From the NCBI GenBank assembly GCA_964453265.1, contig CAYVNU010000003.1, positions 3,957-67,956 of the forward strand: a stretch of 64,000 nucleotides of DNA, written 5' to 3'. Made by a program: the position numbers and the translations under genes. Shown in pieces: positions 1 through 64,000 of the stretch. The stretch's first letter is position 1. Every line of letters begins with the position of its first letter. The notes under the pieces were generated by a model. The model was not told the origin of the DNA, did no database searches, and saw nothing but the letters and a program-made list of their open reading frames with translations. The DNA is from an uncultured Candidatus Saccharibacteria bacterium (lineage in GTDB: Bacteria; Patescibacteriota; Doudnabacteria; UBA920).

Positions 1-953
1 ACACCTTTTATTTTTCCAAGTTCATTAATTAAAATCTTTCTTCTCAATTTATATTCTTTAACAATTTTTTTTACATAGCCTGAGCTATTGGAAATTAGTT
101 TACTTGCCGCAAACTGCTCTAAGGTCGGAACACTCAAACGAGCTTGAGCAAATTTTAAAACCGCCCTCATAACTTCCAAATTAAAACTTGCCACACAACC
201 CAACCTTGCTCCGGGAATGCTGAATCTTTTTGAAATGCTATCGCAAACAATTACTCTGTCCCTAAACGTTGCATTACTTAAAAGACTGTTAGGTCTTTTA
301 TCATCAAAGCGAATCTCTCGATAAGTTTCGTCGGATATAACAAACAAGTTTCGTTTTTTTGCAACACTTAAAATCATTTTGAGCTCTGAACTATTCCATA
401 ATTTACCTGTTGGATTATCAGGATTAATAATTACAATGGCTTTGGTTTTTTTTGTAATTTTACTTTCAATAAATTTTTTATCAGTTAATAAAAAATTATT
501 ATCTATCCTGAGCAAAACAGGCACGAGCTTGATTCCGCTCATGACAGAAAAAGATTTATAGGAAACATAGAGCGGTTCAAAAACTATTATTTCATCACCG
601 GGATCTGCAACCGCCTGCATAGCAAACATAATTGCCTCAGCACAACCCAAAGTTGGAACAATATTTTCAGGTTGTAATTTTACACCCCACTGTTCATAAT
701 ATTTTCTCCACGCAGAAATATGCTGAAGAGAACCGGAACTAGGAGCATAACCCAACTGTTTTTCTCTATTTACATATTTATTTATTTCTTTAAAAAAAGT
801 TTTTGGGATCATCAAGTCAGGATCGCCAACATTTAATTTATGAATATAAACACCCCGCTTCTCAGTTTCGTTAATCAACGGTAAAAATTTTCTTATCGGA
901 GAAGCGATGACATTTTGTGCTCTTTTTGAAATTTTCAATTTGTTATTTTTCAT
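1..953 (-). CDS. PLP-dependent aminotransferase, class I/II (C-terminally truncated by window edge)
   Basis: Reverse-strand ATG at 951-953; translation MKNNKLKISKRAQNVIASPIRKF... contains NPDNPTG and SKRFSIPGARLG (PLP-lysine) motifs typical of aspartate/aromatic aminotransferases; not in ORF track because it runs off the window. Confidence 0.75.
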   Translation of the reverse strand, partial: MKNNKLKISKRAQNVIASPIRKFLPLINETEKRGVYIHKLNVGDPDLMIPKTFFKEINKYVNREKQLGYAPSSGSLQHISAWRKYYEQWGVKLQPENIVPTLGCAEAIMFAMQAVADPGDEIIVFEPLYVSYKSFSVMSGIKLVPVLLRIDNNFLLTDKKFIESKITKKTKAIVIINPDNPTGKLWNSSELKMILSVAKKRNLFVISDETYREIRFDDKRPNSLLSNATFRDRVIVCDSISKRFSIPGARLGCVASFNLEVMRAVLKFAQARLSVPTLEQFAASKLISNSSGYVKKIVKEYKLRRKILINELGKIKG

Positions 954-1051
954 AAAGTATATTTTATCTTTAAATTATAAGCAGTATACCATAACCAAGT
1001 ATCAATTTTAAATGCCTCAGCCAAAAGGCTGAGGCATTTAGTCAATGCATA

Positions 1052-4000
1052 TTATTCTGCTAACTCAATACCATCTGAAAGTGCCGCTGATTCTTGCGCT
1101 TGTAAATTGCTTCTGGCAATATCCTCAGAAAAACCAGTACCAGCAGGAATCAACTTGCCAATAATAACATTTTCTTTTAAGCCTCTTAAATAATCAGTCT
1201 TTCCAGTAACAGCAGCTTCTATTAACACCCTGGTAGTTTCTTGAAAACTTGCGGCAGCTAAGAAGCTTTCTGTATTCAACGAGACTTTAGTAATACCCAT
1301 TAATAGCTGGTCAGCCTGAGCTTTTTTCTGGCCATTTTTATCCAACTGTTCGTTAATAAAATTCAGCTTTGATTTATCAACTATTTCTCCAGTGACGAAC
1401 TGGCTATCGCCAGATTCGGTTATGCGCATTTTTGAAAACATTTGACGCACAATAACTTCAATATGTTTGTCATGAATATTCTGACCTTGAGAAACATAAA
1501 TATCTTGGACTTCTTTAACAATATACTTTTGTGCTTCTTGAGTACCTCGTAATTCCATAATTTGACCTGGGTTTAAATTACCTTCAGTCAACTGTTGACC
1601 CTTTACAACCAAGTCGCCATCTTTAACAGTTAAAGAAAAAGATGTTGGAATTACATATTCTTTTACGGCATCACTTTCATGCACAACAATAATCTTGTTT
1701 TTTTCTACTCGAACAATACCACCCTCTTTGGCTTTTATAGCCTTACCCACTTCATCTATATAAAGAGTTTCGCCTGTTGAAACTTTACTACCATCTTTTA
1801 TAGCGCTTTGAGTATTGCCCAAATCATAACTGTCTTTTTGTACATCCGCGCCTTGAATACTAATTAAATATTCTTTATTATTTGGTTTTGCAATATATAC
1901 TTGTCCATCAATTTCACTAACTGTCGCCTGACCCTTAGGTTCCCTAGCCTCAAACAACTCCTCTACGCGAGGCAAGCCTTGGGTAATATCTTTAACCGAT
2001 GCACTACCTCCGGTATGGAAAGTACGCATTGTCAATTGAGTACCAGGCTCACCAATTGCCTGAGCCGCAACAATACCGACCGCTGCCCCGAGCTTAACCA
2101 TGTCATTAAAACCTAAATCATAGCCGTAACAAAGTCTACAAATACCCCGAGTAAGCTTACACTTTAAAACGCTACGACATTTCACTTCTGTAATCCCAGC
2201 TTCAACAATAGCTTTTGCCATAAAATCATCCATCCCCTGATTTTTCTCAACAATAACTTTTCCGTCTTTGTCTTTTACTATCTCAGCGGACACGCGTCCG
2301 AACAACCTTCTATCAAAAGCCTTATTCATCCTCTCACTGTCAGCTAAATTGATAAAATCAAAATCTTCAGTGCCACAATCTTCAGCGTTTACAACAATAT
2401 CTTGCGCAACGTCAACCAAACGCCTAGTTAAGTAACCGGCATCAGCGGTTCTAAGCGCAGTATCAGACATACCTTTACGGCTACCGTGAGTGGAAATAAA
2501 ATATTCCAAAACCTGCAAACCTTCCTTAAAAGAACCTTTAACCGGAAGTTCAATAACATCACCAGCCGGGTTTACAACCAAACCTTTCATACCGGACATC
2601 TGAGTAATTTGTGAAAAAGAACCTCTGGCACCGCTCGACACGAAATAATTAACACTGCCATGCTCAGTTACCGTATGCGTAACGCTTTTGGCAATTTTTT
2701 CGGAAACATCCGCCCAAATTTCCACAACTCTGTTTTTTCTTTCTTCTTCAGTCAAAAGACCTTCTTGAAATTGCTGGTAAGTAGATTCAACTTCTGTATC
2801 AGCCAATTTAAGCATGTCATATTTAGTGCCCGGCACTAACAAGTCATCCATACCCCATGACAACCCTGACTTTTTCATGTAGTAAAAACCTGTGCGCTTT
2901 ATTTCATCAATTAATTCTGCGGTCTTATCATTACCCAAAGTACGATGAGCTTCTCTAACTAAAGCCTGTAATTTCTTTTTATCAAAATTTTCATTTCTAA
3001 AACCAAGTGAAGGCGGCACGACTTTGTTAAAAATCAAACGACCGACGCTGGTTTCAATCATCTGTTCTTCTCCGCCAGAGTCAGATCCGGCTGATTGATG
3101 AAAGCTTTCGGCGGACATTCTCACCTTTACCTTAGCTTGAATATGAACAAAACCACTATGATAAGCCAAAACCGCTTCTTGGGCAGAAGAAAAAACTTTA
3201 CCTTCACCCAAAGCACCATCTCTAATTTTTGTAATATAGTAACAACCTACAACCACATCCTTGTCCGGAGTCATAACCGGATCACCGGAAGCAGGCTTAA
3301 GCAAGTTATGAGCGGAAACCATAATTTCTCTGGCTTCTTTTTGAGCCGCTTCTGTCAACGGTACATGAACAGCCATTTGGTCACCATCAAAGTCAGCATT
3401 AAAAGCCGCACACACCATCGGGTGAAGTTGAATAGCCTTGCCTTCTATTAATACTGGCTGGAAAGCTTGGAAACCCAAACGGTGCAAGGTCGGAGCACGA
3501 TTAAGCAAAACATAATGATCTTTAGTAACTTCTTCTAAAATATCCCAGACTTCATTTCTTGCCTGCTCAATTAACCTATTTGCGCTGCGAACATTATGCG
3601 CATATTCACGAGCAATTAATTTAGAAATAACAAAAGGCTTAAACAATTCAAGAGCCATAATTTTAGGCAACCCGCATTGATGAAGTCTCAAATGAGGACC
3701 TACAACAATAACGCTGCGCCCGGAATAGTCAACGCGCTTACCCAAAAGGTTTTGCCTAAAACGCCCTTGCTTACCCTTAAGCATGTCAGCCAAGCTTCTA
3801 AGTTTTCTTTTTTGTCCGGTACTGGCCGTTACTTCTTTCCCATGTCTAATACTGTTATCAATTAAAGCATCTACAGCTTCCTGTAACATGCGTTTTTCAT
3901 TTCTCGTAATAACTTCCGGCGCCTTAATTTCTAAAAGTTTCTTTAAACGATTGTTGCGGTTAATAACCCTGCGATATAAATCATTCAAATCAGAAGCCGC

Positions 4001-4990
4001 AAAACGTCCGCCGTCTAATTGCACCATAGGACGAAGATCCGGAGGAATTACCGGCAAAGAACTAATTAACATCCATTCCGGCCTTAATCCGGAATTTATT
4101 AAAGACTTAATTAATTTTAAACGCTTTAGAACTTTTCTCTCAGCCTGGCCTTCAAGTTCAGGTAACTCAGCCTGAAGCTCTGCTGCCAGACTTTCCAAGT
4201 TAACTTCTTCCAAAAGTCCTCTTAAAACTTCAGCACCGCTTCCGGCTGAAAAAACCGGTCCATATTTTAATGACAAATCTCTGTATGCTAACTCACTTAT
4301 AACCTGCATTTTTTTAATACTCTTTAACTCACTTCTGGCCTGATCTCTAATAGTTTCAAGAGCATCAAGTTCCTTACTCCATGCATCTTTAAGCCGAGTT
4401 ACCTCAGCATCAATTTCAGCCTGTAACACATCTAGATCCTTGCCGGACTTTTGATTATTGGCACTCTTTGCCTTACCAATCAAACTTTCAAATTTATCTT
4501 CAATTTCTTTTTTCTTAACTTTAAATTCTCTTTCAATTTGTTCTACAGTATTAATACGCGCTTCTTCATCTACATTAGAAATAACATAAGCTGCAAAATA
4601 TACAACTTTTTCAAGTTCTTGAACACCTAAATCTAGTACCAACCCTAAACGGGAAGGAACTCCACGCAAAAACCAAATATGAGCAACTGGCACTGAAAGT
4701 TTAATATGCCCCATGCGCTCTCGCCTAACGCTGGATTTGGTAACTTCCACGCCACACTTATCGCAAACAATGCCTTTATATCTAATTCGTTTGTACTTAC
4801 CACAATAGCATTCCCAGTCTTTAATCGGGCCGAAAATTTTCTCGTCAAAAAGACCATCTTTTTCAGGACGCTGAGTCCTATAGTTAATAGTCTCTGGCTT
4901 TGTAACTTCACCATGCGACCAATTTAAAATTGTGTCCGGGCTGGCCAGTCTTAATCTTACACCTTTGAAATCTTCTGTTTGGGTTAACAT
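1052..4990 (-). CDS. rpoC: DNA-directed RNA polymerase subunit beta'
   Basis: 1312 aa; NADFDGDQMAVHVP catalytic motif, zinc-binding CxxC cluster at the N-terminus, immediately downstream of rpoB. Confidence 0.97.
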   Translation of the reverse strand: MLTQTEDFKGVRLRLASPDTILNWSHGEVTKPETINYRTQRPEKDGLFDEKIFGPIKDWECYCGKYKRIRYKGIVCDKCGVEVTKSSVRRERMGHIKLSVPVAHIWFLRGVPSRLGLVLDLGVQELEKVVYFAAYVISNVDEEARINTVEQIEREFKVKKKEIEDKFESLIGKAKSANNQKSGKDLDVLQAEIDAEVTRLKDAWSKELDALETIRDQARSELKSIKKMQVISELAYRDLSLKYGPVFSAGSGAEVLRGLLEEVNLESLAAELQAELPELEGQAERKVLKRLKLIKSLINSGLRPEWMLISSLPVIPPDLRPMVQLDGGRFAASDLNDLYRRVINRNNRLKKLLEIKAPEVITRNEKRMLQEAVDALIDNSIRHGKEVTASTGQKRKLRSLADMLKGKQGRFRQNLLGKRVDYSGRSVIVVGPHLRLHQCGLPKIMALELFKPFVISKLIAREYAHNVRSANRLIEQARNEVWDILEEVTKDHYVLLNRAPTLHRLGFQAFQPVLIEGKAIQLHPMVCAAFNADFDGDQMAVHVPLTEAAQKEAREIMVSAHNLLKPASGDPVMTPDKDVVVGCYYITKIRDGALGEGKVFSSAQEAVLAYHSGFVHIQAKVKVRMSAESFHQSAGSDSGGEEQMIETSVGRLIFNKVVPPSLGFRNENFDKKKLQALVREAHRTLGNDKTAELIDEIKRTGFYYMKKSGLSWGMDDLLVPGTKYDMLKLADTEVESTYQQFQEGLLTEEERKNRVVEIWADVSEKIAKSVTHTVTEHGSVNYFVSSGARGSFSQITQMSGMKGLVVNPAGDVIELPVKGSFKEGLQVLEYFISTHGSRKGMSDTALRTADAGYLTRRLVDVAQDIVVNAEDCGTEDFDFINLADSERMNKAFDRRLFGRVSAEIVKDKDGKVIVEKNQGMDDFMAKAIVEAGITEVKCRSVLKCKLTRGICRLCYGYDLGFNDMVKLGAAVGIVAAQAIGEPGTQLTMRTFHTGGSASVKDITQGLPRVEELFEAREPKGQATVSEIDGQVYIAKPNNKEYLISIQGADVQKDSYDLGNTQSAIKDGSKVSTGETLYIDEVGKAIKAKEGGIVRVEKNKIIVVHESDAVKEYVIPTSFSLTVKDGDLVVKGQQLTEGNLNPGQIMELRGTQEAQKYIVKEVQDIYVSQGQNIHDKHIEVIVRQMFSKMRITESGDSQFVTGEIVDKSKLNFINEQLDKNGQKKAQADQLLMGITKVSLNTESFLAAASFQETTRVLIEAAVTGKTDYLRGLKENVIIGKLIPAGTGFSEDIARSNLQAQESAALSDGIELAE

Positions 4991-5050
4991 AAAAAGTAAA
5001 AATTAAATTTATTATTCCGAAGTTTTTAGAAATTAATTGACACTGAAATG

Positions 5051-8000
5051 TTATTTTTTCTTTTCTTTCTTATATTTCTTGCTGTCTTTTTTAATTTCAT
5101 CTGCAAACAAAGATGCATCGGGCACCTGCTGAGCTTGCATAACTTCTCCCGGCACAATAATCTCCGACTCTTCGGAAGCTGAACTTACTACACCACCTTC
5201 TCCAAGCAATTCAACATCCAAACACAAGCTTTGTAATTCCTTAACCAATACCCTAAAGCTTTCCGGAACGTTTGGCTTTTTTATAGGCTCGCCTTTTACA
5301 ATCGCTTCGTAAGTTTTACTTCTACCAACCACATCGTCCGATTTAATCGTTAACATTTCCTGCAAAGTATGAGCCGCACCATAACCTTCAAGCGCCCAGA
5401 CTTCCATTTCTCCAAACCTCTGTCCGCCGAATTGAGCTTTACCACCAAGTGGCTGCTGAGTAATTAAGCTGTACGGACCGGTGCTGCGAGCATGCATTTT
5501 ATCATCTACCAAATGATGAAGCTTAAGCATATAAGCAACTCCAACCGTTACTTTTTCATCAAATTTTTCTCCGGTTTTACCATCGTACAAAACTACTTTT
5601 CCGCTTTCAGAAATACAACTCTTTTTTAGTTCCTCTTTAATTTGAGTTTCCGAAATACCGTCCAAAACCGGCGTAGCAACATTATAACCAAGTCTTCTTG
5701 CAGCCATACCTAAGTGAGTTTCCAAAATCTGTCCCAAATTCATACGACTAACCACACCAAGAGGATTTAAAATTAAATCCACTGGCGTGCCGTCTTCCAT
5801 AAATGGCAAATCTTCTACCGGGATAATTTTAGAAATAACGCCTTTGTTTCCGTGCCTACCGGCCATTTTGTCACCCACCTGAATTTTTCTAAGCACAGCA
5901 ACAGATACTTGAATAGAACGAATTACTCCAGATGGCAATTTGTCCCCCGCGTCCCGGCTAAATTCTCTTATATTCACAACCTTACCGTATTCGCCGTGAG
6001 GCAAAGTCAAAGAAGTATCTTTTACATCGCGAGATTTTTCACCGAAAATTACACGTAAAAGTTTTTCTTCTGCTGTTAAATCAGTTTCGCCTTTTGGCGT
6101 AATTTTACCTACTAAAATGTCGCCGGCCTTAACCTGTGCGCCAATACGTATCACGCCAGTTTCATCTAAATCTTTTAATTTTTCTTCGCCCACATTCGGA
6201 ATATCCCTTGTAACCTGCTCCGGTCCAAGTTTGGTATCGCGCACATCTATTTTAAAATCGTCAATATGAATTGAAGAATATAAATCTCTTTGTACCACTC
6301 TCTCGGAAACTAAAATAGCATCTTCATAGTTTCCACCTTCCCAAGACATGAACGCCACTAAAACATTTTGCCCCAAAGCCAATTCTCCATTATGAGTCGA
6401 GGCACCGTCTGCCAACAAATCGCCTTTCTTAACCTTTTGTCCTTTAAATACTCTGGCAACTTGGTTTATAGAAGTTGCTGAGTTGGTTCGCAAAAATTTT
6501 AATAAATGATATTCTTTTTTCTTGCCTTTTTCTCCGACTACCACAATTTTATCGCCCATAGCAGAAACTACTTCACCATCTTCTTCGGCTAAAATAACCT
6601 GTCCGCTATCTCTGGCCGCTTTGCCTTCCATACCGGTACCAACAAAAGGCGCGTCCGGCCTTATGCAGGAAACTGCTTGACGTTGCATGTTGCTTCCCAT
6701 AAGCGCACGGTTTGCATCGTCATGTTCCAAAAACGGAATAAGCGAAGTAGTTACGGAAATAATTTGTTTTGGCGATACGTCTAAACAATCAATATCATCT
6801 GTCGCCGCAATACTCGGAACGCTCCGAACACGCACACTGGACCTGGCTGCTTTAAAGTGTTCATTTTCGTCAATTTCAATATTAGACTGCCCAATTACTA
6901 ACTTTTCTTCTTCGTAAGCATCTAAGTAAATAATTTTTTCAGTCACAACCGGCTTTATTCTAATTTCTAAAAGCTGATTGTTCTTGGCAATTTCTTTTGC
7001 TTGTTTTTCAGTAATCTCATGTCCAGCAGAAACCACTAAACCACCTTTTTCATCTTTAACATCATACAAAGAAATTTGGCCAACCGCGGCTTTACCGTCG
7101 TTCTTAACAGCTTTCTTTACCAACCTATATGGAGTTTCTATAAAGCCAAAATCATTAACCCGAGCATAGGTTGCTAAGTGAGCAACAAGTCCAATGTTAG
7201 GACCTTCCGGCGTGGTAATAGGACATAGTCTGCCGTAATGGCTTCTGTGCACATCTCTAACTTCAAAACCCGCGCGTTCCCTGGAAAGTCCACCCGGACC
7301 CATTGCAGAAAGCCTGCGCTTGTGTTCTAACTCAGCCAATGGATTTGTTTGGTCCATGAATTGTGACAATTGCGAAGATGAAAAGAATTCCTGCATAGTC
7401 GCAACTACCGGTCGCACATGAATTAACTGCGCCGGGGTAACAGTTTCCAAATCTGCTAACGACATTCTGTCTTTAGCAATTCTCGCCATACGAGCCAAAC
7501 CGACTCTAAATCTTGTCTGGATTAATTCCCCCACTGCTCTAACGCGTCGATTAGCCAAATGGTCAATATCATCCGGCGTGCCTTGAGTAATATTTAAACG
7601 AATAATTTCTTTTACAACTAAAATTAAATCTTCTTTAGTTAAAAGCCCGCTTTCATTACCCGAAACATTTAAGCGTTGATTAAATTTATAGCGACCGACA
7701 GCAGACAAATCATATCTATCTGCCATAAAAAACATTCCGCTAATTAAAGAGCGGGCATTATCAACCGTAGCTAAATCTCCCGGACGAATTCTTTTATAGA
7801 CTTCTTTAAAACCTTCATCAGCGTTCGTTGAAGCATCTTTTTCCAAAGTATTTTGAATGTATTTTACATCCGGGTCAGTATCTACATCCGTAAAAGCAGC
7901 CAAAATTTCTTCATTGCTAGAAAGGCCGAAAACGCGCAACAAAGCAGTAATAGGTATTCTTCTTTTTCTATCGATTTTTACACCAATCACACCGGCCGCG

Positions 8001-8536
8001 TCAGTATCAAGTTCAAGCCATGCGCCACGGTTAGGAATAATTTTTCCACCATAATACTGCTTACCGCGAATACTTTCTGCGGAGAAAAATGCGCCCGGGG
8101 ATTTTATAAGCTGATTAACAACAACACGCTCCACACCATTTATAATAAAAGTGCCTCTGGGGGTCATTAACGGAAAATCACCAAAATACACATCTTGTGT
8201 TTTTGTTTTTCCGGTAACTTTGTTTATTAATTTCGCGCTTACGTACAAAGGAGCTTCAAAAGTCGTATTGCGCTCTCTTGAGGTAAATTCATCATACTTG
8301 CTCTTGTCAAAAAAATAATCGCCAAAGTAAAGCTCTAAATTTTTTCCGGTAAAATCACGAATAGGATTCACTTCACCCAAAAGTTCCTTTAAACCCTTTT
8401 CTAAAAACCATTTATAAGAATTTAATTGCACCTCAATTAAATTCGGCAACAAGGCTTCCTCGTGCCTATTTATAAAATATTTTCTGACTTTAACATCCTG
8501 TTTTTCGCTGGCAACTACCTGAGTATTTTTTGACAT
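5051..8536 (-). CDS. rpoB: DNA-directed RNA polymerase subunit beta
   Basis: 1161 aa; conserved beta-subunit blocks ([28 protein letters not shown]), rpoB-rpoC tandem. Confidence 0.97.
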
Positions 8537-8933
8537 GTTTTGTTCCCCTCTATATATATGTTTAAAACAGAATATATAGGATATTATTTGCGCGCAAAAA
8601 CCAGAGCTCTTTATTAAACCTTAAAAAGAGCCTATTGTTTTTGGCTTATTGCTTGTAAATATTTTGCATTCGGGATAATCCCGGTAAAATTTAATGGCTT
8701 AATCTTACGCCTAAAGCGAGTTAATTAAGCTTGTGGTTTACAAATACTTCGTCCCCAAATCGAGTATTATATTTGCTTATCAATACTACATACTTTTAAA
8801 TACTTTGTCAACTCTTTTACTAAAAAAATCACAGAAATCAACCCTTATATCCTAAGTATTCTTAAAAAAACCATTTTTTCTAAACCAAAACAACTAATTT
8901 ACTCAATTATGTATGAATTATGTCAGAAATCTA

Positions 8934-8962
8934 TTGACAAACTATAAAAAAAGTGCTATAAT
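8934..8962 (+). promoter_or_regulatory. sigma-70-like promoter TTGACA-N17-TGcTATAAT upstream of ABC transporter operon
   Basis: ttgaca at 8934-8939, 17 nt spacer, tataat at 8957-8962 preceded by TGc extended -10. Confidence 0.6.
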
Positions 8963-9050
8963 AAGGTCTTTTCCCAATTTTGGCTTATTTGTAAGGATTT
9001 TAAATATTTGGTCATTTTAATAGCTTATTTACTGTGGTATAATTATTTAA

Positions 9051-10001
9051 ATGGAAAATGTCATTAACATCAAAAGTCTTAGCAAATCATACCCTTTTCC
9101 CAAGTCCAAAGGCTTATTTCAAGTTGTAAACAACATAAGTTTCTCTGTACAAAAGGGCGAAATTTTTGGCATTTTAGGGCCAAATGGTGCCGGCAAAACC
9201 ACAACTTTGGAAATAATTGAGTGTTTAAAGCCGCAAACTTCGGGTATTGTTGAAGTTTTAGGCTTTAATAATTTAAAAAACCCAGAAGAAATAAAAAAAA
9301 GAATTGGTATTCAGCTACAATCGAGCCAATATTTACACCATTTGTCATTAAATGAGCTTTTAAAGCTTTTTCAATCTTTATATTCTTCCCCTAACTCAGA
9401 CACCAAAAAAACCCCAAGCCATTTATTAAAATTGGTAAATTTAGAAGACAAGGCTAATGCGGAATTTAAAGACCTCTCCGGCGGACAAAAACAGCGTTTT
9501 ACTATTGCCACTTCTTTAGTCAATGACCCTGAAATCTTATTTTTGGACGAACCCACTACCGGCCTTGACCCAAAGGCGAGAAGAAACTTATGGGAACTTA
9601 TAAAAAAAATAAACTTAAGCGGCATTACCATAGTTCTTACCACTCACTATATGGAAGAGGCTGAATATTTGTGCAACCGCGTAGCTATAATGGACGAGGG
9701 CAAGATTTTAGAAACAGACGAGCCTAAAAAATTAATAGATAGGATTTCTACGACTACTCAAATTTCTTTTTTATCTACAAACCAAATAAACGAAAATATT
9801 TTTAAAGCCCTGCCCGAAGTTACAAAAGTTTTAAACAAATTTCCCAAAACTATTGTGGAAATATCTTCCCTAGACCATATTAACAAGGTGGTAGATATTT
9901 TAAAAACCAATCAAATAAATTTTTCCGGCTTCACAGTAAAAACTGCCAGCTTAGAAGATGTATATTTGGATTTAACGGGAAAGGAGTATGAAAATGAATA
10001 G
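9051..10001 (+). CDS. ABC transporter ATP-binding protein
   Basis: Walker A GPNGAGKTTT, ABC signature LSGGQKQR, Walker B ILFLDEPTTGLD; overlaps downstream permease start. Confidence 0.9.
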   Translation: MENVINIKSLSKSYPFPKSKGLFQVVNNISFSVQKGEIFGILGPNGAGKTTTLEIIECLKPQTSGIVEVLGFNNLKNPEEIKKRIGIQLQSSQYLHHLSLNELLKLFQSLYSSPNSDTKKTPSHLLKLVNLEDKANAEFKDLSGGQKQRFTIATSLVNDPEILFLDEPTTGLDPKARRNLWELIKKINLSGITIVLTTHYMEEAEYLCNRVAIMDEGKILETDEPKKLIDRISTTTQISFLSTNQINENIFKALPEVTKVLNKFPKTIVEISSLDHINKVVDILKTNQINFSGFTVKTASLEDVYLDLTGKEYENE

Positions 10002-10731
10002 TTTTAAAGAACTTTTCCTGGCCAACCTAAAAATTATTTTTAGAAATCATTCAGGACTTTTTTGGAGTCTAGCAGTTCCTTTGGGTCTATATATTGCCTT
10101 AGCGGTTTTACCTATTCCTAATTTGGGTTTTATAAGTTACAAAAATTTTGCCTTACCGGGAATAATAACCTACGTAATTATGCAAGGCGGTATTTATACT
10201 CTAGCCTACTGGCTAATTGACCTAAAAAGCCGTGGGGTAATAAAAAGGTTTTTGGCAACGCCAATTAAAAATAGCGAGTTAATATTAAGTGTTATTGCCG
10301 CGCGCCTTTGCGTAACACTTCTCCAGTCCGTTCTCATAACTTTGGTAGGCATAGTATTTTTTGGCGCTCAGTTCGCGGGAAACCTTATTTCGTGCCTGGT
10401 ACTTATTTTGCTTGGTAGCGGAATATTTTTATGTATTGGGCTTTTAGTTTCAAATTACGCCGGAAGTTACGAGGCCGCAGCGCCAATTACTTCAAGCATA
10501 GGCATGCCATTTGCCTTTTTAGGTAATTTATTTTTACCGGTTGTATTTTTGCCAAATATTTTACAAACAGTTTCTAAATTTTTACCAGTTACCTACCTAT
10601 CAGACGGCCTTCGGCAAGCCTATTTATATGCTTTTGATTTTGAAAAAATTGGTAAAGACATTTTAATTTTAAGCCTCTGGTTACTTGGTATTTTGCTAAT
10701 AACCCTTAAAGTTTTTAAATTAAAAGAATAG
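9988..10731 (+). CDS. ABC-2 family transporter permease
   Basis: 247 aa, six hydrophobic segments, translationally coupled to the ATPase (overlapping start). Confidence 0.75.
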   Translation: MKMNSFKELFLANLKIIFRNHSGLFWSLAVPLGLYIALAVLPIPNLGFISYKNFALPGIITYVIMQGGIYTLAYWLIDLKSRGVIKRFLATPIKNSELILSVIAARLCVTLLQSVLITLVGIVFFGAQFAGNLISCLVLILLGSGIFLCIGLLVSNYAGSYEAAAPITSSIGMPFAFLGNLFLPVVFLPNILQTVSKFLPVTYLSDGLRQAYLYAFDFEKIGKDILILSLWLLGILLITLKVFKLKE

Positions 10732-10734
10732 TAT

Positions 10735-10769
10735 AAAAAAACTCTCCGCTACGAGCGGAGAGTTTTTTT
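10735..10769. terminator. bidirectional rho-independent terminator
   Basis: ctctccgct-acga-gcggagag hairpin flanked by A-run upstream and T-run downstream, between convergent genes. Confidence 0.7.
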
Positions 10770-11093
10770 GACTAAATATTTTATTGGAATATTCCAGGCC
10801 ATACTTAACGCCTGCCCCACCGCAGCGGCTATCCGCAAACCCGTAAAACTACCCTGGCCTTTGTATACAATAATCTTTTTAAGCTCAATTTTTGGATCTT
10901 TAATCTTATTTGATTTCAAAAATATATCCAAGTCATTTAGAATTTCCGAACTTTCACGAGGCTTCACGGCAAAAGACTTCTGCTTGTCTTTTTTCCCCGA
11001 TTTAGATAGTTTAAATACTAACTTTCCATATTCAGCGGTATCGATCTGCAGGATATTTTTGTCAATTTTGTTCATTTTTGTCATTTTTGTCAT
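10749..11093 (-). CDS. tsaB: tRNA t6A biosynthesis protein TsaB-like (short, N-terminal domain only)
   Basis: KGQGSFTGLRIAAAVGQALSMAWNIPI matches the GPGSFTGxRIG core of TsaB/YeaZ; only 114 aa; N-terminus encoded by a 9-bp tandem repeat. Confidence 0.55.
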   Translation of the reverse strand: MTKMTKMNKIDKNILQIDTAEYGKLVFKLSKSGKKDKQKSFAVKPRESSEILNDLDIFLKSNKIKDPKIELKKIIVYKGQGSFTGLRIAAAVGQALSMAWNIPIKYLVKKTLRS

Positions 11094-11097
11094 TTTT
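11060..11097. repeat. 9-bp tandem repeat (tttgtcatt x about 4) forming the overlap between Mur ligase C-terminus and tsaB-like N-terminus
   Basis: ttgtcaattttgttcatttttgtcatttttgtcattttt; encodes KNDKNDKNEQN in one gene and MTKMTKMNKIDKN in the other frame. Confidence 0.8.
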
Positions 11098-12612
11098 ATT
11101 TAGTTCTTCTTTCGCTACGCTTACTTCGTCCCATTCTATGCGATGGTTCCCGGGCAAAACCAAAAATTGTTCGCTACCCTTGCCGGTAATTAAAACAATA
11201 TCATTTTCTTTAGCCAGTTTCAACGCTTCAGCTATGGCATAACGCCTGTCTAAATGCCGCTCTATCCTTTTCTCTTTTCTCTTTTCTCTTAGAACTGTAT
11301 TTATTCCCTCTTCAATATCTTCCGCTATTCTTTCCGGATCACTATCATACACATCGTCGTTGGTGATTATAATGGTGTCAGCAATTTGTGCGGAAATTTG
11401 TCCAAATAAAAATCTTTTTTGCACATCGCGGTGCCCGCCCGTTGAACCAAATACATGGATTAATTTGTTGTGAGGCAAGCTACTTGCAGCCATTAGCGCT
11501 GCTTTTATAGAAACCGGTTCGCAACCATAGTCTACAAAAATTTTAAAGCCTCTATTATTTTCCACTTCTTCCATTCTCCCGCGAATTTTTGTAAAGGTAG
11601 ATATTGCTTTAGCCGAGTCTTCTAATTTTATACCAAGCTGGTTGGCTGTGACCGTAGCAAGCAATGCATTGTACAAATTAAATTCGCCGGGCAGTTTAAC
11701 TTGAAAAGTTACATTGCCAATTTGAAATCCGTCATTCAATTTATTCGCCTTAATATAACTAACCCCCTCTAACTCCCGCTTTGACAAGGGGGAGGATTCA
11801 GAATTCCCCTCCTCTTTAAAGGAGGGGTTAGGGGAGGTTATATTTAATCTGGTTGATATTTTTTTCTCCGCATTAAACTGTAAAAACCACTCAGCATTTT
11901 CATCATCCCCATTCACAATAATAGTTTTGCTGACTTGCTTACCGGCTGACACGCTTACCAGCTTACTCGCTGACTCACTTACCGCTTCAAACAACTTTCC
12001 TTTCGCCTTTCTATAATTTTCAAACCCGCCGTGCGCTTCTATGTGAGCGTGAGACAAATTAGTTAAAACTGCTAAGTCAAACTTTATTCCCAAATGTCTG
12101 TTTTGCGCCAAGCCCTCCGACGTACATTCCACCACTGCGTATTTACAACCGTTATTTAAAATTTGTCTAAGCTGTTTTTGTAAAAGCCACCCGCCCGGCA
12201 TACTTAAACCGTGTTTGTTTATATATTCCGTTTTCCCGTCAAAAAAACTTACGGTGGTAATAAACCCCGCTCCACTTTTTATTGTACTTTTTACGTTTGT
12301 GTCTTTTGTGCTTAATTCCATAGCAACCTGATCACTACTTTTAACATCTGAAAAGTGGGGCGGGGTAAACCCACAACTCTGCTTTCCCTCCTCTCCCTTA
12401 AGGGGAGAGGCTGGGTGAGGGTGGTAATTTAAAATGCTCGATAACATCTGCACCGTAGTCGACTTCCCTGCCGTTCCAGTAACTCCTACTACAATCATTT
12501 TTGATGACGGATTACCAAAATACCAACTCGCCACAATAGCTAAAAACCCGTGGTAATACGGGCGTAAAAATTTAAGTACTGTATTGGGAATAATTTTTTT
12601 TATTAAATTCAT
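11062..12612 (-). CDS. murE: Mur ligase family protein, MurE-like (UDP-MurNAc-tripeptide synthetase) carrying in-frame palindromic-element insertions
   Basis: VGVTGTAGKSTT P-loop, LTNLSHAHIEAHGGFENYRKAKGKLF, C-terminal FGSTGGHRDVQKR and ITGKGSEQFL; two inserted segments (HPHPASPLKGEEGKQSC and PSFKEEGNSESSPLSKRELEG) encoded by palindromic repeats. Confidence 0.8.
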   Translation of the reverse strand: MNLIKKIIPNTVLKFLRPYYHGFLAIVASWYFGNPSSKMIVVGVTGTAGKSTTVQMLSSILNYHPHPASPLKGEEGKQSCGFTPPHFSDVKSSDQVAMELSTKDTNVKSTIKSGAGFITTVSFFDGKTEYINKHGLSMPGGWLLQKQLRQILNNGCKYAVVECTSEGLAQNRHLGIKFDLAVLTNLSHAHIEAHGGFENYRKAKGKLFEAVSESASKLVSVSAGKQVSKTIIVNGDDENAEWFLQFNAEKKISTRLNITSPNPSFKEEGNSESSPLSKRELEGVSYIKANKLNDGFQIGNVTFQVKLPGEFNLYNALLATVTANQLGIKLEDSAKAISTFTKIRGRMEEVENNRGFKIFVDYGCEPVSIKAALMAASSLPHNKLIHVFGSTGGHRDVQKRFLFGQISAQIADTIIITNDDVYDSDPERIAEDIEEGINTVLREKRKEKRIERHLDRRYAIAEALKLAKENDIVLITGKGSEQFLVLPGNHRIEWDEVSVAKEELNKNDKNDKNEQN

Positions 12613-13646
12613 CTTTTAAACACTCTATTAACCGCTCTTAACAAACCATAAAGCCAATATTCAAAAGGCTTAAAAATTATATCATAAGCGCCCGCATATT
12701 CCTTAATAGCATTTTCTAATGTTGAAAAGCCTAATTTAAACCGCACAAACCCTGGCGTGTCCCCGCCCGCAGTTTCTATACCCCAAAAATCGTATTCAGT
12801 AAGACCTGCTACTTTTGCATCTAACATAGCCTTAAAATGAAGTAAGTACGGCGCCATAAGATTTTTATTTTGGTCTGAGGATCCGCCAAATAAATAAGTA
12901 CGGGTTTTTCCGTAGTCTATTATTATTGCGCTGGCTAGCAGTTGCTTGTTGTAAAGCGCCTTATATACATGCAGTTTTAAATCGCCCTGCGGATTCTGAA
13001 TTGCAAAATAGCTAATTAATTTTTCAAAATAGTCTGGGCTTTGCGCTTTATAGCCCTGCCTCTGGGAAGTTTTAGCTATTAATTCTACAGCTTCTTTAGC
13101 TAAAAGTCCTTTGCCGTTTACTAAATGAAATTCGTCTTTAATTTCTACGCCATGTTTTTGCGCTAAGCGAATATTGTAACGCGTCTTATGATGCATGTCC
13201 GCCAAAAGCTCTTCCTCGCTTTTAGTTAAATCTATAACAAGTGTTTTCCCCGGTTGAATATTTTTGGTTTTGCTAACTTGCTTATTTGCTAACTTGCTTA
13301 TTTGTCCCTCTTCTTTAGGCTCTACTCTAATAAAAACCGCATCCACAAATTTCTTTTGCAATCCCTGCAGCAACTCGTCACATGTTACCCGTAACCCGTC
13401 ACCTATTATTGGTCCATAAGGCGCATATAGATAATATTTACCAAAAGGTAAAGACATTTTTATTAACTGCGCTACCCCTACGGTCTCCCCGCTTTCAACT
13501 TGCAACTTTAATCTTGTAACTTGCCGCCCAAGGCCGACCTGCCAGTCGCCCCATTCCCAACTTTGCAAAAAACTGCCCGCTTCTTGGGCAGCAACAAAAT
13601 TATTGTATTCGATTTTTTCATTCTCTAATAATTCCTTAAGCTGCAT
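12609..13646 (-). CDS. FemAB-family aminoacyltransferase (peptidoglycan interpeptide bridge formation)
   Basis: 345 aa, SWEWGDWQ N-terminal motif and overall FemX/FemAB-like layout; 4-nt overlap with upstream Mur ligase gene suggests operon. Confidence 0.6.
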   Translation of the reverse strand: MQLKELLENEKIEYNNFVAAQEAGSFLQSWEWGDWQVGLGRQVTRLKLQVESGETVGVAQLIKMSLPFGKYYLYAPYGPIIGDGLRVTCDELLQGLQKKFVDAVFIRVEPKEEGQISKLANKQVSKTKNIQPGKTLVIDLTKSEEELLADMHHKTRYNIRLAQKHGVEIKDEFHLVNGKGLLAKEAVELIAKTSQRQGYKAQSPDYFEKLISYFAIQNPQGDLKLHVYKALYNKQLLASAIIIDYGKTRTYLFGGSSDQNKNLMAPYLLHFKAMLDAKVAGLTEYDFWGIETAGGDTPGFVRFKLGFSTLENAIKEYAGAYDIIFKPFEYWLYGLLRAVNRVFKR

Positions 13647-13696
13647 ATTTTGAAATTTTGTGTCTATAAATCTTGGTCAATTCTGGTCAATTAAAA

Positions 13697-14251
13697 TTAC
13701 TTTCCAAGTAATTTTAACGCCTGCTTTATTTGCTCGCCCGTAGTTGCCACTGCATCTAACTTGTTAATTATGCTTCTCACTTCATTTTGCTTATACCCTA
13801 AAGCAATAAGTGCATCAAACACCTCACTGCTTCCACCTGTCACCCGTAACCCGTCACCCGTCACTTTTCCTTTTAGCTCCACTATTATTTTCTCCGCTGT
13901 CTTAGTCCCCACTCCCGAAATACGTGTAAAAATTCCGGCATCTTGGTTTGCAATCGCAGATTTTACCGCATCTACCCTTGCTGACGATAGTATAGCTAAA
14001 GCGACTTTCGGACCTACCCCCGAAACAGTAATAAGCATTTCAAAAAACTGCAAAGTGTTAAAGTCAGACAAACCAAAAAGACTCTGTCCGTCCTCGGAAA
14101 CTTTGTGATATATATAGAGCGAAAGACTATGGCCAATTCTGCTTTCTAAAACTTCCGGCGTTACAAAAACCTTATAACCTACGCCTTGATTTTCAAGGAT
14201 TATAAAGTTAGTAGCCTTCTCTAATATTTTTCCTTGCAAAAAAGCAATCAT
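13697..14251 (-). CDS. ruvA: Holliday junction branch migration protein RuvA
   Basis: 184 aa, MIAFLQGKI start, helix-hairpin-helix GVGPKVALAIL motifs; contains in-frame GDGLRVT repeat insert. Confidence 0.9.
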   Translation of the reverse strand: MIAFLQGKILEKATNFIILENQGVGYKVFVTPEVLESRIGHSLSLYIYHKVSEDGQSLFGLSDFNTLQFFEMLITVSGVGPKVALAILSSARVDAVKSAIANQDAGIFTRISGVGTKTAEKIIVELKGKVTGDGLRVTGGSSEVFDALIALGYKQNEVRSIINKLDAVATTGEQIKQALKLLGK

Positions 14252-14376
14252 AAGCTATGAAATTTTAATTAATACAAATCTATAAATGACTACAAAATAA
14301 TCCATTACAAATTCGTAGTTATTTGTAGCGCCCCCATTTAGTAGATTCGTAGTTATTCTACCACCTCCCAAAGCCG

Positions 14377-14405
14377 TTGACAAAAGGCTTAAATTAGCGT
14401 ATACT
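14377..14405 (+). promoter_or_regulatory. consensus sigma-70 promoter TTGACA-N17-TATACT driving the structured RNA locus
   Basis: ttgaca 14377-14382, exact 17-nt spacer, tatact 14400-14405; predicted TSS near 14413. Confidence 0.65.
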
Positions 14406-14413
14406 TTTGCCAA

Positions 14414-14931
14414 CCTGAGTTGGGGGGATTAGCACTGGTGGTCAGCCATGATCATCAGCTTACCCCTCAAGCTCAAGCCAGCTGGCCTTTAGAAGCAGGG
14501 TCAGTTGGCAACGGCAGTCCTACGAGCAATAAGCCTCAGACGTAGGACTGCCGGTAAAAGTTTTAAAAGCCGCAAGCACTGGCTTGCGGCAGGGCACGAC
14601 TAGAACGCAAAGTTCTAGCATCTGAATCGAATATTCAGAGATGAACACACCAAACCCACCATCGGGATTCCCGTCCCAAGTGTGTTCATCCGCCCTTTGA
14701 GGATTCGGCGCGCCTGACAGATCAGGAGCAGGTGTGCCGAGCTGCGGCCAGGTTCCCATTAATTTGGGGAGTTAAAACTCGAGCTCAGAGCTCACCAGCC
14801 GCAGCAAAAAATTAAGGAGGAAAAAATTTTTTGGCCCCTAAAAAGGGCCGATCGGGGGATGAGCATGCAATGGTGCATGCGCTTGCCCTGGGGGCAAGAG
14901 AAAGCGGGTTCAAATCCCCTATCCCCTACCA
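14414..14931 (+). ncRNA. GC-rich highly structured non-coding RNA of uncertain class (candidate tmRNA/ssrA; alternatively unknown sRNA co-transcribed with a tRNA-like gene)
   Basis: About 55-60% GC in a 35-40% GC genome; many perfect local hairpins (13-bp cggcagtcctacg/cgtaggactgccg, 11-bp gatgaacacac/gtgtgttcatc, 9-bp gccgcaagc/gcttgcggc); starts GGGGGAT right after the promoter and ends with T-arm GGTTCAAATCC, acceptor strand ATCCCCT, A73 and CCA; followed by intrinsic terminator; no conserved RNase P or SRP motifs seen. Confidence 0.45.
14854..14931 (+). tRNA. tRNA-like module (cloverleaf with UGG Pro-like anticodon but C at position 33 and one T-stem mismatch; encoded CCA)
   Basis: 7-bp acceptor stem gggggat/atcccct (G1-U72), D-stem gcat/atgc with GG in loop, anticodon stem cttgc/gcaag, loop cctgggg, canonical T-loop gTTCAAATc, discriminator A, CCA 14929-14931; non-canonical C33 keeps confidence low; may instead be the tRNA-like domain of a tmRNA. 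Confidence 0.4.
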
Positions 14932-14993
14932 GTTTTAGGAGTTCGCCTGAGCATTTTTTGCTCGCACTCCAAAAAATTTATCCTCCTCCTTGA

Positions 14994-15028
14994 GGGCGGC
15001 CAGCAACCAGCTGGTCGCCCTTTTTTTT
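14994..15028 (+). terminator. rho-independent terminator after the RNA locus
   Basis: gggcggccagc-aacc-agctggtcgccc stem followed by TTTTTTTT. Confidence 0.75.
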
Positions 15029-15100
15029 ATTCTCACCACTTTATGTGGCTTTTTTTAATTGTAGAAAAATGTTAAAATGAAAATTGGTCATTAATTAACC

Positions 15101-15250
15101 TATTTGTCGTATTAGTCTTATACGTCCTATAGGTCTTATGTGTCCCATAAGACCTATCCGTCCAATTTGTCCTATAAGTCTTAATAAGTCCTATTTGCCT
15201 TATAAGACTTATCAAGCTGTCCGTCCTATCAAGTCCCGTCCTATACAATT
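15101..15250. repeat. array of palindromic GTCCTAT(A/T)AG(A/G)TCTTAT-type repeats upstream of uvrB (candidate operator array)
   Basis: at least six gtcctat copies, embedded palindromes cctatagg, cttataag and aggtcttatg-N4-cataagacct; a related copy at 45345-45382. Confidence 0.6.
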
Positions 15251-15373
15251 TAAGCTTACTTCAAAATTCCAATCCTCCTTCGCCAAGGCTTCCAACTTCG
15301 CCAAGGCTACGTCGGACGAGTCGGCGGACCTATCGTAATAAATTACATCCGATAATAATCGGAGTTTAGTTTT

Positions 15374-17437
15374 ATGAATAAATTTGTACTAAAATCTAAA
15401 TTTAAGCCCGCCGGAGATCAGCCACGCGCGATTGAGGGTCTTTTAAAGTCGCTTAAAGCAAAAAACCGTTTTCAAACTCTACTTGGCGTTACAGGTAGCG
15501 GCAAGACTTTTACTATGGCCAACATAGTAGAAAAAATTCAAAAACCCACACTAATTATTTCCCACAACAAAACCTTAGCCGCGCAACTTGCCGCGGAATT
15601 TCAAGAATTTTTCCCAGACAACGCGGTTCACTATTTTGTCTCGTATTACGATTATTATCAGCCAGAAGCCTACATCCCCCGTTCAGATACCTACATAGAA
15701 AAAGATACCCAAATAAATGAAGAGATCGATCGTTTGAGAAACGCTGCCACCCAAAGTCTTTTGTCTAGAAAAGATGTTTTAATAGTAGCATCTGTTTCCT
15801 GCATTTACGGTCTTGGCGACCCGGCTAACTATTTAGATTTGGCAATGAGTTTTAAAGAAGGAAAGGATTATAAACGAGACAAGTTACTTAGAAGACTAAC
15901 AGATTTACAGTACCACCGTAACGACACAGAACTAGTGCGCGGCACTTACCGCGTGCAAGGTGATGTAGTAGAAATTATCCTTTCGAGCGAAGACACCATT
16001 ATTCTAATGGATTTTTTTGGCGACACGCTAGAAAAAATAGAAAGATTGGATGCCGTAAGTGGACACAAAATAGAAACCTTAGAAGAATTTACCATTTTTC
16101 CCGCTAAGCACTTTGTCACGCCCGAAGAAAAACTAAAAGCTGCTACAGAAAATATTCGTGCAGAAATGTTAGACCGAGTAAAATATTTTAAGTCCCAAAA
16201 CAAACTTATAGAGGCTCAAAGAATAGAACAACGTACAAACTTTGACTTAGAAATGTTAAGTAATACAGGCTTTGTTTCCGGTATAGAAAACTACTCTAGG
16301 CAAATAGAAGGGCGTGAAGCGGGCTCTGCTCCGTCTACTTTAATTGACTACTTTCCCGACGACTTTTTACTTTTTGTAGACGAGTCACATCAAACTATTC
16401 CGCAAATTGGCGCTATGTACGAGGGCGACAAGTCGCGCAAAACCAACTTGGTTGACTACGGTTTCAGACTCCCCTCTGCGCTCGACAACCGTCCGCTTAA
16501 GTTTGATGAATTTGAAAAGAAAATTAATCAAGTCGTTTTTGTTTCAGCAACGCCGGCGCCTTTTGAAATTTTAGCCTCTGTAAACCAAAAAATTCCTAAA
16601 AAGGTTGAGGGTGAAAAATTAATGGTTACCGATGTTAAGCAGACAGACACTATAGTCGAGCAGTTAATAAGACCGACCGGCCTACTCGACCCCACCATAG
16701 AAATAAAGCCCATAAAAAACCAGGTTGATGATTTAATAGAACGCATACATGAACGTATAAAAAAACATCAACGCGTGTTGGTTGCCACACTAACTAAACG
16801 CATGGCCGAGGAACTAACCGAGTACTTAAAAGAAGACGGAGTAAAAGTGCAGTACCTGCACAGCGATGTAGATACTTTTGAACGTTTAGAGATTTTGCGC
16901 GATTTAAGACTTGGCGTTTTCGATGTTTTAGTCGGCATTAACTTACTCAGAGAAGGTTTAGATTTACCCGAAGTTTCTTTAGTTGCAATTCTAGATGCGG
17001 ACAAAGAAGGATTCCTTCGCTCTGAAACTTTCTTTATGCAAATGATGGGCAGAGCAGCGCGTCACCTTGAAGGTCATGTTGTAATGTACGCAGATAGAAT
17101 TACAGGAAGTATGCAAAGAGGGATTGATGAAACCACCCGCAGAAGAAAAATCCAAGAAGCCTACAATAAAAAACACGGTATAACCCCCAAAGGCATACAA
17201 AAAGCTATTGCCGATTCGCGCATGGCAGGCCAAAGGTCCCCCGAAGCTTTAGCGGAGGGGGAAAGCAAACTATATCGTGACCCAAGCCGTATGGACAAAG
17301 AAGAACTAAAATTCTACCTCCACGAACTAGAAGAACAGATGGATTTAGCAGCAAAAAATTTGGAGTTTGAGACAGCCGCAAAGATTCGCGATAGAATTGA
17401 AGAAATAAAAACCTTAAAACGTTTGAGTAAAAAATAA
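15374..17437 (+). CDS. uvrB: excinuclease ABC subunit B
   Basis: 687 aa, GVTGSGKTFTMANI Walker A, UvrB helicase motifs and C-terminal UVR domain (EFETAAKIRDRIEEIK). Confidence 0.97.
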   Translation: MNKFVLKSKFKPAGDQPRAIEGLLKSLKAKNRFQTLLGVTGSGKTFTMANIVEKIQKPTLIISHNKTLAAQLAAEFQEFFPDNAVHYFVSYYDYYQPEAYIPRSDTYIEKDTQINEEIDRLRNAATQSLLSRKDVLIVASVSCIYGLGDPANYLDLAMSFKEGKDYKRDKLLRRLTDLQYHRNDTELVRGTYRVQGDVVEIILSSEDTIILMDFFGDTLEKIERLDAVSGHKIETLEEFTIFPAKHFVTPEEKLKAATENIRAEMLDRVKYFKSQNKLIEAQRIEQRTNFDLEMLSNTGFVSGIENYSRQIEGREAGSAPSTLIDYFPDDFLLFVDESHQTIPQIGAMYEGDKSRKTNLVDYGFRLPSALDNRPLKFDEFEKKINQVVFVSATPAPFEILASVNQKIPKKVEGEKLMVTDVKQTDTIVEQLIRPTGLLDPTIEIKPIKNQVDDLIERIHERIKKHQRVLVATLTKRMAEELTEYLKEDGVKVQYLHSDVDTFERLEILRDLRLGVFDVLVGINLLREGLDLPEVSLVAILDADKEGFLRSETFFMQMMGRAARHLEGHVVMYADRITGSMQRGIDETTRRRKIQEAYNKKHGITPKGIQKAIADSRMAGQRSPEALAEGESKLYRDPSRMDKEELKFYLHELEEQMDLAAKNLEFETAAKIRDRIEEIKTLKRLSKK

Positions 17438-17484
17438 AAAAACAAAGATGACCATTGCACTGTGCGATGGTCATCTTTGTTTTA
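17438..17484. terminator. bidirectional rho-independent terminator
   Basis: caaagatgaccat-loop-atggtcatctttg 13-bp stem with flanking A and T runs between convergent uvrB and TrmB-like gene. Confidence 0.75.
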
Positions 17485-17493
17485 AATGTAAAT

Positions 17494-18249
17494 CTACTTT
17501 CCTACTACCCTCTCATACTTCTCCGCGCTTTGCCAAGCCATTTCAAAAATGGTTTTAAGGGAAGTTACCACGCCTTTGCTGGTAATAACCACGACAAATA
17601 AGTAAGGCGAATAAGAAAAAAAGGCTACACTGTCTTTAAAAAAAACATTGTCGGTTAGAAATTGCATATTTTTTGGCACAAATCTGTTTTCATAAAATTC
17701 GTGCTGCGGCATTTTACGCGCGTGGATTAAGTCTTCCGCACTTTGCGTTAAGAGTTCCCGTACTTTTATTTTTTTTGCCAAAGCCATATTCTTTAATTCG
17801 CCCGGCATATATTCAAACGCACCCATTACGTCGGAAATATTACAAAAAAAATCTACCTCAGGGGAGGCAAAAACTTTTTTGTAAACTTCCAAAACACCCT
17901 CTTTGCCTTCAAACAACTGAATTTGCGGCTTTTCAACTTTTGCGTTATAAAGCGCCAGCATATTCGGCATAAACCTTTTTACCATTTCCTGCTTTTTGTG
18001 TAAGTCCCCTATTATTTTTTCCGGGCTCTCTGCGGTATAGAGAGCTTTTTTTGCGCGTGGCACCACGCTAACCAAACCTTTTTTTACCAACTGTTCCAAA
18101 ATTAAATAGGTAGTCGGCCGCTTTATTTCCGCTTTATTGGAAATGGGGTGCACCGTAGCAGTACCCAATTCCAAAAGCGCCAAATAAACTTGCGCTTCCT
18201 TTTCGTCTAAACCTACTTGTTTTAATACATTTACTATTTCCATGTGCAT
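17494..18249 (-). CDS. TrmB-family transcriptional regulator
   Basis: N-terminal winged-helix LGLDEKEAQVYLALLELGTATVHPISNKAEIKRPTTYLILEQLVKKGLV typical of TrmB sugar-responsive regulators. Confidence 0.7.
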   Translation of the reverse strand: MHMEIVNVLKQVGLDEKEAQVYLALLELGTATVHPISNKAEIKRPTTYLILEQLVKKGLVSVVPRAKKALYTAESPEKIIGDLHKKQEMVKRFMPNMLALYNAKVEKPQIQLFEGKEGVLEVYKKVFASPEVDFFCNISDVMGAFEYMPGELKNMALAKKIKVRELLTQSAEDLIHARKMPQHEFYENRFVPKNMQFLTDNVFFKDSVAFFSYSPYLFVVVITSKGVVTSLKTIFEMAWQSAEKYERVVGK

Positions 18250-18254
18250 TTATT

Positions 18255-18375
18255 CCTTCTCCTTTTAAGGAGAGGGTTAGGGAGAGGTTGAATTCTATAG
18301 ATAGCAACAATACTACATGTCATCCCGGCCTGCGACATTATCCTCCGTAGCTTTAGCGAAGGATGGAGCCGGGAT
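18255..18375. repeat. composite intergenic repeat: palindromic element (family A) plus CCGTAGCWTTAGCGAAGGA element (family B) flanked by atcccggc/gccgggat inverted repeat
   Basis: ccttctccttttaaggagagggttagggagagg at 18255-18287 resembles in-gene copies at 12386-12424 and 62899-62934; ccgtagctttagcgaagga at 18345-18363 matches 24072-24090. Confidence 0.6.
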
Positions 18376-18503
18376 CCAGTTTAATTAGCTATTTCCATTA
18401 TATTCCCCTTTCTCATTTTTGTCAACTTTTCTGACAAATAAATAATACTTAATGAATATACCTATAAACAAAGCTATTTAGTATATTTAATTAGTCATAC
18501 TTA

Positions 18504-18532
18504 TTGACTATATGCTAAATTTATGACATAAT
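18504..18532 (+). promoter_or_regulatory. sigma-70-like promoter TTGACT-N17-CATAAT upstream of GC-rich gene
   Basis: ttgact 18504-18509, 17-nt spacer, cataat 18527-18532. Confidence 0.45.
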
Positions 18533-18644
18533 TGCAAGTTATAAAAAATAACAGTCCAGGGAGCCTGCGGGACTAAAAACTTGGGGTGATACTCTGGCGA
18601 GAGTTTCTAAATACGCGTGACAATCCTGAAGGAGGATTTAAAAA

Positions 18645-19358
18645 ATGCCTGCATATACGATCGCTGACTTCGCCCGGAAACACAAAGGCCTGCGTGTGAT
18701 CGCCCGCCGCCATGCGGTGTACAACAAACCCGTGCTTGGACTGGACGCCCTTACAATGGCTGCGCTCATCTACTCGCGCACCATTGACCCGCAACTTCTT
18801 GGCCTAAGTGCCGAGGGCATGGAACAGATGTACAACCAGGGCGAGCTGCTTGCGGAAATGGGACTTGTTCCTGACCGCATAGTCACAGGCATTGACCTGC
18901 GCAACTGGGAAGGCGGGATGCAAACCGTCGCTGCCATCAAGGCCAAAACCGGCAATGTAGTTCCCTGCCACCGCAGCCCGGCCGTAACCTATCCGTACTA
19001 CGATGCCATGAAGACCGTAGAGGTGTATGAAAAGTACGGTGACCAGGCCGTACACGCTTACCTGTCCGAACAGCCCGGAACGGAAGGACTGTGGACTGAG
19101 TCGGCCGCGGACTTTATGAACCGGATCGAAATGTCAGTTGCGTCAGTAGCGTGGCCGGGAATCACGCTATTTGATCTCAACTTCGAGCAAATGACATTCC
19201 TGCATTTCCACCTTGTCGAGCACCTGCGGCAAGTTGAGATTCCATTTGGCCCCGACGCCTGGTGTCCTAAAAACGGCGGAGGGATCGTCATCGCCAACGA
19301 CGACGCTGTGGGCGAGTTCCACCCGGATCTCACCATGGTTATCAAGATCGTAAGCTAG
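18645..19358 (+). CDS. hypothetical protein encoded on a GC-rich (about 58%) island; likely horizontally acquired
   Basis: 237 aa ORF with strong SD ggagga 8 nt upstream; codon usage/GC sharply different from flanks; many spurious overlapping ORFs in other frames typical of GC-rich DNA; followed by 9-bp-stem hairpin gggagagac/gtctctccc. Confidence 0.6.
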   Translation: MPAYTIADFARKHKGLRVIARRHAVYNKPVLGLDALTMAALIYSRTIDPQLLGLSAEGMEQMYNQGELLAEMGLVPDRIVTGIDLRNWEGGMQTVAAIKAKTGNVVPCHRSPAVTYPYYDAMKTVEVYEKYGDQAVHAYLSEQPGTEGLWTESAADFMNRIEMSVASVAWPGITLFDLNFEQMTFLHFHLVEHLRQVEIPFGPDAWCPKNGGGIVIANDDAVGEFHPDLTMVIKIVS

Positions 19359-19462
19359 CTGGCATCCGACGGCTACAAGGGAGAGACAAACCACGCACAG
19401 TGGCGTCCGTCTCTCCCTACCCTTTATTAGTCCTTAATAAATTAAGCATTAATAATAGGTAT

Positions 19463-19786
19463 ATGAAATTATTACTCAAAGGCTTAGGCGCAAGCCAAGG
19501 CACAGTAGAGGGTGAAGCTAAAATCTTTTTACCCGGGGAAGCTAATAAAGACTTTCCGGAAGGCGCGATTTTAGTTACCACCTTAACCGACCCGACCATG
19601 GTTCAGGCCATGGTTAAAGCCGTAGGTATTGTTACAGATATTGGCGGCATCACTTCTCACCCAGCAATTTTAAGTCGGGAAATGGGTATTCCTTGCGTAG
19701 TTAGCACTAAACAAGGTACTCAAATAATTAAAGACGGGATGAAAATTTTTATTGACGGTACAAAAGGAGAAGTTTATGCCGTATAA
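19463..19786 (+). CDS. stand-alone PEP-utilizing enzyme mobile (phosphohistidine swivel) domain protein
   Basis: GIVTDIGGITSHPAILSREMGIPCVVS matches GGxTSHAAIxARExGIPxVVG motif of PEP synthase/PPDK central domain; start set at MKLLLKG. Confidence 0.75.
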   Translation: MKLLLKGLGASQGTVEGEAKIFLPGEANKDFPEGAILVTTLTDPTMVQAMVKAVGIVTDIGGITSHPAILSREMGIPCVVSTKQGTQIIKDGMKIFIDGTKGEVYAV

Positions 19787-19829
19787 AGTCTTCTAAAAAA
19801 TTATTTATAAACATTAACCTGATTTAAAT

Positions 19830-20954
19830 ATGATTCAATCTGCCAATTCAAAAGAAATTCCAGAGAATAAAAACTGGATTAGAGATTTTGCCCAAGCGTC
19901 TTTTAAACTATATTCGGGTAATACTATAGATGCATTCCAGCCTCTAGACTTTTTTCATTTTTACCCGCTCTGGTACGATTTATGGGTAAACAGATTTATG
20001 TCTGTAATGGATGTTTTACAATGCGATTATAAAAGCTATCAAGAATTAAAACACTTATTACCCGTACCTTCCAGTATGAGAGCAATTTTACAAAAGCTCA
20101 TCCCAACTTTTGCAGGCGTAGACCCCATGCATGCAAAAAACTTTGGTAGGATGGCAAATTTTTTCACGCGCATGCTTAAAGAAAGCTGTGCGGAAGACCC
20201 TTTTGGTTTTAGCCACAACCCTCTTCATACCAGAAATGAACTAAACGAAATAATTCAAAACACCCCCTGGCAACCAGCAACTCCCGAAATTGCCAAACAA
20301 CTAGGACAACTAATTACCGCAGCCGGCTCCTTAGTGCACGGCTTATATAATGACGTAGTTACAGATTTCGGTTGGGATGCCTATGGACCTTACAACATAG
20401 TTTTGCCTGAAAAAAAATATCAAATAATTATTCGTCACTTTCCAGATCTTGCGCCAAAAGAAATATGGGAAAGTAAATTTTTAACACCGGTTCAAGATAT
20501 AAAAATCTATCAATTTTACGAAAACGTAGAATGGGAATTAGCTTTTTTAGGCTGCCATACAGTGCTTAAATCGGGTAGCCCAGTACTTGGATTAAAATAC
20601 TTTGCCATATCTATAAACGAAAAATTTATTACCCCAAATATTATACAGCCCATAATACAAGAATTTAGCGAAAAAGCTGTTAGCATATATAAAGAAATTA
20701 GAAAAAAAGATTTTGAAGAATTAAAACAATTGGTAATGATTCAAGAATGCTACCAACTACACAAAATATTTTCTGCCGCCTACATGAACTGGCAGCCTAC
20801 GGAAGAAATGTTGGAAAAAATAAAAAACCAACCTCTTACTTCTAACTTATTACCTTTTGGCAGATTAATGACCAGCCTTGATGAATACAAAGAACTTTTT
20901 CATATAAATAAATTCGAAAAAGAAGTTTTAGACTTTCCCACTGTTAAGGCATAA
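19830..20954 (+). CDS. hypothetical protein (374 aa), possibly partner of the mobile-domain protein
   Basis: long ORF with lineage-typical codon usage, no recognisable motif. Confidence 0.5.
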   Translation: MIQSANSKEIPENKNWIRDFAQASFKLYSGNTIDAFQPLDFFHFYPLWYDLWVNRFMSVMDVLQCDYKSYQELKHLLPVPSSMRAILQKLIPTFAGVDPMHAKNFGRMANFFTRMLKESCAEDPFGFSHNPLHTRNELNEIIQNTPWQPATPEIAKQLGQLITAAGSLVHGLYNDVVTDFGWDAYGPYNIVLPEKKYQIIIRHFPDLAPKEIWESKFLTPVQDIKIYQFYENVEWELAFLGCHTVLKSGSPVLGLKYFAISINEKFITPNIIQPIIQEFSEKAVSIYKEIRKKDFEELKQLVMIQECYQLHKIFSAAYMNWQPTEEMLEKIKNQPLTSNLLPFGRLMTSLDEYKELFHINKFEKEVLDFPTVKA

Positions 20955-20965
20955 AGCCTTAATCC

Positions 20966-21017
20966 CGTATGTCACCCGCACAAGGATTCCCCTTGTTGTT
21001 TACAAGGGGAATCCTTG
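20966..21017 (+). terminator. terminator-like perfect 17-bp hairpin
   Basis: cacaaggattccccttg-ttgttta-caaggggaatccttgtg followed by ttta; second 7-bp hairpin tgtcaag/cttgaca just downstream. Confidence 0.55.
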
Positions 21018-21184
21018 TGTTTACCTCATGTCAAGACATAGAGCCTTGACAGAAAGGGTAAAAAATAATAAAATATTTTGAAAATCCCGGGCTTTTTTCT
21101 GGGATTTTTAATTTTAAAAATAGCAGGGGGACTGTATTCATGTCTGCTAAATAGCTAAAAATAGCTTTTGGTTATTTTGCGGAC

Positions 21185-21865
21185 ATGAAAAATCATATTA
21201 TTCTTTTGGCCACGCTATGCGTGGCCACCCTGTGTCCAAGGGGGGCGCTTGGACAATGGGAGGCCGAGGCGCGGCTGGCGCCTCACACTCCCAAAGAATT
21301 TTCGGAAGGACATGGCGAGTCCTTCCGGAACGTGGGGGAGGCATGGTTCCGTCTCCCCTCCCTGCGGGGTTTCCGCGGGGAAACAGGAGCCTTCCGGACC
21401 GGCGACTCGTTTGTCGCCGTGTTCGGAGTTGAAAAGGAGTTGGCACACGACCAACTCCTGCCAGGCATTTTTGCCTGGGTTGATTCCGGCGGCATCCGGC
21501 CTGCCGCTGGGATCTCGTGGGCTCGGCATAGCCGAGTAGCTTTAGAGGGGCACGCCATTATGGCGTCCCCGAAAAAACTGCTCGGCCGCAGTGACGCAAG
21601 CCTAAGCCTCACAAGAGGCTTTGCGCTTGGTGTTACTGCCGAGCTAGACCCTGCCCCACACGGCAGGGCGTGGGGTTTGGGGCCTCACGTTAAAAAACAA
21701 ATCAAAGGAGCCGAGCTGGTGCTCGGCCACCTTTGGAAAATTGAAGGGGAAGGAGCCGAACGCCACGGCGAACCTTCCACTCACCCCATGAACCGCGAAT
21801 GGTTCGTGGGTATTAAATTCGCTCTCGGCCACCCCAAGGCCGAGGGCAAAAAATCTCACCACTAG
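21185..21865 (+). CDS. secreted hypothetical protein on second GC-rich (about 62%) island; possible outer-membrane beta-barrel/lipid A deacylase-like
   Basis: N-terminal signal peptide MKNHIILLATLCVATLCPRGALGQ, glycine/aromatic-rich, C-terminal EWFVGIKFALGHP; all six frames open across 21198-21862 as expected for GC-rich coding DNA. Confidence 0.5.
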   Translation: MKNHIILLATLCVATLCPRGALGQWEAEARLAPHTPKEFSEGHGESFRNVGEAWFRLPSLRGFRGETGAFRTGDSFVAVFGVEKELAHDQLLPGIFAWVDSGGIRPAAGISWARHSRVALEGHAIMASPKKLLGRSDASLSLTRGFALGVTAELDPAPHGRAWGLGPHVKKQIKGAELVLGHLWKIEGEGAERHGEPSTHPMNREWFVGIKFALGHPKAEGKKSHH

Positions 21866-21876
21866 CTGATGAGTAG

Positions 21877-21912
21877 GGGCCAGGACATAGCGTTCCTGTC
21901 CCCTTGTTTTTT
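21877..21912 (+). terminator. rho-independent terminator
   Basis: cagga-catagcg-ttcctg hairpin then ccccttgTTTTTTTTc. Confidence 0.6.
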
Positions 21913-22028
21913 TTCTGCAATTTTGGTAAAATACGAAAAGTCTGAGTAATTAAATTTTTCATCCGTGTCGGATAAATTTTATTATCAGATAAGCATAATA
22001 CATTATTCTTAATACATAATACTTTTCT

Positions 22029-22298
22029 ATGCCAAATACTAAATCCGCAATGAAAGCCATGCGCCAGTCTATTACCAGACGCGCACGAAACATTGCCCAA
22101 AAAGATACTTTTAAAACCGCAGTTAAAGAAGTAAAAAAACTTATTACTGCCGGCAAAAAATCTGAAGCCATGGAAGCCATGAAAAAGGCTATGTCCACTT
22201 TAGACAAAGCCGTTAAAAAAGGAGTAATTAAGAAAAATACTTCTTCTCGAAAAAAATCCAGAATGGCAAAAGCTATAGCAAAATTAAAAACCGCTTAA
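22029..22298 (+). CDS. rpsT: 30S ribosomal protein S20
   Basis: MPNTKSAMKAMRQSITRRARN N-terminus and lysine/alanine-rich 89 aa typical of bS20; terminator hairpin aaaaccgc-ttaa-ggcggttttt overlaps stop. Confidence 0.9.
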   Translation: MPNTKSAMKAMRQSITRRARNIAQKDTFKTAVKEVKKLITAGKKSEAMEAMKKAMSTLDKAVKKGVIKKNTSSRKKSRMAKAIAKLKTA

Positions 22299-22306
22299 GG
22301 CGGTTT

Positions 22307-22719
22307 TTAATTTGTATAAAGTATTATGTATTGGGTATTGGGTATAAGGCTTCTACAGCTCTTAATTAAACCATGTATTAACTTATCGCACTTTAATGAT
22401 TGGTTTTCGATCTCCCTATACTTTTCTTCTTCTAAATAACCAATTCCTTTACTTAAATCTGCCTGGCTCCTAACTTCTGTTAGAGAGCCCAAAGCTGTAT
22501 AATAAAATTGAATCTTTTCCTTAAATGAATTTCTGCTAAAGCCTTCGCAATATTTGAAGCAATGGAAATTACAGCCCGTCTTATTTGCGATGTAATGCCA
22601 AACAATTCTTCTTTTGGAAAATTTTTAGTAATCTTATAGACTAAAATAGCTAGATTATAAGCTTCCTGCCAAGCGTATAAATCACGAAATGATTGTATTT
22701 TGTTTTGCGCCTTATACAT
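22307..22719 (-). pseudogene. four-helix-bundle protein gene (23S rRNA intervening-sequence protein family) disrupted by a -1 frameshift
   Basis: N-terminal part QSFRDLYAWQEAYNLAILVYKITKNFPKEELFGITSQIRRAVISIASNIA then frame change; +2 frame continues EGFSRNSFKEKIQFYYTALGSLTEVRSQADLSKGIGYLEEEKY, i.e. the family consensus NIAEGFxRxSxKEFxxFLxIAxGSLxE; a single missing G at about 22541-22547 restores the frame. Confidence 0.7.
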
Positions 22720-22739
22720 TATACCTAATACCTAATACC
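22328..22739. mobile_element. inverted-repeat-flanked cassette carrying the four-helix-bundle pseudogene (IVS-like hairpin element)
   Basis: about 20-bp terminal inverted repeats made of GGTATT(A/G) heptamers: gtattgggtattgggtata (22328-22346) and tatacctaatacctaatacc (22720-22739); repeats abut the start codon and overlap the C-terminal codons. Confidence 0.55.
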
Positions 22740-22743
22740 TATT

Positions 22744-23763
22744 TTATTTTTTATTTATCAAATTGACTACTAGCTTTACCATTACTTCCTTCTGGCCTCT
22801 GTCGCTCTCCGCAACTAAGAGCGCCAGAGCAGCTAAAGCGGTGTCGTTAATTTTTCGCTCACCCTTTTTATTAAGCAGATAATTATTTTCAACTAAGAAA
22901 AGTAAAAACAACAAAGACCCAATGCGTTTATTGCCATCAACAAACGGATGGTCCTTAATACAAAAATAAAGCAAATGAGCAGCTTTTTCTTCTATGGAAG
23001 GATACAAAACTTTTTTATCAAAAGTCTGTTCAATGTTGCCTAAAACAGCTTTAAATTTTTCCCCCACCTCTTGCCCAAACAAACCACCCGCTTCTTTTTT
23101 AACTCCCAACCTTTGTTTAAATTGTAAAATAGATTTTTTTACCTCTTCATACTTTAGACTTTTAGACTCTTTCTTGCTTACGTCCTCTATTTTTAGCTCG
23201 CCTTTGTCATACAAATTCAAAACCGCCCAAGTGTTGGCATAGTCAGAAATAATACTTAACAGTTCTTTTTCGTAACCTGTGGCTTTTTGCGCCTGTATTA
23301 AATTCTGAAATAATTTAACAGTTTGCTGAAGTTCTTTTAAATGTAAATCATGTTCCTTCTTTAATTCCGTAAGCCTTTTTTCATTAACCGCATAGCCTTT
23401 AAGCAAATAATCTTTTAGCCTCTGAGTCGCCCAAATACGGAATTGAGTGCCGCGTTTAGACCTAACTCTATACCCCACAGATATAATTACATCTAGGTTG
23501 TAAAAATTTACAGACCTCTCTACTTGCTTTGAACCCTCGGTTTGAACTACCCGGAATTTCCGGGTAGTTTGATTTTGGCTTAATTCAGCCTCTTTATAAA
23601 GACTCTGGATATGTTCCGATATGGTATCCCTATCTTTATCAAACAGGTCAGCCATTTGAGCCTGATTAAGCCAAACAGTTTCGTCTTCTAATTTTACTTG
23701 AATCTCTGTGCCCGTCTGATCCTTGTATATAATAATTTCACCTTTTTTTATTTCTTCGGTCAT
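22744..23763 (-). CDS. RhuM-family N-terminal domain fused to Fic/DOC domain protein
   Basis: N-terminal WLNQAQMADLFDKDRDTISEHI...RKFRVVQTEGSKQVERSVNFYNLDVIISVGYRVRSKRGTQFRIWAT matches RhuM virulence-protein family; C-terminal HPFVDGNKRIGS is the Fic HPFx[DE]GNGR motif with K for G. Confidence 0.7.
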   Translation of the reverse strand: MTEEIKKGEIIIYKDQTGTEIQVKLEDETVWLNQAQMADLFDKDRDTISEHIQSLYKEAELSQNQTTRKFRVVQTEGSKQVERSVNFYNLDVIISVGYRVRSKRGTQFRIWATQRLKDYLLKGYAVNEKRLTELKKEHDLHLKELQQTVKLFQNLIQAQKATGYEKELLSIISDYANTWAVLNLYDKGELKIEDVSKKESKSLKYEEVKKSILQFKQRLGVKKEAGGLFGQEVGEKFKAVLGNIEQTFDKKVLYPSIEEKAAHLLYFCIKDHPFVDGNKRIGSLLFLLFLVENNYLLNKKGERKINDTALAALALLVAESDRGQKEVMVKLVVNLINKK

Positions 23764-24079
23764 AAATCTCCTTTGAATAAGGTAATATTGACTTTTCTAA
23801 CATTGGCTTATTCATAAGTATTTTTGCCTATGTTCCAAAATGGAACTTATGGCCAGTTACCCGGAATTTCCAGATAACTCAACTGTTTCCATTTTAAAAA
23901 AAATGCGTGTTCTCTTGTGCATTTATAGTATACAATCGTTTACCTAGCGTCAAACCCGCTAGAAAGCCTAACAAATAAGGGTTAACAATATTTTATCCAC
24001 TGTGTAATTTAAAAAGCTTTCTACTAGGTCTTATTGAGCCCTATAAATTTTGATCATTTTTACCTTGCCCGCCGTAGCA

Positions 24080-27028
24080 TTAGCGAAGGAGAGTCATTTC
24101 TTCCATCTCTCCCCAATTATCCCCCACCTTGCCTTCCACTTTTATAGGAACCGAAAGTGATATAGCTTGTTCCATCATTGGAATTAACTTCTTCGCCCAC
24201 TCCTCCACTTTGTCTTCCTTTACCTCAAAAACCAATTCGTCATGCACCTGAAGTAGCATGCGAATTTCCGAGCTTATTGGCTTATTAGCTGAACCGATTA
24301 TTAGCTTGTGAATATTAATCATCGCCACTTTAATTACATCGGCCGCCAAACTCTGAATAGGAAAATTCACTGCCGCTCTTTCCGCTGCCGCGCGTATAAA
24401 AAATTGCCCTGACTTTATTTCCGGAAACTTTCGCATTCGGCCTAGCTCATTACGTACAAAACCTTCTTGGTTAACTTGGAGCTTTACCTGCTCTATATAC
24501 TGCTCAACCTGGGGGTAAGCTTCAAAATATTTTCTTATGTATTGTTTCGCGTCGCCCATTGTCATTTCGCCAACTCGTGCCGATAAACCAAAACTAGATA
24601 CTCCATACAAAATTCCAAAGTTAATAGTTTTGGCATCACGCCGCATATCTTTTGTAAGTTGTTCTGATGATACGCCAAAAATTTCCATAGCCGTCTTACT
24701 ATGAATATCTTCACCATTCTTAAACACTTCCATCATCTTTTTGTCTTTAGCCAAATGCGCCACAATGCGAAGCTCTATTTGGGAATAGTCTAAAGACAAA
24801 AGTTTATAACCTTTTTCCGCCACAAAGGCTTTTCTTACCTGACTGCCCAAGCCTTCACCCCGCACAGGGATGTTCTGCAAATTAGGGTCAATGCTGGAAA
24901 GCCGCCCCGTTGCCGCAATAGTTTGGTTATAACTCGTATGTAGCCTGCCGGTTTTTTTATTTACCATTTCCGGTAAAGTTGTAAGATAGGTACTATACAA
25001 CTTTGTAACCTCTCTATACTCTAAAATTTTTGGAATTATGTCGTGCTGTCCAAGCATCTTCTCCAAGTTATCAGCAGAAGTTGAAACGCCCGTCTTAGTG
25101 CGCTTGTTATTCGTCGCCTCAAGCTTCATTTCGTCAAACAAAACTTCTTTAAGCTGCTTAGGCGAAGCTATATTAAATTCGTGTCCGGCTAATTTATGAA
25201 TTTTCTTTTCTAAATCTTTAATATCTATTTCCGCCTCCCCGGCAAGACGGTTTAAAAGCCTAACGTCTAACTTAATGCCGTTTAATTCCACGTCTGCTAA
25301 AACTTCCATTAAGGGCATTTCTATTTCTGTAAATACTTTAGTAAGATTATTCTTTTTAAGTTCCGGTTCAAACAACTCTTTTAAACGCAAAGTCATATCT
25401 ACGTCTTCACAGCAATACCAACTGACTTTCTCCTTTGGTACTTGATCCATTGTGATTTGGTTCTTACCGACCCCAATTAGATCGGTTATGGGCTGCATTT
25501 GGTAGCCCAGTTCGTTAAAAGCCAAAGCATCTAAACCGTGCTGTCGAGTACCGGCGTTAAGCAAGTACGATGCGATCATGGTATCAAAACTAGCAGTAAG
25601 TTGTAAGTTGTAAGTTGTAAGTACTTGCTTGTCGTACTTTATGTTGTGACCAATTAACTTAACCTTACCCGATGTAAGCAGGGTTTTTAGTTCAGTCGAT
25701 GATGTAAAAAGTTTCGCCGGAACATAAAAAGCCTTACCTGGCTTATCGCATAACCCAACTCCCACTAATTCCGCGGTAATTGGGTCAAGGCCTGTGGTTT
25801 CTGTGTCTACACTAATTTCTAAAGCAGATGACAATCCCTTCATCATCTTCTGTAATTTTTCTTCTGTATCAACAAACTCATAATCCTGCTTTCCAATACT
25901 ACCACCTCCCCCGCCTGCGGCGGGTACTCCTCCTGTTCCAGGAGGAGAGCTTCCACCGTCGCTAAAACTACGGCGGTCAGTCTGCAGCTCGCCCGACGAA
26001 GCCTTGGCGAAGTCGGGAGCCTCCCCTCCTAATATAGGAGGGGTGTCGCCGTTAGGCGACGGGGTGGTATTTTTCGGCAACTTATTCAACAAATTCCTAA
26101 ACTCCAAACTCTGAAATAACTTCACAGTCTGTGACAAATGTTCTTGGTCTAATTCGTAAGCTTTTATTTCCGGGTCTATGCCCGGCACGTTGCACACTAT
26201 AGTAGAAAGTTCGTAAGACATTTTAGCCTGATCTTCCTGCTCAAGCAATAAATTAAGTATTCTGGATTTGAAATTGGAAATTTTAAAATTATTTGGAAAT
26301 TGGAAATTGGAAATTGGAAATTTGGCGCCTTGGGTTTTAGCTTCAAGATGCAATTTATCGTACAATTTTTCCAATGATCCAAAATATTTAATTAACTCGC
26401 TGGCGCCTTTCTCTCCTATGCCTTTAACTCCCGGAATGTTGTCACTCGGGTCACCTCTTAAAGCTTTGTAGTCCACCATTTGGTCAGGGTTCAGCCCAAA
26501 CCTAGCTCTTACCGCTTTACTGTCGTATATAACTGTATCTGCAAGTCCTTTGCGCGGCGTGTAAATTTTTACTTTGCCGTTTACTAACTGCAAAGTATCC
26601 ATATCGCCGGTTAAAATAAATATTTCAGAATTCTCGTGACTTTTTTCATGAAAGTGTTTAGACAGCGTGCCTAAAACGTCATCCGCCTCAAAACCTTCCT
26701 TTTCGTAAATTGGCACATTCATTGCGCGCAACACATTTTTAATAACCGGTATTTGGTCGTACAAAGCCTGGTCAGCTTTTACTCTGGTTGCTTTATATTC
26801 TTTATATTTTTCATGCCTAAAAGTCGGCCCGGCTAAGTCAAAAGTCGCAGCTACATGAGTAGCCTTAATTTCCTTCATGGCCTTTAAAAATATAGTTAAA
26901 AACCCAAATACGGCGCCCGTCGGCCTACCGTCTTTGGTAGTTAAAGTAGGCAAAGCATGGTACGCCCTATGTACCAAAGCATTACCGTCTATAAGTAAAT
27001 AACGTTCTTTTTGTACTTTTTCCGGCAT
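24080..27028 (-). CDS. polA: DNA polymerase I (5'-3' exonuclease, 3'-5' exonuclease and polymerase domains) with low-complexity inserts
   Basis: 982 aa; 5' nuclease N-terminus, polymerase motifs LSLDYSQIELRIVAHL (motif A) and QVHDELVFE (motif C); GC-rich insert 25899-26072 and 7-bp microsatellites inside the linker. Confidence 0.93.
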   Translation of the reverse strand: MPEKVQKERYLLIDGNALVHRAYHALPTLTTKDGRPTGAVFGFLTIFLKAMKEIKATHVAATFDLAGPTFRHEKYKEYKATRVKADQALYDQIPVIKNVLRAMNVPIYEKEGFEADDVLGTLSKHFHEKSHENSEIFILTGDMDTLQLVNGKVKIYTPRKGLADTVIYDSKAVRARFGLNPDQMVDYKALRGDPSDNIPGVKGIGEKGASELIKYFGSLEKLYDKLHLEAKTQGAKFPISNFQFPNNFKISNFKSRILNLLLEQEDQAKMSYELSTIVCNVPGIDPEIKAYELDQEHLSQTVKLFQSLEFRNLLNKLPKNTTPSPNGDTPPILGGEAPDFAKASSGELQTDRRSFSDGGSSPPGTGGVPAAGGGGGSIGKQDYEFVDTEEKLQKMMKGLSSALEISVDTETTGLDPITAELVGVGLCDKPGKAFYVPAKLFTSSTELKTLLTSGKVKLIGHNIKYDKQVLTTYNLQLTASFDTMIASYLLNAGTRQHGLDALAFNELGYQMQPITDLIGVGKNQITMDQVPKEKVSWYCCEDVDMTLRLKELFEPELKKNNLTKVFTEIEMPLMEVLADVELNGIKLDVRLLNRLAGEAEIDIKDLEKKIHKLAGHEFNIASPKQLKEVLFDEMKLEATNNKRTKTGVSTSADNLEKMLGQHDIIPKILEYREVTKLYSTYLTTLPEMVNKKTGRLHTSYNQTIAATGRLSSIDPNLQNIPVRGEGLGSQVRKAFVAEKGYKLLSLDYSQIELRIVAHLAKDKKMMEVFKNGEDIHSKTAMEIFGVSSEQLTKDMRRDAKTINFGILYGVSSFGLSARVGEMTMGDAKQYIRKYFEAYPQVEQYIEQVKLQVNQEGFVRNELGRMRKFPEIKSGQFFIRAAAERAAVNFPIQSLAADVIKVAMINIHKLIIGSANKPISSEIRMLLQVHDELVFEVKEDKVEEWAKKLIPMMEQAISLSVPIKVEGKVGDNWGEMEEMTLLR

Positions 27029-27106
27029 AAATTTTGAATTTAATAGGCTGTAATTTTATAATTAGCTAATTTTACGATACACTGTAATTATAAACTAAAA
27101 ACCTTT

Positions 27107-28459
27107 GTGAACCAACTTTCTAACAATAAGCCACATGCCAATTTAGCCCTACTGCTTTTATGTTTTAGCCTGCTGCTAATTATTCGCGCCTTGTTAGTTT
27201 TTAAAGCTCCTCTTTCCAACTACGGCTATGATTACGGATTTTATTTATTCGCTCTAAAACACACGGCCCTTGCCAATCTCTTTAGCTTGTTTTCCTCAAA
27301 CTATCAGCATCCGCTTTTCTTTTTTGCTCAGATATTTAAATTTGATCCGGCCTTATTTTTAAATTTCAGCTACTTTGGCTTTAACCTTTTTTTAGGTTAT
27401 GCCATTTATTTATTTTTCGGCCAAAATAAAAATGCCGCGCTGTGGTCCGTGGCTTTTTTCGCACTCTCTTTAGTCCAACAGGAAAGCTATTCTATGTTTT
27501 TATACAAATCCGCTTTTGCTCTGCCGTTTATGATTTTAGGGTTTAAATTTCTTATGGAAAAAAAATGGCTAAAATTTTTACCAACATCCTCAATTATTAT
27601 ACTGACTCATAAAACCACCGCGATTATATATTTAATTACACTGTTTGCTTATTTCTTGTATACCTTTTTAAAAAATAAACAGTGGGGACTTGCTGGATTT
27701 TTTTCTTTACCGGCTATTTTAGTAATTAGTGGATTGTTTATTTCGCCAATAAAAAATTATGTTTTCAGTTTTTTTACCCAAAATAACACCTACGTTCAAA
27801 ATGGACTATTTTTACCAGGTATAAATCCTTTAAACCTATTGTGGCCAATAGTTCTTTTAGCTTTGCCGGGCTTATATTTTTACATAAAAAATAAAGCCCA
27901 TACACTGCCAATATTTTTCCTTATTATTTCTACGACATGGATTTTATTTTCCCTGCCTTTTTATCGGCGCATATACATTTATTTAGACCTCAGTCTTATT
28001 TTATTTGCCGGTTATTTTATAAGTATTTTACTTGAAACAGTCGTCACTAAAAAAAATAGCAAAATTTTTTTCACCGGACTAATCTTAGTGTTTATTGGTC
28101 TGTTCTTTAAGCAATTAGATTTTACTATAAAAAAGCAGCCGCTGATTTTAAATACCGAGGTTCTGGAAATTAAGCAATTCAACCAACACCCTGGCTTTAT
28201 ACTCGCACTTTCCGCCAATGACGCGCCCTGGCTCTTAGCCTATGCTGGCAACTACCGGTTAGGCGCGCCCGGGCTATTAGAAGACCCGCAAACTTTTATA
28301 AGCTGGCAAAACTTCTGGCACGGCTTAAACCAAACAGAGTTCCTGCAGCGTTACCCAAGACCACTTTACTTCTACCAACGTTCCTGGCAAATTATAGACT
28401 TTCCGCAAAACTGTTTAAAAAATATTTCCGAAAATTTTTCTGTTTATACTTGCAATTAA
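27107..28459 (+). CDS. polytopic integral membrane protein, putative GT-C-fold glycosyltransferase/mannosyltransferase-like
   Basis: 450 aa with about 11 hydrophobic segments and aromatic-rich loops; no soluble domain; assignment is tentative. Confidence 0.4.
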   Translation: MNQLSNNKPHANLALLLLCFSLLLIIRALLVFKAPLSNYGYDYGFYLFALKHTALANLFSLFSSNYQHPLFFFAQIFKFDPALFLNFSYFGFNLFLGYAIYLFFGQNKNAALWSVAFFALSLVQQESYSMFLYKSAFALPFMILGFKFLMEKKWLKFLPTSSIIILTHKTTAIIYLITLFAYFLYTFLKNKQWGLAGFFSLPAILVISGLFISPIKNYVFSFFTQNNTYVQNGLFLPGINPLNLLWPIVLLALPGLYFYIKNKAHTLPIFFLIISTTWILFSLPFYRRIYIYLDLSLILFAGYFISILLETVVTKKNSKIFFTGLILVFIGLFFKQLDFTIKKQPLILNTEVLEIKQFNQHPGFILALSANDAPWLLAYAGNYRLGAPGLLEDPQTFISWQNFWHGLNQTEFLQRYPRPLYFYQRSWQIIDFPQNCLKNISENFSVYTCN

Positions 28460-28462
28460 AAA

Positions 28463-28500
28463 ACACTCTTTATCTGTTTAAGATAAAGAGTGTTTTTTTG
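28463..28500. terminator. bidirectional terminator hairpin
   Basis: aaaaacactctttatc-tgtttaa-gataaagagtgttttttt between convergent genes. Confidence 0.7.
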
Positions 28501-28510
28501 TTTATTCGTT

Positions 28511-30895
28511 TTATTTTGGCTTTGCGTTATATGCGTTATTTATTAGCACCCCTGCCTGATATTCAGTCATACTCATATCCGGACAAAATTCTCGGCTAAT
28601 CTCCACTCCGCTTGCGTCGTAATTTATTTTACAGCCGTTTGTAATTCCTAGCTGTCTCATTTTTTGCACAAAAGCAAAACCAGGATGACTAGCCGGCACG
28701 TCTTTAAAATATGGCTCTTTTGGCACATCTTCTGTATTAATTTTTGCCGACTTAATTAAAAAGGTGGAAAACTGCCAGCGGTTAATTTTATCTACCGGAC
28801 AAAACTTTCTTATGGTATTTATATAGGAGCAGCCATTGGTTATACCGTTGGCGTAAAGCGCATTAACAGCAGCAAAAGCAGGACTATAAGCATCTACGTC
28901 GGTAAAAGCAGCAGTGGCCGAAACAGGTTTCCAATCGCCAATCTGGAACTTGTCATATAATTTTTGCGCCACCTGCGCACGAGTTAACTCCGTATTCGGA
29001 TCCAGCACTGCCTGCTGCCCACTCGACCCGCATTTTATTGGCACCGATGTATTAACTGAAGACAAAGCTCCACAAACATTCCCCCCACCGTCTACGAAAG
29101 CGCTAGCAGGGGACAAATCTGGGGCTTTAAGCTGGGAATTAAAGTCATTATTTTGAAAATAATTATTACTTGTAATAACCTTTGAGGCAATTATTTCAGT
29201 TCCACTGCCACTATTGCCAAAATTTTCAAAGTCTATTTGACCTGCTGTCGTATTTTGATAAAGAGGATTAGTAAATTTATTGTTTATAAATTTATTGTCC
29301 TTAAAATACACAAACTGCTCTCCGTTTATCATGCGATCAGGTCTATAAATTAACATTAATTTACCTGATTTATCAACTAAATTACCTGAGACAATATTAT
29401 TTTTCCAAGAATTACCATACCAACCACCAATACCGCAAACTTTTGCATTTGTTATTCTATTGTTTGAAATTGTGGCATTTTCCATTTTTTGAGTATTTTC
29501 TACTCCGCAATCCCAAACATTATAAATATTGTTGTTTATAATTTTTGTTTCTAAAGAATTACCTAAAACTATTCCATCATCCGCGGAGCCGCCTTGAGTG
29601 GAAGGATTACCATCCCAACCTCCATCCATATCATTATCAAGATATGCATCTCCAACATCATTATTAGCCACTATTATTCCAGGCGCGTCATAATATCCAG
29701 TCGGTGTTTTAAAACTATTATTTTTTATTGTGATATTTTGTGAATCCCCTAACTGAACAGTTGAATTAAAATGACTGTTGCTAAACAAAATATTAGAGCT
29801 TTTGTAAACAGAAACTAAAGTAGCACCAAATTCAGTATTAGTTAATATACCATTAGAACTTTCTATTACGGCAATCGGGCTTCCGTATCTGCCTCTGGCT
29901 GGATTAAGTGTTTGAAGCCGACAATTTTTTACTGTAAAATTTTGAATTTTATTTATTCTAACGGGACTGTCAGTTAAATTCCTACTGGTTGAAATATCGG
30001 AAGAAATAAGATGATCTTTACAATCCAAAATTACATCTTTGGTATCGTGGATGATTATGCAGCTTTGGCCGGGTTCGGCGTTTAAGTCTTGGGTTAAATT
30101 ATAGGTACCGGGATTTTTTATTTCTCCGCAAGTTGAAACATTGCCCGGAGTTAAAACTGCCGGGGTATAGTAGCCGTAAGACGGCGGCGGATTATTGGTA
30201 CAAACTAAAACCGCGCCGCATTTAGTTGTCTGGTTAGCACTAGTAAAATCCCAATGGCAACCAGTTCTAGCTTCCGGATAATCACATACAGCAGGAGTTG
30301 GTGTGGCAGATGAGGTGTTATTGGGTTGATTAGAAATTGGCTTATTTGCTCCGGTAACCGAAATAGAAACCAATCTTCTAATAGTTGTAGAAGTTACTCT
30401 TTTATATAAAATAAAATTATAAATTTCATCGGTCTTAATTTGAAAATCCGTATACAAACTACCGTTACCGGAAATATTTTTAGATTGCGGTAAAGTTTTA
30501 CCGTTTAAACGAATTAAACCGGTTGTGCCTTGTGGTAAAGTATAATCCAAACGAACCTTCCAAGCGTCTGACGAAGAATTGTATTCCGTAAACCCATAAC
30601 CTAAGCAGCCTTCGTTTTGACACAGCGGCTGCATGTAGCCGTAAGCCTGACTGCCTAAAACTTTTCCGGTTGCTTTTTTCATTGGCACAGCGTGCGAATA
30701 AAAACTTTCGCCGGAAATTTCGCTATAAGCAACCAAAGTCATGGCGCCGACCGAGCCTGAAGCAAAAACTACCATGGCTAAAGCTAACAATAAGCTAAGC
30801 GGCTGGTTAAACGCTTCACCAATTAGAGCAAAAGCTTGCTTGCTAAAACTCTTAGGAACAAGCGCCTGCTTTTTTTTATAAGTATACGGATTCAT
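28511..30895 (-). CDS. large cell-surface protein: N-terminal membrane anchor, right-handed beta-helix (PbH1-like) repeats, C-terminal SLH-like repeats containing conserved Cys pair
   Basis: 794 aa; N-terminus paralogous to next gene; NNNIYNVWDCGVENT...ISNNRITNAKVCGIGGW beta-helix repeats; C-terminal FTDVDAYSPAFAAVNALYANGITNGCSY...FCPVDKINRWQFSTFLIKS resembles S-layer homology domains. Confidence 0.55.
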   Translation of the reverse strand: MNPYTYKKKQALVPKSFSKQAFALIGEAFNQPLSLLLALAMVVFASGSVGAMTLVAYSEISGESFYSHAVPMKKATGKVLGSQAYGYMQPLCQNEGCLGYGFTEYNSSSDAWKVRLDYTLPQGTTGLIRLNGKTLPQSKNISGNGSLYTDFQIKTDEIYNFILYKRVTSTTIRRLVSISVTGANKPISNQPNNTSSATPTPAVCDYPEARTGCHWDFTSANQTTKCGAVLVCTNNPPPSYGYYTPAVLTPGNVSTCGEIKNPGTYNLTQDLNAEPGQSCIIIHDTKDVILDCKDHLISSDISTSRNLTDSPVRINKIQNFTVKNCRLQTLNPARGRYGSPIAVIESSNGILTNTEFGATLVSVYKSSNILFSNSHFNSTVQLGDSQNITIKNNSFKTPTGYYDAPGIIVANNDVGDAYLDNDMDGGWDGNPSTQGGSADDGIVLGNSLETKIINNNIYNVWDCGVENTQKMENATISNNRITNAKVCGIGGWYGNSWKNNIVSGNLVDKSGKLMLIYRPDRMINGEQFVYFKDNKFINNKFTNPLYQNTTAGQIDFENFGNSGSGTEIIASKVITSNNYFQNNDFNSQLKAPDLSPASAFVDGGGNVCGALSSVNTSVPIKCGSSGQQAVLDPNTELTRAQVAQKLYDKFQIGDWKPVSATAAFTDVDAYSPAFAAVNALYANGITNGCSYINTIRKFCPVDKINRWQFSTFLIKSAKINTEDVPKEPYFKDVPASHPGFAFVQKMRQLGITNGCKINYDASGVEISREFCPDMSMTEYQAGVLINNAYNAKPK

Positions 30896-30972
30896 AAACC
30901 TCTTTTTTTCTGGGTAAAATTACCCAATAATCAAAAACTATTTTGGCTTTTGATTATATTTAATTTTTGTTT

Positions 30973-33444
30973 TTAATAGGCTTGGACTTCTACAATACGG
31001 CTGTAGTCTTGTAGCGCCGAATTTACGCTAATTCGAATTTTGTTGGTAGTTACGGCTTGATTAAATTTTACATTTCTTAAAACTTTGTTGTTTCCGGTAA
31101 CAACCGCCTCTGGCTTAGTTACCCAAGAGCTGCCGTTCCAATACTGAACGTCGAAAGCAGTTATGCCAAAGTTACCAAAAGTTGTGTCTGTTGTTGGAGT
31201 TGGCCCGATATAATAATTATCTGCCAAAGTTATAACATTAACCTCGTTAATAGTTTTTTGCCCGCTAAAAGTTATTTCCAACCAATCGGGGTGCTGTCTG
31301 TAAGTATTGTCATTCCAGCCTCCGTTATGGCCCCAGGACCCGCCGGTAACATCTCCATCTATTGCTCCTTCCGGTGAATAACCGTTAAAAACACTCGAAG
31401 CAGTTGTCCTTCCGCCATTTGCCGAAGCAGCTACATTAATTTTTTGATTATTCTGATTATTAGTATTTAACGACTGTGTGGTAAGTAAATTTTTAGCAGC
31501 CGTAATAGCCGGGCCTAAATCGGCAGCGCTTAGTCCTACGTCAGAATAAAACGCTATGCCGCCGCTTGGATTATTATAACCACTTATTATACCCATTTTG
31601 CCAAAAATCTGAGCATACTTATAAGCCGGAAGACTACTGTTTTGCATATCGGAAAAATACAAGGGACTTTGAACATCGCCTAAGTTGTAGCCTTTTTTCT
31701 CTAAAATTTTGCCTAAAAATACTACAAACTGCCAGCGCAAAATTGCGTCATTTTGGCAAAAAGACCGAACTTGAGTATTTGGGTCATATGAACATCCGCC
31801 GGTTATTTGGTTCGCGTACAAAACATTCATTGCGTTAATAGTATCGGCATCTAAATTTGCGGTGTTAGAAAAAACATTTCCGCAACCGCCAGTGCTAGGA
31901 CAACCTAAAGCTAAACCTTCCACCAAACGCTTAGCTGCCTCTCCCCTGCTTACAGCACCCGAGGGCGTGGTACTGGCTGGCCTGTTACTAATCGCAATGG
32001 CAAATGAACTTAAAACATTGCGACCCACATTCGCACCACGACCTAAAATTTTAATTTTATAATTACCATCCACAATTTGCCTGCCGCTTGGATTACTATC
32101 TATATTAAACGAATAGTTTCTGGCGGGTTCAGATCCGGCAATTGGTAGCGCATTTATTTGCACACCAATTTGGTAATTTGCGCTGTTGTTAACGTCGCAA
32201 ACTTCGTTGCCTCTAACATCAGCACATAACAAAATATCCACTGCACCAAAATCTTCAGGCGCCGTGTATTGGACCTGGTAGCTAAGGCTATTGCCTTTAT
32301 ACCAAGGGCTGGACGAAGTGGTATTTAAAATCGCAAAAGGAATTGTTTGAACATTTACATTACCACCCACGGTTCTGTCTGGGGCAATATTTAATTTAAA
32401 GTTTCTACTAAATGGCGGAACGGCTGAAGTAGATGCGGTGATTGTAAAACTGTATTCTAAAGCTGCGGTATTGCGCGGAGTTCCGGAAAGTCTCAGGCTA
32501 TTTCTACTGTCATACGGACAACTGCCGGTAATTCCAACGCAGACATCGCGGTCAAAACGTAGACCTAAGGGTGGGTCTATGTTTGCGTTTATGCTATAAG
32601 TTATAACTTGGCCGTTTGCATCAACTTGAGGCATTACACTAAAAATTGCGGAGAATGCTTGCCCTGCAGTTGCTGTTAATTCTTTATTTGCAAGAATATT
32701 TGTATTTGTTGGGGTAGAATTTTGACAGTTAGCCGGAACCGAACAAGCCGGATAAACCAGCTGTACACTTCTACCGTTGCAAGTTACTGTGGCCGGAGAA
32801 CAAGTTTGTGTTTGAGTAATTAAATTGTCCGGAGTTTGAATTACTACAGTACCCAAAGAACGATTGGAAGTCGAGGTTTGATCTTTATAAAAGACAATTG
32901 TATATGTTGAATTGGAATTTAAAATATACTCGGTAGTTTTTGTGCCTTGTCCGGGAATATTATATACAATCTCCGCTGATGTTGAATTTAGTTTAAAAAT
33001 AGCCACCCTGCCTAAGTTCAATAAATTTCTCTCCCAAGAAACAACAAGCGCCCATTTGTTATTCTGGTCATTATAACCAGCATACCTAAAAGATAGGCTC
33101 TTAAAATTAGCTCTTCCACCCTCTATATTAGCGCCCGATGTTTTACTTACAATTCTAACTTCTGGTAAATTTGTCGTAGTTTCACCTAATACCTGAGGTG
33201 CTTTTTTTAACAAGCTAACATGTTTTTCCGGATAAATAAGCGCTAATCTGGCAGAATCTACGCCTTGAGAAATTTCTGCAGTGGCAACTAACGACATTGT
33301 TAGAACTGAACCTGCGAAAAAAACCACCAAAGCTAAACCAATAATGGAATTGATTTCTGCTTTTAGCACCGCGCGCAAAAAAGAACCTGACTTTTGTTCA
33401 AAAGCCTGTTTTTTCGCTCTGCGCGAATAAATATAAGGGCTCAT
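30973..33444 (-). CDS. large cell-surface protein paralog with SLH-like repeats and C-terminal F5/8 type C (discoidin) domain
   Basis: 823 aa; N-terminal anchor similar to previous gene; LYANQITGGCSY...FCQNDAILRWQFVVFLGKIL SLH-like repeats; C-terminal NGYSPEGAIDGDVTGGSWGHNGGW...WLEITF...KIRISV discoidin-like signature. Confidence 0.55.
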   Translation of the reverse strand: MSPYIYSRRAKKQAFEQKSGSFLRAVLKAEINSIIGLALVVFFAGSVLTMSLVATAEISQGVDSARLALIYPEKHVSLLKKAPQVLGETTTNLPEVRIVSKTSGANIEGGRANFKSLSFRYAGYNDQNNKWALVVSWERNLLNLGRVAIFKLNSTSAEIVYNIPGQGTKTTEYILNSNSTYTIVFYKDQTSTSNRSLGTVVIQTPDNLITQTQTCSPATVTCNGRSVQLVYPACSVPANCQNSTPTNTNILANKELTATAGQAFSAIFSVMPQVDANGQVITYSINANIDPPLGLRFDRDVCVGITGSCPYDSRNSLRLSGTPRNTAALEYSFTITASTSAVPPFSRNFKLNIAPDRTVGGNVNVQTIPFAILNTTSSSPWYKGNSLSYQVQYTAPEDFGAVDILLCADVRGNEVCDVNNSANYQIGVQINALPIAGSEPARNYSFNIDSNPSGRQIVDGNYKIKILGRGANVGRNVLSSFAIAISNRPASTTPSGAVSRGEAAKRLVEGLALGCPSTGGCGNVFSNTANLDADTINAMNVLYANQITGGCSYDPNTQVRSFCQNDAILRWQFVVFLGKILEKKGYNLGDVQSPLYFSDMQNSSLPAYKYAQIFGKMGIISGYNNPSGGIAFYSDVGLSAADLGPAITAAKNLLTTQSLNTNNQNNQKINVAASANGGRTTASSVFNGYSPEGAIDGDVTGGSWGHNGGWNDNTYRQHPDWLEITFSGQKTINEVNVITLADNYYIGPTPTTDTTFGNFGITAFDVQYWNGSSWVTKPEAVVTGNNKVLRNVKFNQAVTTNKIRISVNSALQDYSRIVEVQAY

Positions 33445-33595
33445 AGACCTTGTTTATTTCCGGGTAAACTTTTTTAGTTTTCCCAATAACCAAAAAGCTA
33501 TTTTGGCTTTTGGTTAAATTTTAATTTTTGTTTCAAAAGTTCGGCTTTTTTAAACTATTTTGGTTTAAATTAGCCAAAAAATATTTTGTATTTAT

Positions 33596-33624
33596 ATTAT
33601 AGCACAAACTATAAAAATTTGCAA
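33596..33624 (-). promoter_or_regulatory. minus-strand promoter TTGCAA-N17-TGcTATAAT for surface-protein gene
   Basis: reverse complement reads ttgcaa-atttttatagtttgtgc-tataat; same architecture at 62358-62386. Confidence 0.55.
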
Positions 33625-33631
33625 GGATTTT

Positions 33632-35284
33632 TTATTCCCCAGCTACGCGAAAAACTTCTTCTACATCGGTTATGCCTTGTAGAGCTTTTAGAACGCCGTC
33701 TTGAGCCATGGTAACCATGCCTTGCTGTATAGCAGCTTTTTTAAATTCGCTCATGGGCGATTGTTTTTGAATTAAATCCTGAATTTTTTCCGTAACTTCT
33801 ATAGCTTCGTAAATTCCTACCCGTCCTTTATAGCCTAAATTCTTACACTCCTGACAACCCGGACTGTGGTAAAACTGAAAATTTTCCGGTAGCTTAATAT
33901 TTAATTCTTTAGGCAAAGCATGTAAAATAATTTTTACTCGTTCCATAAGCGTCGGGGAAATAGCATAAGGAATTTTACAAATCTGGCAAATTTTTCTAAC
34001 CAAACGCTGCGCTATAACACACGACAAAGCAGGTCCAATTACAAAGGGTTTAACCCCCATATTAATTAACCTCGGAATTGCGCCCGATGCGTCATTGGTA
34101 TGCAAAGTCGACAAAACTAAGTGTCCGGTTAAAGCAGCCTGCATGGCAGTTTCAGCAGTTTCTTGGTCTCTTATTTCCCCTACCATTACAATGTCCGGGT
34201 CTTGCCTAAGTATGGCCCTAAGGCCTTTGGCAAAACTAAAATCTACACTATGGTCAATCGGCGTTTGTACAACACCCTCTAATTTATATTCTACCGGGTC
34301 TTCCAAAGTAATAATTTTAACCCCGGGCTTATTTAATTCACTAATAAAAGTATAAAGTGAGGTAGTTTTACCGCTACCGGTCGGACCGGTAGTAATTATC
34401 ATACCGTTTGGTTTTTCCAGCTGTCTATTTAATAATTCCAAAACTTCCGGGCGAAAACCCAAAGCACTGAGTTTTAAATTTACCGAACCCGTACCCAAAA
34501 GCCTCATAACAATTTCTTCGCCGTAAGCACTCGGCAAGACTGAAACGCGCACATCAATCGGATTTTGGTTGTGAAAAAAAGTTATTCTGCCGTCTTGCGG
34601 AACATTTTCTACATTTAATTTTAAATGTGAAAGTATTTTAATACGCGTAACCAAACTCTTTTGTAAAGTTTTTGAAATATGCACCATGTCCTGCAAAACG
34701 CCGTCAACGCGGAACCTTAACTTTACAAAATTTTCCTCCGGCTCAAAATGAATGTCTGAAGCTCCGTAAAAAATTGCCGCTCCAAAAATTATATCTAAAA
34801 ATTCGCTGGCATTTTTGTGTTTTTGTGTGTCTTCATTTTTTATAGACTCGAGTAGCTCAGAAAAATTTGTTTCCGAATTTATATTTATTGTCTCTAAATG
34901 CCTGGTTTCCGGCCTTAAGACTTTGCTAAAAAATTTAACAGTTAAATCAAAACTGGTTTTGGAAATTAAGTATAAAGAAACTTTATTTTTTAAGTTTAGG
35001 CTTTGAATTTTTTCCATCAGCCCTGTATTGTAAGGGTCTAGCATGCCTATTCGCAAATCTTCGTTCTCTTTATAAAAAGGTACGGCGCCAAAATTTTCCG
35101 CCTCTTGTTTGGTAAAAATTCCCAAAACATTTAAGTCTACCGGAAAGCCTTTTAAGTCAATATACTGCAAACCCAAAGCCGCGGCTTTAGCCTTAGTCTC
35201 CTCTTCTTCCATTTTTCTATTTACCTCGCCCAGAGCCCGCTGCAAATCTTGGGGAGTGCTTTGTAAAAAACTATGCTTGCTCAT
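33632..35284 (-). CDS. pilB: type IV pilus assembly / type II secretion ATPase (GspE/PilB family)
   Basis: 550 aa; Walker A TGPTGSGKTTSL, GspE N-terminal domain, Asp box and His box, C-terminal tetracysteine CQICKIP...CQECKN. Confidence 0.9.
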   Translation of the reverse strand: MSKHSFLQSTPQDLQRALGEVNRKMEEEETKAKAAALGLQYIDLKGFPVDLNVLGIFTKQEAENFGAVPFYKENEDLRIGMLDPYNTGLMEKIQSLNLKNKVSLYLISKTSFDLTVKFFSKVLRPETRHLETININSETNFSELLESIKNEDTQKHKNASEFLDIIFGAAIFYGASDIHFEPEENFVKLRFRVDGVLQDMVHISKTLQKSLVTRIKILSHLKLNVENVPQDGRITFFHNQNPIDVRVSVLPSAYGEEIVMRLLGTGSVNLKLSALGFRPEVLELLNRQLEKPNGMIITTGPTGSGKTTSLYTFISELNKPGVKIITLEDPVEYKLEGVVQTPIDHSVDFSFAKGLRAILRQDPDIVMVGEIRDQETAETAMQAALTGHLVLSTLHTNDASGAIPRLINMGVKPFVIGPALSCVIAQRLVRKICQICKIPYAISPTLMERVKIILHALPKELNIKLPENFQFYHSPGCQECKNLGYKGRVGIYEAIEVTEKIQDLIQKQSPMSEFKKAAIQQGMVTMAQDGVLKALQGITDVEEVFRVAGE

Positions 35285-35373
35285 TTTTCTTTTTGTTTCA
35301 ACTTTTATTGAATATAATTTATTATAGCATTTTGCTGCTGTAATTAAAAACAGCCTTTAACCAAAGGCTGTTT

Positions 35374-36534
35374 TTAATTACTTGTCTGATTTTTTATAAG
35401 CTCTGCCAACTGCTGCTCTAAAACCACCACAGCTGTATCTTTTACTTCAAACTCGCAAACCCAAAATGGGACTAGACCATAAGTGCTTTGGCGAATAGGA
35501 CTTCCTAAAACTTTTATAAAGCCCTCCGGAGAAACTTCTTGATGCCCTGAAATTATTAAAGAAAAAGTTCTAAATTCTTTCTCGCCTGCCACACAAATTA
35601 TTTTATAACCATGTATACTTTCCATTAACTCCCTTAAAATACCCGGTAAATTTTCTACTCCGGTACCGGCTTTTTCAAAATCCGAAATCATAAGAATAGT
35701 ATACATCGCCTTCTCATCTTCTAAGAGCTTAAGCCTGGCTAAACTTCGACCCCACAAACGTAAAAATTCAAGAGTTCTAGTTTTGTAAAAATGCTTAATA
35801 ACCTCCTGCTGCCTGCCGCCAAGAGCCATGAGCCTGGAAGCCTGTAAAAACACCTTTGGAGTTGTTTGCACTCTTTGAAAACTATTGGTTTGACTAATTA
35901 TGCCAGCCAAAAGACAAGTAGCAATATCTTCGTCTAAAATTTGCTGTTCATAACTCTCTAGCAATTCAGTTAAAATTTCCGCCACAGAAGTTGCGTTTAT
36001 ATCTACTATGTTTATAGCTCCAAAATATTCATTTCCCGGTTTGTAATCGATGTTAATTTTCGGAGCTTGGAAAAATAAGTCCGGATCACGCTCAAATAAA
36101 CCACCTAAATCTTCCGGCCCTAAAGCCCCTAAAACAATAACTAAATCAAAAGGCTCAGCTTCATTTTCAAAACTTACATCGCTTTGGTTAAAAGCTTTGG
36201 GTAAAGACTTTAAATATATTTTTACACCACCTTCTTCAGTTTGATAACTTAATTCCTCAAGCTTATTTTTGTCAGTTTTTATTGAAATTACAAAGCTTTT
36301 TTGTTGTCCAAGATCAGGCTTAATTTCAAAAACTTTAGGTAAAAACCCGGCCTGCTTAGGCAGCTCTCCCTCTGCCGCTACTGAAACTTCTTTTTGAAGT
36401 TTTTGCAAAAATAAGCGCAATGCTAAAGACCCGGCAACCATATCGGCTGTGGGGTTTTTAGGCAAAGCTACCAGAATATTCTTCGCTTTGCTAATTGCGT
36501 CAAAAAATTGTGAATGCGTATTATTTTCTGCCAT
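35374..36534 (-). CDS. DHH-superfamily NrnA-like phosphoesterase homolog with degenerate DHH motif (DYK)
   Basis: 386 aa; DMVAGSLALRLFL, FDLVIVLGA, ATSVAEILTELL and ATCLLAGIISQTNSFQ blocks align with NrnA layout but the DHH triad position reads INIDYKPGNEYFG. Confidence 0.45.
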   Translation of the reverse strand: MAENNTHSQFFDAISKAKNILVALPKNPTADMVAGSLALRLFLQKLQKEVSVAAEGELPKQAGFLPKVFEIKPDLGQQKSFVISIKTDKNKLEELSYQTEEGGVKIYLKSLPKAFNQSDVSFENEAEPFDLVIVLGALGPEDLGGLFERDPDLFFQAPKINIDYKPGNEYFGAINIVDINATSVAEILTELLESYEQQILDEDIATCLLAGIISQTNSFQRVQTTPKVFLQASRLMALGGRQQEVIKHFYKTRTLEFLRLWGRSLARLKLLEDEKAMYTILMISDFEKAGTGVENLPGILRELMESIHGYKIICVAGEKEFRTFSLIISGHQEVSPEGFIKVLGSPIRQSTYGLVPFWVCEFEVKDTAVVVLEQQLAELIKNQTSN

Positions 36535-36601
36535 ATCCGATTATTAATTATTGAGTATACTAAATTTTGCGATAATCGTCAATCTAAGCTAAAATAAAGG
36601 A

Positions 36602-37006
36602 ATGAAAAAGCTTTTGAAGTTAAAGTTAAGTGAGATACAACCGGCAGCCAAAGATGTTTTTGCCGAACTTCAGGGCGGAGAAATACTAGCCTTGGTCGGT
36701 CCGCTCGGCAGCGGCAAAACCACTTTTAGTCAGCACTTAGGCAAAGCCTTAAAAGTTAAAAGCAAAATCACCAGTCCGACTTTTAGCATTTTAAATGTTC
36801 ATTTAGGTAAATTAAAAAATAAAAAATCCGTATATTTTTATCATTTAGATTTATACCGCACCAATAGCTTTAAAGAAGTCAAAGCCTTAGGCCTGACTGA
36901 ATTTTGGGGACAAAAAGACACTCTAACTGTTATTGAATGGGCAGATAAAATTAAAAAATATTTACCCCTTAAAACTCGCTTTATTTATTTCACCCATGAA
37001 AAATAA
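36602..37006 (+). CDS. tsaE: tRNA t6A biosynthesis ATPase TsaE (YjeE)
   Basis: 134 aa; GPLGSGKTTFSQ P-loop and SPTFSIL motif. Confidence 0.85.
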   Translation: MKKLLKLKLSEIQPAAKDVFAELQGGEILALVGPLGSGKTTFSQHLGKALKVKSKITSPTFSILNVHLGKLKNKKSVYFYHLDLYRTNSFKEVKALGLTEFWGQKDTLTVIEWADKIKKYLPLKTRFIYFTHEK

Positions 37007-38198
37007 ATTTTTATTTTTAATATTTGCTAGCATACTTTTATCACAGGCTGCATCAGCTAAAGCTTTAGAAGCCCCCGGCTTTGTTTTTACCTATGAGGGT
37101 CAAAAATACCCCGTAGAAGCAGAGACCCTGGCTTCTTTTAAAGGCCGCTCGGTTAAAGCCCGTAGCAATATATTTTTAAATAATTCTATAACCAAACAGG
37201 AATTATTAGCGTCCTATTTTGGACAGCCTGTAAATTCATTCCCCACTCTTTCTTTTTATAATTATAAACCGGAAAAAATTTACCAATTCATTTTAAGCTT
37301 GTCTGAAAAAATAAACAAAGAAAAAGTTGAGCCAAAGTTAATTTTAGAAAATAACAGGGCGGTAGATTTTACAGCACCCCAGAATGGCGAAGAACTAAAT
37401 GCCTCCATAAGTACTTTTAAAGCTTTAGAAGCCCTTGAAAACAATCAAACTTCCTCGGAATTAGTTGTTTTGGAATTAAAACCAACCCAAAACCTAGGAG
37501 AAACAAACAACCTAGGAATTACCGAACTTATTGCCAGCGGAAAATCTAACTTTAAAGGCAGTCCAAAAAACCGCAGGCACAATATAAGCGTTGGAGTAGA
37601 AAAAATGAAAGGTATTATTGTGGCGCCCAACGAAGAATTTAGTTTTAACAAATACTTAGGCCCGGTGGAAGCCGAGCAAGGTTTTTTACCGGAACTAGTT
37701 ATTAAAGCCAGCGGGACAGTACCTGAATTAGGCGGCGGTCTTTGCCAGGTTTCTTCCACTACTTTTAGGGCGGCCATGGAAGCTGGCTTGCCCATTACCC
37801 AAAGAAGAAACCACGCCTATGCTGTGCAGTACTACTCCCCCCAAGGCACAGACGCGACCATTTACCCTGGAGTAATAGATTTAAAATTTAAAAACAACAC
37901 TCCTGGCGCAATTCTAGTCTGGCCGCATTTTGAAACGGGTGATAATTTAATTTTTGACTTTTACGGCACAAAAGACAGCCGGTTAGTAACACTAGAAAAA
38001 CCAAGAGTCTACGACCGTAAACCAGATGGCAGCATGAAAGCTGAGTGGACTAGAATTATAGAAAAAGACGGTGTAACTTCTTCTTCGACTTTTAAATCTA
38101 TTTACCAATCCCCTGCCCTTTTCCACAAAGAAGAAAAGTTTGTCAGTGCTGTACCAACTCAAGTACCAGCCCCATCTCCAACGCCTTTATCTAACTAA
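36996..38198 (+). CDS. VanW-family protein with signal peptide
   Basis: start chosen at [21 protein letters not shown] signal peptide; VanW core [23 protein letters not shown]...[35 protein letters not shown]...[14 protein letters not shown]. Confidence 0.75.
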
Positions 38199-38254
38199 AG
38201 ATAGTACAAATAGTTTTTTTAGTAGCATATTTTGTCAATTTTATCATTGCATAT

Positions 38255-39295
38255 ATGATCACCTCTTCCAATAATGAAATAGAAATAAACGACATTCCGG
38301 AAATTTCGCAGCCGGAAGATGTTGTAATTGACATTAATCTTCGCCCGCAAAGTTTTGAAGAGTATATTGGCCAACAGGAAGTAAAAGATAATTTGGGAAT
38401 TTTACTTACAGCCGCAAAACAAAGAAATGAAAAAGTAGAACATTTACTTTTTTACGGCCCGCCGGGTTTGGGCAAAACCACGCTTGCCAACATTGTGGCT
38501 AAAGAAATGGGCAGCAATATAAAAACCACTTCCGGCCCGGCTATAGAACGCGCCGGAGACCTGGCTTCCATACTCACAAACTTAAGCGAAGGCGATGTGT
38601 TATTTATAGACGAAATTCATAGGCTAAATAAAGTTGTAGAAGAAGTTTTGTACCCTGCTATGGAGGATTATGTTTTAGACATAGTCCTAGGCAAAGGTCC
38701 GGGCGCGCGCAGCATACGAATGGACTTGCCCAAATTTACTTTAATTGGTGCCACCACAAGAATAGGTATGATATCAAGTCCGCTTAGGGACAGGTTTGGC
38801 GCGACTTTCCGCCTAGAGTACTATAACGAAGAAGATTTAATAAAAATTATTGACCGAAGTTCAAAAATCTTAAATGCAGAATTGGAAGCAGAAGCGCTTG
38901 CTGAACTTGCAAAGCGCTGCCGCTTTACTCCGCGTATTGCCAACCGCCTTTTAAAAAGAGTTAGGGATTTTGCCCAAGTAAACGGCCATGTTAAAATAAA
39001 CAAAGCAGTTGCTATGCAGGCCTTAGAACTTTTAAGAGTAGACTCTTTGGGTTTAGATAAAAACGATATTCGAATACTGGAAGCACTTATAACTAAATTT
39101 AAAGGCCAGCCAGTAGGGCTTTCCACTCTTTCTGCCTCAACCGGGGAAGAGGAAGATACTGTTACCGACTTACACGAACCGTTTTTATTAAGACTTGGGC
39201 TCATAACCAAAACCCCGCGCGGCAGAATGGCAACCGAGGCGGCATATAAACATCTCGGCCTCGATATTCCGGCCGGACAGCAAAAAATTCTTTAA
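38255..39295 (+). CDS. ruvB: Holliday junction DNA helicase RuvB
   Basis: 346 aa; [11 protein letters not shown] Walker [10 protein letters not shown] Walker B, RuvB C-terminal winged helix. Confidence 0.95.
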
Positions 39296-39307
39296 CAAAA
39301 ATTTTAT

Positions 39308-39520
39308 ATGGACTTTTCCAATTTCAACAACCTTTTAACCGCCGGCGTATATTATGTCTTAGTCGCGATTCTAATTTTCTTTTCAGTTTTTAGTGTTTAC
39401 ATTTTAATTCGCTACGGCAAATCAATTATTCTGTCTGTTATAGGAAGCGTATTGTTCGCGCTTTTGTTTTTAGCTATTTTAAACAACTCTTACAATATTT
39501 TACAATCCATAATTTCTTAA
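39308..39520 (+). CDS. small hydrophobic membrane protein (hypothetical)
   Basis: 70 aa, two predicted TM helices. Confidence 0.35.
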   Translation: MDFSNFNNLLTAGVYYVLVAILIFFSVFSVYILIRYGKSIILSVIGSVLFALLFLAILNNSYNILQSIIS

Positions 39521-39523
39521 ACT

Positions 39524-40069
39524 ATGCGCAGGCTTTTTCCCAGCCAATTAGATAACGAGGTTGTTTATTTAGTTGTTCGTCAACACCCGTTTATTTTATT
39601 CATCCGCCTAGTTATTTGGGCTTTTTTTGCTTCTGCCTTGGTAGCTTTTCAACACTTTGGCCCACAGAAAATTCCGGGACTATTTGAAGGTACTTTAGGT
39701 AAATATATTTCTTTGGCTGAACAAGTTTATTTATTAATTCTTCTACTTGGATTGTTTTTAATTTTAATTATATATTATTTAACCATTCAAATAATTACCG
39801 ACATTCGAGTGGTGGATGTTGACCAGTCCGGACTTTTTTCCCACACTGTTTCCGAACTTCATATAGACAAAATAGAAGACGTAACCAGTAAAACCACCGG
39901 CATATTCGGCACAATTTTTAATTACGGTGATGTCTTTGTCCAAACCGCTGGCACCATTGAACGCTTTGAGTTTGACGACGTGCCCAACCCAGCTGCTATA
40001 GAAAAATTAATTTTAGATCTCTACGAACAAAATTCCAACTTTGCCAAAGAAGGCAAAGAAGGACAATAA
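39524..40069 (+). CDS. membrane protein with bacterial PH-like (DUF304-like) domain (hypothetical)
   Basis: 181 aa, two N-terminal TM helices then soluble beta-rich domain. Confidence 0.4.
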   Translation: MRRLFPSQLDNEVVYLVVRQHPFILFIRLVIWAFFASALVAFQHFGPQKIPGLFEGTLGKYISLAEQVYLLILLLGLFLILIIYYLTIQIITDIRVVDVDQSGLFSHTVSELHIDKIEDVTSKTTGIFGTIFNYGDVFVQTAGTIERFEFDDVPNPAAIEKLILDLYEQNSNFAKEGKEGQ

Positions 40070-40188
40070 ATTAACCTAATTGTCCTAATTATTCTAAAGC
40101 GGTTGTCCATTTAACCCTGCTTGGATAATTAGTTATTGTTATTTGTTTAGAGCGCTTAGTATAATTAGAAATTAGAATAATTTGCTTT

Positions 40189-41253
40189 ATGTACGCATTA
40201 ATCATGGCCGGTGGCCAAGGTACCCGCCTGTGGCCAGTTTCCCGAACCAAAAGACCAAAACAGCTTTTAAAATTTGTTGGCAATAAAACTTTACTGCAAA
40301 TGACTTTTGCGCGATTGCGTAAGGGTTTTTCAGTCAAAGACATATTTGTGGCAACCACTAAGGCCTACGCGCCGTTAATAAAAAAACAAGTACCCCAAAT
40401 TATTTCCAACCAATATTCCATTGAGCCGAGTCTTAAAGACCGAGGACCGGCTATTGCTTTAGCTACTTTAATCATGCACCACCAAAACCCCAAATCGTGT
40501 TTTGTGACCTCCTGGTCAGACCACTTTATAAAAGATGAGGCTAATTATTTACAAACCTTAAAAGTCGCGGAAAACTATTTAAATCTGCACCCCAGTACCT
40601 TCATTACCATTGGCATTAAACCCACCTACCCACATACCGGCTTTGGCTATATAGAGTGCGGAGAAAAAAAATCAGCTGACGTATATAAAGTTAAAACTTT
40701 TACCGAAAAACCGGACATAAAAATCGCAGAAAAATTTATAAAGTCCGGCAAATATTTATGGAACACGGGTTACTTTGTCTGTCACACGGACACCCTGTTA
40801 ACTTTATACCAAAAACACCAACCGGAAATTTTTAACATCTTACTAAAAATTAAACCTTTCTTAGGCACAAAAAAACAACAGTGGGCTATAGACAAATTTT
40901 ATCCGGCAATGCCTAAAGTAGATATAGAAAAAGGTTTAATTGAAAAATTAAAAGACGTTACGGTTATACCCGCTACCTTTGACTGGGCAGACATCGGTAG
41001 CTGGTCAGTAATTAAAGACGTTTTGTCAAAAGAAGGCGAAAATTTCCACCATGGCCTAGTTGAATCCATTAGCTCTTCTAACACCTTAATTCACAACCAC
41101 GAAGACAAACTGGTGGCAGCCATTGGTCTTAAAGACTTAATAATTATAAACACCAAAGACGCCTTGCTTATAGCCAATAAACACCACAGCGAACTCATAA
41201 AAGACCTGGTCAACAAACTAAAAACCGACACCAAACTAAAAAAATACCTTTAA
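40189..41253 (+). CDS. manC: mannose-1-phosphate guanylyltransferase (sugar nucleotidyltransferase)
   Basis: MYALIMAGGQGTRLWPVSRTKRPKQLL N-terminal nucleotidyltransferase signature and GDP-mannose pyrophosphorylase-like body. Confidence 0.85.
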   Translation: MYALIMAGGQGTRLWPVSRTKRPKQLLKFVGNKTLLQMTFARLRKGFSVKDIFVATTKAYAPLIKKQVPQIISNQYSIEPSLKDRGPAIALATLIMHHQNPKSCFVTSWSDHFIKDEANYLQTLKVAENYLNLHPSTFITIGIKPTYPHTGFGYIECGEKKSADVYKVKTFTEKPDIKIAEKFIKSGKYLWNTGYFVCHTDTLLTLYQKHQPEIFNILLKIKPFLGTKKQQWAIDKFYPAMPKVDIEKGLIEKLKDVTVIPATFDWADIGSWSVIKDVLSKEGENFHHGLVESISSSNTLIHNHEDKLVAAIGLKDLIIINTKDALLIANKHHSELIKDLVNKLKTDTKLKKYL

Positions 41254-41274
41254 ATAAAAGGTATTTTTTTAATA

Positions 41275-41303
41275 TTGACAAAGCATATGCTTTGTCATAT
41301 CAT
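41275..41303 (+). promoter_or_regulatory. promoter TTGACA-N17-TATCAT whose spacer is a perfect 22-bp palindrome (candidate BrnA operator); leaderless-type spacing to ATG
   Basis: ttgaca 41275-41280; tgacaaagcat/atgctttgtca palindrome 41276-41297; tatcat 41298-41303; ATG at 41310. Confidence 0.55.
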
Positions 41304-41309
41304 ATAAAT

Positions 41310-41588
41310 ATGAAGCCTTTTGAATGGAATTCGGACAAAAACCTATGGATAAAAACGCTTAGAGGGTTGAATTTTGAAGATGTGGTAAAAGCAATAAACC
41401 AAGACAGACTGCTTGATACAATCCCCCACTCTAACCAAAAAAAGTATCCCGGACAAAAAATGTATATTATTCAAATAAATAATTATTGTTGCGTGGTTCC
41501 GTTTATTGAAACTAAAGAAAAAATATTTTTAAAAACCATTTATCCCAGCCGACTAGCTACTAAAAAATATCTTAAGAAAGGAAAATAA
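41310..41588 (+). CDS. brnT: BrnT-family ribonuclease toxin (DUF497)
   Basis: MKPFEWNSDKNLWIKTLRGLNFEDVVKAI...HSN...IIQINNYCCVVPFIETKEKIFLKTIYPSRLATKKY matches BrnT fold signature; ORF-track start at 41292 is a TTG, ATG at 41310 preferred. Confidence 0.7.
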   Translation: MKPFEWNSDKNLWIKTLRGLNFEDVVKAINQDRLLDTIPHSNQKKYPGQKMYIIQINNYCCVVPFIETKEKIFLKTIYPSRLATKKYLKKGK

Positions 41589-41591
41589 TAT

Positions 41592-41918
41592 ATGAGTAAA
41601 ACAACGGGCTTTGATTACGAACTAGATGACTATGAAAAAGAAATAGAAGCGGGTTTAAAAAAAGAAGGTTTTAAAAGCATTCCAAATGCCAAACAGGAAA
41701 TGGCGCGGTATAAAAGCTATGCCAAAGCCATGTTAGAAAAAACCAAAAATATAAACATTAGAATTTCCCAACGCGACTTAGACGGTGTAAGGTACCTTGC
41801 AGAAAAACAGGGCATTCCCTACCAAACCCTTATAAGCTCGCTCATCCACCAATACTCAAACGGCCGTATAGACTACAATGTTCTGCGGGAACCGGGCAAA
41901 ACTTATAAAATCAAATAA
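41592..41918 (+). CDS. brnA: BrnA-family antitoxin
   Basis: 108 aa; C-terminal IRISQRDLDGVRYLAEKQGIPYQTLISSLIHQYSNGRI typical of BrnA; 4-nt gap after brnT. Confidence 0.7.
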   Translation: MSKTTGFDYELDDYEKEIEAGLKKEGFKSIPNAKQEMARYKSYAKAMLEKTKNINIRISQRDLDGVRYLAEKQGIPYQTLISSLIHQYSNGRIDYNVLREPGKTYKIK

Positions 41919-41953
41919 AAACAGAAAAATAACCCTCGGAATTATACCGGGGG

Positions 41954-42652
41954 TTATTTTGAAAGTTTAAATATAACAAAGTCATTTATTTTTTCGTTGC
42001 GAATTTTGTATTCCGGAGTAAGTAATATATCTAGAAGAACTAAACCGCAAGAATAAAAAAGTTTTCCGTACCAATCTACAGGCCTGTGGTTTTCTATTAT
42101 TTCGTATACACCTTCCTTTTTTACCTTTCTATAACTATGGTTTTCACAATACGAACGTCCGGAAAAAAATCTAAAGTCTAACTGCGATTCAGGAGTATTG
42201 TGGATTTTAGGATTACAAAATCCAATATAAGCTTTGCCTTCTGGTTTTAATAGGCGCTTAATTTGCTTAACAATATTTTGTGCTTCTTCTTCCGAAACAA
42301 TACACAAAACCAAGTTACAAATAATAACGTCAAAGCTATTATCTGCAAAAGCATTTAAATTACTATAAACGTTTTCCTTACCAATTTTTAAACCTGCTTT
42401 TTCAACCATTTCCGGGTTTATGTCAAAGCCCAAAACTTCCGCGCCTAAATTTTTAAGTGCTACCAAAAGTACACCCGGTCCACAGCCATAGTCTAAAACT
42501 TTTTTGCCGGCTATGTTGCCCAGCTCACTTAAAAGCGTGTGGTCGTAAGAGGCCAATTTTAAATTTTCAGCCTCAAGCTGGTTAACTACTAAATGCCACT
42601 GATCTTCTTGCGCAATAGACGTCTGTTTAATTGTAGAAGTAGCTTGATTCAT
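41954..42652 (-). CDS. class I SAM-dependent methyltransferase
   Basis: VLDYGCGPGVLLVAL motif I, acidic motif II FDINP, DVIICNLVL motif III. Confidence 0.8.
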   Translation of the reverse strand: MNQATSTIKQTSIAQEDQWHLVVNQLEAENLKLASYDHTLLSELGNIAGKKVLDYGCGPGVLLVALKNLGAEVLGFDINPEMVEKAGLKIGKENVYSNLNAFADNSFDVIICNLVLCIVSEEEAQNIVKQIKRLLKPEGKAYIGFCNPKIHNTPESQLDFRFFSGRSYCENHSYRKVKKEGVYEIIENHRPVDWYGKLFYSCGLVLLDILLTPEYKIRNEKINDFVIFKLSK

Positions 42653-42656
42653 AAAA

Positions 42657-43958
42657 TTATTTAGAAAGCCACATACTTAAACCTAATAGCAAAGTTGATA
42701 CGACTAAGTACATATTTATCTCCCTAAATTTGCCGACTGCTGACTTTAAAATTACAAAACTAGCAAAGCCTGCAAACATAGCCTTATCTAGCCCAAAAGT
42801 CCAAATTGTCACAGCTATTGTTATTAACACGCTCGCCCATTCTGCCAAGTCATACTGTTTATTTGATTCTTTCCAAGGAAGTAGCGTTAAACCTACAAAG
42901 AACAGTGCTCCCGTAGCAGCCAAAGCCGGCACAAAATTAAGTAGCGGAGTTAAAAATAAAAACAAACTCATTAATATAGCACAAACTACAGCCACCAGGC
43001 CGGTTCTGCCACCCTCACCTATCCCAACCGCACTTTCTACGTAAGTTATTAAATTAGATGTGCCTAAAGACGCGCCCAAAACCGTACCCGCACCATCTAC
43101 AATTAAAGCTTCTTTTAATTTAGGTAAGTTGCCTTCTGCGTCGACTATTGGTGTGTTTTGAGTTAATCCAATAAATTTCGCAATACTGCCGTAAAAATCT
43201 AAAATAAACAGTATAAGCACAACTGACCAAATTTTTGGACTAAAAATAATTCCCAAATTTAATGCAAATGTACCGGAAAACATTTCGCTAGAAAATTTAA
43301 TTGGCTCAATGGCATTACTTAAGCCAAATATGTGCGCAAGTACAGATGTGCCAATAATGCTAAGCAAAATTGAACCTCTAACTTTAAAATGTTTTAATGC
43401 TCCGGCAAAAACTAACCCCACATAAAATACATAAGATTCCGGTGAAGCAAGTAGCCCCAAACCTTTTAACTTAATTCCGTCATAAAGTAATACACCAGAA
43501 ACTTTTAATGCGATAAGCATTAAGAAAACCCCGACCGCAGCGGAAAGCCCAAATTTTAATTTGTTAGGAATGGCATTTACCACACCAACTCTTAAGGAAG
43601 TAAAACTTAAAAGCACTGTAAACACCCCAGACCAAAACACCGCACCAATTGCCCCTTGCCAGGTAAAGCCTAAAACTCCAACAACCACATAAGCTACATA
43701 TGCGTTCATTTCTAAACCAGGTGCAACCGCAAAAGGTTTGTTTGCCCAAAGCCCCATAGCTAGCGTTGCAATTACCGAACCAACTACTGTGGCAAAAAAT
43801 ACAGCTGACTTATTCATACCCGCAGCAGAAAGAATAGCCGGGTTAACCACAAAAATATATGACAGAGCTAAAAAGGTAGAAACCCCGGCAAAAATTTCCG
43901 TGCGAATATTTGAGCCTAATTTAGTTATTCCAAAAAAGTTACTGATTTTCTTTAACAT
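42657..43958 (-). CDS. NCS2/AzgA-family purine (guanine/hypoxanthine) permease
   Basis: 433 aa, 12-14 TM; N-terminal TEIFAGVSTFLALSYIFVVNPAIL signature of AzgA-like transporters. Confidence 0.75.
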   Translation of the reverse strand: MLKKISNFFGITKLGSNIRTEIFAGVSTFLALSYIFVVNPAILSAAGMNKSAVFFATVVGSVIATLAMGLWANKPFAVAPGLEMNAYVAYVVVGVLGFTWQGAIGAVFWSGVFTVLLSFTSLRVGVVNAIPNKLKFGLSAAVGVFLMLIALKVSGVLLYDGIKLKGLGLLASPESYVFYVGLVFAGALKHFKVRGSILLSIIGTSVLAHIFGLSNAIEPIKFSSEMFSGTFALNLGIIFSPKIWSVVLILFILDFYGSIAKFIGLTQNTPIVDAEGNLPKLKEALIVDGAGTVLGASLGTSNLITYVESAVGIGEGGRTGLVAVVCAILMSLFLFLTPLLNFVPALAATGALFFVGLTLLPWKESNKQYDLAEWASVLITIAVTIWTFGLDKAMFAGFASFVILKSAVGKFREINMYLVVSTLLLGLSMWLSK

Positions 43959-44088
43959 ATAGTTACTATGTAGCGTGCCGATTTATCGGCTTATTATTAA
44001 ACCTCATTTCAGAAGGCAACTAATTGTCTTCTGAAAAAAGTTCCCGAGTAGCAATGCTGTTTGTAGCCGCTCGGGATCGACAAAAGAC

Positions 44089-44370
44089 TTATCTAGACCA
44101 AAAATGCACAACCTCAAACTTATGCCCACGAGTGTCATAGTATGTTCTGGTAGAGCCCTGAACAACGATAAACGTTTCGCCGTTGTCCTTGATTTCTACA
44201 GAACCTTTCAGAAGACGCGCACTCAAATCGCGGAATACAGCCTCCTGATTGCTCGACTCTGTTTGTATGGCCGCTAACTCTTGTTTTAGGGACGATATTT
44301 TTAACCCCGCAACCCCAACAAGAGCAACAAGCAAAAGCACAAAACAAACAAACCTCTTATCAACTGACAT
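44089..44370 (-). CDS. small membrane-anchored hypothetical protein
   Basis: start chosen at MSVDKRFVCFVLLLVALVGVAG (TM helix) rather than upstream ORF-track start at 44430; terminator hairpin cccgag...ctcggg plus T-run downstream on minus strand. Confidence 0.4.
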   Translation of the reverse strand: MSVDKRFVCFVLLLVALVGVAGLKISSLKQELAAIQTESSNQEAVFRDLSARLLKGSVEIKDNGETFIVVQGSTRTYYDTRGHKFEVVHFWSR

Positions 44371-44526
44371 CGAACACTTCCTCCTTTCAGAATAACAAAA
44401 CATAATATTATAAATAAGACATAATGTCAATAATATTTCGTCAGTTAATTTAACTTTTCTTATATTTTTCCTTATTTAAAAGAATATATTTTGTCGATAT
44501 TTATATAACAACTGCAAATTGTGTTG

Positions 44527-44555
44527 TTGACTAATTTTCGTCAATGTGCTATCAT
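44527..44555 (+). promoter_or_regulatory. promoter TTGACT-N17-TATCAT, ATG 7 nt downstream (leaderless-type)
   Basis: ttgact 44527-44532, 17-nt spacer, tatcat 44550-44555, ATG 44562. Confidence 0.45.
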
Positions 44556-44561
44556 ATAACT

Positions 44562-45332
44562 ATGATAAACGGCTTACTTAAAACTTTGGGCTTTAATGAC
44601 AAGGAAACAGAAGTTTACCTGGCTGTTTTAAAGCATGGCAAAATAACCCCCGGCTCTTTGGCTTCGGCGGTTAATTTAAAGCGCACTACGGTTTACAGCA
44701 TTGCTAAGGAATTAGTAAAAAAAGGCGTAATTGCGGAAGATTTAGGCTCTGCTAACCTATACTTACTAGCAAAGCCTCCTCAAGACTTAGAGAGCTTAAT
44801 AAAAAAACAGGAAAAAGAACTGGAAGAAAAAAGGTTAGTAGTGAGTAAAGCGGTGGAAGAATTAAAAAACATTAACAAAGCTTCTGCTTATCCTATACCA
44901 AAAATTGTTTTTGTTCAGGAAAGTGAAATTGAAAATCATTTATATAAACAAACTCCCAAGTGGGACGAGAGCATATTAAAGCACGGTGGAGCCTCGTATG
45001 GTTTCCAAGACCACACCTTTGTTCAATATTACGAAGACTGGATAGATTGGTATTGGGAAACCGGCAGCGACCCTCGAACGGAATGGAGACTTTTAAGTAA
45101 CAAAATAGCGGAAAAAATAAAAAAGAAAAAATATTCCCGCAGGCAAATACGTTTTTGGCAAGAAAGCCAAAACTTCCAAGCTACCACCTGGATAATGGGC
45201 GACTACGTAGCAATGATAGTTACCAACCAACGCCCACACTACTTAGTTGAAATTCACGACGCAACCTTAGCGCACGACCAAAGAGAAGTCTTTAAAGGCA
45301 TTTGGAAAACACAAATAGAAAACAAAAGCTAA
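44562..45332 (+). CDS. TrmB-family transcriptional regulator (second copy)
   Basis: MINGLLKTLGFNDKETEVYLAVLKHGKITPGSLASAVNLKRTTVYSIAKELVKKGVI winged-helix N-terminus; paralog of 17494-18249. Confidence 0.7.
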   Translation: MINGLLKTLGFNDKETEVYLAVLKHGKITPGSLASAVNLKRTTVYSIAKELVKKGVIAEDLGSANLYLLAKPPQDLESLIKKQEKELEEKRLVVSKAVEELKNINKASAYPIPKIVFVQESEIENHLYKQTPKWDESILKHGGASYGFQDHTFVQYYEDWIDWYWETGSDPRTEWRLLSNKIAEKIKKKKYSRRQIRFWQESQNFQATTWIMGDYVAMIVTNQRPHYLVEIHDATLAHDQREVFKGIWKTQIENKS

Positions 45333-45411
45333 ATAGCGCTAACTTATTTGTCTAATGTGTCCTATTAGTCTTATTTTTTACAAACTAAAAACCGCCCAAG
45401 CCAGGCGGTTT

Positions 45412-46128
45412 TTAGTTTAAAATATTTTGAATTATAGACAAACTCGCCAAACTTGCCGTTTCGGCTCTAAGCAGAATGGGGCCTAAGGTTATAAGTTGGC
45501 AGCTATGAATGGATTTTAAATTATCAACTTCTGCCGTTGTCAAACCACCTTCCGGACCGATTATAATTGCCGCTGATGTTATTTTATCGAAAACCGATAA
45601 TTTCATACCACCAATATCGCACAAAAATACTTTTTCAAAGTCTTTTGCCATCTTTTTCACATCTTCCAAACTTTTTAAATATTCTAATCCAGGCGGATGA
45701 ATTCGGTCAGACTGCTTAGCCGCTTCCCAAAGTATTTTGTTCCAACGTACTGATTTACTAGCAAATTGATCAGCTGACAACTTAGTAGCTGTGTTTTGAG
45801 AATTAAATAAAACTATTTTGTACGCGCCCAGTTCCGTGGATTTTTGAAAAATAAAATCTAAAGCTTTTTCGTTTACATAACTTTGAAATAAAGTAATTTT
45901 TACTTCGGGCTCCGCGGGGGTTTTAACTTTTTCAACAACTTCCAGTTTTAATTCGTTTCTGCCAATTTCTTTTATTTCAACTTTATACCTTTCTTCGTTT
46001 TTTCCTTGCAAATTAAACCTCTCGCCTTTTTTCATTCTGCGCGCAAGCAAAACATGCCTAGCCTCTTCGCCGGACAATTCCAGGATTTGATTTACCGATA
46101 ATTTTTTGTCTGTTAAAAAATAACTCAT
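45412..46128 (-). CDS. rsmE: 16S rRNA (uracil1498-N3)-methyltransferase RsmE family
   Basis: C-terminal IIIGPEGGLTTAEV...LITLGPILLRAETASLASLSIIQ signature of RsmE SPOUT methyltransferases. Confidence 0.8.
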   Translation of the reverse strand: MSYFLTDKKLSVNQILELSGEEARHVLLARRMKKGERFNLQGKNEERYKVEIKEIGRNELKLEVVEKVKTPAEPEVKITLFQSYVNEKALDFIFQKSTELGAYKIVLFNSQNTATKLSADQFASKSVRWNKILWEAAKQSDRIHPPGLEYLKSLEDVKKMAKDFEKVFLCDIGGMKLSVFDKITSAAIIIGPEGGLTTAEVDNLKSIHSCQLITLGPILLRAETASLASLSIIQNILN

Positions 46129-46133
46129 AAAAA

Positions 46134-46439
46134 CTAACTCTCAACATTTATTGCAAACACCAAATCCTTCCCCAAAACTTGGTTTAACGCGTATATTATT
46201 CTACTGGCCAAAACTTTAATCCTGTAAGCAATGTCTTTGCTTAAACAAGCAACAAACAATACTCCTTTTTTAAAATCCATCGCCCTGGTCTCTTCTGCGC
46301 CGTTTTCAAAAAAACCAACAATTATATTTTGCCAGTGCTTTAAAATCTGATACCTTGCCAGTGCTAAATCAAGTTTATAAGCCTTACTGGTTTTAGTTAA
46401 AACCTTATCTATTTTTGTAAAATTTTTATAGTTAGACAT
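46134..46439 (-). CDS. DUF721 (DciA-like) protein downstream of recF
   Basis: 101 aa; LALARYQILKHWQNIIVG...VLFVACLSKDIAYRIKVLASRIIYALNQVLG pattern and conserved position after recF. Confidence 0.65.
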   Translation of the reverse strand: MSNYKNFTKIDKVLTKTSKAYKLDLALARYQILKHWQNIIVGFFENGAEETRAMDFKKGVLFVACLSKDIAYRIKVLASRIIYALNQVLGKDLVFAINVES

Positions 46440-46458
46440 TTTGTTTTAAGTTTATTTT

Positions 46459-47538
46459 TTACACCTCTTCGACTGCCGGACTTAATGTAACATGCTGAGC
46501 CGGCATTTCCAGCGGATGAGTCGTGGTAATAAAGGTTTGAAATTTTCCTTGTAAATATTTAAGCAAAAAAGTCCTGCGTGTGTCGTCCAGCTCTGAAAGC
46601 ACGTCATCTAAAAGTAAAATGGGCTTATCGTTTCCCCGACTAAGGAATTCAAGTTCTAAAATTTTTAAAGACAAAATTTGGCTTCTCAGCTCTCCTCTTG
46701 AAGAAAATGGAGGCAAAAGCAAACCTTCGCTTTTTAAAGTAAAATCGTCTTTGTGCGGACCAACCAAACAAGAAGCCGAAAGAAGTTCTTTTGAGCGATA
46801 ATTTTTAAGTTTTAAACTTATTTCATTTTTTATTTCTTCCACTGTTTCCCCGGGCAACGTTTCGTAAACCACTTCAACCGGCCTATGAAAACCAGAAATT
46901 GAACTATAAATTTCGGCAATGCTTGTGTTTAAAAAGTTAACAAATTGTTTTCTTTCAAAAATAATTTGAGAGCCAATTTCTGCAAGCTGTTCGTCCCAAA
47001 CATCCAAACCAGAAACCTGTGCACGACCGGCTTTTATATCTTGCAAGAGCCTGCTTTTTTGAAACAAAATTCTTTTGTATTCACCAATAACTTCTAAATA
47101 AGCGTGGCTCTTTTGTGACAACACCATGTTAAAATATTTTCTTCTTGCGTCCGGGGTTTTGCTAAACAAATCCACATCTGTTGGATCAAAAATAACTACA
47201 CTTATAAAATTCTGAGCTTCTTTTCTTTTTTTCTTAACACCATCCAATAAAAAATTTGCGTAAATCTTTTCTCTTCTTTCTAAGAAGATTTGCAGAGTAT
47301 GCAATTGCCCTTCTTTTTCGGTTTGAATTTTTATATCAATTTGATTTGAATCTTTTAAAAAAATAAACTCGTTGTCGTCCCTAAAAGACTTAAACAAAGA
47401 AGCAAAATAAACCGACTCCAGTAAATTTGTCTTACCCACAGCATTTGGTCCAGATATAACTACAACATCACTTGTTACATCTAAATTTAGACTTGGATAA
47501 TTTCTAAAGTTTTTTATTTGAATATTGGTAATTTTCAT
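46459..47538 (-). CDS. recF: DNA replication and repair protein RecF
   Basis: 359 aa; GPNAVGKTNLLESVYF Walker A, SMC-like signature and LLLDDVLSELD Walker B. Confidence 0.93.
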   Translation of the reverse strand: MKITNIQIKNFRNYPSLNLDVTSDVVVISGPNAVGKTNLLESVYFASLFKSFRDDNEFIFLKDSNQIDIKIQTEKEGQLHTLQIFLERREKIYANFLLDGVKKKRKEAQNFISVVIFDPTDVDLFSKTPDARRKYFNMVLSQKSHAYLEVIGEYKRILFQKSRLLQDIKAGRAQVSGLDVWDEQLAEIGSQIIFERKQFVNFLNTSIAEIYSSISGFHRPVEVVYETLPGETVEEIKNEISLKLKNYRSKELLSASCLVGPHKDDFTLKSEGLLLPPFSSRGELRSQILSLKILELEFLSRGNDKPILLLDDVLSELDDTRRTFLLKYLQGKFQTFITTTHPLEMPAQHVTLSPAVEEV

Positions 47539-47664
47539 ATGAGCGATCCGAACTTACGAACACATCCCCGCCTGCACTTGCCTGCGGCTTCGAGCCCTGG
47601 CGGGCAGGCGAATGTTCCGAATTTGAACCATTCGGATAAAATGAGAATTGTTCGTGCTGATATA

Positions 47665-48765
47665 TTAATTTTTAATAGGCATGACTAAGTACAAATAACC
47701 ATTGTCACTGACAGGAAAAAACACAGCAGGAGAACTATCGTTAATTAATTTAATTTCTATTTTTTCCCCCTCCACAACCTGTAGGGCCTCCAAAATATAT
47801 TTATAATTTAACATAACGGTTCCGGCTTGCCCGCTAATTTCAGACGGCACCTCAACAACACTTTTTCCTAAATCCCCGTTTTCCGCAGTTAACACCAAAC
47901 TGTTTTTTTCTGGCAAATAATTAAACTGCACACTGTTACTATTTTGACTAAAAATAGCGGCAGCCTTTAGCGCGTTAACCAAACCGGTTTTTAAAGTAAC
48001 AATTGTTGTTAAAAATTCAGAAGGGATTATTTCTTTGTAGTCAGGAAACTGTCCTTCTACAAGCCTGCTCACCAACAAAGTTTCGTTAAAAGCAAAAGCT
48101 ATTTGGGTTTCTGTTACCACCACACCAACAACACCCTTGTAGCCACCGCATAACCTTGAAATTTCGGAGGCGGTTTTATGCGGAATTATAACCATCTTTT
48201 CGTCTTCGTTTTGATCTTCAAGGTTTAATTTTCTTTCTGCCAGCCTATACCTGTCGGTTGCTGCGGTTTTTAAAGTTTTTTGACCTAACACCATCAACAC
48301 ACCACTAATTTCTGGTTGGGTTTGGTTTGTTGATGTGGCAAAAATTACTGAATCCAAAGCTTTTTTTAAGTTTTCTGACATAATCTTGTAACCACCGCCG
48401 GTTTCTACTTGTGGTATTAAAGGAAATTCTTCTGCAGGCAAAGTTTTTATGCTGGTGTGATAGTTTTCTGTTTCAACCTCTAAAACACCTTGTTTACTCA
48501 AAAGTGAAATATTTTTATTTGGCAAACTATTAACCAAATCTATTGCTGTTTTGGCGTTTAATGTAAACTCCCCTTCTTCTTCAACCTTACATCTAATTAG
48601 TGTTGTTATTGCTATTTCTAAGTTGGTAGAAGATATTTTTAACATCCCGTTATCTGTCTTTAGTAAAAAATTATTTAATATGGGAAGTGTGTTGTTAGGA
48701 GAAATTATTTTTCCAACAATCCCTAAGCCAGATTTTAGATTTTCTTGAGTGCAAACTATTTTCAT
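47665..48765 (-). CDS. dnaN: DNA polymerase III beta sliding clamp
   Basis: 366 aa, three-domain clamp layout, dnaA-dnaN-recF synteny. Confidence 0.93.
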   Translation of the reverse strand: MKIVCTQENLKSGLGIVGKIISPNNTLPILNNFLLKTDNGMLKISSTNLEIAITTLIRCKVEEEGEFTLNAKTAIDLVNSLPNKNISLLSKQGVLEVETENYHTSIKTLPAEEFPLIPQVETGGGYKIMSENLKKALDSVIFATSTNQTQPEISGVLMVLGQKTLKTAATDRYRLAERKLNLEDQNEDEKMVIIPHKTASEISRLCGGYKGVVGVVVTETQIAFAFNETLLVSRLVEGQFPDYKEIIPSEFLTTIVTLKTGLVNALKAAAIFSQNSNSVQFNYLPEKNSLVLTAENGDLGKSVVEVPSEISGQAGTVMLNYKYILEALQVVEGEKIEIKLINDSSPAVFFPVSDNGYLYLVMPIKN

Positions 48766-48934
48766 ATATAATTTAATTAATATAAAGAAGTAATAATATT
48801 AATAAGGGTTGTTGATTTGTGGATTAAGGAAAATACTTAGTAAATAACAGTAATTGTTTATTTTTTTGTTGTGCACAAGTTGGTTGGTAATAAGTTAATA
48901 AAAATAATTTCTTCAATTATTTTTATTAACTTAT

Positions 48935-50293
48935 TTATATAAACAGTTTATCCAGAATTAAATCCACTTCTTGTTTAAACTCCGGTTTTTCTTGTAAAAG
49001 ACCCTGCATTTTTTCTACTGCATGCATTACCGTGGTGTGGTCACGCCCGCCAAAAAAATCACCAATGGAAGGAAAGGAGCTGTCTAGCTGTTTTCTGATA
49101 ATATACATTGCAATTTGTCTGGGTTTTACAAATTCTTTTTTCCTTGATTGTTTAATTAGGTCTTCTAGCGTGATGTTATAAAATTCTGCCACAAGCTCCG
49201 CGACTTTTTTTGCTGATGTGACTCTTTTTTTAATACCAATAATGCTGGTTAATATATTTTTAGCTTCTTCTAAAAACAATCCCCTGTTTTGCATTTGTTG
49301 GTATACAGCAAGTTTGTTTAAAGCGCCTTCTAGTTCTCTTACGTTGTTTTGTATATTTTCGGCCAGATAAAAAAGTATGGGTTCGTCAATTCGGACGCCG
49401 CGTTTCTCCATTTTGTTTCTAAGTATGGCCATGCGGGTTTCTAGGTCGGGAGCCTGGATGTCCGCGACCATTCCCCACTCAAATCGTGAGATTAATCTTT
49501 GTTCTACAGCCGCTATTTCTTTTGGTGCGCGGTCAGATGTAATAATAATTTGTTTGCCCTTATCCCTTATTTCATTAAAAGTATGAAAAAATTCTTCTTG
49601 CGTTCCTTCTTTGCCTGAAATAAACTGAATATCGTCTACCATTAAAACGTCAACTTCTCTATAACGCTTTTTAAACTCCTCGGTACGTTTTTGTTTTATT
49701 GAGTCTATGTAGTCATTGGTAAATTTTTCACTACTAACGTAAAGAATTTTGCAACGAGGGTTGCTTGCAAGCATTTTATGTCCAACAGCTTGCATTAAAT
49801 GAGTCTTACCTAAACCTACTCCACCATAGATAAATAAAGGATTATATTGGGTTCCTGGGGTTTTTGCGACGGCATGGCTCGCAGCATGAGCCAACTCGTT
49901 ATTTTTTCCAGTTATAAAGGTTTCAAAAGTGTATTTTGGGTTTAGTCCTGATGTTGGAATTGTTTGATTATTTTCCAATCCTTCAAATTTTCCGGATTTT
50001 TTTTGACTTGATTGATTTTTTGCGGAGTTGTTAGAATTTTGCGCAGTACTTGACCCTATTTGGTATTTTATTTCCTTTACTTCGGGCGCTAATGACTTTA
50101 AGGCCTTAAGAATTTCGGGTTGATATTTGCTGCTAATCCAGTTTTTATGAAACATGTCAGGTGTGTGGATTAAAATAAAATCCTGTCCCCGTTCTGCAAT
50201 TCCAGTGCTTTTAAACCAGGTATTAAAATTTGCTTTGCTTAAAGATATTTCTAAATGTCCGAGTATGGCTTGCCAAAGCTGCTGATTGTTCAT
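48935..50293 (-). CDS. dnaA: chromosomal replication initiator DnaA
   Basis: 452 aa; AAA+ GGVGLGKTHL Walker A, DDIQFISGKEGTQEEFFHTFN Walker B/sensor, C-terminal DNA-binding HTH. Confidence 0.97.
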   Translation of the reverse strand: MNNQQLWQAILGHLEISLSKANFNTWFKSTGIAERGQDFILIHTPDMFHKNWISSKYQPEILKALKSLAPEVKEIKYQIGSSTAQNSNNSAKNQSSQKKSGKFEGLENNQTIPTSGLNPKYTFETFITGKNNELAHAASHAVAKTPGTQYNPLFIYGGVGLGKTHLMQAVGHKMLASNPRCKILYVSSEKFTNDYIDSIKQKRTEEFKKRYREVDVLMVDDIQFISGKEGTQEEFFHTFNEIRDKGKQIIITSDRAPKEIAAVEQRLISRFEWGMVADIQAPDLETRMAILRNKMEKRGVRIDEPILFYLAENIQNNVRELEGALNKLAVYQQMQNRGLFLEEAKNILTSIIGIKKRVTSAKKVAELVAEFYNITLEDLIKQSRKKEFVKPRQIAMYIIRKQLDSSFPSIGDFFGGRDHTTVMHAVEKMQGLLQEKPEFKQEVDLILDKLFI

Positions 50294-50667
50294 TTGTTTT
50301 GATTGTCTTAGTTATTATTCCTAGAGAAATTTATGGTTGTGTCTATGTTGAAGATTGGAAAAGGTTGTAATCTGCCTTTTTTGTCTACGTAAGTACTATT
50401 TTAACAGGCAGTTATCAACATGTAAAACCTATAAAAAACGGCTTATATAAAGGGTAAATAAATTCATCTGTTAATATGGTGTGGATATTTTGTGTTAAAA
50501 ATTTAGGCTTCTGATAGGGTTGACTTTTGCACGACTTTTTTAGTATAATATTCTAAGAATTAACAATCCAAAAAGACTCTCAATTAAATTACTGTTCATA
50601 AAATACTGTTTGTAAATGTGGCAGCTGTTTTAATTAAGTGTAGTCTTTAGGGCTATTTAGGGAAAAC
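50294..50667. other. putative oriC: dnaA-rpmH divergent AT-rich intergenic region with DnaA-box-like sequences
   Basis: TGTGGATAT (50483-50491, reverse complement of TTATCCACA with one mismatch), TTATCAACA (about 50413), additional boxes TGTGGATTA (about 48819) and TTATCCAGA (about 48951) in the dnaA-dnaN spacer; AT-rich unwinding-element-like stretches. Confidence 0.6.
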
Positions 50668-50802
50668 ATGAAAAGAACTTATCAACCAAAAGTTGCAAGA
50701 AGAAAAAAAAGACATGGTTTTTTAAAACGCATGTCCAGTAAAACCGGCCGTAACGTTTTGGCCAGGCGCAGGGCTAAGGGTAGGAAAAAGTTGTCGGTTT
50801 AG
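50668..50802 (+). CDS. rpmH: 50S ribosomal protein L34
   Basis: [44 protein letters not shown], 44 aa, below ORF-track size cut-off; canonical position before rnpA. Confidence 0.9.
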
Positions 50803-50823
50803 TAAGTAATATTTTTACAAATT

Positions 50824-51156
50824 ATGTTTGCAAAAAAAAACCGTCTATCCAAAACTAGGGACGTTCAGGCTGTCTTTGCGGGTGGACGAGTTTTTTTTAA
50901 CCCTTATTTTAGCTTAAAAGCTAAGAAAAATGGGGTAATTCCAAGATTTACGGTTGTAGTTTCAACCAAGGTTTCAAAAAAAGCTGTTCATAGAAACAGA
51001 ATTAAAAGGGTTATTCGGGAATTTTTAAAATTAAAAACTACCTTAATTTTTCCGGCTGATTATGTGGTTATTGTAAAGCCTGCCATGACAAAACTTTCCG
51101 AAAAATTAGCAATAGACAGCTTGGAAAATTTAATGCTTAAAGCCCGTATTTTGTAA
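50824..51156 (+). CDS. rnpA: ribonuclease P protein component
   Basis: 110 aa basic protein MFAKKNRLSKTRDVQAVFAGGRVFFNPYFSL, rpmH-rnpA synteny. Confidence 0.88.
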   Translation: MFAKKNRLSKTRDVQAVFAGGRVFFNPYFSLKAKKNGVIPRFTVVVSTKVSKKAVHRNRIKRVIREFLKLKTTLIFPADYVVIVKPAMTKLSEKLAIDSLENLMLKARIL

Positions 51157-51159
51157 AAT

Positions 51160-51450
51160 ATGAAAATTTTAAATTTTTTTGTAAGTTTGCCCAAGTATTT
51201 TGCGGTTTCGGTGATTAGGCTTTATCAAGTTTTGCTTTCTCCTGATCACAGCTGGCTAAGGTATAAATACCCTTATGGTTTTTGTTCTTACTATCCGTCC
51301 TGTAGTGAATATTCAAAGCAGGCAATAACTGATTTTGGCTTATTTAAAGGCTTTTTATTAAGTATTGTTAGAATTATTAAGTGTAATCCCTTGTCTCTTC
51401 CATCAGTGGATTTGGTACCAAAAAAATTAACTAAAAAAATATGTTTTTAA
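51160..51450 (+). CDS. yidD: membrane protein insertion efficiency factor YidD
   Basis: YQVLLSP...CSYYPSCSEYSKQAI conserved cysteine motif. Confidence 0.85.
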   Translation: MKILNFFVSLPKYFAVSVIRLYQVLLSPDHSWLRYKYPYGFCSYYPSCSEYSKQAITDFGLFKGFLLSIVRIIKCNPLSLPSVDLVPKKLTKKICF

Positions 51451-52169
51451 ATTTATATAATGAAGTAATTTATCGCCCACTTTTAAATTTACTAGTGTTT
51501 TTTTATAAAGTGATTCCAGGACATGATATTGGAATTGTTATTATTTTGTTAACCTTGTTAATTCGTTTGCTTCTGGCCCCAAGTTTTCACAAGTCGCTTA
51601 AAAGTCAAAAAGCAATGAATGACTTACAGCCAAAGCTAAATGATTTAAGAGAAAAACATAAAGACGATAAAGAAGGTCAAGCTAAGGCCATGATGGCTTT
51701 ATACAAAGAACATCAGGTAAACCCTCTTTCGTCATGCCTGCCTTTGCTTGTTCAATTGCCAATTTTAATTGCTCTCTATCAGGTATTTAGCAAAGCTTTG
51801 GCTAATCACCTAACTGGTTTGTATGGTTTCGTAAATTTTACGGGTACAATTAATCCAAAATTTTTGGGACTCATTGATTTATCTAAGCATGCCGGACAGA
51901 CTACGGCCGGAATAGTTTTGGCGGTTATAGCTGGAGCTGCGCAGTTCTGGCAGTCTAAAATGATGTTGCCGCAAGCCAGTAGTCAAGATGCAACAACTAA
52001 AGCTATGCAAATGCAAACAACTTATGTTTTGCCTATTATTAGTATTGTGATTGCTTTAAAGCTCCCTGCCGGGCTTCCTTTGTATTGGATAGTTACAACA
52101 CTTTTTGCAATAGGTCAACAGTATTATATTCACAGAAAGCCAGCGCAAGTTGTTACAAATAACCAATAA
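51441..52169 (+). CDS. yidC: membrane protein insertase YidC/Oxa1 family (short form)
   Basis: 242 aa, five TM helices, conserved position after yidD. Confidence 0.85.
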   Translation: MFLNLYNEVIYRPLLNLLVFFYKVIPGHDIGIVIILLTLLIRLLLAPSFHKSLKSQKAMNDLQPKLNDLREKHKDDKEGQAKAMMALYKEHQVNPLSSCLPLLVQLPILIALYQVFSKALANHLTGLYGFVNFTGTINPKFLGLIDLSKHAGQTTAGIVLAVIAGAAQFWQSKMMLPQASSQDATTKAMQMQTTYVLPIISIVIALKLPAGLPLYWIVTTLFAIGQQYYIHRKPAQVVTNNQ

Positions 52170-52207
52170 TATATTTTTGTTATCGAGAATTGTAAAATAC
52201 CAACACA

Positions 52208-52678
52208 ATGACCAATTATGAAAAAATTGAACAGGTAAAAAAAGTAATATTAGAGCTTTTAAGTGAAGCTGGTTTTTCTGCGACTGTTGAATTTGAAGAA
52301 AGTATAACCAAGGGGTTAGTTTTTAACATTCTTTCCCAGGAATCCTATATGTTAATTGGGAAACAAGGTAACACACTTCATGCCTTACAAATTTTAATTC
52401 AGGCATTGGTTTTCAAAAAATTTAGTGGACAAGAGCCGATGTGGTTTAGCATAGATGTGGATGATTACAAAAGAAAACGTGAGTGGTATTTAAAAGAAAC
52501 CGCTAAAACCGCGGCGGATAAATTAAAAAAAACCGGAAGGGCTCAGGGTCTTGAACCTATGCCGGCATATGAGCGCCGTTTTATTCATTCTTTCCTACAA
52601 GAAAGTGAGTCCGATATATTTTCTGAAAGCGACGGGCAAGAGCCGTACCGCAGAATAATTTTACGCTTAAAGAAATAA
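52208..52678 (+). CDS. jag: RNA-binding protein Jag/KhpB (KH and R3H domains)
   Basis: 156 aa; R3H motif YERRFIHSFLQ; jag follows yidC as in most bacteria; bidirectional terminator aaaacccttcc-acact-ggaagggtttt at 52680-52712. Confidence 0.8.
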   Translation: MTNYEKIEQVKKVILELLSEAGFSATVEFEESITKGLVFNILSQESYMLIGKQGNTLHALQILIQALVFKKFSGQEPMWFSIDVDDYKRKREWYLKETAKTAADKLKKTGRAQGLEPMPAYERRFIHSFLQESESDIFSESDGQEPYRRIILRLKK

Positions 52679-52705
52679 TTAAAACCCTTCCACACTGGAA
52701 GGGTT

Positions 52706-53893
52706 TTAAAATATAGCTAAAATAATCCAGAAGACAAGCGCTAGGTCGTTTTTAAAGTAGGGGTTGTCTATTTGACCTTGCGCTAGTAGTGCTATTAAGA
52801 ATAGTGCGACAGAAAGTTTAAAAATATTTTTACGGTCAATTAATCCGCGGTATATTAAAAGACTTATTAGCCCTATAAAACCTATTAGTCCTATTACTCC
52901 CGTTTCAACCCACAAATCCAAAAAAATATTGTGTGGGAAGTTGTGATCAGGTAAAGTTTGGTCGCTAATTAAACTTCTATATTCTTTTGCATACCCACCA
53001 AGACCTAAACCGAATAACGGCGATTGTTTAATTGCTTTTATTCCACTTTCCCAAAGAACAATACGTGACAAAGCTGACTTTTCTCCTTTAAAAGGAGCGG
53101 TTATTCTACTGCTTAAACTGGCGCTGGAATAAAAAATTATAACTAAAAAAAATGCTGCCCCAGCAAGGGCAAATTTAATTTTTTTGTTGCCCGATAAAAT
53201 AAAATAAACAACCCCAGCTGTTAAGATTCCTAGTAGCCCGGAACGGGAAAGTGAAAGTAATAACCCAAGTAGCCCTAAAAACCATAAGCATAAAAATAAA
53301 TTTTGCAATTTCTTTCTTTCCGGACTTTGTTTGTCAGGTGACAAAAGGTCAGGTATTAAAAAACTTAAAATTGGCGTTACCCAAAGAGCGAAAAAATTAG
53401 GGTGGACAAAAAAACTTACCGCTCTTTTTTGTTCAATGTCATTGCCGGCAAAAAGTTGCGATAAGCCAAGGCCAAAAAAATATTGGATTACGGCAATAAG
53501 GCCGGCCAGGCCGAGCAGTAAATAGCAATAAGTTACGAGCCTATGCTTTGCTGAAGAATTATTTTTAAAAATGAATCGAGCAATATAGTAAGTAATAATT
53601 GGCTGAAAAAATATTACTAAAAATTCTCCAAAATTTTTTCTACCCAGCCCGCCTATATAAAAACTAATTATTCCACTTAAGGAGAAAATCCAAATAAATA
53701 TATTTTCTTTTGAAATGGTAATTAAACTAGATAGGAAATTTTTTGTTTGATGATTTTTTATTAAATAACCAATAAATAAAATCCATACAAAAAAAAGCCA
53801 AATAATAAGAAAATTTGCTGGGATTTGGAATAATTTAAAAGTTATACTGTAAGTAGGAGCTAAAATAAAACTAAGCAGAATTAAATATTCCAT
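52706..53893 (-). CDS. O-antigen ligase (WaaL/Wzy_C) family membrane protein
   Basis: 395 aa, about 10 TM, central periplasmic loop LSLSRSGLLGILTAGVVYF characteristic of Wzy_C. Confidence 0.65.
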   Translation of the reverse strand: MEYLILLSFILAPTYSITFKLFQIPANFLIIWLFFVWILFIGYLIKNHQTKNFLSSLITISKENIFIWIFSLSGIISFYIGGLGRKNFGEFLVIFFQPIITYYIARFIFKNNSSAKHRLVTYCYLLLGLAGLIAVIQYFFGLGLSQLFAGNDIEQKRAVSFFVHPNFFALWVTPILSFLIPDLLSPDKQSPERKKLQNLFLCLWFLGLLGLLLSLSRSGLLGILTAGVVYFILSGNKKIKFALAGAAFFLVIIFYSSASLSSRITAPFKGEKSALSRIVLWESGIKAIKQSPLFGLGLGGYAKEYRSLISDQTLPDHNFPHNIFLDLWVETGVIGLIGFIGLISLLIYRGLIDRKNIFKLSVALFLIALLAQGQIDNPYFKNDLALVFWIILAIF

Positions 53894-53895
53894 AA

Positions 53896-56466
53896 TTAGT
53901 TAGAATTATTAACAGGTCCAAAATTTACATTTACGCTTGTGTCTGCGCTTTTACCTAAAACATCCACTGCTTTAACGGCAATGGTGTGTGGGCCAGCAGA
54001 ATATTTATTATAGATGCTAAAAAAATATGGTTGGCTTGCAAGGCTTGCAACAACACTTCCGTCTATGTAAACATCAACTCGAGAAATTGAATTTTTCCCC
54101 GCAGCTGAAACATTTATATTAAAAGGTGAGGAGAGTATATTGGAATCTTCTAAAGGTTCTAGAATGCTAACGCTGGGATTTTCTGAATTGTTGTCCGGCG
54201 GCAGGGGTTGCCCCAGACCTTGTGGGTATTTATAACCGTTTGCAAGAGCCCAGGCAATTACGGCGTTTTCCCATGCAGGCAGCTCTGGTTTTTCACTATG
54301 GAGCACTGTAAGTTTTTCATAAATAATTTGATTTGGTGGAGTTAAATTGGTGGCAGGTTGGTTGGTAAACGAATCTATTGCTGCTACTTGGTGTACAGTG
54401 TCTGTTTCTGTGGGTACGGAATAATCGGCAAAAATCTCGTCTTTGGTAGAAGGTGTATTGGTACTCGGCAGTTTACCGGAAAGCTCGTCGACAGTAATAT
54501 GTTTAATTCCAATAGGTTGAAAAAAATCTTCAGCCGGTTTGTCTTTTAAAGCTTTTTCCATGAACTCGTGCCAGATGGGCGCGGCGACCAAAACTCCGTC
54601 AGCTCCTTTTTTTAAATAGGTTCCGTCATTGTTGCCTGTCCAAACCCCTGCGGCTAAAGAAGGGGTAAAACCCAAAGTCCATCCGTCGTGCCACTTTTGA
54701 GTTGTGCCGGTTTTTGCCGCGACTTTTCTCCCTGGTAAAATTAACGGGGAGTTAGAACCAAAAACGTAAGTTCTTGCCGCATTATCTGTCATAATGCTGG
54801 TTAGTAAAAAAACTGCCTGCGGGTCTAAAACTGTTTGCGGGTTTTCTTTGTATTCTTCTAAAATTTTACCGGCTGAATCTTCTATTTTTAGAATGGCGGT
54901 TTTTTCGTTTTTTACTCCTCCATTGGCAAGTGTGGAGTAAGCGGCTACGTGGTCGAGAAGTCTTACTTCACAACCCCCCAATACCAATGAAAGTCCGCAG
55001 TCGGAAAGCGGGCTGGTTATGCCTAGGTTGCGAGCGGTTTGTACCGCGTTATCTACCCCGACTAGTGCTAAAGTTTTTACAGCGGGTATGTTTAAAGAGC
55101 CGGCTAAGGCTGAGCGCATGGAAATCGGCCCTCTTTCTTTGCCGTCGTAATCTTGGGGTATGTAGTCTTTGTCTCCGTATTTGCCAAAGTTTGTTGTAAC
55201 GTCCAGTAACATTGTGGCGGGCGCGTATTTAAAGTCTTTGCCAAAAGCGGTTACGTAAACGTAAGGTTTAAAACTGCTGCCTGGTTGGCGTTCGGAAATT
55301 GCCACGTTTACATTAGGTTCAAATAGGCAGTTTTTGCCCGGGGTACAGCCTTCAGGCTGGGATGTGCCAAAGTAGTCTTTACTGCCGACTAAGGCTAAAA
55401 TTTGGCCCGTTTTTGGGTCTATGGCAACTAGACTGGCATTGTTGGCATTGTATTTTTTCCCGTTTTTTTCAACGCCGGTTTTTACGGCTTCTTCAGCAAT
55501 TTTTTGTAAGGCCGGATCTAATGTCGTATAAACTTTTAACCCGCCTTCTTGCAAGGTTTTTTCTCCGAATTTTTGGGCCAAGTAATCTTGCACCATAAAA
55601 ACAAAATGTGGTGCGGTAATTGCTGTTCTGGTTTTAGTAAATTCAACTTTTTCTTCTTTGGCTTTTTTTTCTTGTTCAGCGTTAATGTAACCTTGTTCGC
55701 GCATTAAAGAAAGTATATGGTCTTTTCTGCCGTCTAAAATTTTACGATTCGGACCAAGTGGGTTATAGCGGCTGGGTGACTGGGGTAAAGCGGCTAAATA
55801 GGCGCTTTGCGCTAAGGTTAAATCTTTAGCATCTTTATTAAAATAACTTTGTGCCGCGGCTTCAATGCCATAAGCATTTCTGCCGTAGGGAATTTCATTT
55901 AAATAAAGTTTTAAAATATCATTTTTAGAAAATTTTGCTTCAAGGCTCAAAGACAAAATAGCTTCGCGGATTTTACGGTCAAAGCTTTTGTCGTTATTTA
56001 AAATAGCATTTTTTACAAATTGCTGGGTTAGAGTGCTACCGCCGCCGCCGGAAGGGCCTAAGTTTACAGCATACCGAAATATAGAACGGAAGATTCCTTT
56101 AAAATATAGTCCGTGGTGGTTGTAAAAATCTTTATCTTCAATGGCTATGGTGGCGTGTTGTAAGTCGGGAGAAATTTGATCTAAGTTTACCAGCGTGCGT
56201 TTTGCTTCTCCATGAATTTCATAAAGCAGACTGTTGTCGCGCGCGTAAATTTTTGTGCTTTCTGCAACTTTTCTTTCCAGCAGTTTGTTTGGGTCAGGCA
56301 GGTCTTTGGCATAATAGGCAAAAGTCAGGGCAATAAAAATTAGGCCAACCGCGAATATTCGAAAAAACCAAGTTAAAAGATTTTTTCTTTTCCAGTTAAA
56401 TTTAAAAGACAATCTCTTTTTTAAAGAGCTCTTATTGTCCTTGTTTTTATAGTTATATATGCGCAT
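53896..56466 (-). CDS. class A penicillin-binding protein (glycosyltransferase GT51 + transpeptidase) with C-terminal Ig-like extension
   Basis: 856 aa; GT51 motifs EDKDFYNHHG and GGSTLTQQ; transpeptidase SxxK (SGSSFKPY), SxN (SLN), KTGTT. Confidence 0.93.
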   Translation of the reverse strand: MRIYNYKNKDNKSSLKKRLSFKFNWKRKNLLTWFFRIFAVGLIFIALTFAYYAKDLPDPNKLLERKVAESTKIYARDNSLLYEIHGEAKRTLVNLDQISPDLQHATIAIEDKDFYNHHGLYFKGIFRSIFRYAVNLGPSGGGGSTLTQQFVKNAILNNDKSFDRKIREAILSLSLEAKFSKNDILKLYLNEIPYGRNAYGIEAAAQSYFNKDAKDLTLAQSAYLAALPQSPSRYNPLGPNRKILDGRKDHILSLMREQGYINAEQEKKAKEEKVEFTKTRTAITAPHFVFMVQDYLAQKFGEKTLQEGGLKVYTTLDPALQKIAEEAVKTGVEKNGKKYNANNASLVAIDPKTGQILALVGSKDYFGTSQPEGCTPGKNCLFEPNVNVAISERQPGSSFKPYVYVTAFGKDFKYAPATMLLDVTTNFGKYGDKDYIPQDYDGKERGPISMRSALAGSLNIPAVKTLALVGVDNAVQTARNLGITSPLSDCGLSLVLGGCEVRLLDHVAAYSTLANGGVKNEKTAILKIEDSAGKILEEYKENPQTVLDPQAVFLLTSIMTDNAARTYVFGSNSPLILPGRKVAAKTGTTQKWHDGWTLGFTPSLAAGVWTGNNDGTYLKKGADGVLVAAPIWHEFMEKALKDKPAEDFFQPIGIKHITVDELSGKLPSTNTPSTKDEIFADYSVPTETDTVHQVAAIDSFTNQPATNLTPPNQIIYEKLTVLHSEKPELPAWENAVIAWALANGYKYPQGLGQPLPPDNNSENPSVSILEPLEDSNILSSPFNINVSAAGKNSISRVDVYIDGSVVASLASQPYFFSIYNKYSAGPHTIAVKAVDVLGKSADTSVNVNFGPVNNSN

Positions 56467-56543
56467 AGGCTAATTATAGCGATTTTTCCGAGTTTATAAA
56501 AGGTGTTATAATTAGCAGGTAATTATCTATAAATATATAAAAT

Positions 56544-57707
56544 ATGAGTCAAATAGAAGAAATTTTAACTAGGGGTGTTGAGGAAGTTATAGACAAGGCG
56601 CATTTGGAAAGTCTTTTAAAGGGCAAAAAGAAGTTGCGGATTAAACTTGGTATAGACCCTACTTCCCCTAACATTCACATTGGTAGGGCTGTGGTTTTGT
56701 GGAAACTTAGAGCTTTTCAGGAGCTGGGGCATAAAGTGGTTTTTATAGTGGGTGATTTTACAGGCCTAATTGGCGACACTTCAGACAAAGAGTCAGAGCG
56801 GCCTATGTTAGATGAAAAAACTATTAAAGCAAATTTAAAAAGTTATTTTGCACAGGCAGCTAAAATTATAGACCCGAAAAAAGCCGAAATGCATTATAAC
56901 TCCAAGTGGCTTAAGAAACTTGGTTTTGCGGAAATAGGTAAACTGGCAGACTTGTTTAGTCTGCATGAATTTGAAGCCAGAGAAAATATTGCCCTAAGGC
57001 TTAAGGCAGGTAAAAGAGTTTCTTTGCGCGAACTCCTCTACCCTCTTATGCAAGGCTATGACAGCGTGGCTGTTAAGGCCGATGTAGAACTTGGTGGCAC
57101 GGACCAAAGGTTTAACTTGCTCGCTGGAAGAACCATTCAGCCGTTTTACAAGCAGCCGGCTCAAAATATTTTAATGACTGTTTTAATGGAAGGCACGGAC
57201 GGACGTAAAATGTCTTCTTCGTGGGGCAATACTGTAAATATATCCGAAGAGCCAAATAATATGTTTGGGAAAATAATGTCTATTCCAGACAGTTTAATAA
57301 AAAAATATTTTACTTTAGCCACGCGCGCTCCTTTGCAAGAAATAGATGAAATTTTAAAACTGCCTAATCCACGCGACCAGAAATTAAAACTCGCAGAAGA
57401 AATTACCAAACTTTACCACGGCGAGAAAAAAGCTTTGGCTGCCAAAGAAGCATTTATAAACCAGTTTTCTAAAGGCGAATTGCCGGAGGAAATAGAAACA
57501 AAAAAAATAAAAATTGGTAGCTATAAACTTTCTGAATTAATGGTTTTAACCGGACAGGTTGCTAGTAAATCGGAAGCGCGTAGACTCATAGAACAAAATG
57601 GCGTAAAGGTTAATCAGCAAACTAGTAGCGATGTAGAACTTGTGCTAGACGGACAAAAAGAATATTTGCTGCAAGTAGGAAAAAGAAAATTTGTAAAAAT
57701 AAAGTAA
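56544..57707 (+). CDS. tyrS: tyrosine--tRNA ligase
   Basis: 387 aa; HIGR (HIGH) and KMSSS (KMSKS) class I motifs, C-terminal S4 domain. Confidence 0.93.
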   Translation: MSQIEEILTRGVEEVIDKAHLESLLKGKKKLRIKLGIDPTSPNIHIGRAVVLWKLRAFQELGHKVVFIVGDFTGLIGDTSDKESERPMLDEKTIKANLKSYFAQAAKIIDPKKAEMHYNSKWLKKLGFAEIGKLADLFSLHEFEARENIALRLKAGKRVSLRELLYPLMQGYDSVAVKADVELGGTDQRFNLLAGRTIQPFYKQPAQNILMTVLMEGTDGRKMSSSWGNTVNISEEPNNMFGKIMSIPDSLIKKYFTLATRAPLQEIDEILKLPNPRDQKLKLAEEITKLYHGEKKALAAKEAFINQFSKGELPEEIETKKIKIGSYKLSELMVLTGQVASKSEARRLIEQNGVKVNQQTSSDVELVLDGQKEYLLQVGKRKFVKIK

Positions 57708-57873
57708 TTGGGACTTACGTAGACAGGTAAATAATAGAGTTCGATCCTTCGGCATGCTCAGGGCAGGCTTTTATGGAGAACCTATTATTTACCTAAAATA
57801 AAAAATATCTTCTCCACAAGGTCGAAGTATATTTTTTAGAGTAAAGATATTACTTGCTTTAGTTTGGTAAATT

Positions 57874-57905
57874 AAAACCCCCCTGTCGAATGACAAGGGG
57901 GTTTT
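57874..57905. terminator. bidirectional terminator, perfect 14-bp stem
   Basis: aaaacccccctgtc-gaat-gacaagggggtttt. Confidence 0.7.
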
Positions 57906-57915
57906 AAAATTTTGC

Positions 57916-58041
57916 TTAAACTATTTCTTCAGAAGGGCTTTCGGTGCCTGTTTCTTCTTTGTCTTCGTCTGTTGTTTGGGTGTCGTCGCTGGCACTTCCA
58001 GCATCCGGCATATTTGCCGGAGGAACATCTTCGTAAAACAT
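57916..58041 (-). CDS. small acidic hypothetical protein (41 aa)
   Basis: MFYEDVPPANMPDAGSASDDTQTTDEDKEETGTESPSEEIV with purine-rich SD aggaagaaaggg upstream; below ORF-track cut-off; speculative. Confidence 0.25.
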   Translation of the reverse strand: MFYEDVPPANMPDAGSASDDTQTTDEDKEETGTESPSEEIV

Positions 58042-58101
58042 ATTTTTCCCTTTCTTCCTTTCTCCTAAAAAGTGAAAGGATGTTAAAGTAGAATTAGTAT
58101 A

Positions 58102-58647
58102 TCAGCGGATTTTTTTTATGTCCAGGTGTTTTGTAAAAAAGTGGCCGGCAGACATGGCAATGGCAACCGCATCTGCGGCATCATCGGGTTTGGGCGGACT
58201 TTTTAATTTAAAAGTTTTTTGAATAATGTACTGCACTTGTTTTTTTTCCGCTTTGCCATATCCGCAAATAAAGTTTTTTACTTGGAGCGGGGTAAATTCA
58301 TAAATCGGAATTTTATGTTTTTCACAAATGTATAAAATCACTCCCCGAGCTTGGCTTACGCTCATTACTGTTTTTTGATTGGTGGTAAAAAAAAGTTTTT
58401 CTATTCCGACTGCTTCGGGCTTATATTTTGCGATTATTTCGGATGCATCGTCCGCCAAAATTTTTAACCGCTCTGCGTCAGAAAGTTTTTTGTCCGTAGC
58501 AATTACCCCAAAATCAACCAACACAGGTTGGTTTTTTCCGCCATAGGCGGATCCGCCCAAATACCCTTTAGGGTTTTTGGCGGAGTTTATTTCAATAATT
58601 CCGTAGCCCGTTGTGGCAGTGCCGGGGTCAATGCCGAGAATAATCAT
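58102..58647 (-). CDS. ruvC: crossover junction endodeoxyribonuclease RuvC
   Basis: MIILGIDPGTATTGYGII N-terminal catalytic Asp motif; yebC-ruvC synteny. Confidence 0.9.
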   Translation of the reverse strand: MIILGIDPGTATTGYGIIEINSAKNPKGYLGGSAYGGKNQPVLVDFGVIATDKKLSDAERLKILADDASEIIAKYKPEAVGIEKLFFTTNQKTVMSVSQARGVILYICEKHKIPIYEFTPLQVKNFICGYGKAEKKQVQYIIQKTFKLKSPPKPDDAADAVAIAMSAGHFFTKHLDIKKIR

Positions 58648-58996
58648 TTTTTTTAAAATTTATTACTACCACTGGTTCATTATTGTAATTAGGATATAAT
58701 TTGCTCCAAATGAATGAGGTGTTAGTGGGTGTTATCCCTCTTCCAAACTTGCTTACGTCTTTGGTTTGGTCTTTCAGATCTTTGAAATTTTTATATGTTT
58801 CGATAGCGATAATTATTACTTCAGCCTGCCCTATCGAGCATTCAAATATTATTTTTTCACCTGGTATAGGTAGAGAAACAAAATCTGCTAAAGGCCTAGC
58901 CTCAGCTGTTTTATTTCCCGATAATATTTGTTCAAAAAATTCTTTTTTTACAAATATTTTTCGTGGTTCTTCAGTTTTTATTTCAAGAGTTTCCAT
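58628..58996 (-). CDS. ASCH/PUA-like domain protein (hypothetical)
   Basis: 122 aa; EFFEQILSGNKTAEAR resembles ASCH N-terminal motif. Confidence 0.4.
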   Translation of the reverse strand: METLEIKTEEPRKIFVKKEFFEQILSGNKTAEARPLADFVSLPIPGEKIIFECSIGQAEVIIIAIETYKNFKDLKDQTKDVSKFGRGITPTNTSFIWSKLYPNYNNEPVVVINFKKNDYSRH

Positions 58997-59718
58997 TATA
59001 AGTTTGCTGAAGTATGAACTGCAATAACGTCCTCATCCTTCTCCAGCTCCGCAAATAACGCGTCTACCTTTGGCTTCTGCTCTTCGGTTAAGTCTACGCC
59101 CTGCGAAGATTCTTTAATAACATCGGCGCGGGCGATTTTCGCTCCCGCTTTTAGCAAAGATTCTTTTATTTTTTGCAAGTCTAAAGGTTTGGTATACACC
59201 TCTAAACCTTCTTGGCTTTCTCTTACGTCGTCTGCACCTGCGTCAATAGCCTTTAACTCAATCTCCGATAAGTCATCGCGGTCACGCTCAACTAAAATTT
59301 GTCCTTTGGTAGAAAATTGCCAGGCTACACTATTTTGCGCCCCTATGCTGCCGCCGTGCTCGGAAAATATGTGGCGAATGTTTTGAAAAGTTCTATTGGT
59401 GTTGTCTGTGGCGCATTCAACTAAAAATGCTGTGCCAAAAGGGCCGTAGCCTTCGTAAACAACTTCGGTTATGCTGCCCGCTCCCCCGCCCGTTGCGGCT
59501 TTTATGGCCCTTTCTATGTTGTCATTCGGCATGCCTTGGTCTTTGGCATAGTCTACGGCGCTTTTAAGTTTAAAATTCACGCCAGGGTCGCCACTACCGC
59601 CGCCCTCTTTAACGGCAATGGAAATTTTTTTCCCTAACTTTGAATACAAAAGTCCGCGCTTTTGATCAAGCACACCTTTGGTTCTTTTAATTTGTGACCA
59701 CTTACTATGTCCGGACAT
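58996..59718 (-). CDS. yebC: YebC/PmpR family DNA-binding transcriptional regulator
   Basis: MSGHSKWSQIKRTKGVLDQKRG invariant N-terminus; start placed at this Met rather than upstream ORF-track Met. Confidence 0.9.
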   Translation of the reverse strand: MSGHSKWSQIKRTKGVLDQKRGLLYSKLGKKISIAVKEGGGSGDPGVNFKLKSAVDYAKDQGMPNDNIERAIKAATGGGAGSITEVVYEGYGPFGTAFLVECATDNTNRTFQNIRHIFSEHGGSIGAQNSVAWQFSTKGQILVERDRDDLSEIELKAIDAGADDVRESQEGLEVYTKPLDLQKIKESLLKAGAKIARADVIKESSQGVDLTEEQKPKVDALFAELEKDEDVIAVHTSANL

Positions 59719-60523
59719 CTTCAGATAAATTTTTAGTTTTTTCCCCAATCTTTAATTTAGCGAGACTATCACTTACGGTGTCATGACTGACTTTAATATA
59801 ATAGTCTTCAGCATCAACAATAACATGCATGCCTACATCTAAGATCATTACTTTTTTTTCACCGGTTTTTGTATTTATAATTAAAAACCAAGTATCCAAA
59901 GGATGCGTTTCTGAAATGCTTAGTGCAATACCGTTTTTTTCGGCTAATACCAAATCTTTTTCTATGGTCTCACGGATTATATTTATACTTTCTGGGTCAT
60001 ATTCATATTCTTCAGAATTACTTAAATCAAATATTTCAAACCCGTCTTTAGAAATGTCAGAAATTAATAAAGACTTAATCCCCTGTCTATCCTCCATAAG
60101 TCTTACAGTATTTGGTAAGTTAAATTTATGTTCACCTTTAGGAATTAAACCGTTTATTTTTTTTAACGCCATCATTTTACTGAAGTTTTTTTCAACTTGT
60201 TCATTTACATTTTTTATGATCTCGGGTTTACTTTCTTCCCAAGTAGGTTTACGTGGCACATAAATTCCTGGGTCTTCTAAAGGCTCGTCCTCACTATTTT
60301 TTAACATTTGGAAAGTAGAAACTATAGCATTATCTTTTCGTATAAAACTCTGTGTTAAGGTTCTAGTTTTACTTCCAACACTAACAATTACGTCAACAGA
60401 TCTTACTATGGACTCTACTCCTCCTTTTAGTTCTTCCTGACCTTTTTCCTTTTCTTCTTCGGAAATAAAAGCTTGGCTTTGGCTAAAACCTTGGTCGGGG
60501 TTTTGTTTATAAATCTTGCTCAT
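59705..60523 (-). CDS. hypothetical protein (272 aa)
   Basis: long ORF in operon-like array yebC-ruvC, no recognisable motif. Confidence 0.45.
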   Translation of the reverse strand: MSKIYKQNPDQGFSQSQAFISEEEKEKGQEELKGGVESIVRSVDVIVSVGSKTRTLTQSFIRKDNAIVSTFQMLKNSEDEPLEDPGIYVPRKPTWEESKPEIIKNVNEQVEKNFSKMMALKKINGLIPKGEHKFNLPNTVRLMEDRQGIKSLLISDISKDGFEIFDLSNSEEYEYDPESINIIRETIEKDLVLAEKNGIALSISETHPLDTWFLIINTKTGEKKVMILDVGMHVIVDAEDYYIKVSHDTVSDSLAKLKIGEKTKNLSEDVRT

Positions 60524-61338
60524 TTAAATGATATTAATATTGTCAGTTCCCCTTTAATAGCCGCGCGGTCTTTTAGTTGGTGCATTACTTCGTCCGGATT
60601 GCCGCGAATAAATTCTTCATGTATTTTGGTTAGTTCGCGCGCTACCACAACTTGTGAATTTGGAAAGGCGTTGGAAATATAGGAAAGAGTTTTTAAAATT
60701 CTTTCCGGTGACTCGTAAAAAATTGCTGTGGCTTCAGCGCTTGCTGCAGCTTCCAGTGCCCCAACTGCTTTGGCTGCGGTTTTTTGTAAAAAACCTAAAA
60801 ACATAAATTTGTCGGTAGGTAGGCCGGAAGCAGAGAGTGCAACAATAGCCGCACTGGCGCCAGGAATTGGCACTACACTTACATTTTGTGCCACGCATTC
60901 CCGAACCAGTCTAAAGCCTGGGTCAGAAATTCCAGGCGTGCCTGCGTCGGTAATTAAGCACCCGTTTTCTTTAATTAACCTTCGTGATAACTCTTTAAGC
61001 ACTTGTTGTTCGTTGTGCTCCGCAAACTGAACAATTTCTTTGTCTTTTAAGAAATTTTTAATCTTGATCGAACCCAAATGTATTTGAGCGGAAACTAAAG
61101 AATTCCTTGATTGTCCCATCCCGAGTGCATCCGAGGGATCGCTTTGTTCTTCAGGGTTAAGGGATTCCTCACTGGCGTTCGGAATGGTTGCAGGACTAAG
61201 TCCGTCAATATACTGCAATAATCTCTTGCTATACCCTGGGTTTTCGGCAATTATAAAATCGCACAATTTTAAAGTTTTAATTGCGCGCAAAGTAATATCT
61301 CCTAAATTTCCAATTGGGGTTGCTACGACATACAACAT
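60520..61338 (-). CDS. rsmI: 16S rRNA (cytidine1402-2'-O)-methyltransferase RsmI (tetrapyrrole-methylase fold)
   Basis: MLYVVATPIGNLGDITLRAIKTLKLCDFIIAE N-terminus typical of RsmI; contains an acidic low-complexity insert. Confidence 0.85.
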   Translation of the reverse strand: MLYVVATPIGNLGDITLRAIKTLKLCDFIIAENPGYSKRLLQYIDGLSPATIPNASEESLNPEEQSDPSDALGMGQSRNSLVSAQIHLGSIKIKNFLKDKEIVQFAEHNEQQVLKELSRRLIKENGCLITDAGTPGISDPGFRLVRECVAQNVSVVPIPGASAAIVALSASGLPTDKFMFLGFLQKTAAKAVGALEAAASAEATAIFYESPERILKTLSYISNAFPNSQVVVARELTKIHEEFIRGNPDEVMHQLKDRAAIKGELTILISFK

Positions 61339-61370
61339 AGTATAATTGACAAGAATTAAAAGATTTAAAT

Positions 61371-61789
61371 GAATGACAAGATTTAAGACAACTTGCCCGG
61401 GTGATTTTTAATAGCGGTATTGCGTGAAGCCGTCATAATAGCTGTTATTTCGTCAGCCTCTTTTAACAAATCTTCAACAAAAGATAGTTCTACAATTTCT
61501 GAAGCGATTAATAATTCAAGCCAGCCTAAAGTTTCGTCAGATTCTTCAACCACCGTACCCATTTTAGAAATAAAGTCTTTAGGAGACTTGCATCTGCATG
61601 CTGCGCGGTAGTTACTAAAAACACTGGTTCCTGAGCGCATTATTTGGTCACCAATTTTTTTGCCTGTATTTCCGTGGTTCTTTTCTAGGTATTGTGCAAG
61701 TTTTATTATACTAACCGCAAACTTTTTTGTTCTGGCTTTTAATTCGTTGGGATTCATAATCATTTAAATCATTTAAATCTTGTCATTCT
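61371..61789. mobile_element. inverted-repeat-flanked cassette around the intact four-helix-bundle gene (IVS-like hairpin element)
   Basis: gaatgacaagatttaa (61371-61386, overlapping stop codon) and its reverse complement ttaaatcttgtcattc (61774-61789, 11 nt upstream of start codon); extra atttaaatga direct repeats on both sides. Confidence 0.55.
61383..61763 (-). CDS. four-helix-bundle protein (23S rRNA intervening-sequence protein family), intact copy
   Basis: FAVSIIKLAQYL...IGDQIMRSGTSVFSNYRAACRCKSPKDFISKMGTVVEESDETLGWLELL matches TIGR02436-type consensus. Confidence 0.7.
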   Translation of the reverse strand: MIMNPNELKARTKKFAVSIIKLAQYLEKNHGNTGKKIGDQIMRSGTSVFSNYRAACRCKSPKDFISKMGTVVEESDETLGWLELLIASEIVELSFVEDLLKEADEITAIMTASRNTAIKNHPGKLS

Positions 61790-61800
61790 TTTAAATCTAT

Positions 61801-62076
61801 CTATTCGTCTTTGTTTTCCAGTCCAAACATTTCTTCTATTAGGGCGTACTCGTTGCGTAGGCGTTCCCTGTATTCATTTAGTTCCCACTTTTCATCACCT
61901 GTGGCTTCTTGGTATTTGTCCTCAGTTTGTTCAAGTTCGTCGTTTATAACTTCCATGCGCGCGTAAGCTTCATCTTCTGTTTGAGGCGCTTCTAAAACCC
62001 AGTCTTGATATGAAAGACCTAAACGGTCTTCGTATTTTTCTTCAAATAAATCTCTAACTTTTTCTTCGTCTAACAT
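61801..62076 (-). CDS. small acidic hypothetical protein
   Basis: start chosen at MLDEEKVRDLFEE; the longer ORF-track N-terminus is encoded by a terminator T-tract; weak RBS, speculative. Confidence 0.3.
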   Translation of the reverse strand: MLDEEKVRDLFEEKYEDRLGLSYQDWVLEAPQTEDEAYARMEVINDELEQTEDKYQEATGDEKWELNEYRERLRNEYALIEEMFGLENKDE

Positions 62077-62131
62077 ATGTATGTGTTGTTTGGTTAATGC
62101 TTTATATATATTAGCGCAAAATATAAAAATT

Positions 62132-62189
62132 AAAAACCCCTTGTTTGGCACCTAAGCCGTCGGGCATAAAAGGTGCTAAAGGGGTTTTT
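62132..62189 (-). terminator. intrinsic terminator with nested stems and U-tract on minus strand
   Basis: aaaaacccc...gcacct-loop-aggtgc...ggggttttt; minus-strand downstream sequence aatttttatattttg. Confidence 0.65.
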
Positions 62190-62357
62190 AGGAAAAGCCT
62201 AAAGAAGAGTAAAAGTTATGCGCAAACCGCATAACCAAAAGTCCAGAAAATTAGGACATTAATGGCGCGTTAAGCGCTGAAATTCAATTTTATTAAATTG
62301 TATTTTAATTTTTGTTTCGTTCTCCAAAAAAGGAGAAGAAATAGCTTTTCTATATAT

Positions 62358-62386
62358 ATTATAGCACAGCTAAATTTTTTTTGCAA
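62358..62386 (-). promoter_or_regulatory. minus-strand promoter TTGCAA-N17-TGcTATAAT
   Basis: reverse complement reads ttgcaa-aaaaaatttagctgtgc-tataat; identical architecture to 33596-33624. Confidence 0.5.
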
Positions 62387-62469
62387 GCCGCGAACTTGTT
62401 ATTGTGAGTTTTGTGTTCAAAGAGGAAAAGAATAAATTGCTTTGACCACACTAACAATGACGGGGTTTC

Positions 62470-63453
62470 TTACAGCGTTGTAATTGGTCTGCTTTGGGTA
62501 ATATAAAATTTTCCTTTTTCAAAAGCCCATTCAATATCTTGCGGTTGTTTGTAGTGCTGTTCAATTTTTTTGCAAATTTTTGCAAGTTCTACAATTTGTT
62601 TTCCGGAAAGTTTTTGCTTGCCGCCTTCTTTTGTAGAAAGTCTTTTATTTATGTTACCTTTTTCAGTTTTTACAATTTTCATATTTTGCTCAGAAATATT
62701 TATGTTCAAAATAGAAAAATCTTTTTTGTCTATTATGTAGGTGTCAGGGGTTATAAGTCCCCCGACTATAGCTTCGCCCAAACCAAAGCCGCCTTCTATA
62801 ACCATTTGATTGTAGTTTTTAGTAACCGGATGCACGGTAAAGCAAATGCCGGAAACTTCGCTCTGCACCATTTTTTGAACAACCACGGCTACACTAATAC
62901 CTCCTCTCCCTTTGGGAGAGGGTTGGGGTGAGGGTTCCTTTTGTTTGGTTGCCTTGTAAAACCCTTTCTCAAACCCGTAAAATATAGCTCTAGGTGTAAA
63001 TAAAGAAGACCAGCACATTTTAACCTGCTTGATCAGATTTTTTTCAGTAACATTTAGGTAAGTTTCTAACTCCCCTGCCCACGAGGCAGTTTTGCTGTCT
63101 TCGGCTGTAGCGGAAGATCTGACAGCAACAAACTTTGCACCAAGTTTTTTATATTCGCCTGATATTTCTTTTTGTAAATTTTCTGGCATCTTTTCCTCTA
63201 ATATTAGTTTTCGTATTTCGCTACTTGCTTTGTCTATGGAACTTATGTCTTTAGGGTTTACTTTTTTTAAAATCAACTGTATGCCAGCCTTGATTTTAGT
63301 TTCTTGTATAAACTTGTCAAAAGCCCCGGCTAAAACTACAAAACCCGGCGGTACGTTTACTCCTGCTTTGCTCATTTCACCCAAAGACGCACCCTTACCT
63401 CCGGCAATTTTTACGTCCTTTTTAGAAAGTTGTAAAAAAGTTTTTATGTTCAT
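62470..63453 (-). CDS. PEP synthase/pyruvate phosphate dikinase N-terminal ATP-binding (PPDK_N) domain protein with in-frame palindromic-element insertion
   Basis: KIAGGKGASLGEMSKAGVNVPPGFVV nucleotide-binding motif; SPQPSPKGRGG segment encoded by repeat at 62899-62934. Confidence 0.75.
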   Translation of the reverse strand: MNIKTFLQLSKKDVKIAGGKGASLGEMSKAGVNVPPGFVVLAGAFDKFIQETKIKAGIQLILKKVNPKDISSIDKASSEIRKLILEEKMPENLQKEISGEYKKLGAKFVAVRSSATAEDSKTASWAGELETYLNVTEKNLIKQVKMCWSSLFTPRAIFYGFEKGFYKATKQKEPSPQPSPKGRGGISVAVVVQKMVQSEVSGICFTVHPVTKNYNQMVIEGGFGLGEAIVGGLITPDTYIIDKKDFSILNINISEQNMKIVKTEKGNINKRLSTKEGGKQKLSGKQIVELAKICKKIEQHYKQPQDIEWAFEKGKFYITQSRPITTL

Positions 63454-63458
63454 AAAAA

Positions 63459-63950
63459 TTATTTAATTTTCCTCACAATCCCCTTGTTAGCATCTACTTC
63501 AACCATGTCTCCATCCTTAAAAACTTTGGTAGCGATTTTAGTGCCGATTATGCAAGGAACGCCGAGTTCTCGCGAAACTATGGCTGCGTGGGAAGTTATA
63601 CCACCCATATCAGAAATTATTGCCGAGCATTTTTTTAGCGCAGGCATTAAATCGGCAGTTGTGGTGTGAGATACAAGAATACAGCCCTTAAAGGCCTTTT
63701 TAAAGTCTTGGCCTGGGTTTATTATTACAGCCTTGCCTTGCACTATACCGGGGTAGGCAACCTGTCCTTTAATTTGTGAAATCTTATTGTTGTTAAAGTT
63801 TATAATTTTTTTATATATTATTCCCCACTCTTTTTTGCTTAAATTAAAAGCATTGCCATTAAAAAAAATAGTTCCCGAAACAGGGGTATATTTTACACCA
63901 GGGAAGATTCGTTTATGTGAACACAAATATAAAAATTGTTTAAAATTCAA
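63459..63950 (-). CDS. PEP-utilizing enzyme mobile (phosphohistidine) domain protein
   Basis: ISDMGGITSHAAIVSRELGVPCIIGT phosphohistidine motif; immediately upstream of the PPDK_N gene on the same strand. Confidence 0.75.
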   Translation of the reverse strand: MNFKQFLYLCSHKRIFPGVKYTPVSGTIFFNGNAFNLSKKEWGIIYKKIINFNNNKISQIKGQVAYPGIVQGKAVIINPGQDFKKAFKGCILVSHTTTADLMPALKKCSAIISDMGGITSHAAIVSRELGVPCIIGTKIATKVFKDGDMVEVDANKGIVRKIK

Positions 63951-64000
63951 ATTTAAAATTTCAACTACCGGTAAATTTAGTTGTTTGGAAAGTTTTTTTG

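Follow-up and report, generated by a model that had tools for sequence, protein, structure and literature searches.

Phosphotransferases in which separate ATP-grasp and substrate/swivel subunits act as a dikinase via a phosphohistidine have been described, and two-component small-molecule dikinases of this kind include PpsAB(C), the phenylphosphate synthase of Thauera, along with CreHI from Corynebacterium and HpeHI from Rhodococcus; the motif of the catalytic-His swivel is given as GGxT(S/C)HAA (PMC12167813). Rifampin phosphotransferase (RPH), for which the RPH-Lm structures 5fbs, 5fbt and 5hv1 are available (PMC4844700), is a single polypeptide of ~865 aa. In alpha-glucan, water dikinase (GWD), a His domain is followed by a C-terminal PPDK_N domain in one chain (PMC13553574).

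We analyzed a stretch of DNA of 64,000 nucleotides from an ultra-small bacterium of the Patescibacteria, here called the window, which contains two loci with separate domains of this type. The first encodes a stand-alone ATP-grasp protein and a swivel-bearing partner, and the second a free swivel followed by a protein of 374 aa, here called X. We consider it probable that the two loci together specify components of a single modular dikinase system with phosphohistidine swivels, typical of Patescibacteria (CPR), and our results support a relationship of this system to RPH and the phenol kinases and not to PEP synthase (PpsA).

At the first locus, the gene at 62470-63453 on the minus strand encodes a PPDK_N-only ATP-grasp, or nucleotide-binding, subunit of 327 aa, as judged from matches in Pfam, NCBIfam and the PDB. 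The Pfam family PPDK_N (PF01326) was matched with an E-value of 1e-96 over profile positions 2-311 of 328, along the entire protein. In NCBIfam, PpsA models were matched best, within their N-terminal third (NF005057, with 327.7 bits at positions 6-337 of 798), and the RPH model NF041857 was matched with 264.7 bits at positions 6-313 of 864, all of these matches being below the full-length cut-offs. Matches in the PDB included the archaeal PpsA 8a8e (E 5e-67), the RPH ATP-grasp domain 5hv6 (E 1.5e-56) and 9goj (E 2e-42). The motifs GGKGASLGEM, VAVRSSATAEDS and QDIEWA are kept. The relatives found in a scan of genome contigs had identities of at most 72%. The protein had 7,994 significant matches, and the stand-alone PPDK_N form recurred in all 120 of those listed, which come from Patescibacteria metagenomes and contain PF01326 only, with lengths of 287-374 aa and identities of 64-100%. 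Just one PPDK_N gene was found in the window, as in each related locus. We propose that the protein is the ATP-dependent charger of swivel histidines.

The gene that precedes it on the minus strand ends with a stop codon at 63459-63461, which is separated by 5 nt from the PPDK_N start codon, an ATG at 63453. It comprises the 3' part (at least 180 codons, 63459-64000) of a swivel-bearing partner gene, identified from its open reading frame and a Pfam match to the PEP-utilizers swivel domain (E 1.6e-24) at about 63480-63689. The catalytic GGITSH is present, and the sequence GGITSHAAIVSR, with His137 (codon 63588-63590), fits the GGxT(S/C)HAA motif. An earlier note on this DNA had described a swivel gene that starts at 63950 and is followed by a PPDK_N gene, the reverse of the order in ppsA. 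The order stands and both domains were found in Pfam, but the start does not: the frame is open to 63998, where the window has its last in-frame codon, with no ATG inside the window, and the TTG at 63950 is merely the first possible start that the ORF lister could use. Thus, the gene is cut by the window end and is larger than 163 aa, and a stand-alone swivel gene is not established for this locus. The N-terminal domain of the partner lies outside the window, and the first 44-72 residues of the fragment gave no significant match with phmmer, jackhmmer or a profile search with the first 72 residues.

A ppsA gene broken by a sequencing or assembly error, or decaying as a pseudogene, would account for the superficial PpsA similarity and for the adjacency of two, but only two, of the three domains. 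The earlier note had itself named a ppsA split by frameshifts across 63453-63459 as the case against its reading. This case was excluded by the reversed order of the domains, by the clean stop, 5-nt spacer and ATG, by the recurrence of the same split form among the 7,994 homologues (including the 120 listed) and by the lack of a TIM barrel in any frame of the window; the cassette genes described below are also under purifying selection. No PEP-utilizing C-terminal domain was found when three PpsA C-domain queries were run against the six-frame translation of the window up to base 64000, in agreement with the earlier claim, and the same queries recovered the full-length PpsA loci of archaea, which served as the positive control. 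The scores against the PpsA equivalog were 327.7 and 109 bits, as compared to a cut-off of 598, for separate genes in the order swivel and then PPDK_N. We regard the probability of a broken ppsA as negligible.

The nature of the partner was approached through relatives. Stand-alone PPDK_N proteins of ~311 aa are abundant in Patescibacteria and usually lie beside one to nine tandem genes for a diverged N-domain with a C-terminal swivel, here called H-like. Swivel-bearing genes beside PPDK_N numbered 2 in locus L007, 4 in L003 and L010, at least 4 in L001, 5 in L014 and 9 in tandem in L029. The H-like profile aligns to residues 45-179 of the partner fragment in the window with an E-value of 7e-65. 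In L003, a syntenic relative, the same position is occupied by a 353-aa protein with a swivel 55% identical to that of the window, preceded by three more genes for proteins of 480-504 aa. Within an array, the swivels are 50-60% identical and the N-domains 18-22%, as expected if all of them dock on one charger yet bind different substrates.

A structure model of an H-like protein (pLDDT 84) had RPH-Lm as its top Foldseek match in the PDB (5fbt, E 5e-13, 268-275 columns of 304 residues), with 23-25% identity over ~270 columns; it was built on the annotated protein P0183, which is probably truncated at the N-terminus, such that the N-domain is represented by its C-terminal half only. Matches of the model to PPDK and PpsA were limited to the swivel of ~119 residues. 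Neither a profile of 17 H-like N-domains nor a single N-domain matched a PDB entry by sequence, and the link between the H-like N-domain and RPH appears through the structure model only. For the family of the partner at the first locus, the model predicts, in relatives, a diverged helical N-domain of the RPH type. The earlier suggestion of an RPH/PEP-synthase-like phosphotransferase outside central metabolism is upheld by the layout in relatives, with N-domain and swivel on one protein and the ATP-grasp on another, and by RPH-Lm being the top match.

The first locus resembles PpsAB, CreHI and HpeHI in several respects. The ATP-grasp (PPDK_N) subunit of ~35-40 kDa is separate, the partner ends in a swivel with the GGxTSHAA histidine, which in CPR relatives follows a putative N-terminal substrate domain, the partner gene lies directly upstream of the ATP-grasp gene, and there is no TIM barrel in the window. 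By analogy, the CPR system would be expected to convert ATP into AMP, Pi and a phosphorylated acceptor via a phosphohistidine. However, the CPR ATP-grasp has a greater similarity to PpsA and RPH (229.9 and 195 bits) than to HpeI (9goj, 149 bits). The CPR partners are also shorter (350-520 aa, as compared to ~610-640 aa) and occur in arrays of up to nine diverged paralogs per single ATP-grasp gene, the CPR loci lack a context of aromatic-catabolism genes, and the three-way split with a free swivel and X is without parallel in them.

With RPH-Lm, the CPR system would have its three functional modules and its mechanism in common, and in L026, a complete genome (CP064975.1), the CPR domains are fused in the RPH order, PPDK_N-Hn-swivel. 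Here, genes for a His-phosphatase-like protein, a swivel and X are followed by an ORF of 1521 aa with the architecture PPDK_N-Hn-swivel-Hn-swivel. In contrast to the single chain of RPH, the window proteins each cover one domain of the RPH equivalog NF041857, with 264.7, 46 and 85 bits where the cut-off is 999. There is no sign of rifamycin as the CPR substrate, and X and the RIF-binding domain are not related. The order of a His domain followed by PPDK_N is common to GWD and the first locus, but the CPR domains are encoded by separate genes, and no carbohydrate-binding module (CBM), such as GWD carries at its N-terminus, was detected in the N-domains of the relatives.

At the second locus, the plus-strand gene at 19463-19786 encodes a free-standing phosphohistidine swivel of 107 aa with the catalytic His66 (codon 19658-19660). 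The PEP-utilizers swivel domain was matched in Pfam with an E-value of 3.2e-25, with the start of the frame placed at either 19400 or 19463; the public annotation records the 107-aa form. The catalytic GGITSH motif is kept. A stand-alone swivel between two unknown proteins had been noted here, and neither flanking protein has a Pfam family. In L012, L025, L026, L030 and one JGI contig, an ortholog of 105-112 aa is found immediately upstream of X. The free swivel of the window matches X-linked swivels with E-values of 1e-50 to 1e-52 and the H-type swivels with ~1e-20 to 1e-25. We propose that the 107-aa swivel is a phosphocarrier.

The adjacent protein X (374 aa, 19830-20954, plus strand) gave no match by sequence in Pfam, NCBIfam or the PDB. 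The X family comprises 190 representative clusters at 50% identity, the named members are all Patescibacteria, and X is far rarer than stand-alone PPDK_N. The architectures recovered were X (241), swivel-X (17), X-X (6), swivel-PPDK_N-X (2), X-PPDK_N (1) and X-swivel (1). From these fusions we propose that X may be the missing third, acceptor domain of a split dikinase. The AF2 model of X (pLDDT 93, pTM 0.91) has helices, a six-strand sheet and further helices, in this order. The best Foldseek E-values were 0.35 in the PDB and 0.027 in BFVD, and every TM was below 0.2. Of the 28 invariant columns, many are His, Asp, Cys, Asn or Trp, and a Gly-Cys-His motif is included; the invariant residues include H170, N174, D175, D179, C242 and H243. 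Tandem X paralogs, as in L025 and the X-X fusions, are ~30% identical. A diverged H-like N-domain was rejected as an identity for X (hhalign probability 1.2%), as were a TIM barrel and a RIF-binding domain, for which no Foldseek match was obtained. The model thus speaks of a fold with no PDB match, and we propose that X is a putative acceptor domain not described before.

These features also bear on whether the PPDK_N protein, the free swivel and X could form a non-orthologous split PEP synthase, in which X replaces the TIM barrel and the three proteins interconvert pyruvate and PEP in central carbon metabolism. The ATP-grasp and the swivel are homologous to those of PpsA and PPDK, and the PPDK_N protein and swivels of the window have their highest scores with true PpsA models (NF005057 with 327.7 and 112 bits) and archaeal PpsA structures. 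The order of swivel and X, in genes and fusions, mimics that of the swivel and the C-domain in PpsA. In PpsA, PPDK and EI, the PEP domain contains a catalytic Cys, and X has its invariant Gly-Cys-His motif; a PGM-like protein is always adjacent. However, the domains reside on separate polypeptides, in reversed order at the first locus and with no PEP/pyruvate TIM barrel in the window, and the X model does not form a TIM barrel and matched no C-domain of PPDK, PpsA or EI in Foldseek. Canonical PpsA proteins of 742-767 aa, from DPANN archaea and one CPR-labelled MAG, are only 38-42% identical. X is also much rarer than stand-alone PPDK_N, a TrmB-type regulator of its own would be unusual for a housekeeping gluconeogenic step, and the ~30% identity of the tandem X paralogs suggests diversified substrates. 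We find a split PEP synthase unlikely, to about the same degree as the phosphorelay and the unrelated loci considered below.

The swivel and X are part of a cassette with the order TrmB regulator, His-phosphatase-like protein, swivel and X, which was conserved in all seven contexts examined. The regulator, of the TrmB family with an HTH, is encoded at 17494-18249 on the minus strand, divergently from the operon of the 237-aa protein, the swivel and X, with the intergenic region at 18250-18644; TrmB homologues (PF01978) are found at this position, likewise divergent, in L025, L027, L030 and a JGI contig of 730 kb. The 237-aa protein (18645-19358, plus strand) is a putative, distant histidine-phosphatase-like protein (PGM/SixA-type, branch 1), as judged from invariant residues and cassette orthologs. 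In the window it has no Pfam family and only a weak phosphoglyceromutase match in NCBIfam (E 0.006). An ortholog with 75% identity is found at the same position in L025, and a more distant homolog, which matches at E 9e-7 and carries an FRHG motif, in L027. In L012 and L026, this position is taken by His_Phos_1-like proteins with Pfam E-values of 1e-3 and 0.024, which are below the cut-off (PF00300, 19.3 and 14.8 bits, respectively, against 21.7). Residues R22, H23, R160 and H187 are invariant in all five cassette partners, with RHA in the window and RHG in L027 and L012. We infer that the protein may reset the phospho-carrier or process the product. Divergence at third codon positions indicated that the cassette genes are under purifying selection.

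In E. coli, SixA removes the phosphate from phospho-His carriers. A regulatory phosphorelay could be envisaged, in which the free swivel, like HPr or NPr, is set by the ATP-grasp, reset by the SixA-like phosphatase and controls X or TrmB with no small-molecule product. The free swivel of ~107 aa, its conserved partner of the His-phosphatase superfamily with the invariant R-H...R...H, and the dedicated regulator in five of seven cassettes are consistent with such a relay. But X is large, very conserved and repeatedly fused to catalytic domains in enzyme-like orders, the characterised relatives are all enzymes (PMC12167813), and the His-phosphatase assignment is itself weak, with Pfam scores below the cut-off. 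This explanation is rather improbable in our view. [quoted passage not shown] In contrast to the PTS, the CPR donor is presumably ATP, via the ATP-grasp, rather than PEP, a swivel domain takes the place of the HPr fold as carrier, and there are no EII components.

The two loci might also be functionally unrelated, the first encoding an RPH-like two-component kinase of xenobiotics or antibiotics and the swivel-X pair being charged by PEP, another kinase or a His-phosphatase-like donor. The ATP-grasp gene lies ~42 kb from swivel-X in the window, five of the seven X cassettes have no adjacent PPDK_N, and the X-associated swivels form their own subgroup by E-values. Against this stand the X-PPDK_N and swivel-PPDK_N-X fusion proteins, the contiguity of PPDK_N with swivel-X in L026 and its position 1 kb upstream in L012, and the presence of just a single PPDK_N gene in the window as well as in every related locus. 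We judge it improbable, to about the same degree as the phosphorelay, that the loci are unrelated.

In the single dikinase system that we favor, the stand-alone ATP-grasp would bind ATP and transfer the beta-phosphate to the swivel histidine with release of AMP and Pi, as suggested by its homology to PpsA, PPDK and RPH. The phosphorylated swivel would then dock on an acceptor domain and hand the phosphate to the bound substrate. One carrier would be the partner protein that runs past 64000, with its family in arrays of one to nine paralogs beside a single ATP-grasp gene, and another the free 107-aa swivel, which would serve the adjacent X. One charger would thus probably supply several acceptor modules that differ in substrate. 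Given the gap of ~42 kb and the five cassettes lacking PPDK_N, the use of this charger by X is deduced from rare fusions and two clustered genomes. By analogy, the substrates may be hydroxyl-bearing small molecules, and for X there are weak hints of a carbohydrate from the TrmB regulator and from one neighbour resembling a sugar isomerase. More tentatively, the components could form an ATP-driven phosphohistidine relay with a PTS-like hub-and-spoke layout, in which one charger serves free and tethered swivels, these supply acceptor enzymes unrelated to one another, namely up to nine RPH-like paralogs and X as a lineage-specific domain of new fold, the phosphatase-like protein and TrmB control the X branch, and X performs a new type of reaction; we hold this possible, with the odds against it.

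A large share of bacterial diversity belongs to the CPR/Patescibacteria, whose lineage-specific genes are mostly without an assigned function. Literature searches found no CPR-specific descriptions of the genes studied here. Abundant genes annotated as "pyruvate, water dikinase" or "hypothetical" are now tied to a proposed phospho-His swivel dikinase mechanism, and such annotations should not be taken as gluconeogenic capacity in metabolic reconstructions. The system is delimited and testable, with one charger and many acceptors, and the X family, with its confident model and its fusions to dikinase domains in several orders, is a concrete target for new phosphoryl-acceptor chemistry. The paralog arrays suggest substrate diversification, for scavenging or detoxification, which is relevant to an epibiotic lifestyle. 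If the relay is true, organisms with minimal metabolism would possess a PTS-like phosphorylation network powered by ATP.

A role in anti-phage defence was considered and rejected, as no PADLOC model matched any of the components. A structured RNA in the GC-rich islands was likewise rejected; no Rfam family reached the gathering threshold there, and the 237-aa ORF is coding by codon-position divergence. Upstream of the TrmB gene, a sequence at 18425-18397 on the minus strand matches the sigma-70 consensus at 12 of 12 positions, as a consensus match only.

Searches of the window confirmed the ATP-grasp gene that the earlier note had placed at 62470–63453 on the minus strand: the PPDK_N (AMP/ATP-binding, ATP-grasp) domain spans the entire 327-aa protein (Pfam E 1e-96). 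The swivel domain claimed upstream on the same strand was also found (PEP-utilizers E 1.6e-24), in an ORF (63459 to window end) that ends 5 bases from the PPDK_N ATG. The proposed start of this swivel gene at 63950 (163 aa) did not hold, since the ORF runs without an in-frame stop and without an ATG to the last base; the 163-aa gene is thus a window-edge artefact, and the swivel gene extends outside the window. The claim that the TIM-barrel domain is missing stood, with no PEP-utilizers_C-like sequence in any frame of the window and with archaeal control loci matched by the queries. The window (approximately 38% G+C) also carries ruvC, yebC, rsmI, uvrB and 23S-IVP genes, and Pfam assigned the ORF at 61383–61763 (minus strand) to the 23S rRNA intervening-sequence (IVP) family.

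The possibility that the locus represents a broken ppsA was rejected. Of 8,000 candidates scored, 7,994 were significant homologs of the PPDK_N protein; lengths, domains, identities and names were taken from the 120 listed, all of which are 287–374 aa with PF01326 as the sole domain. These are 64–100% identical to the window protein, under source names such as Patescibacteria and Doudnabacteria. Because the homologs are numerous and those listed contain PF01326 only, the stand-alone PPDK_N is an abundant and conserved gene type. Full-length PpsA (742–767 aa) was found only in DPANN archaea and in a single MAG labelled CPR, at 38–42% identity. The probability of an artefact or pseudogene is considered practically negligible.

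Both swivels in the window contain the catalytic GGITSH motif. The profile of the H-like partner family, which combines a diverged N-domain (Hn) with a C-terminal swivel, aligned with residues 45–179 of the upstream swivel fragment (E 7e-65), corresponding to the swivel and the preceding hairpin-helix element; the first 44–72 residues gave no significant match in sequence or profile searches. In a syntenic relative (L003/L005, CAZDIP010000002.1), which shares the downstream genes 23S-IVP, rsmI, yebC and ruvC, four tandem genes (504, 499, 480 and 353 aa), each with a terminal swivel, precede PPDK_N, and the protein in the ortholog position resembles the window partner in the swivel only. At other loci, 1–5 swivel-ending genes are located within 10 kb of PPDK_N, and a Parcubacteria contig (L029, PKTJ01000012.1, 3463–16527) contains nine tandem H-like genes (N-domain plus swivel). 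Within an array, the swivels are 50–60% identical, as compared to just 18–22% for the N-domains. The partner N-terminal domains matched no Pfam family, and phmmer grouped 28 of the 39 N-terminal sequences tested into one family. Several annotated L029 products (304–366 aa) are far shorter than their stop-to-stop ORFs (488–520 codons), which indicates that public start-codon calls for the H-like family are, judging from the reading frames, often too far downstream. Small PaaX-like regulators (PaaX_M Cas2-like domain) adjoin ATP-grasp/H-like arrays in L003 (657–1187, minus strand, E 4e-21) and in another related locus, L012 (7730–8266, plus strand, E 3e-9); none is visible near the PPDK_N gene within the window.

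By sequence alone, the N-domain had no match in PDB. The AlphaFold2 model of family member P0183 (pLDDT 84; >90 over residues 70–304) had six entries of the rifampin phosphotransferase RPH-Lm as top PDB matches (E 5e-13 to 4e-11; 268–275 aligned columns, 23–25% identity), and PPDK, pyruvate kinase and EI aligned over the ~119-residue swivel only. The P0183 annotation probably lacks the true N-terminus, so that the model covers the N-domain in its C-terminal half only; the stop-to-stop ORF of 488 codons spans the whole N-domain profile. A two-component small-molecule dikinase subfamily was recently defined for HpeHI, including CreHI and phenylphosphate synthase PpsAB (PMC12167813). The CPR relatives likewise separate an ATP-grasp subunit from a subunit with a putative RPH-like substrate domain and a swivel, and their predicted layout is that of a two-component small-molecule dikinase.

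The second swivel, reported earlier at 19463–19786 on the plus strand (ORF from 19400), was recovered as a free domain of 107 aa (PEP-utilizers E 3.2e-25), its ATG at 19463 being set by orthologs and public annotation. The following 374-aa protein, X (19830–20954, plus strand), showed no sequence match in Pfam, NCBIfam, PADLOC or PDB. An exhaustive HMMER search gave 190 representative clusters, and the close homologs are all "hypothetical" proteins from Patescibacteria. Domain mapping of 269 gathered family members identified X alone in 241, swivel-X in 17, X-X in 6, swivel-PPDK_N-X in 2, X-PPDK_N and X-swivel in one each, and no domain in one. Read from sequence, the fusions link X to both dikinase domains, swivel and PPDK_N, and put X in the position of the PEP-binding domain of PpsA. 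The AlphaFold2 model of X (pLDDT 93, pTM 0.91) predicts helices at 12–172, six strands at 183–262 and helices at 269–367, for which Foldseek returned no match in PDB (best E 0.35, TM ≤0.15) or BFVD (best E 0.027). The family alignment contains 28 invariant columns, including H170-G-x-Y-N-D175, D179, W182 and G241-C-H243. X was rejected as a relative of the H-like N-domain (hhalign probability 1.2%).

The swivel is located directly upstream of X, or fused to it, in seven contexts (the window, L012, L025, L026, L027, L030 and a JGI 730-kb contig), and a 230–320-aa protein lies beside the pair in all seven. The 237-aa protein in the window (18645–19358, plus strand) is 75% identical to its L025 counterpart; the L027 counterpart (FRHG motif) is distant (E 9e-7), and those of L012 and L026 had His_Phos_1 matches below threshold. 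Residues R22, H23, R160 and H187 are invariant across these five proteins and fit the catalytic core of the histidine-phosphatase superfamily, a match that does not by itself prove membership. The gene is clearly coding, since 56% of third positions differ as compared to 16–18% at positions 1 and 2. A divergent TrmB-family regulator (17494–18249, minus strand, in the window) was observed in five of the seven contexts, and L027 has a gene for a xylose-isomerase-like TIM barrel that overlaps swivel-X at its end. A reading of the system as a non-orthologous PEP synthase in pieces, X serving as its pyruvate domain, would suit the PpsA-like scores and the domain order, but the non-TIM fold predicted for X, its rarity, its diverged paralogs and the regulator dedicated to its cassette make this quite improbable.

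Within the window, 42 kb separate the two loci. In L012, PPDK_N is located 1 kb upstream of swivel-X, and in L026 (7077–11642; complete genome CP064975.1, Candidatus Moraniibacteriota) an unbroken ORF of 1521 aa, PPDK_N-Hn-swivel-Hn-swivel, lies immediately 3' of X with a one-base overlap. This ORF naturally joins the domains in RPH order and adds a second partner unit; only its last 578 aa are called as a gene in the gene table. The window, like each related locus, showed only a single PPDK_N gene. The proximity in L012 and L026 and the X-PPDK_N fusions support a single system, whose ATP-grasp protein would charge both kinds of swivel; two unrelated systems, with swivel-X charged by a different donor, are considered unlikely.

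The domain composition, the intact motifs and the linkage by operons and fusions are observed, and the predicted model of the H-type partner resembles the RPH fold; homology suggests a mechanism for the single system. The ATP-grasp protein would bind ATP and use its beta-phosphate to phosphorylate the swivel histidine, with AMP and Pi as products; whether tethered or free, the swivel would then dock onto an acceptor domain, and the phosphate would move to a bound acceptor. The His-phosphatase-like protein may reset the carrier or process the product. A purely regulatory phosphorelay is likewise thought unlikely. Split RPH-like dikinases are already known in principle. Four features appear new, and our literature search for them found no paper describing them: a form spread across the CPR in which arrays of short and strongly diverged partners accompany one ATP-grasp gene; a split into three parts that leaves a ~107-aa swivel free; the proposed X acceptor domain; and the conserved His-phosphatase-like protein/swivel/X cassette under a TrmB regulator. 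The finding would gain in significance if the relay proved to be of the hub-and-spoke kind and the acceptor chemistry new.

The His-phosphatase-like gene is GC-rich (GC 0.56, GC3 0.67–0.69) in the window (18645–19358), L025 (4854–5552) and L027 (7155–7892), in genomes of GC 0.38–0.41 and next to X genes of GC3 0.31–0.41; the two most distant copies share ~26% amino-acid identity. A second GC-rich island at 21185–21865 (GC 0.59, locally up to 0.62), with many GC-rich hairpins, contains a Gly/Ala/Arg/His-rich ORF of 226 aa that starts with a signal-peptide-like segment and has no Pfam or PADLOC match. At the equivalent position, L025 has a 216-aa ORF (GC 0.545, hydrophobic N-terminus; 27% of aligned residues match). 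The 79-aa ORF at 22480–22719 and the 339-aa ORF at 22744–23763 (both minus strand) have IVP and RhuM/Fic-family genes as their counterparts in the syntenic L025. An Rfam search of the 64 kb turned up no family, rRNA included. Upstream of the TrmB gene is a site that matches the sigma-70 consensus TTGACA-17-TATAAT at 12/12 positions (18397–18425, minus strand), and a 10/12 site (18504–18532, plus strand) faces the 237-aa gene-swivel-X operon; the two sites may mark a divergent promoter region, promoter-like sites as a whole being no more numerous than expected from shuffling. Short palindromes rich in GC, built as CCTCTCCC-loop-GGGAGAGG, lie in frame within ORFs at 62903–62921, 11806–11827, 12390–12410, 25927–25947 and 26023–26043. 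The first adds a "QKEPSPQPSPKGRGG" loop to the PPDK_N protein that is absent from a 92%-identical homolog (P0002); another homolog, P0003, and L012 have similar P/S/G/R-rich inserts at this site. In-frame palindromic mini-elements are known as RPEs in Rickettsia, and the palindromes in the window resemble such elements.
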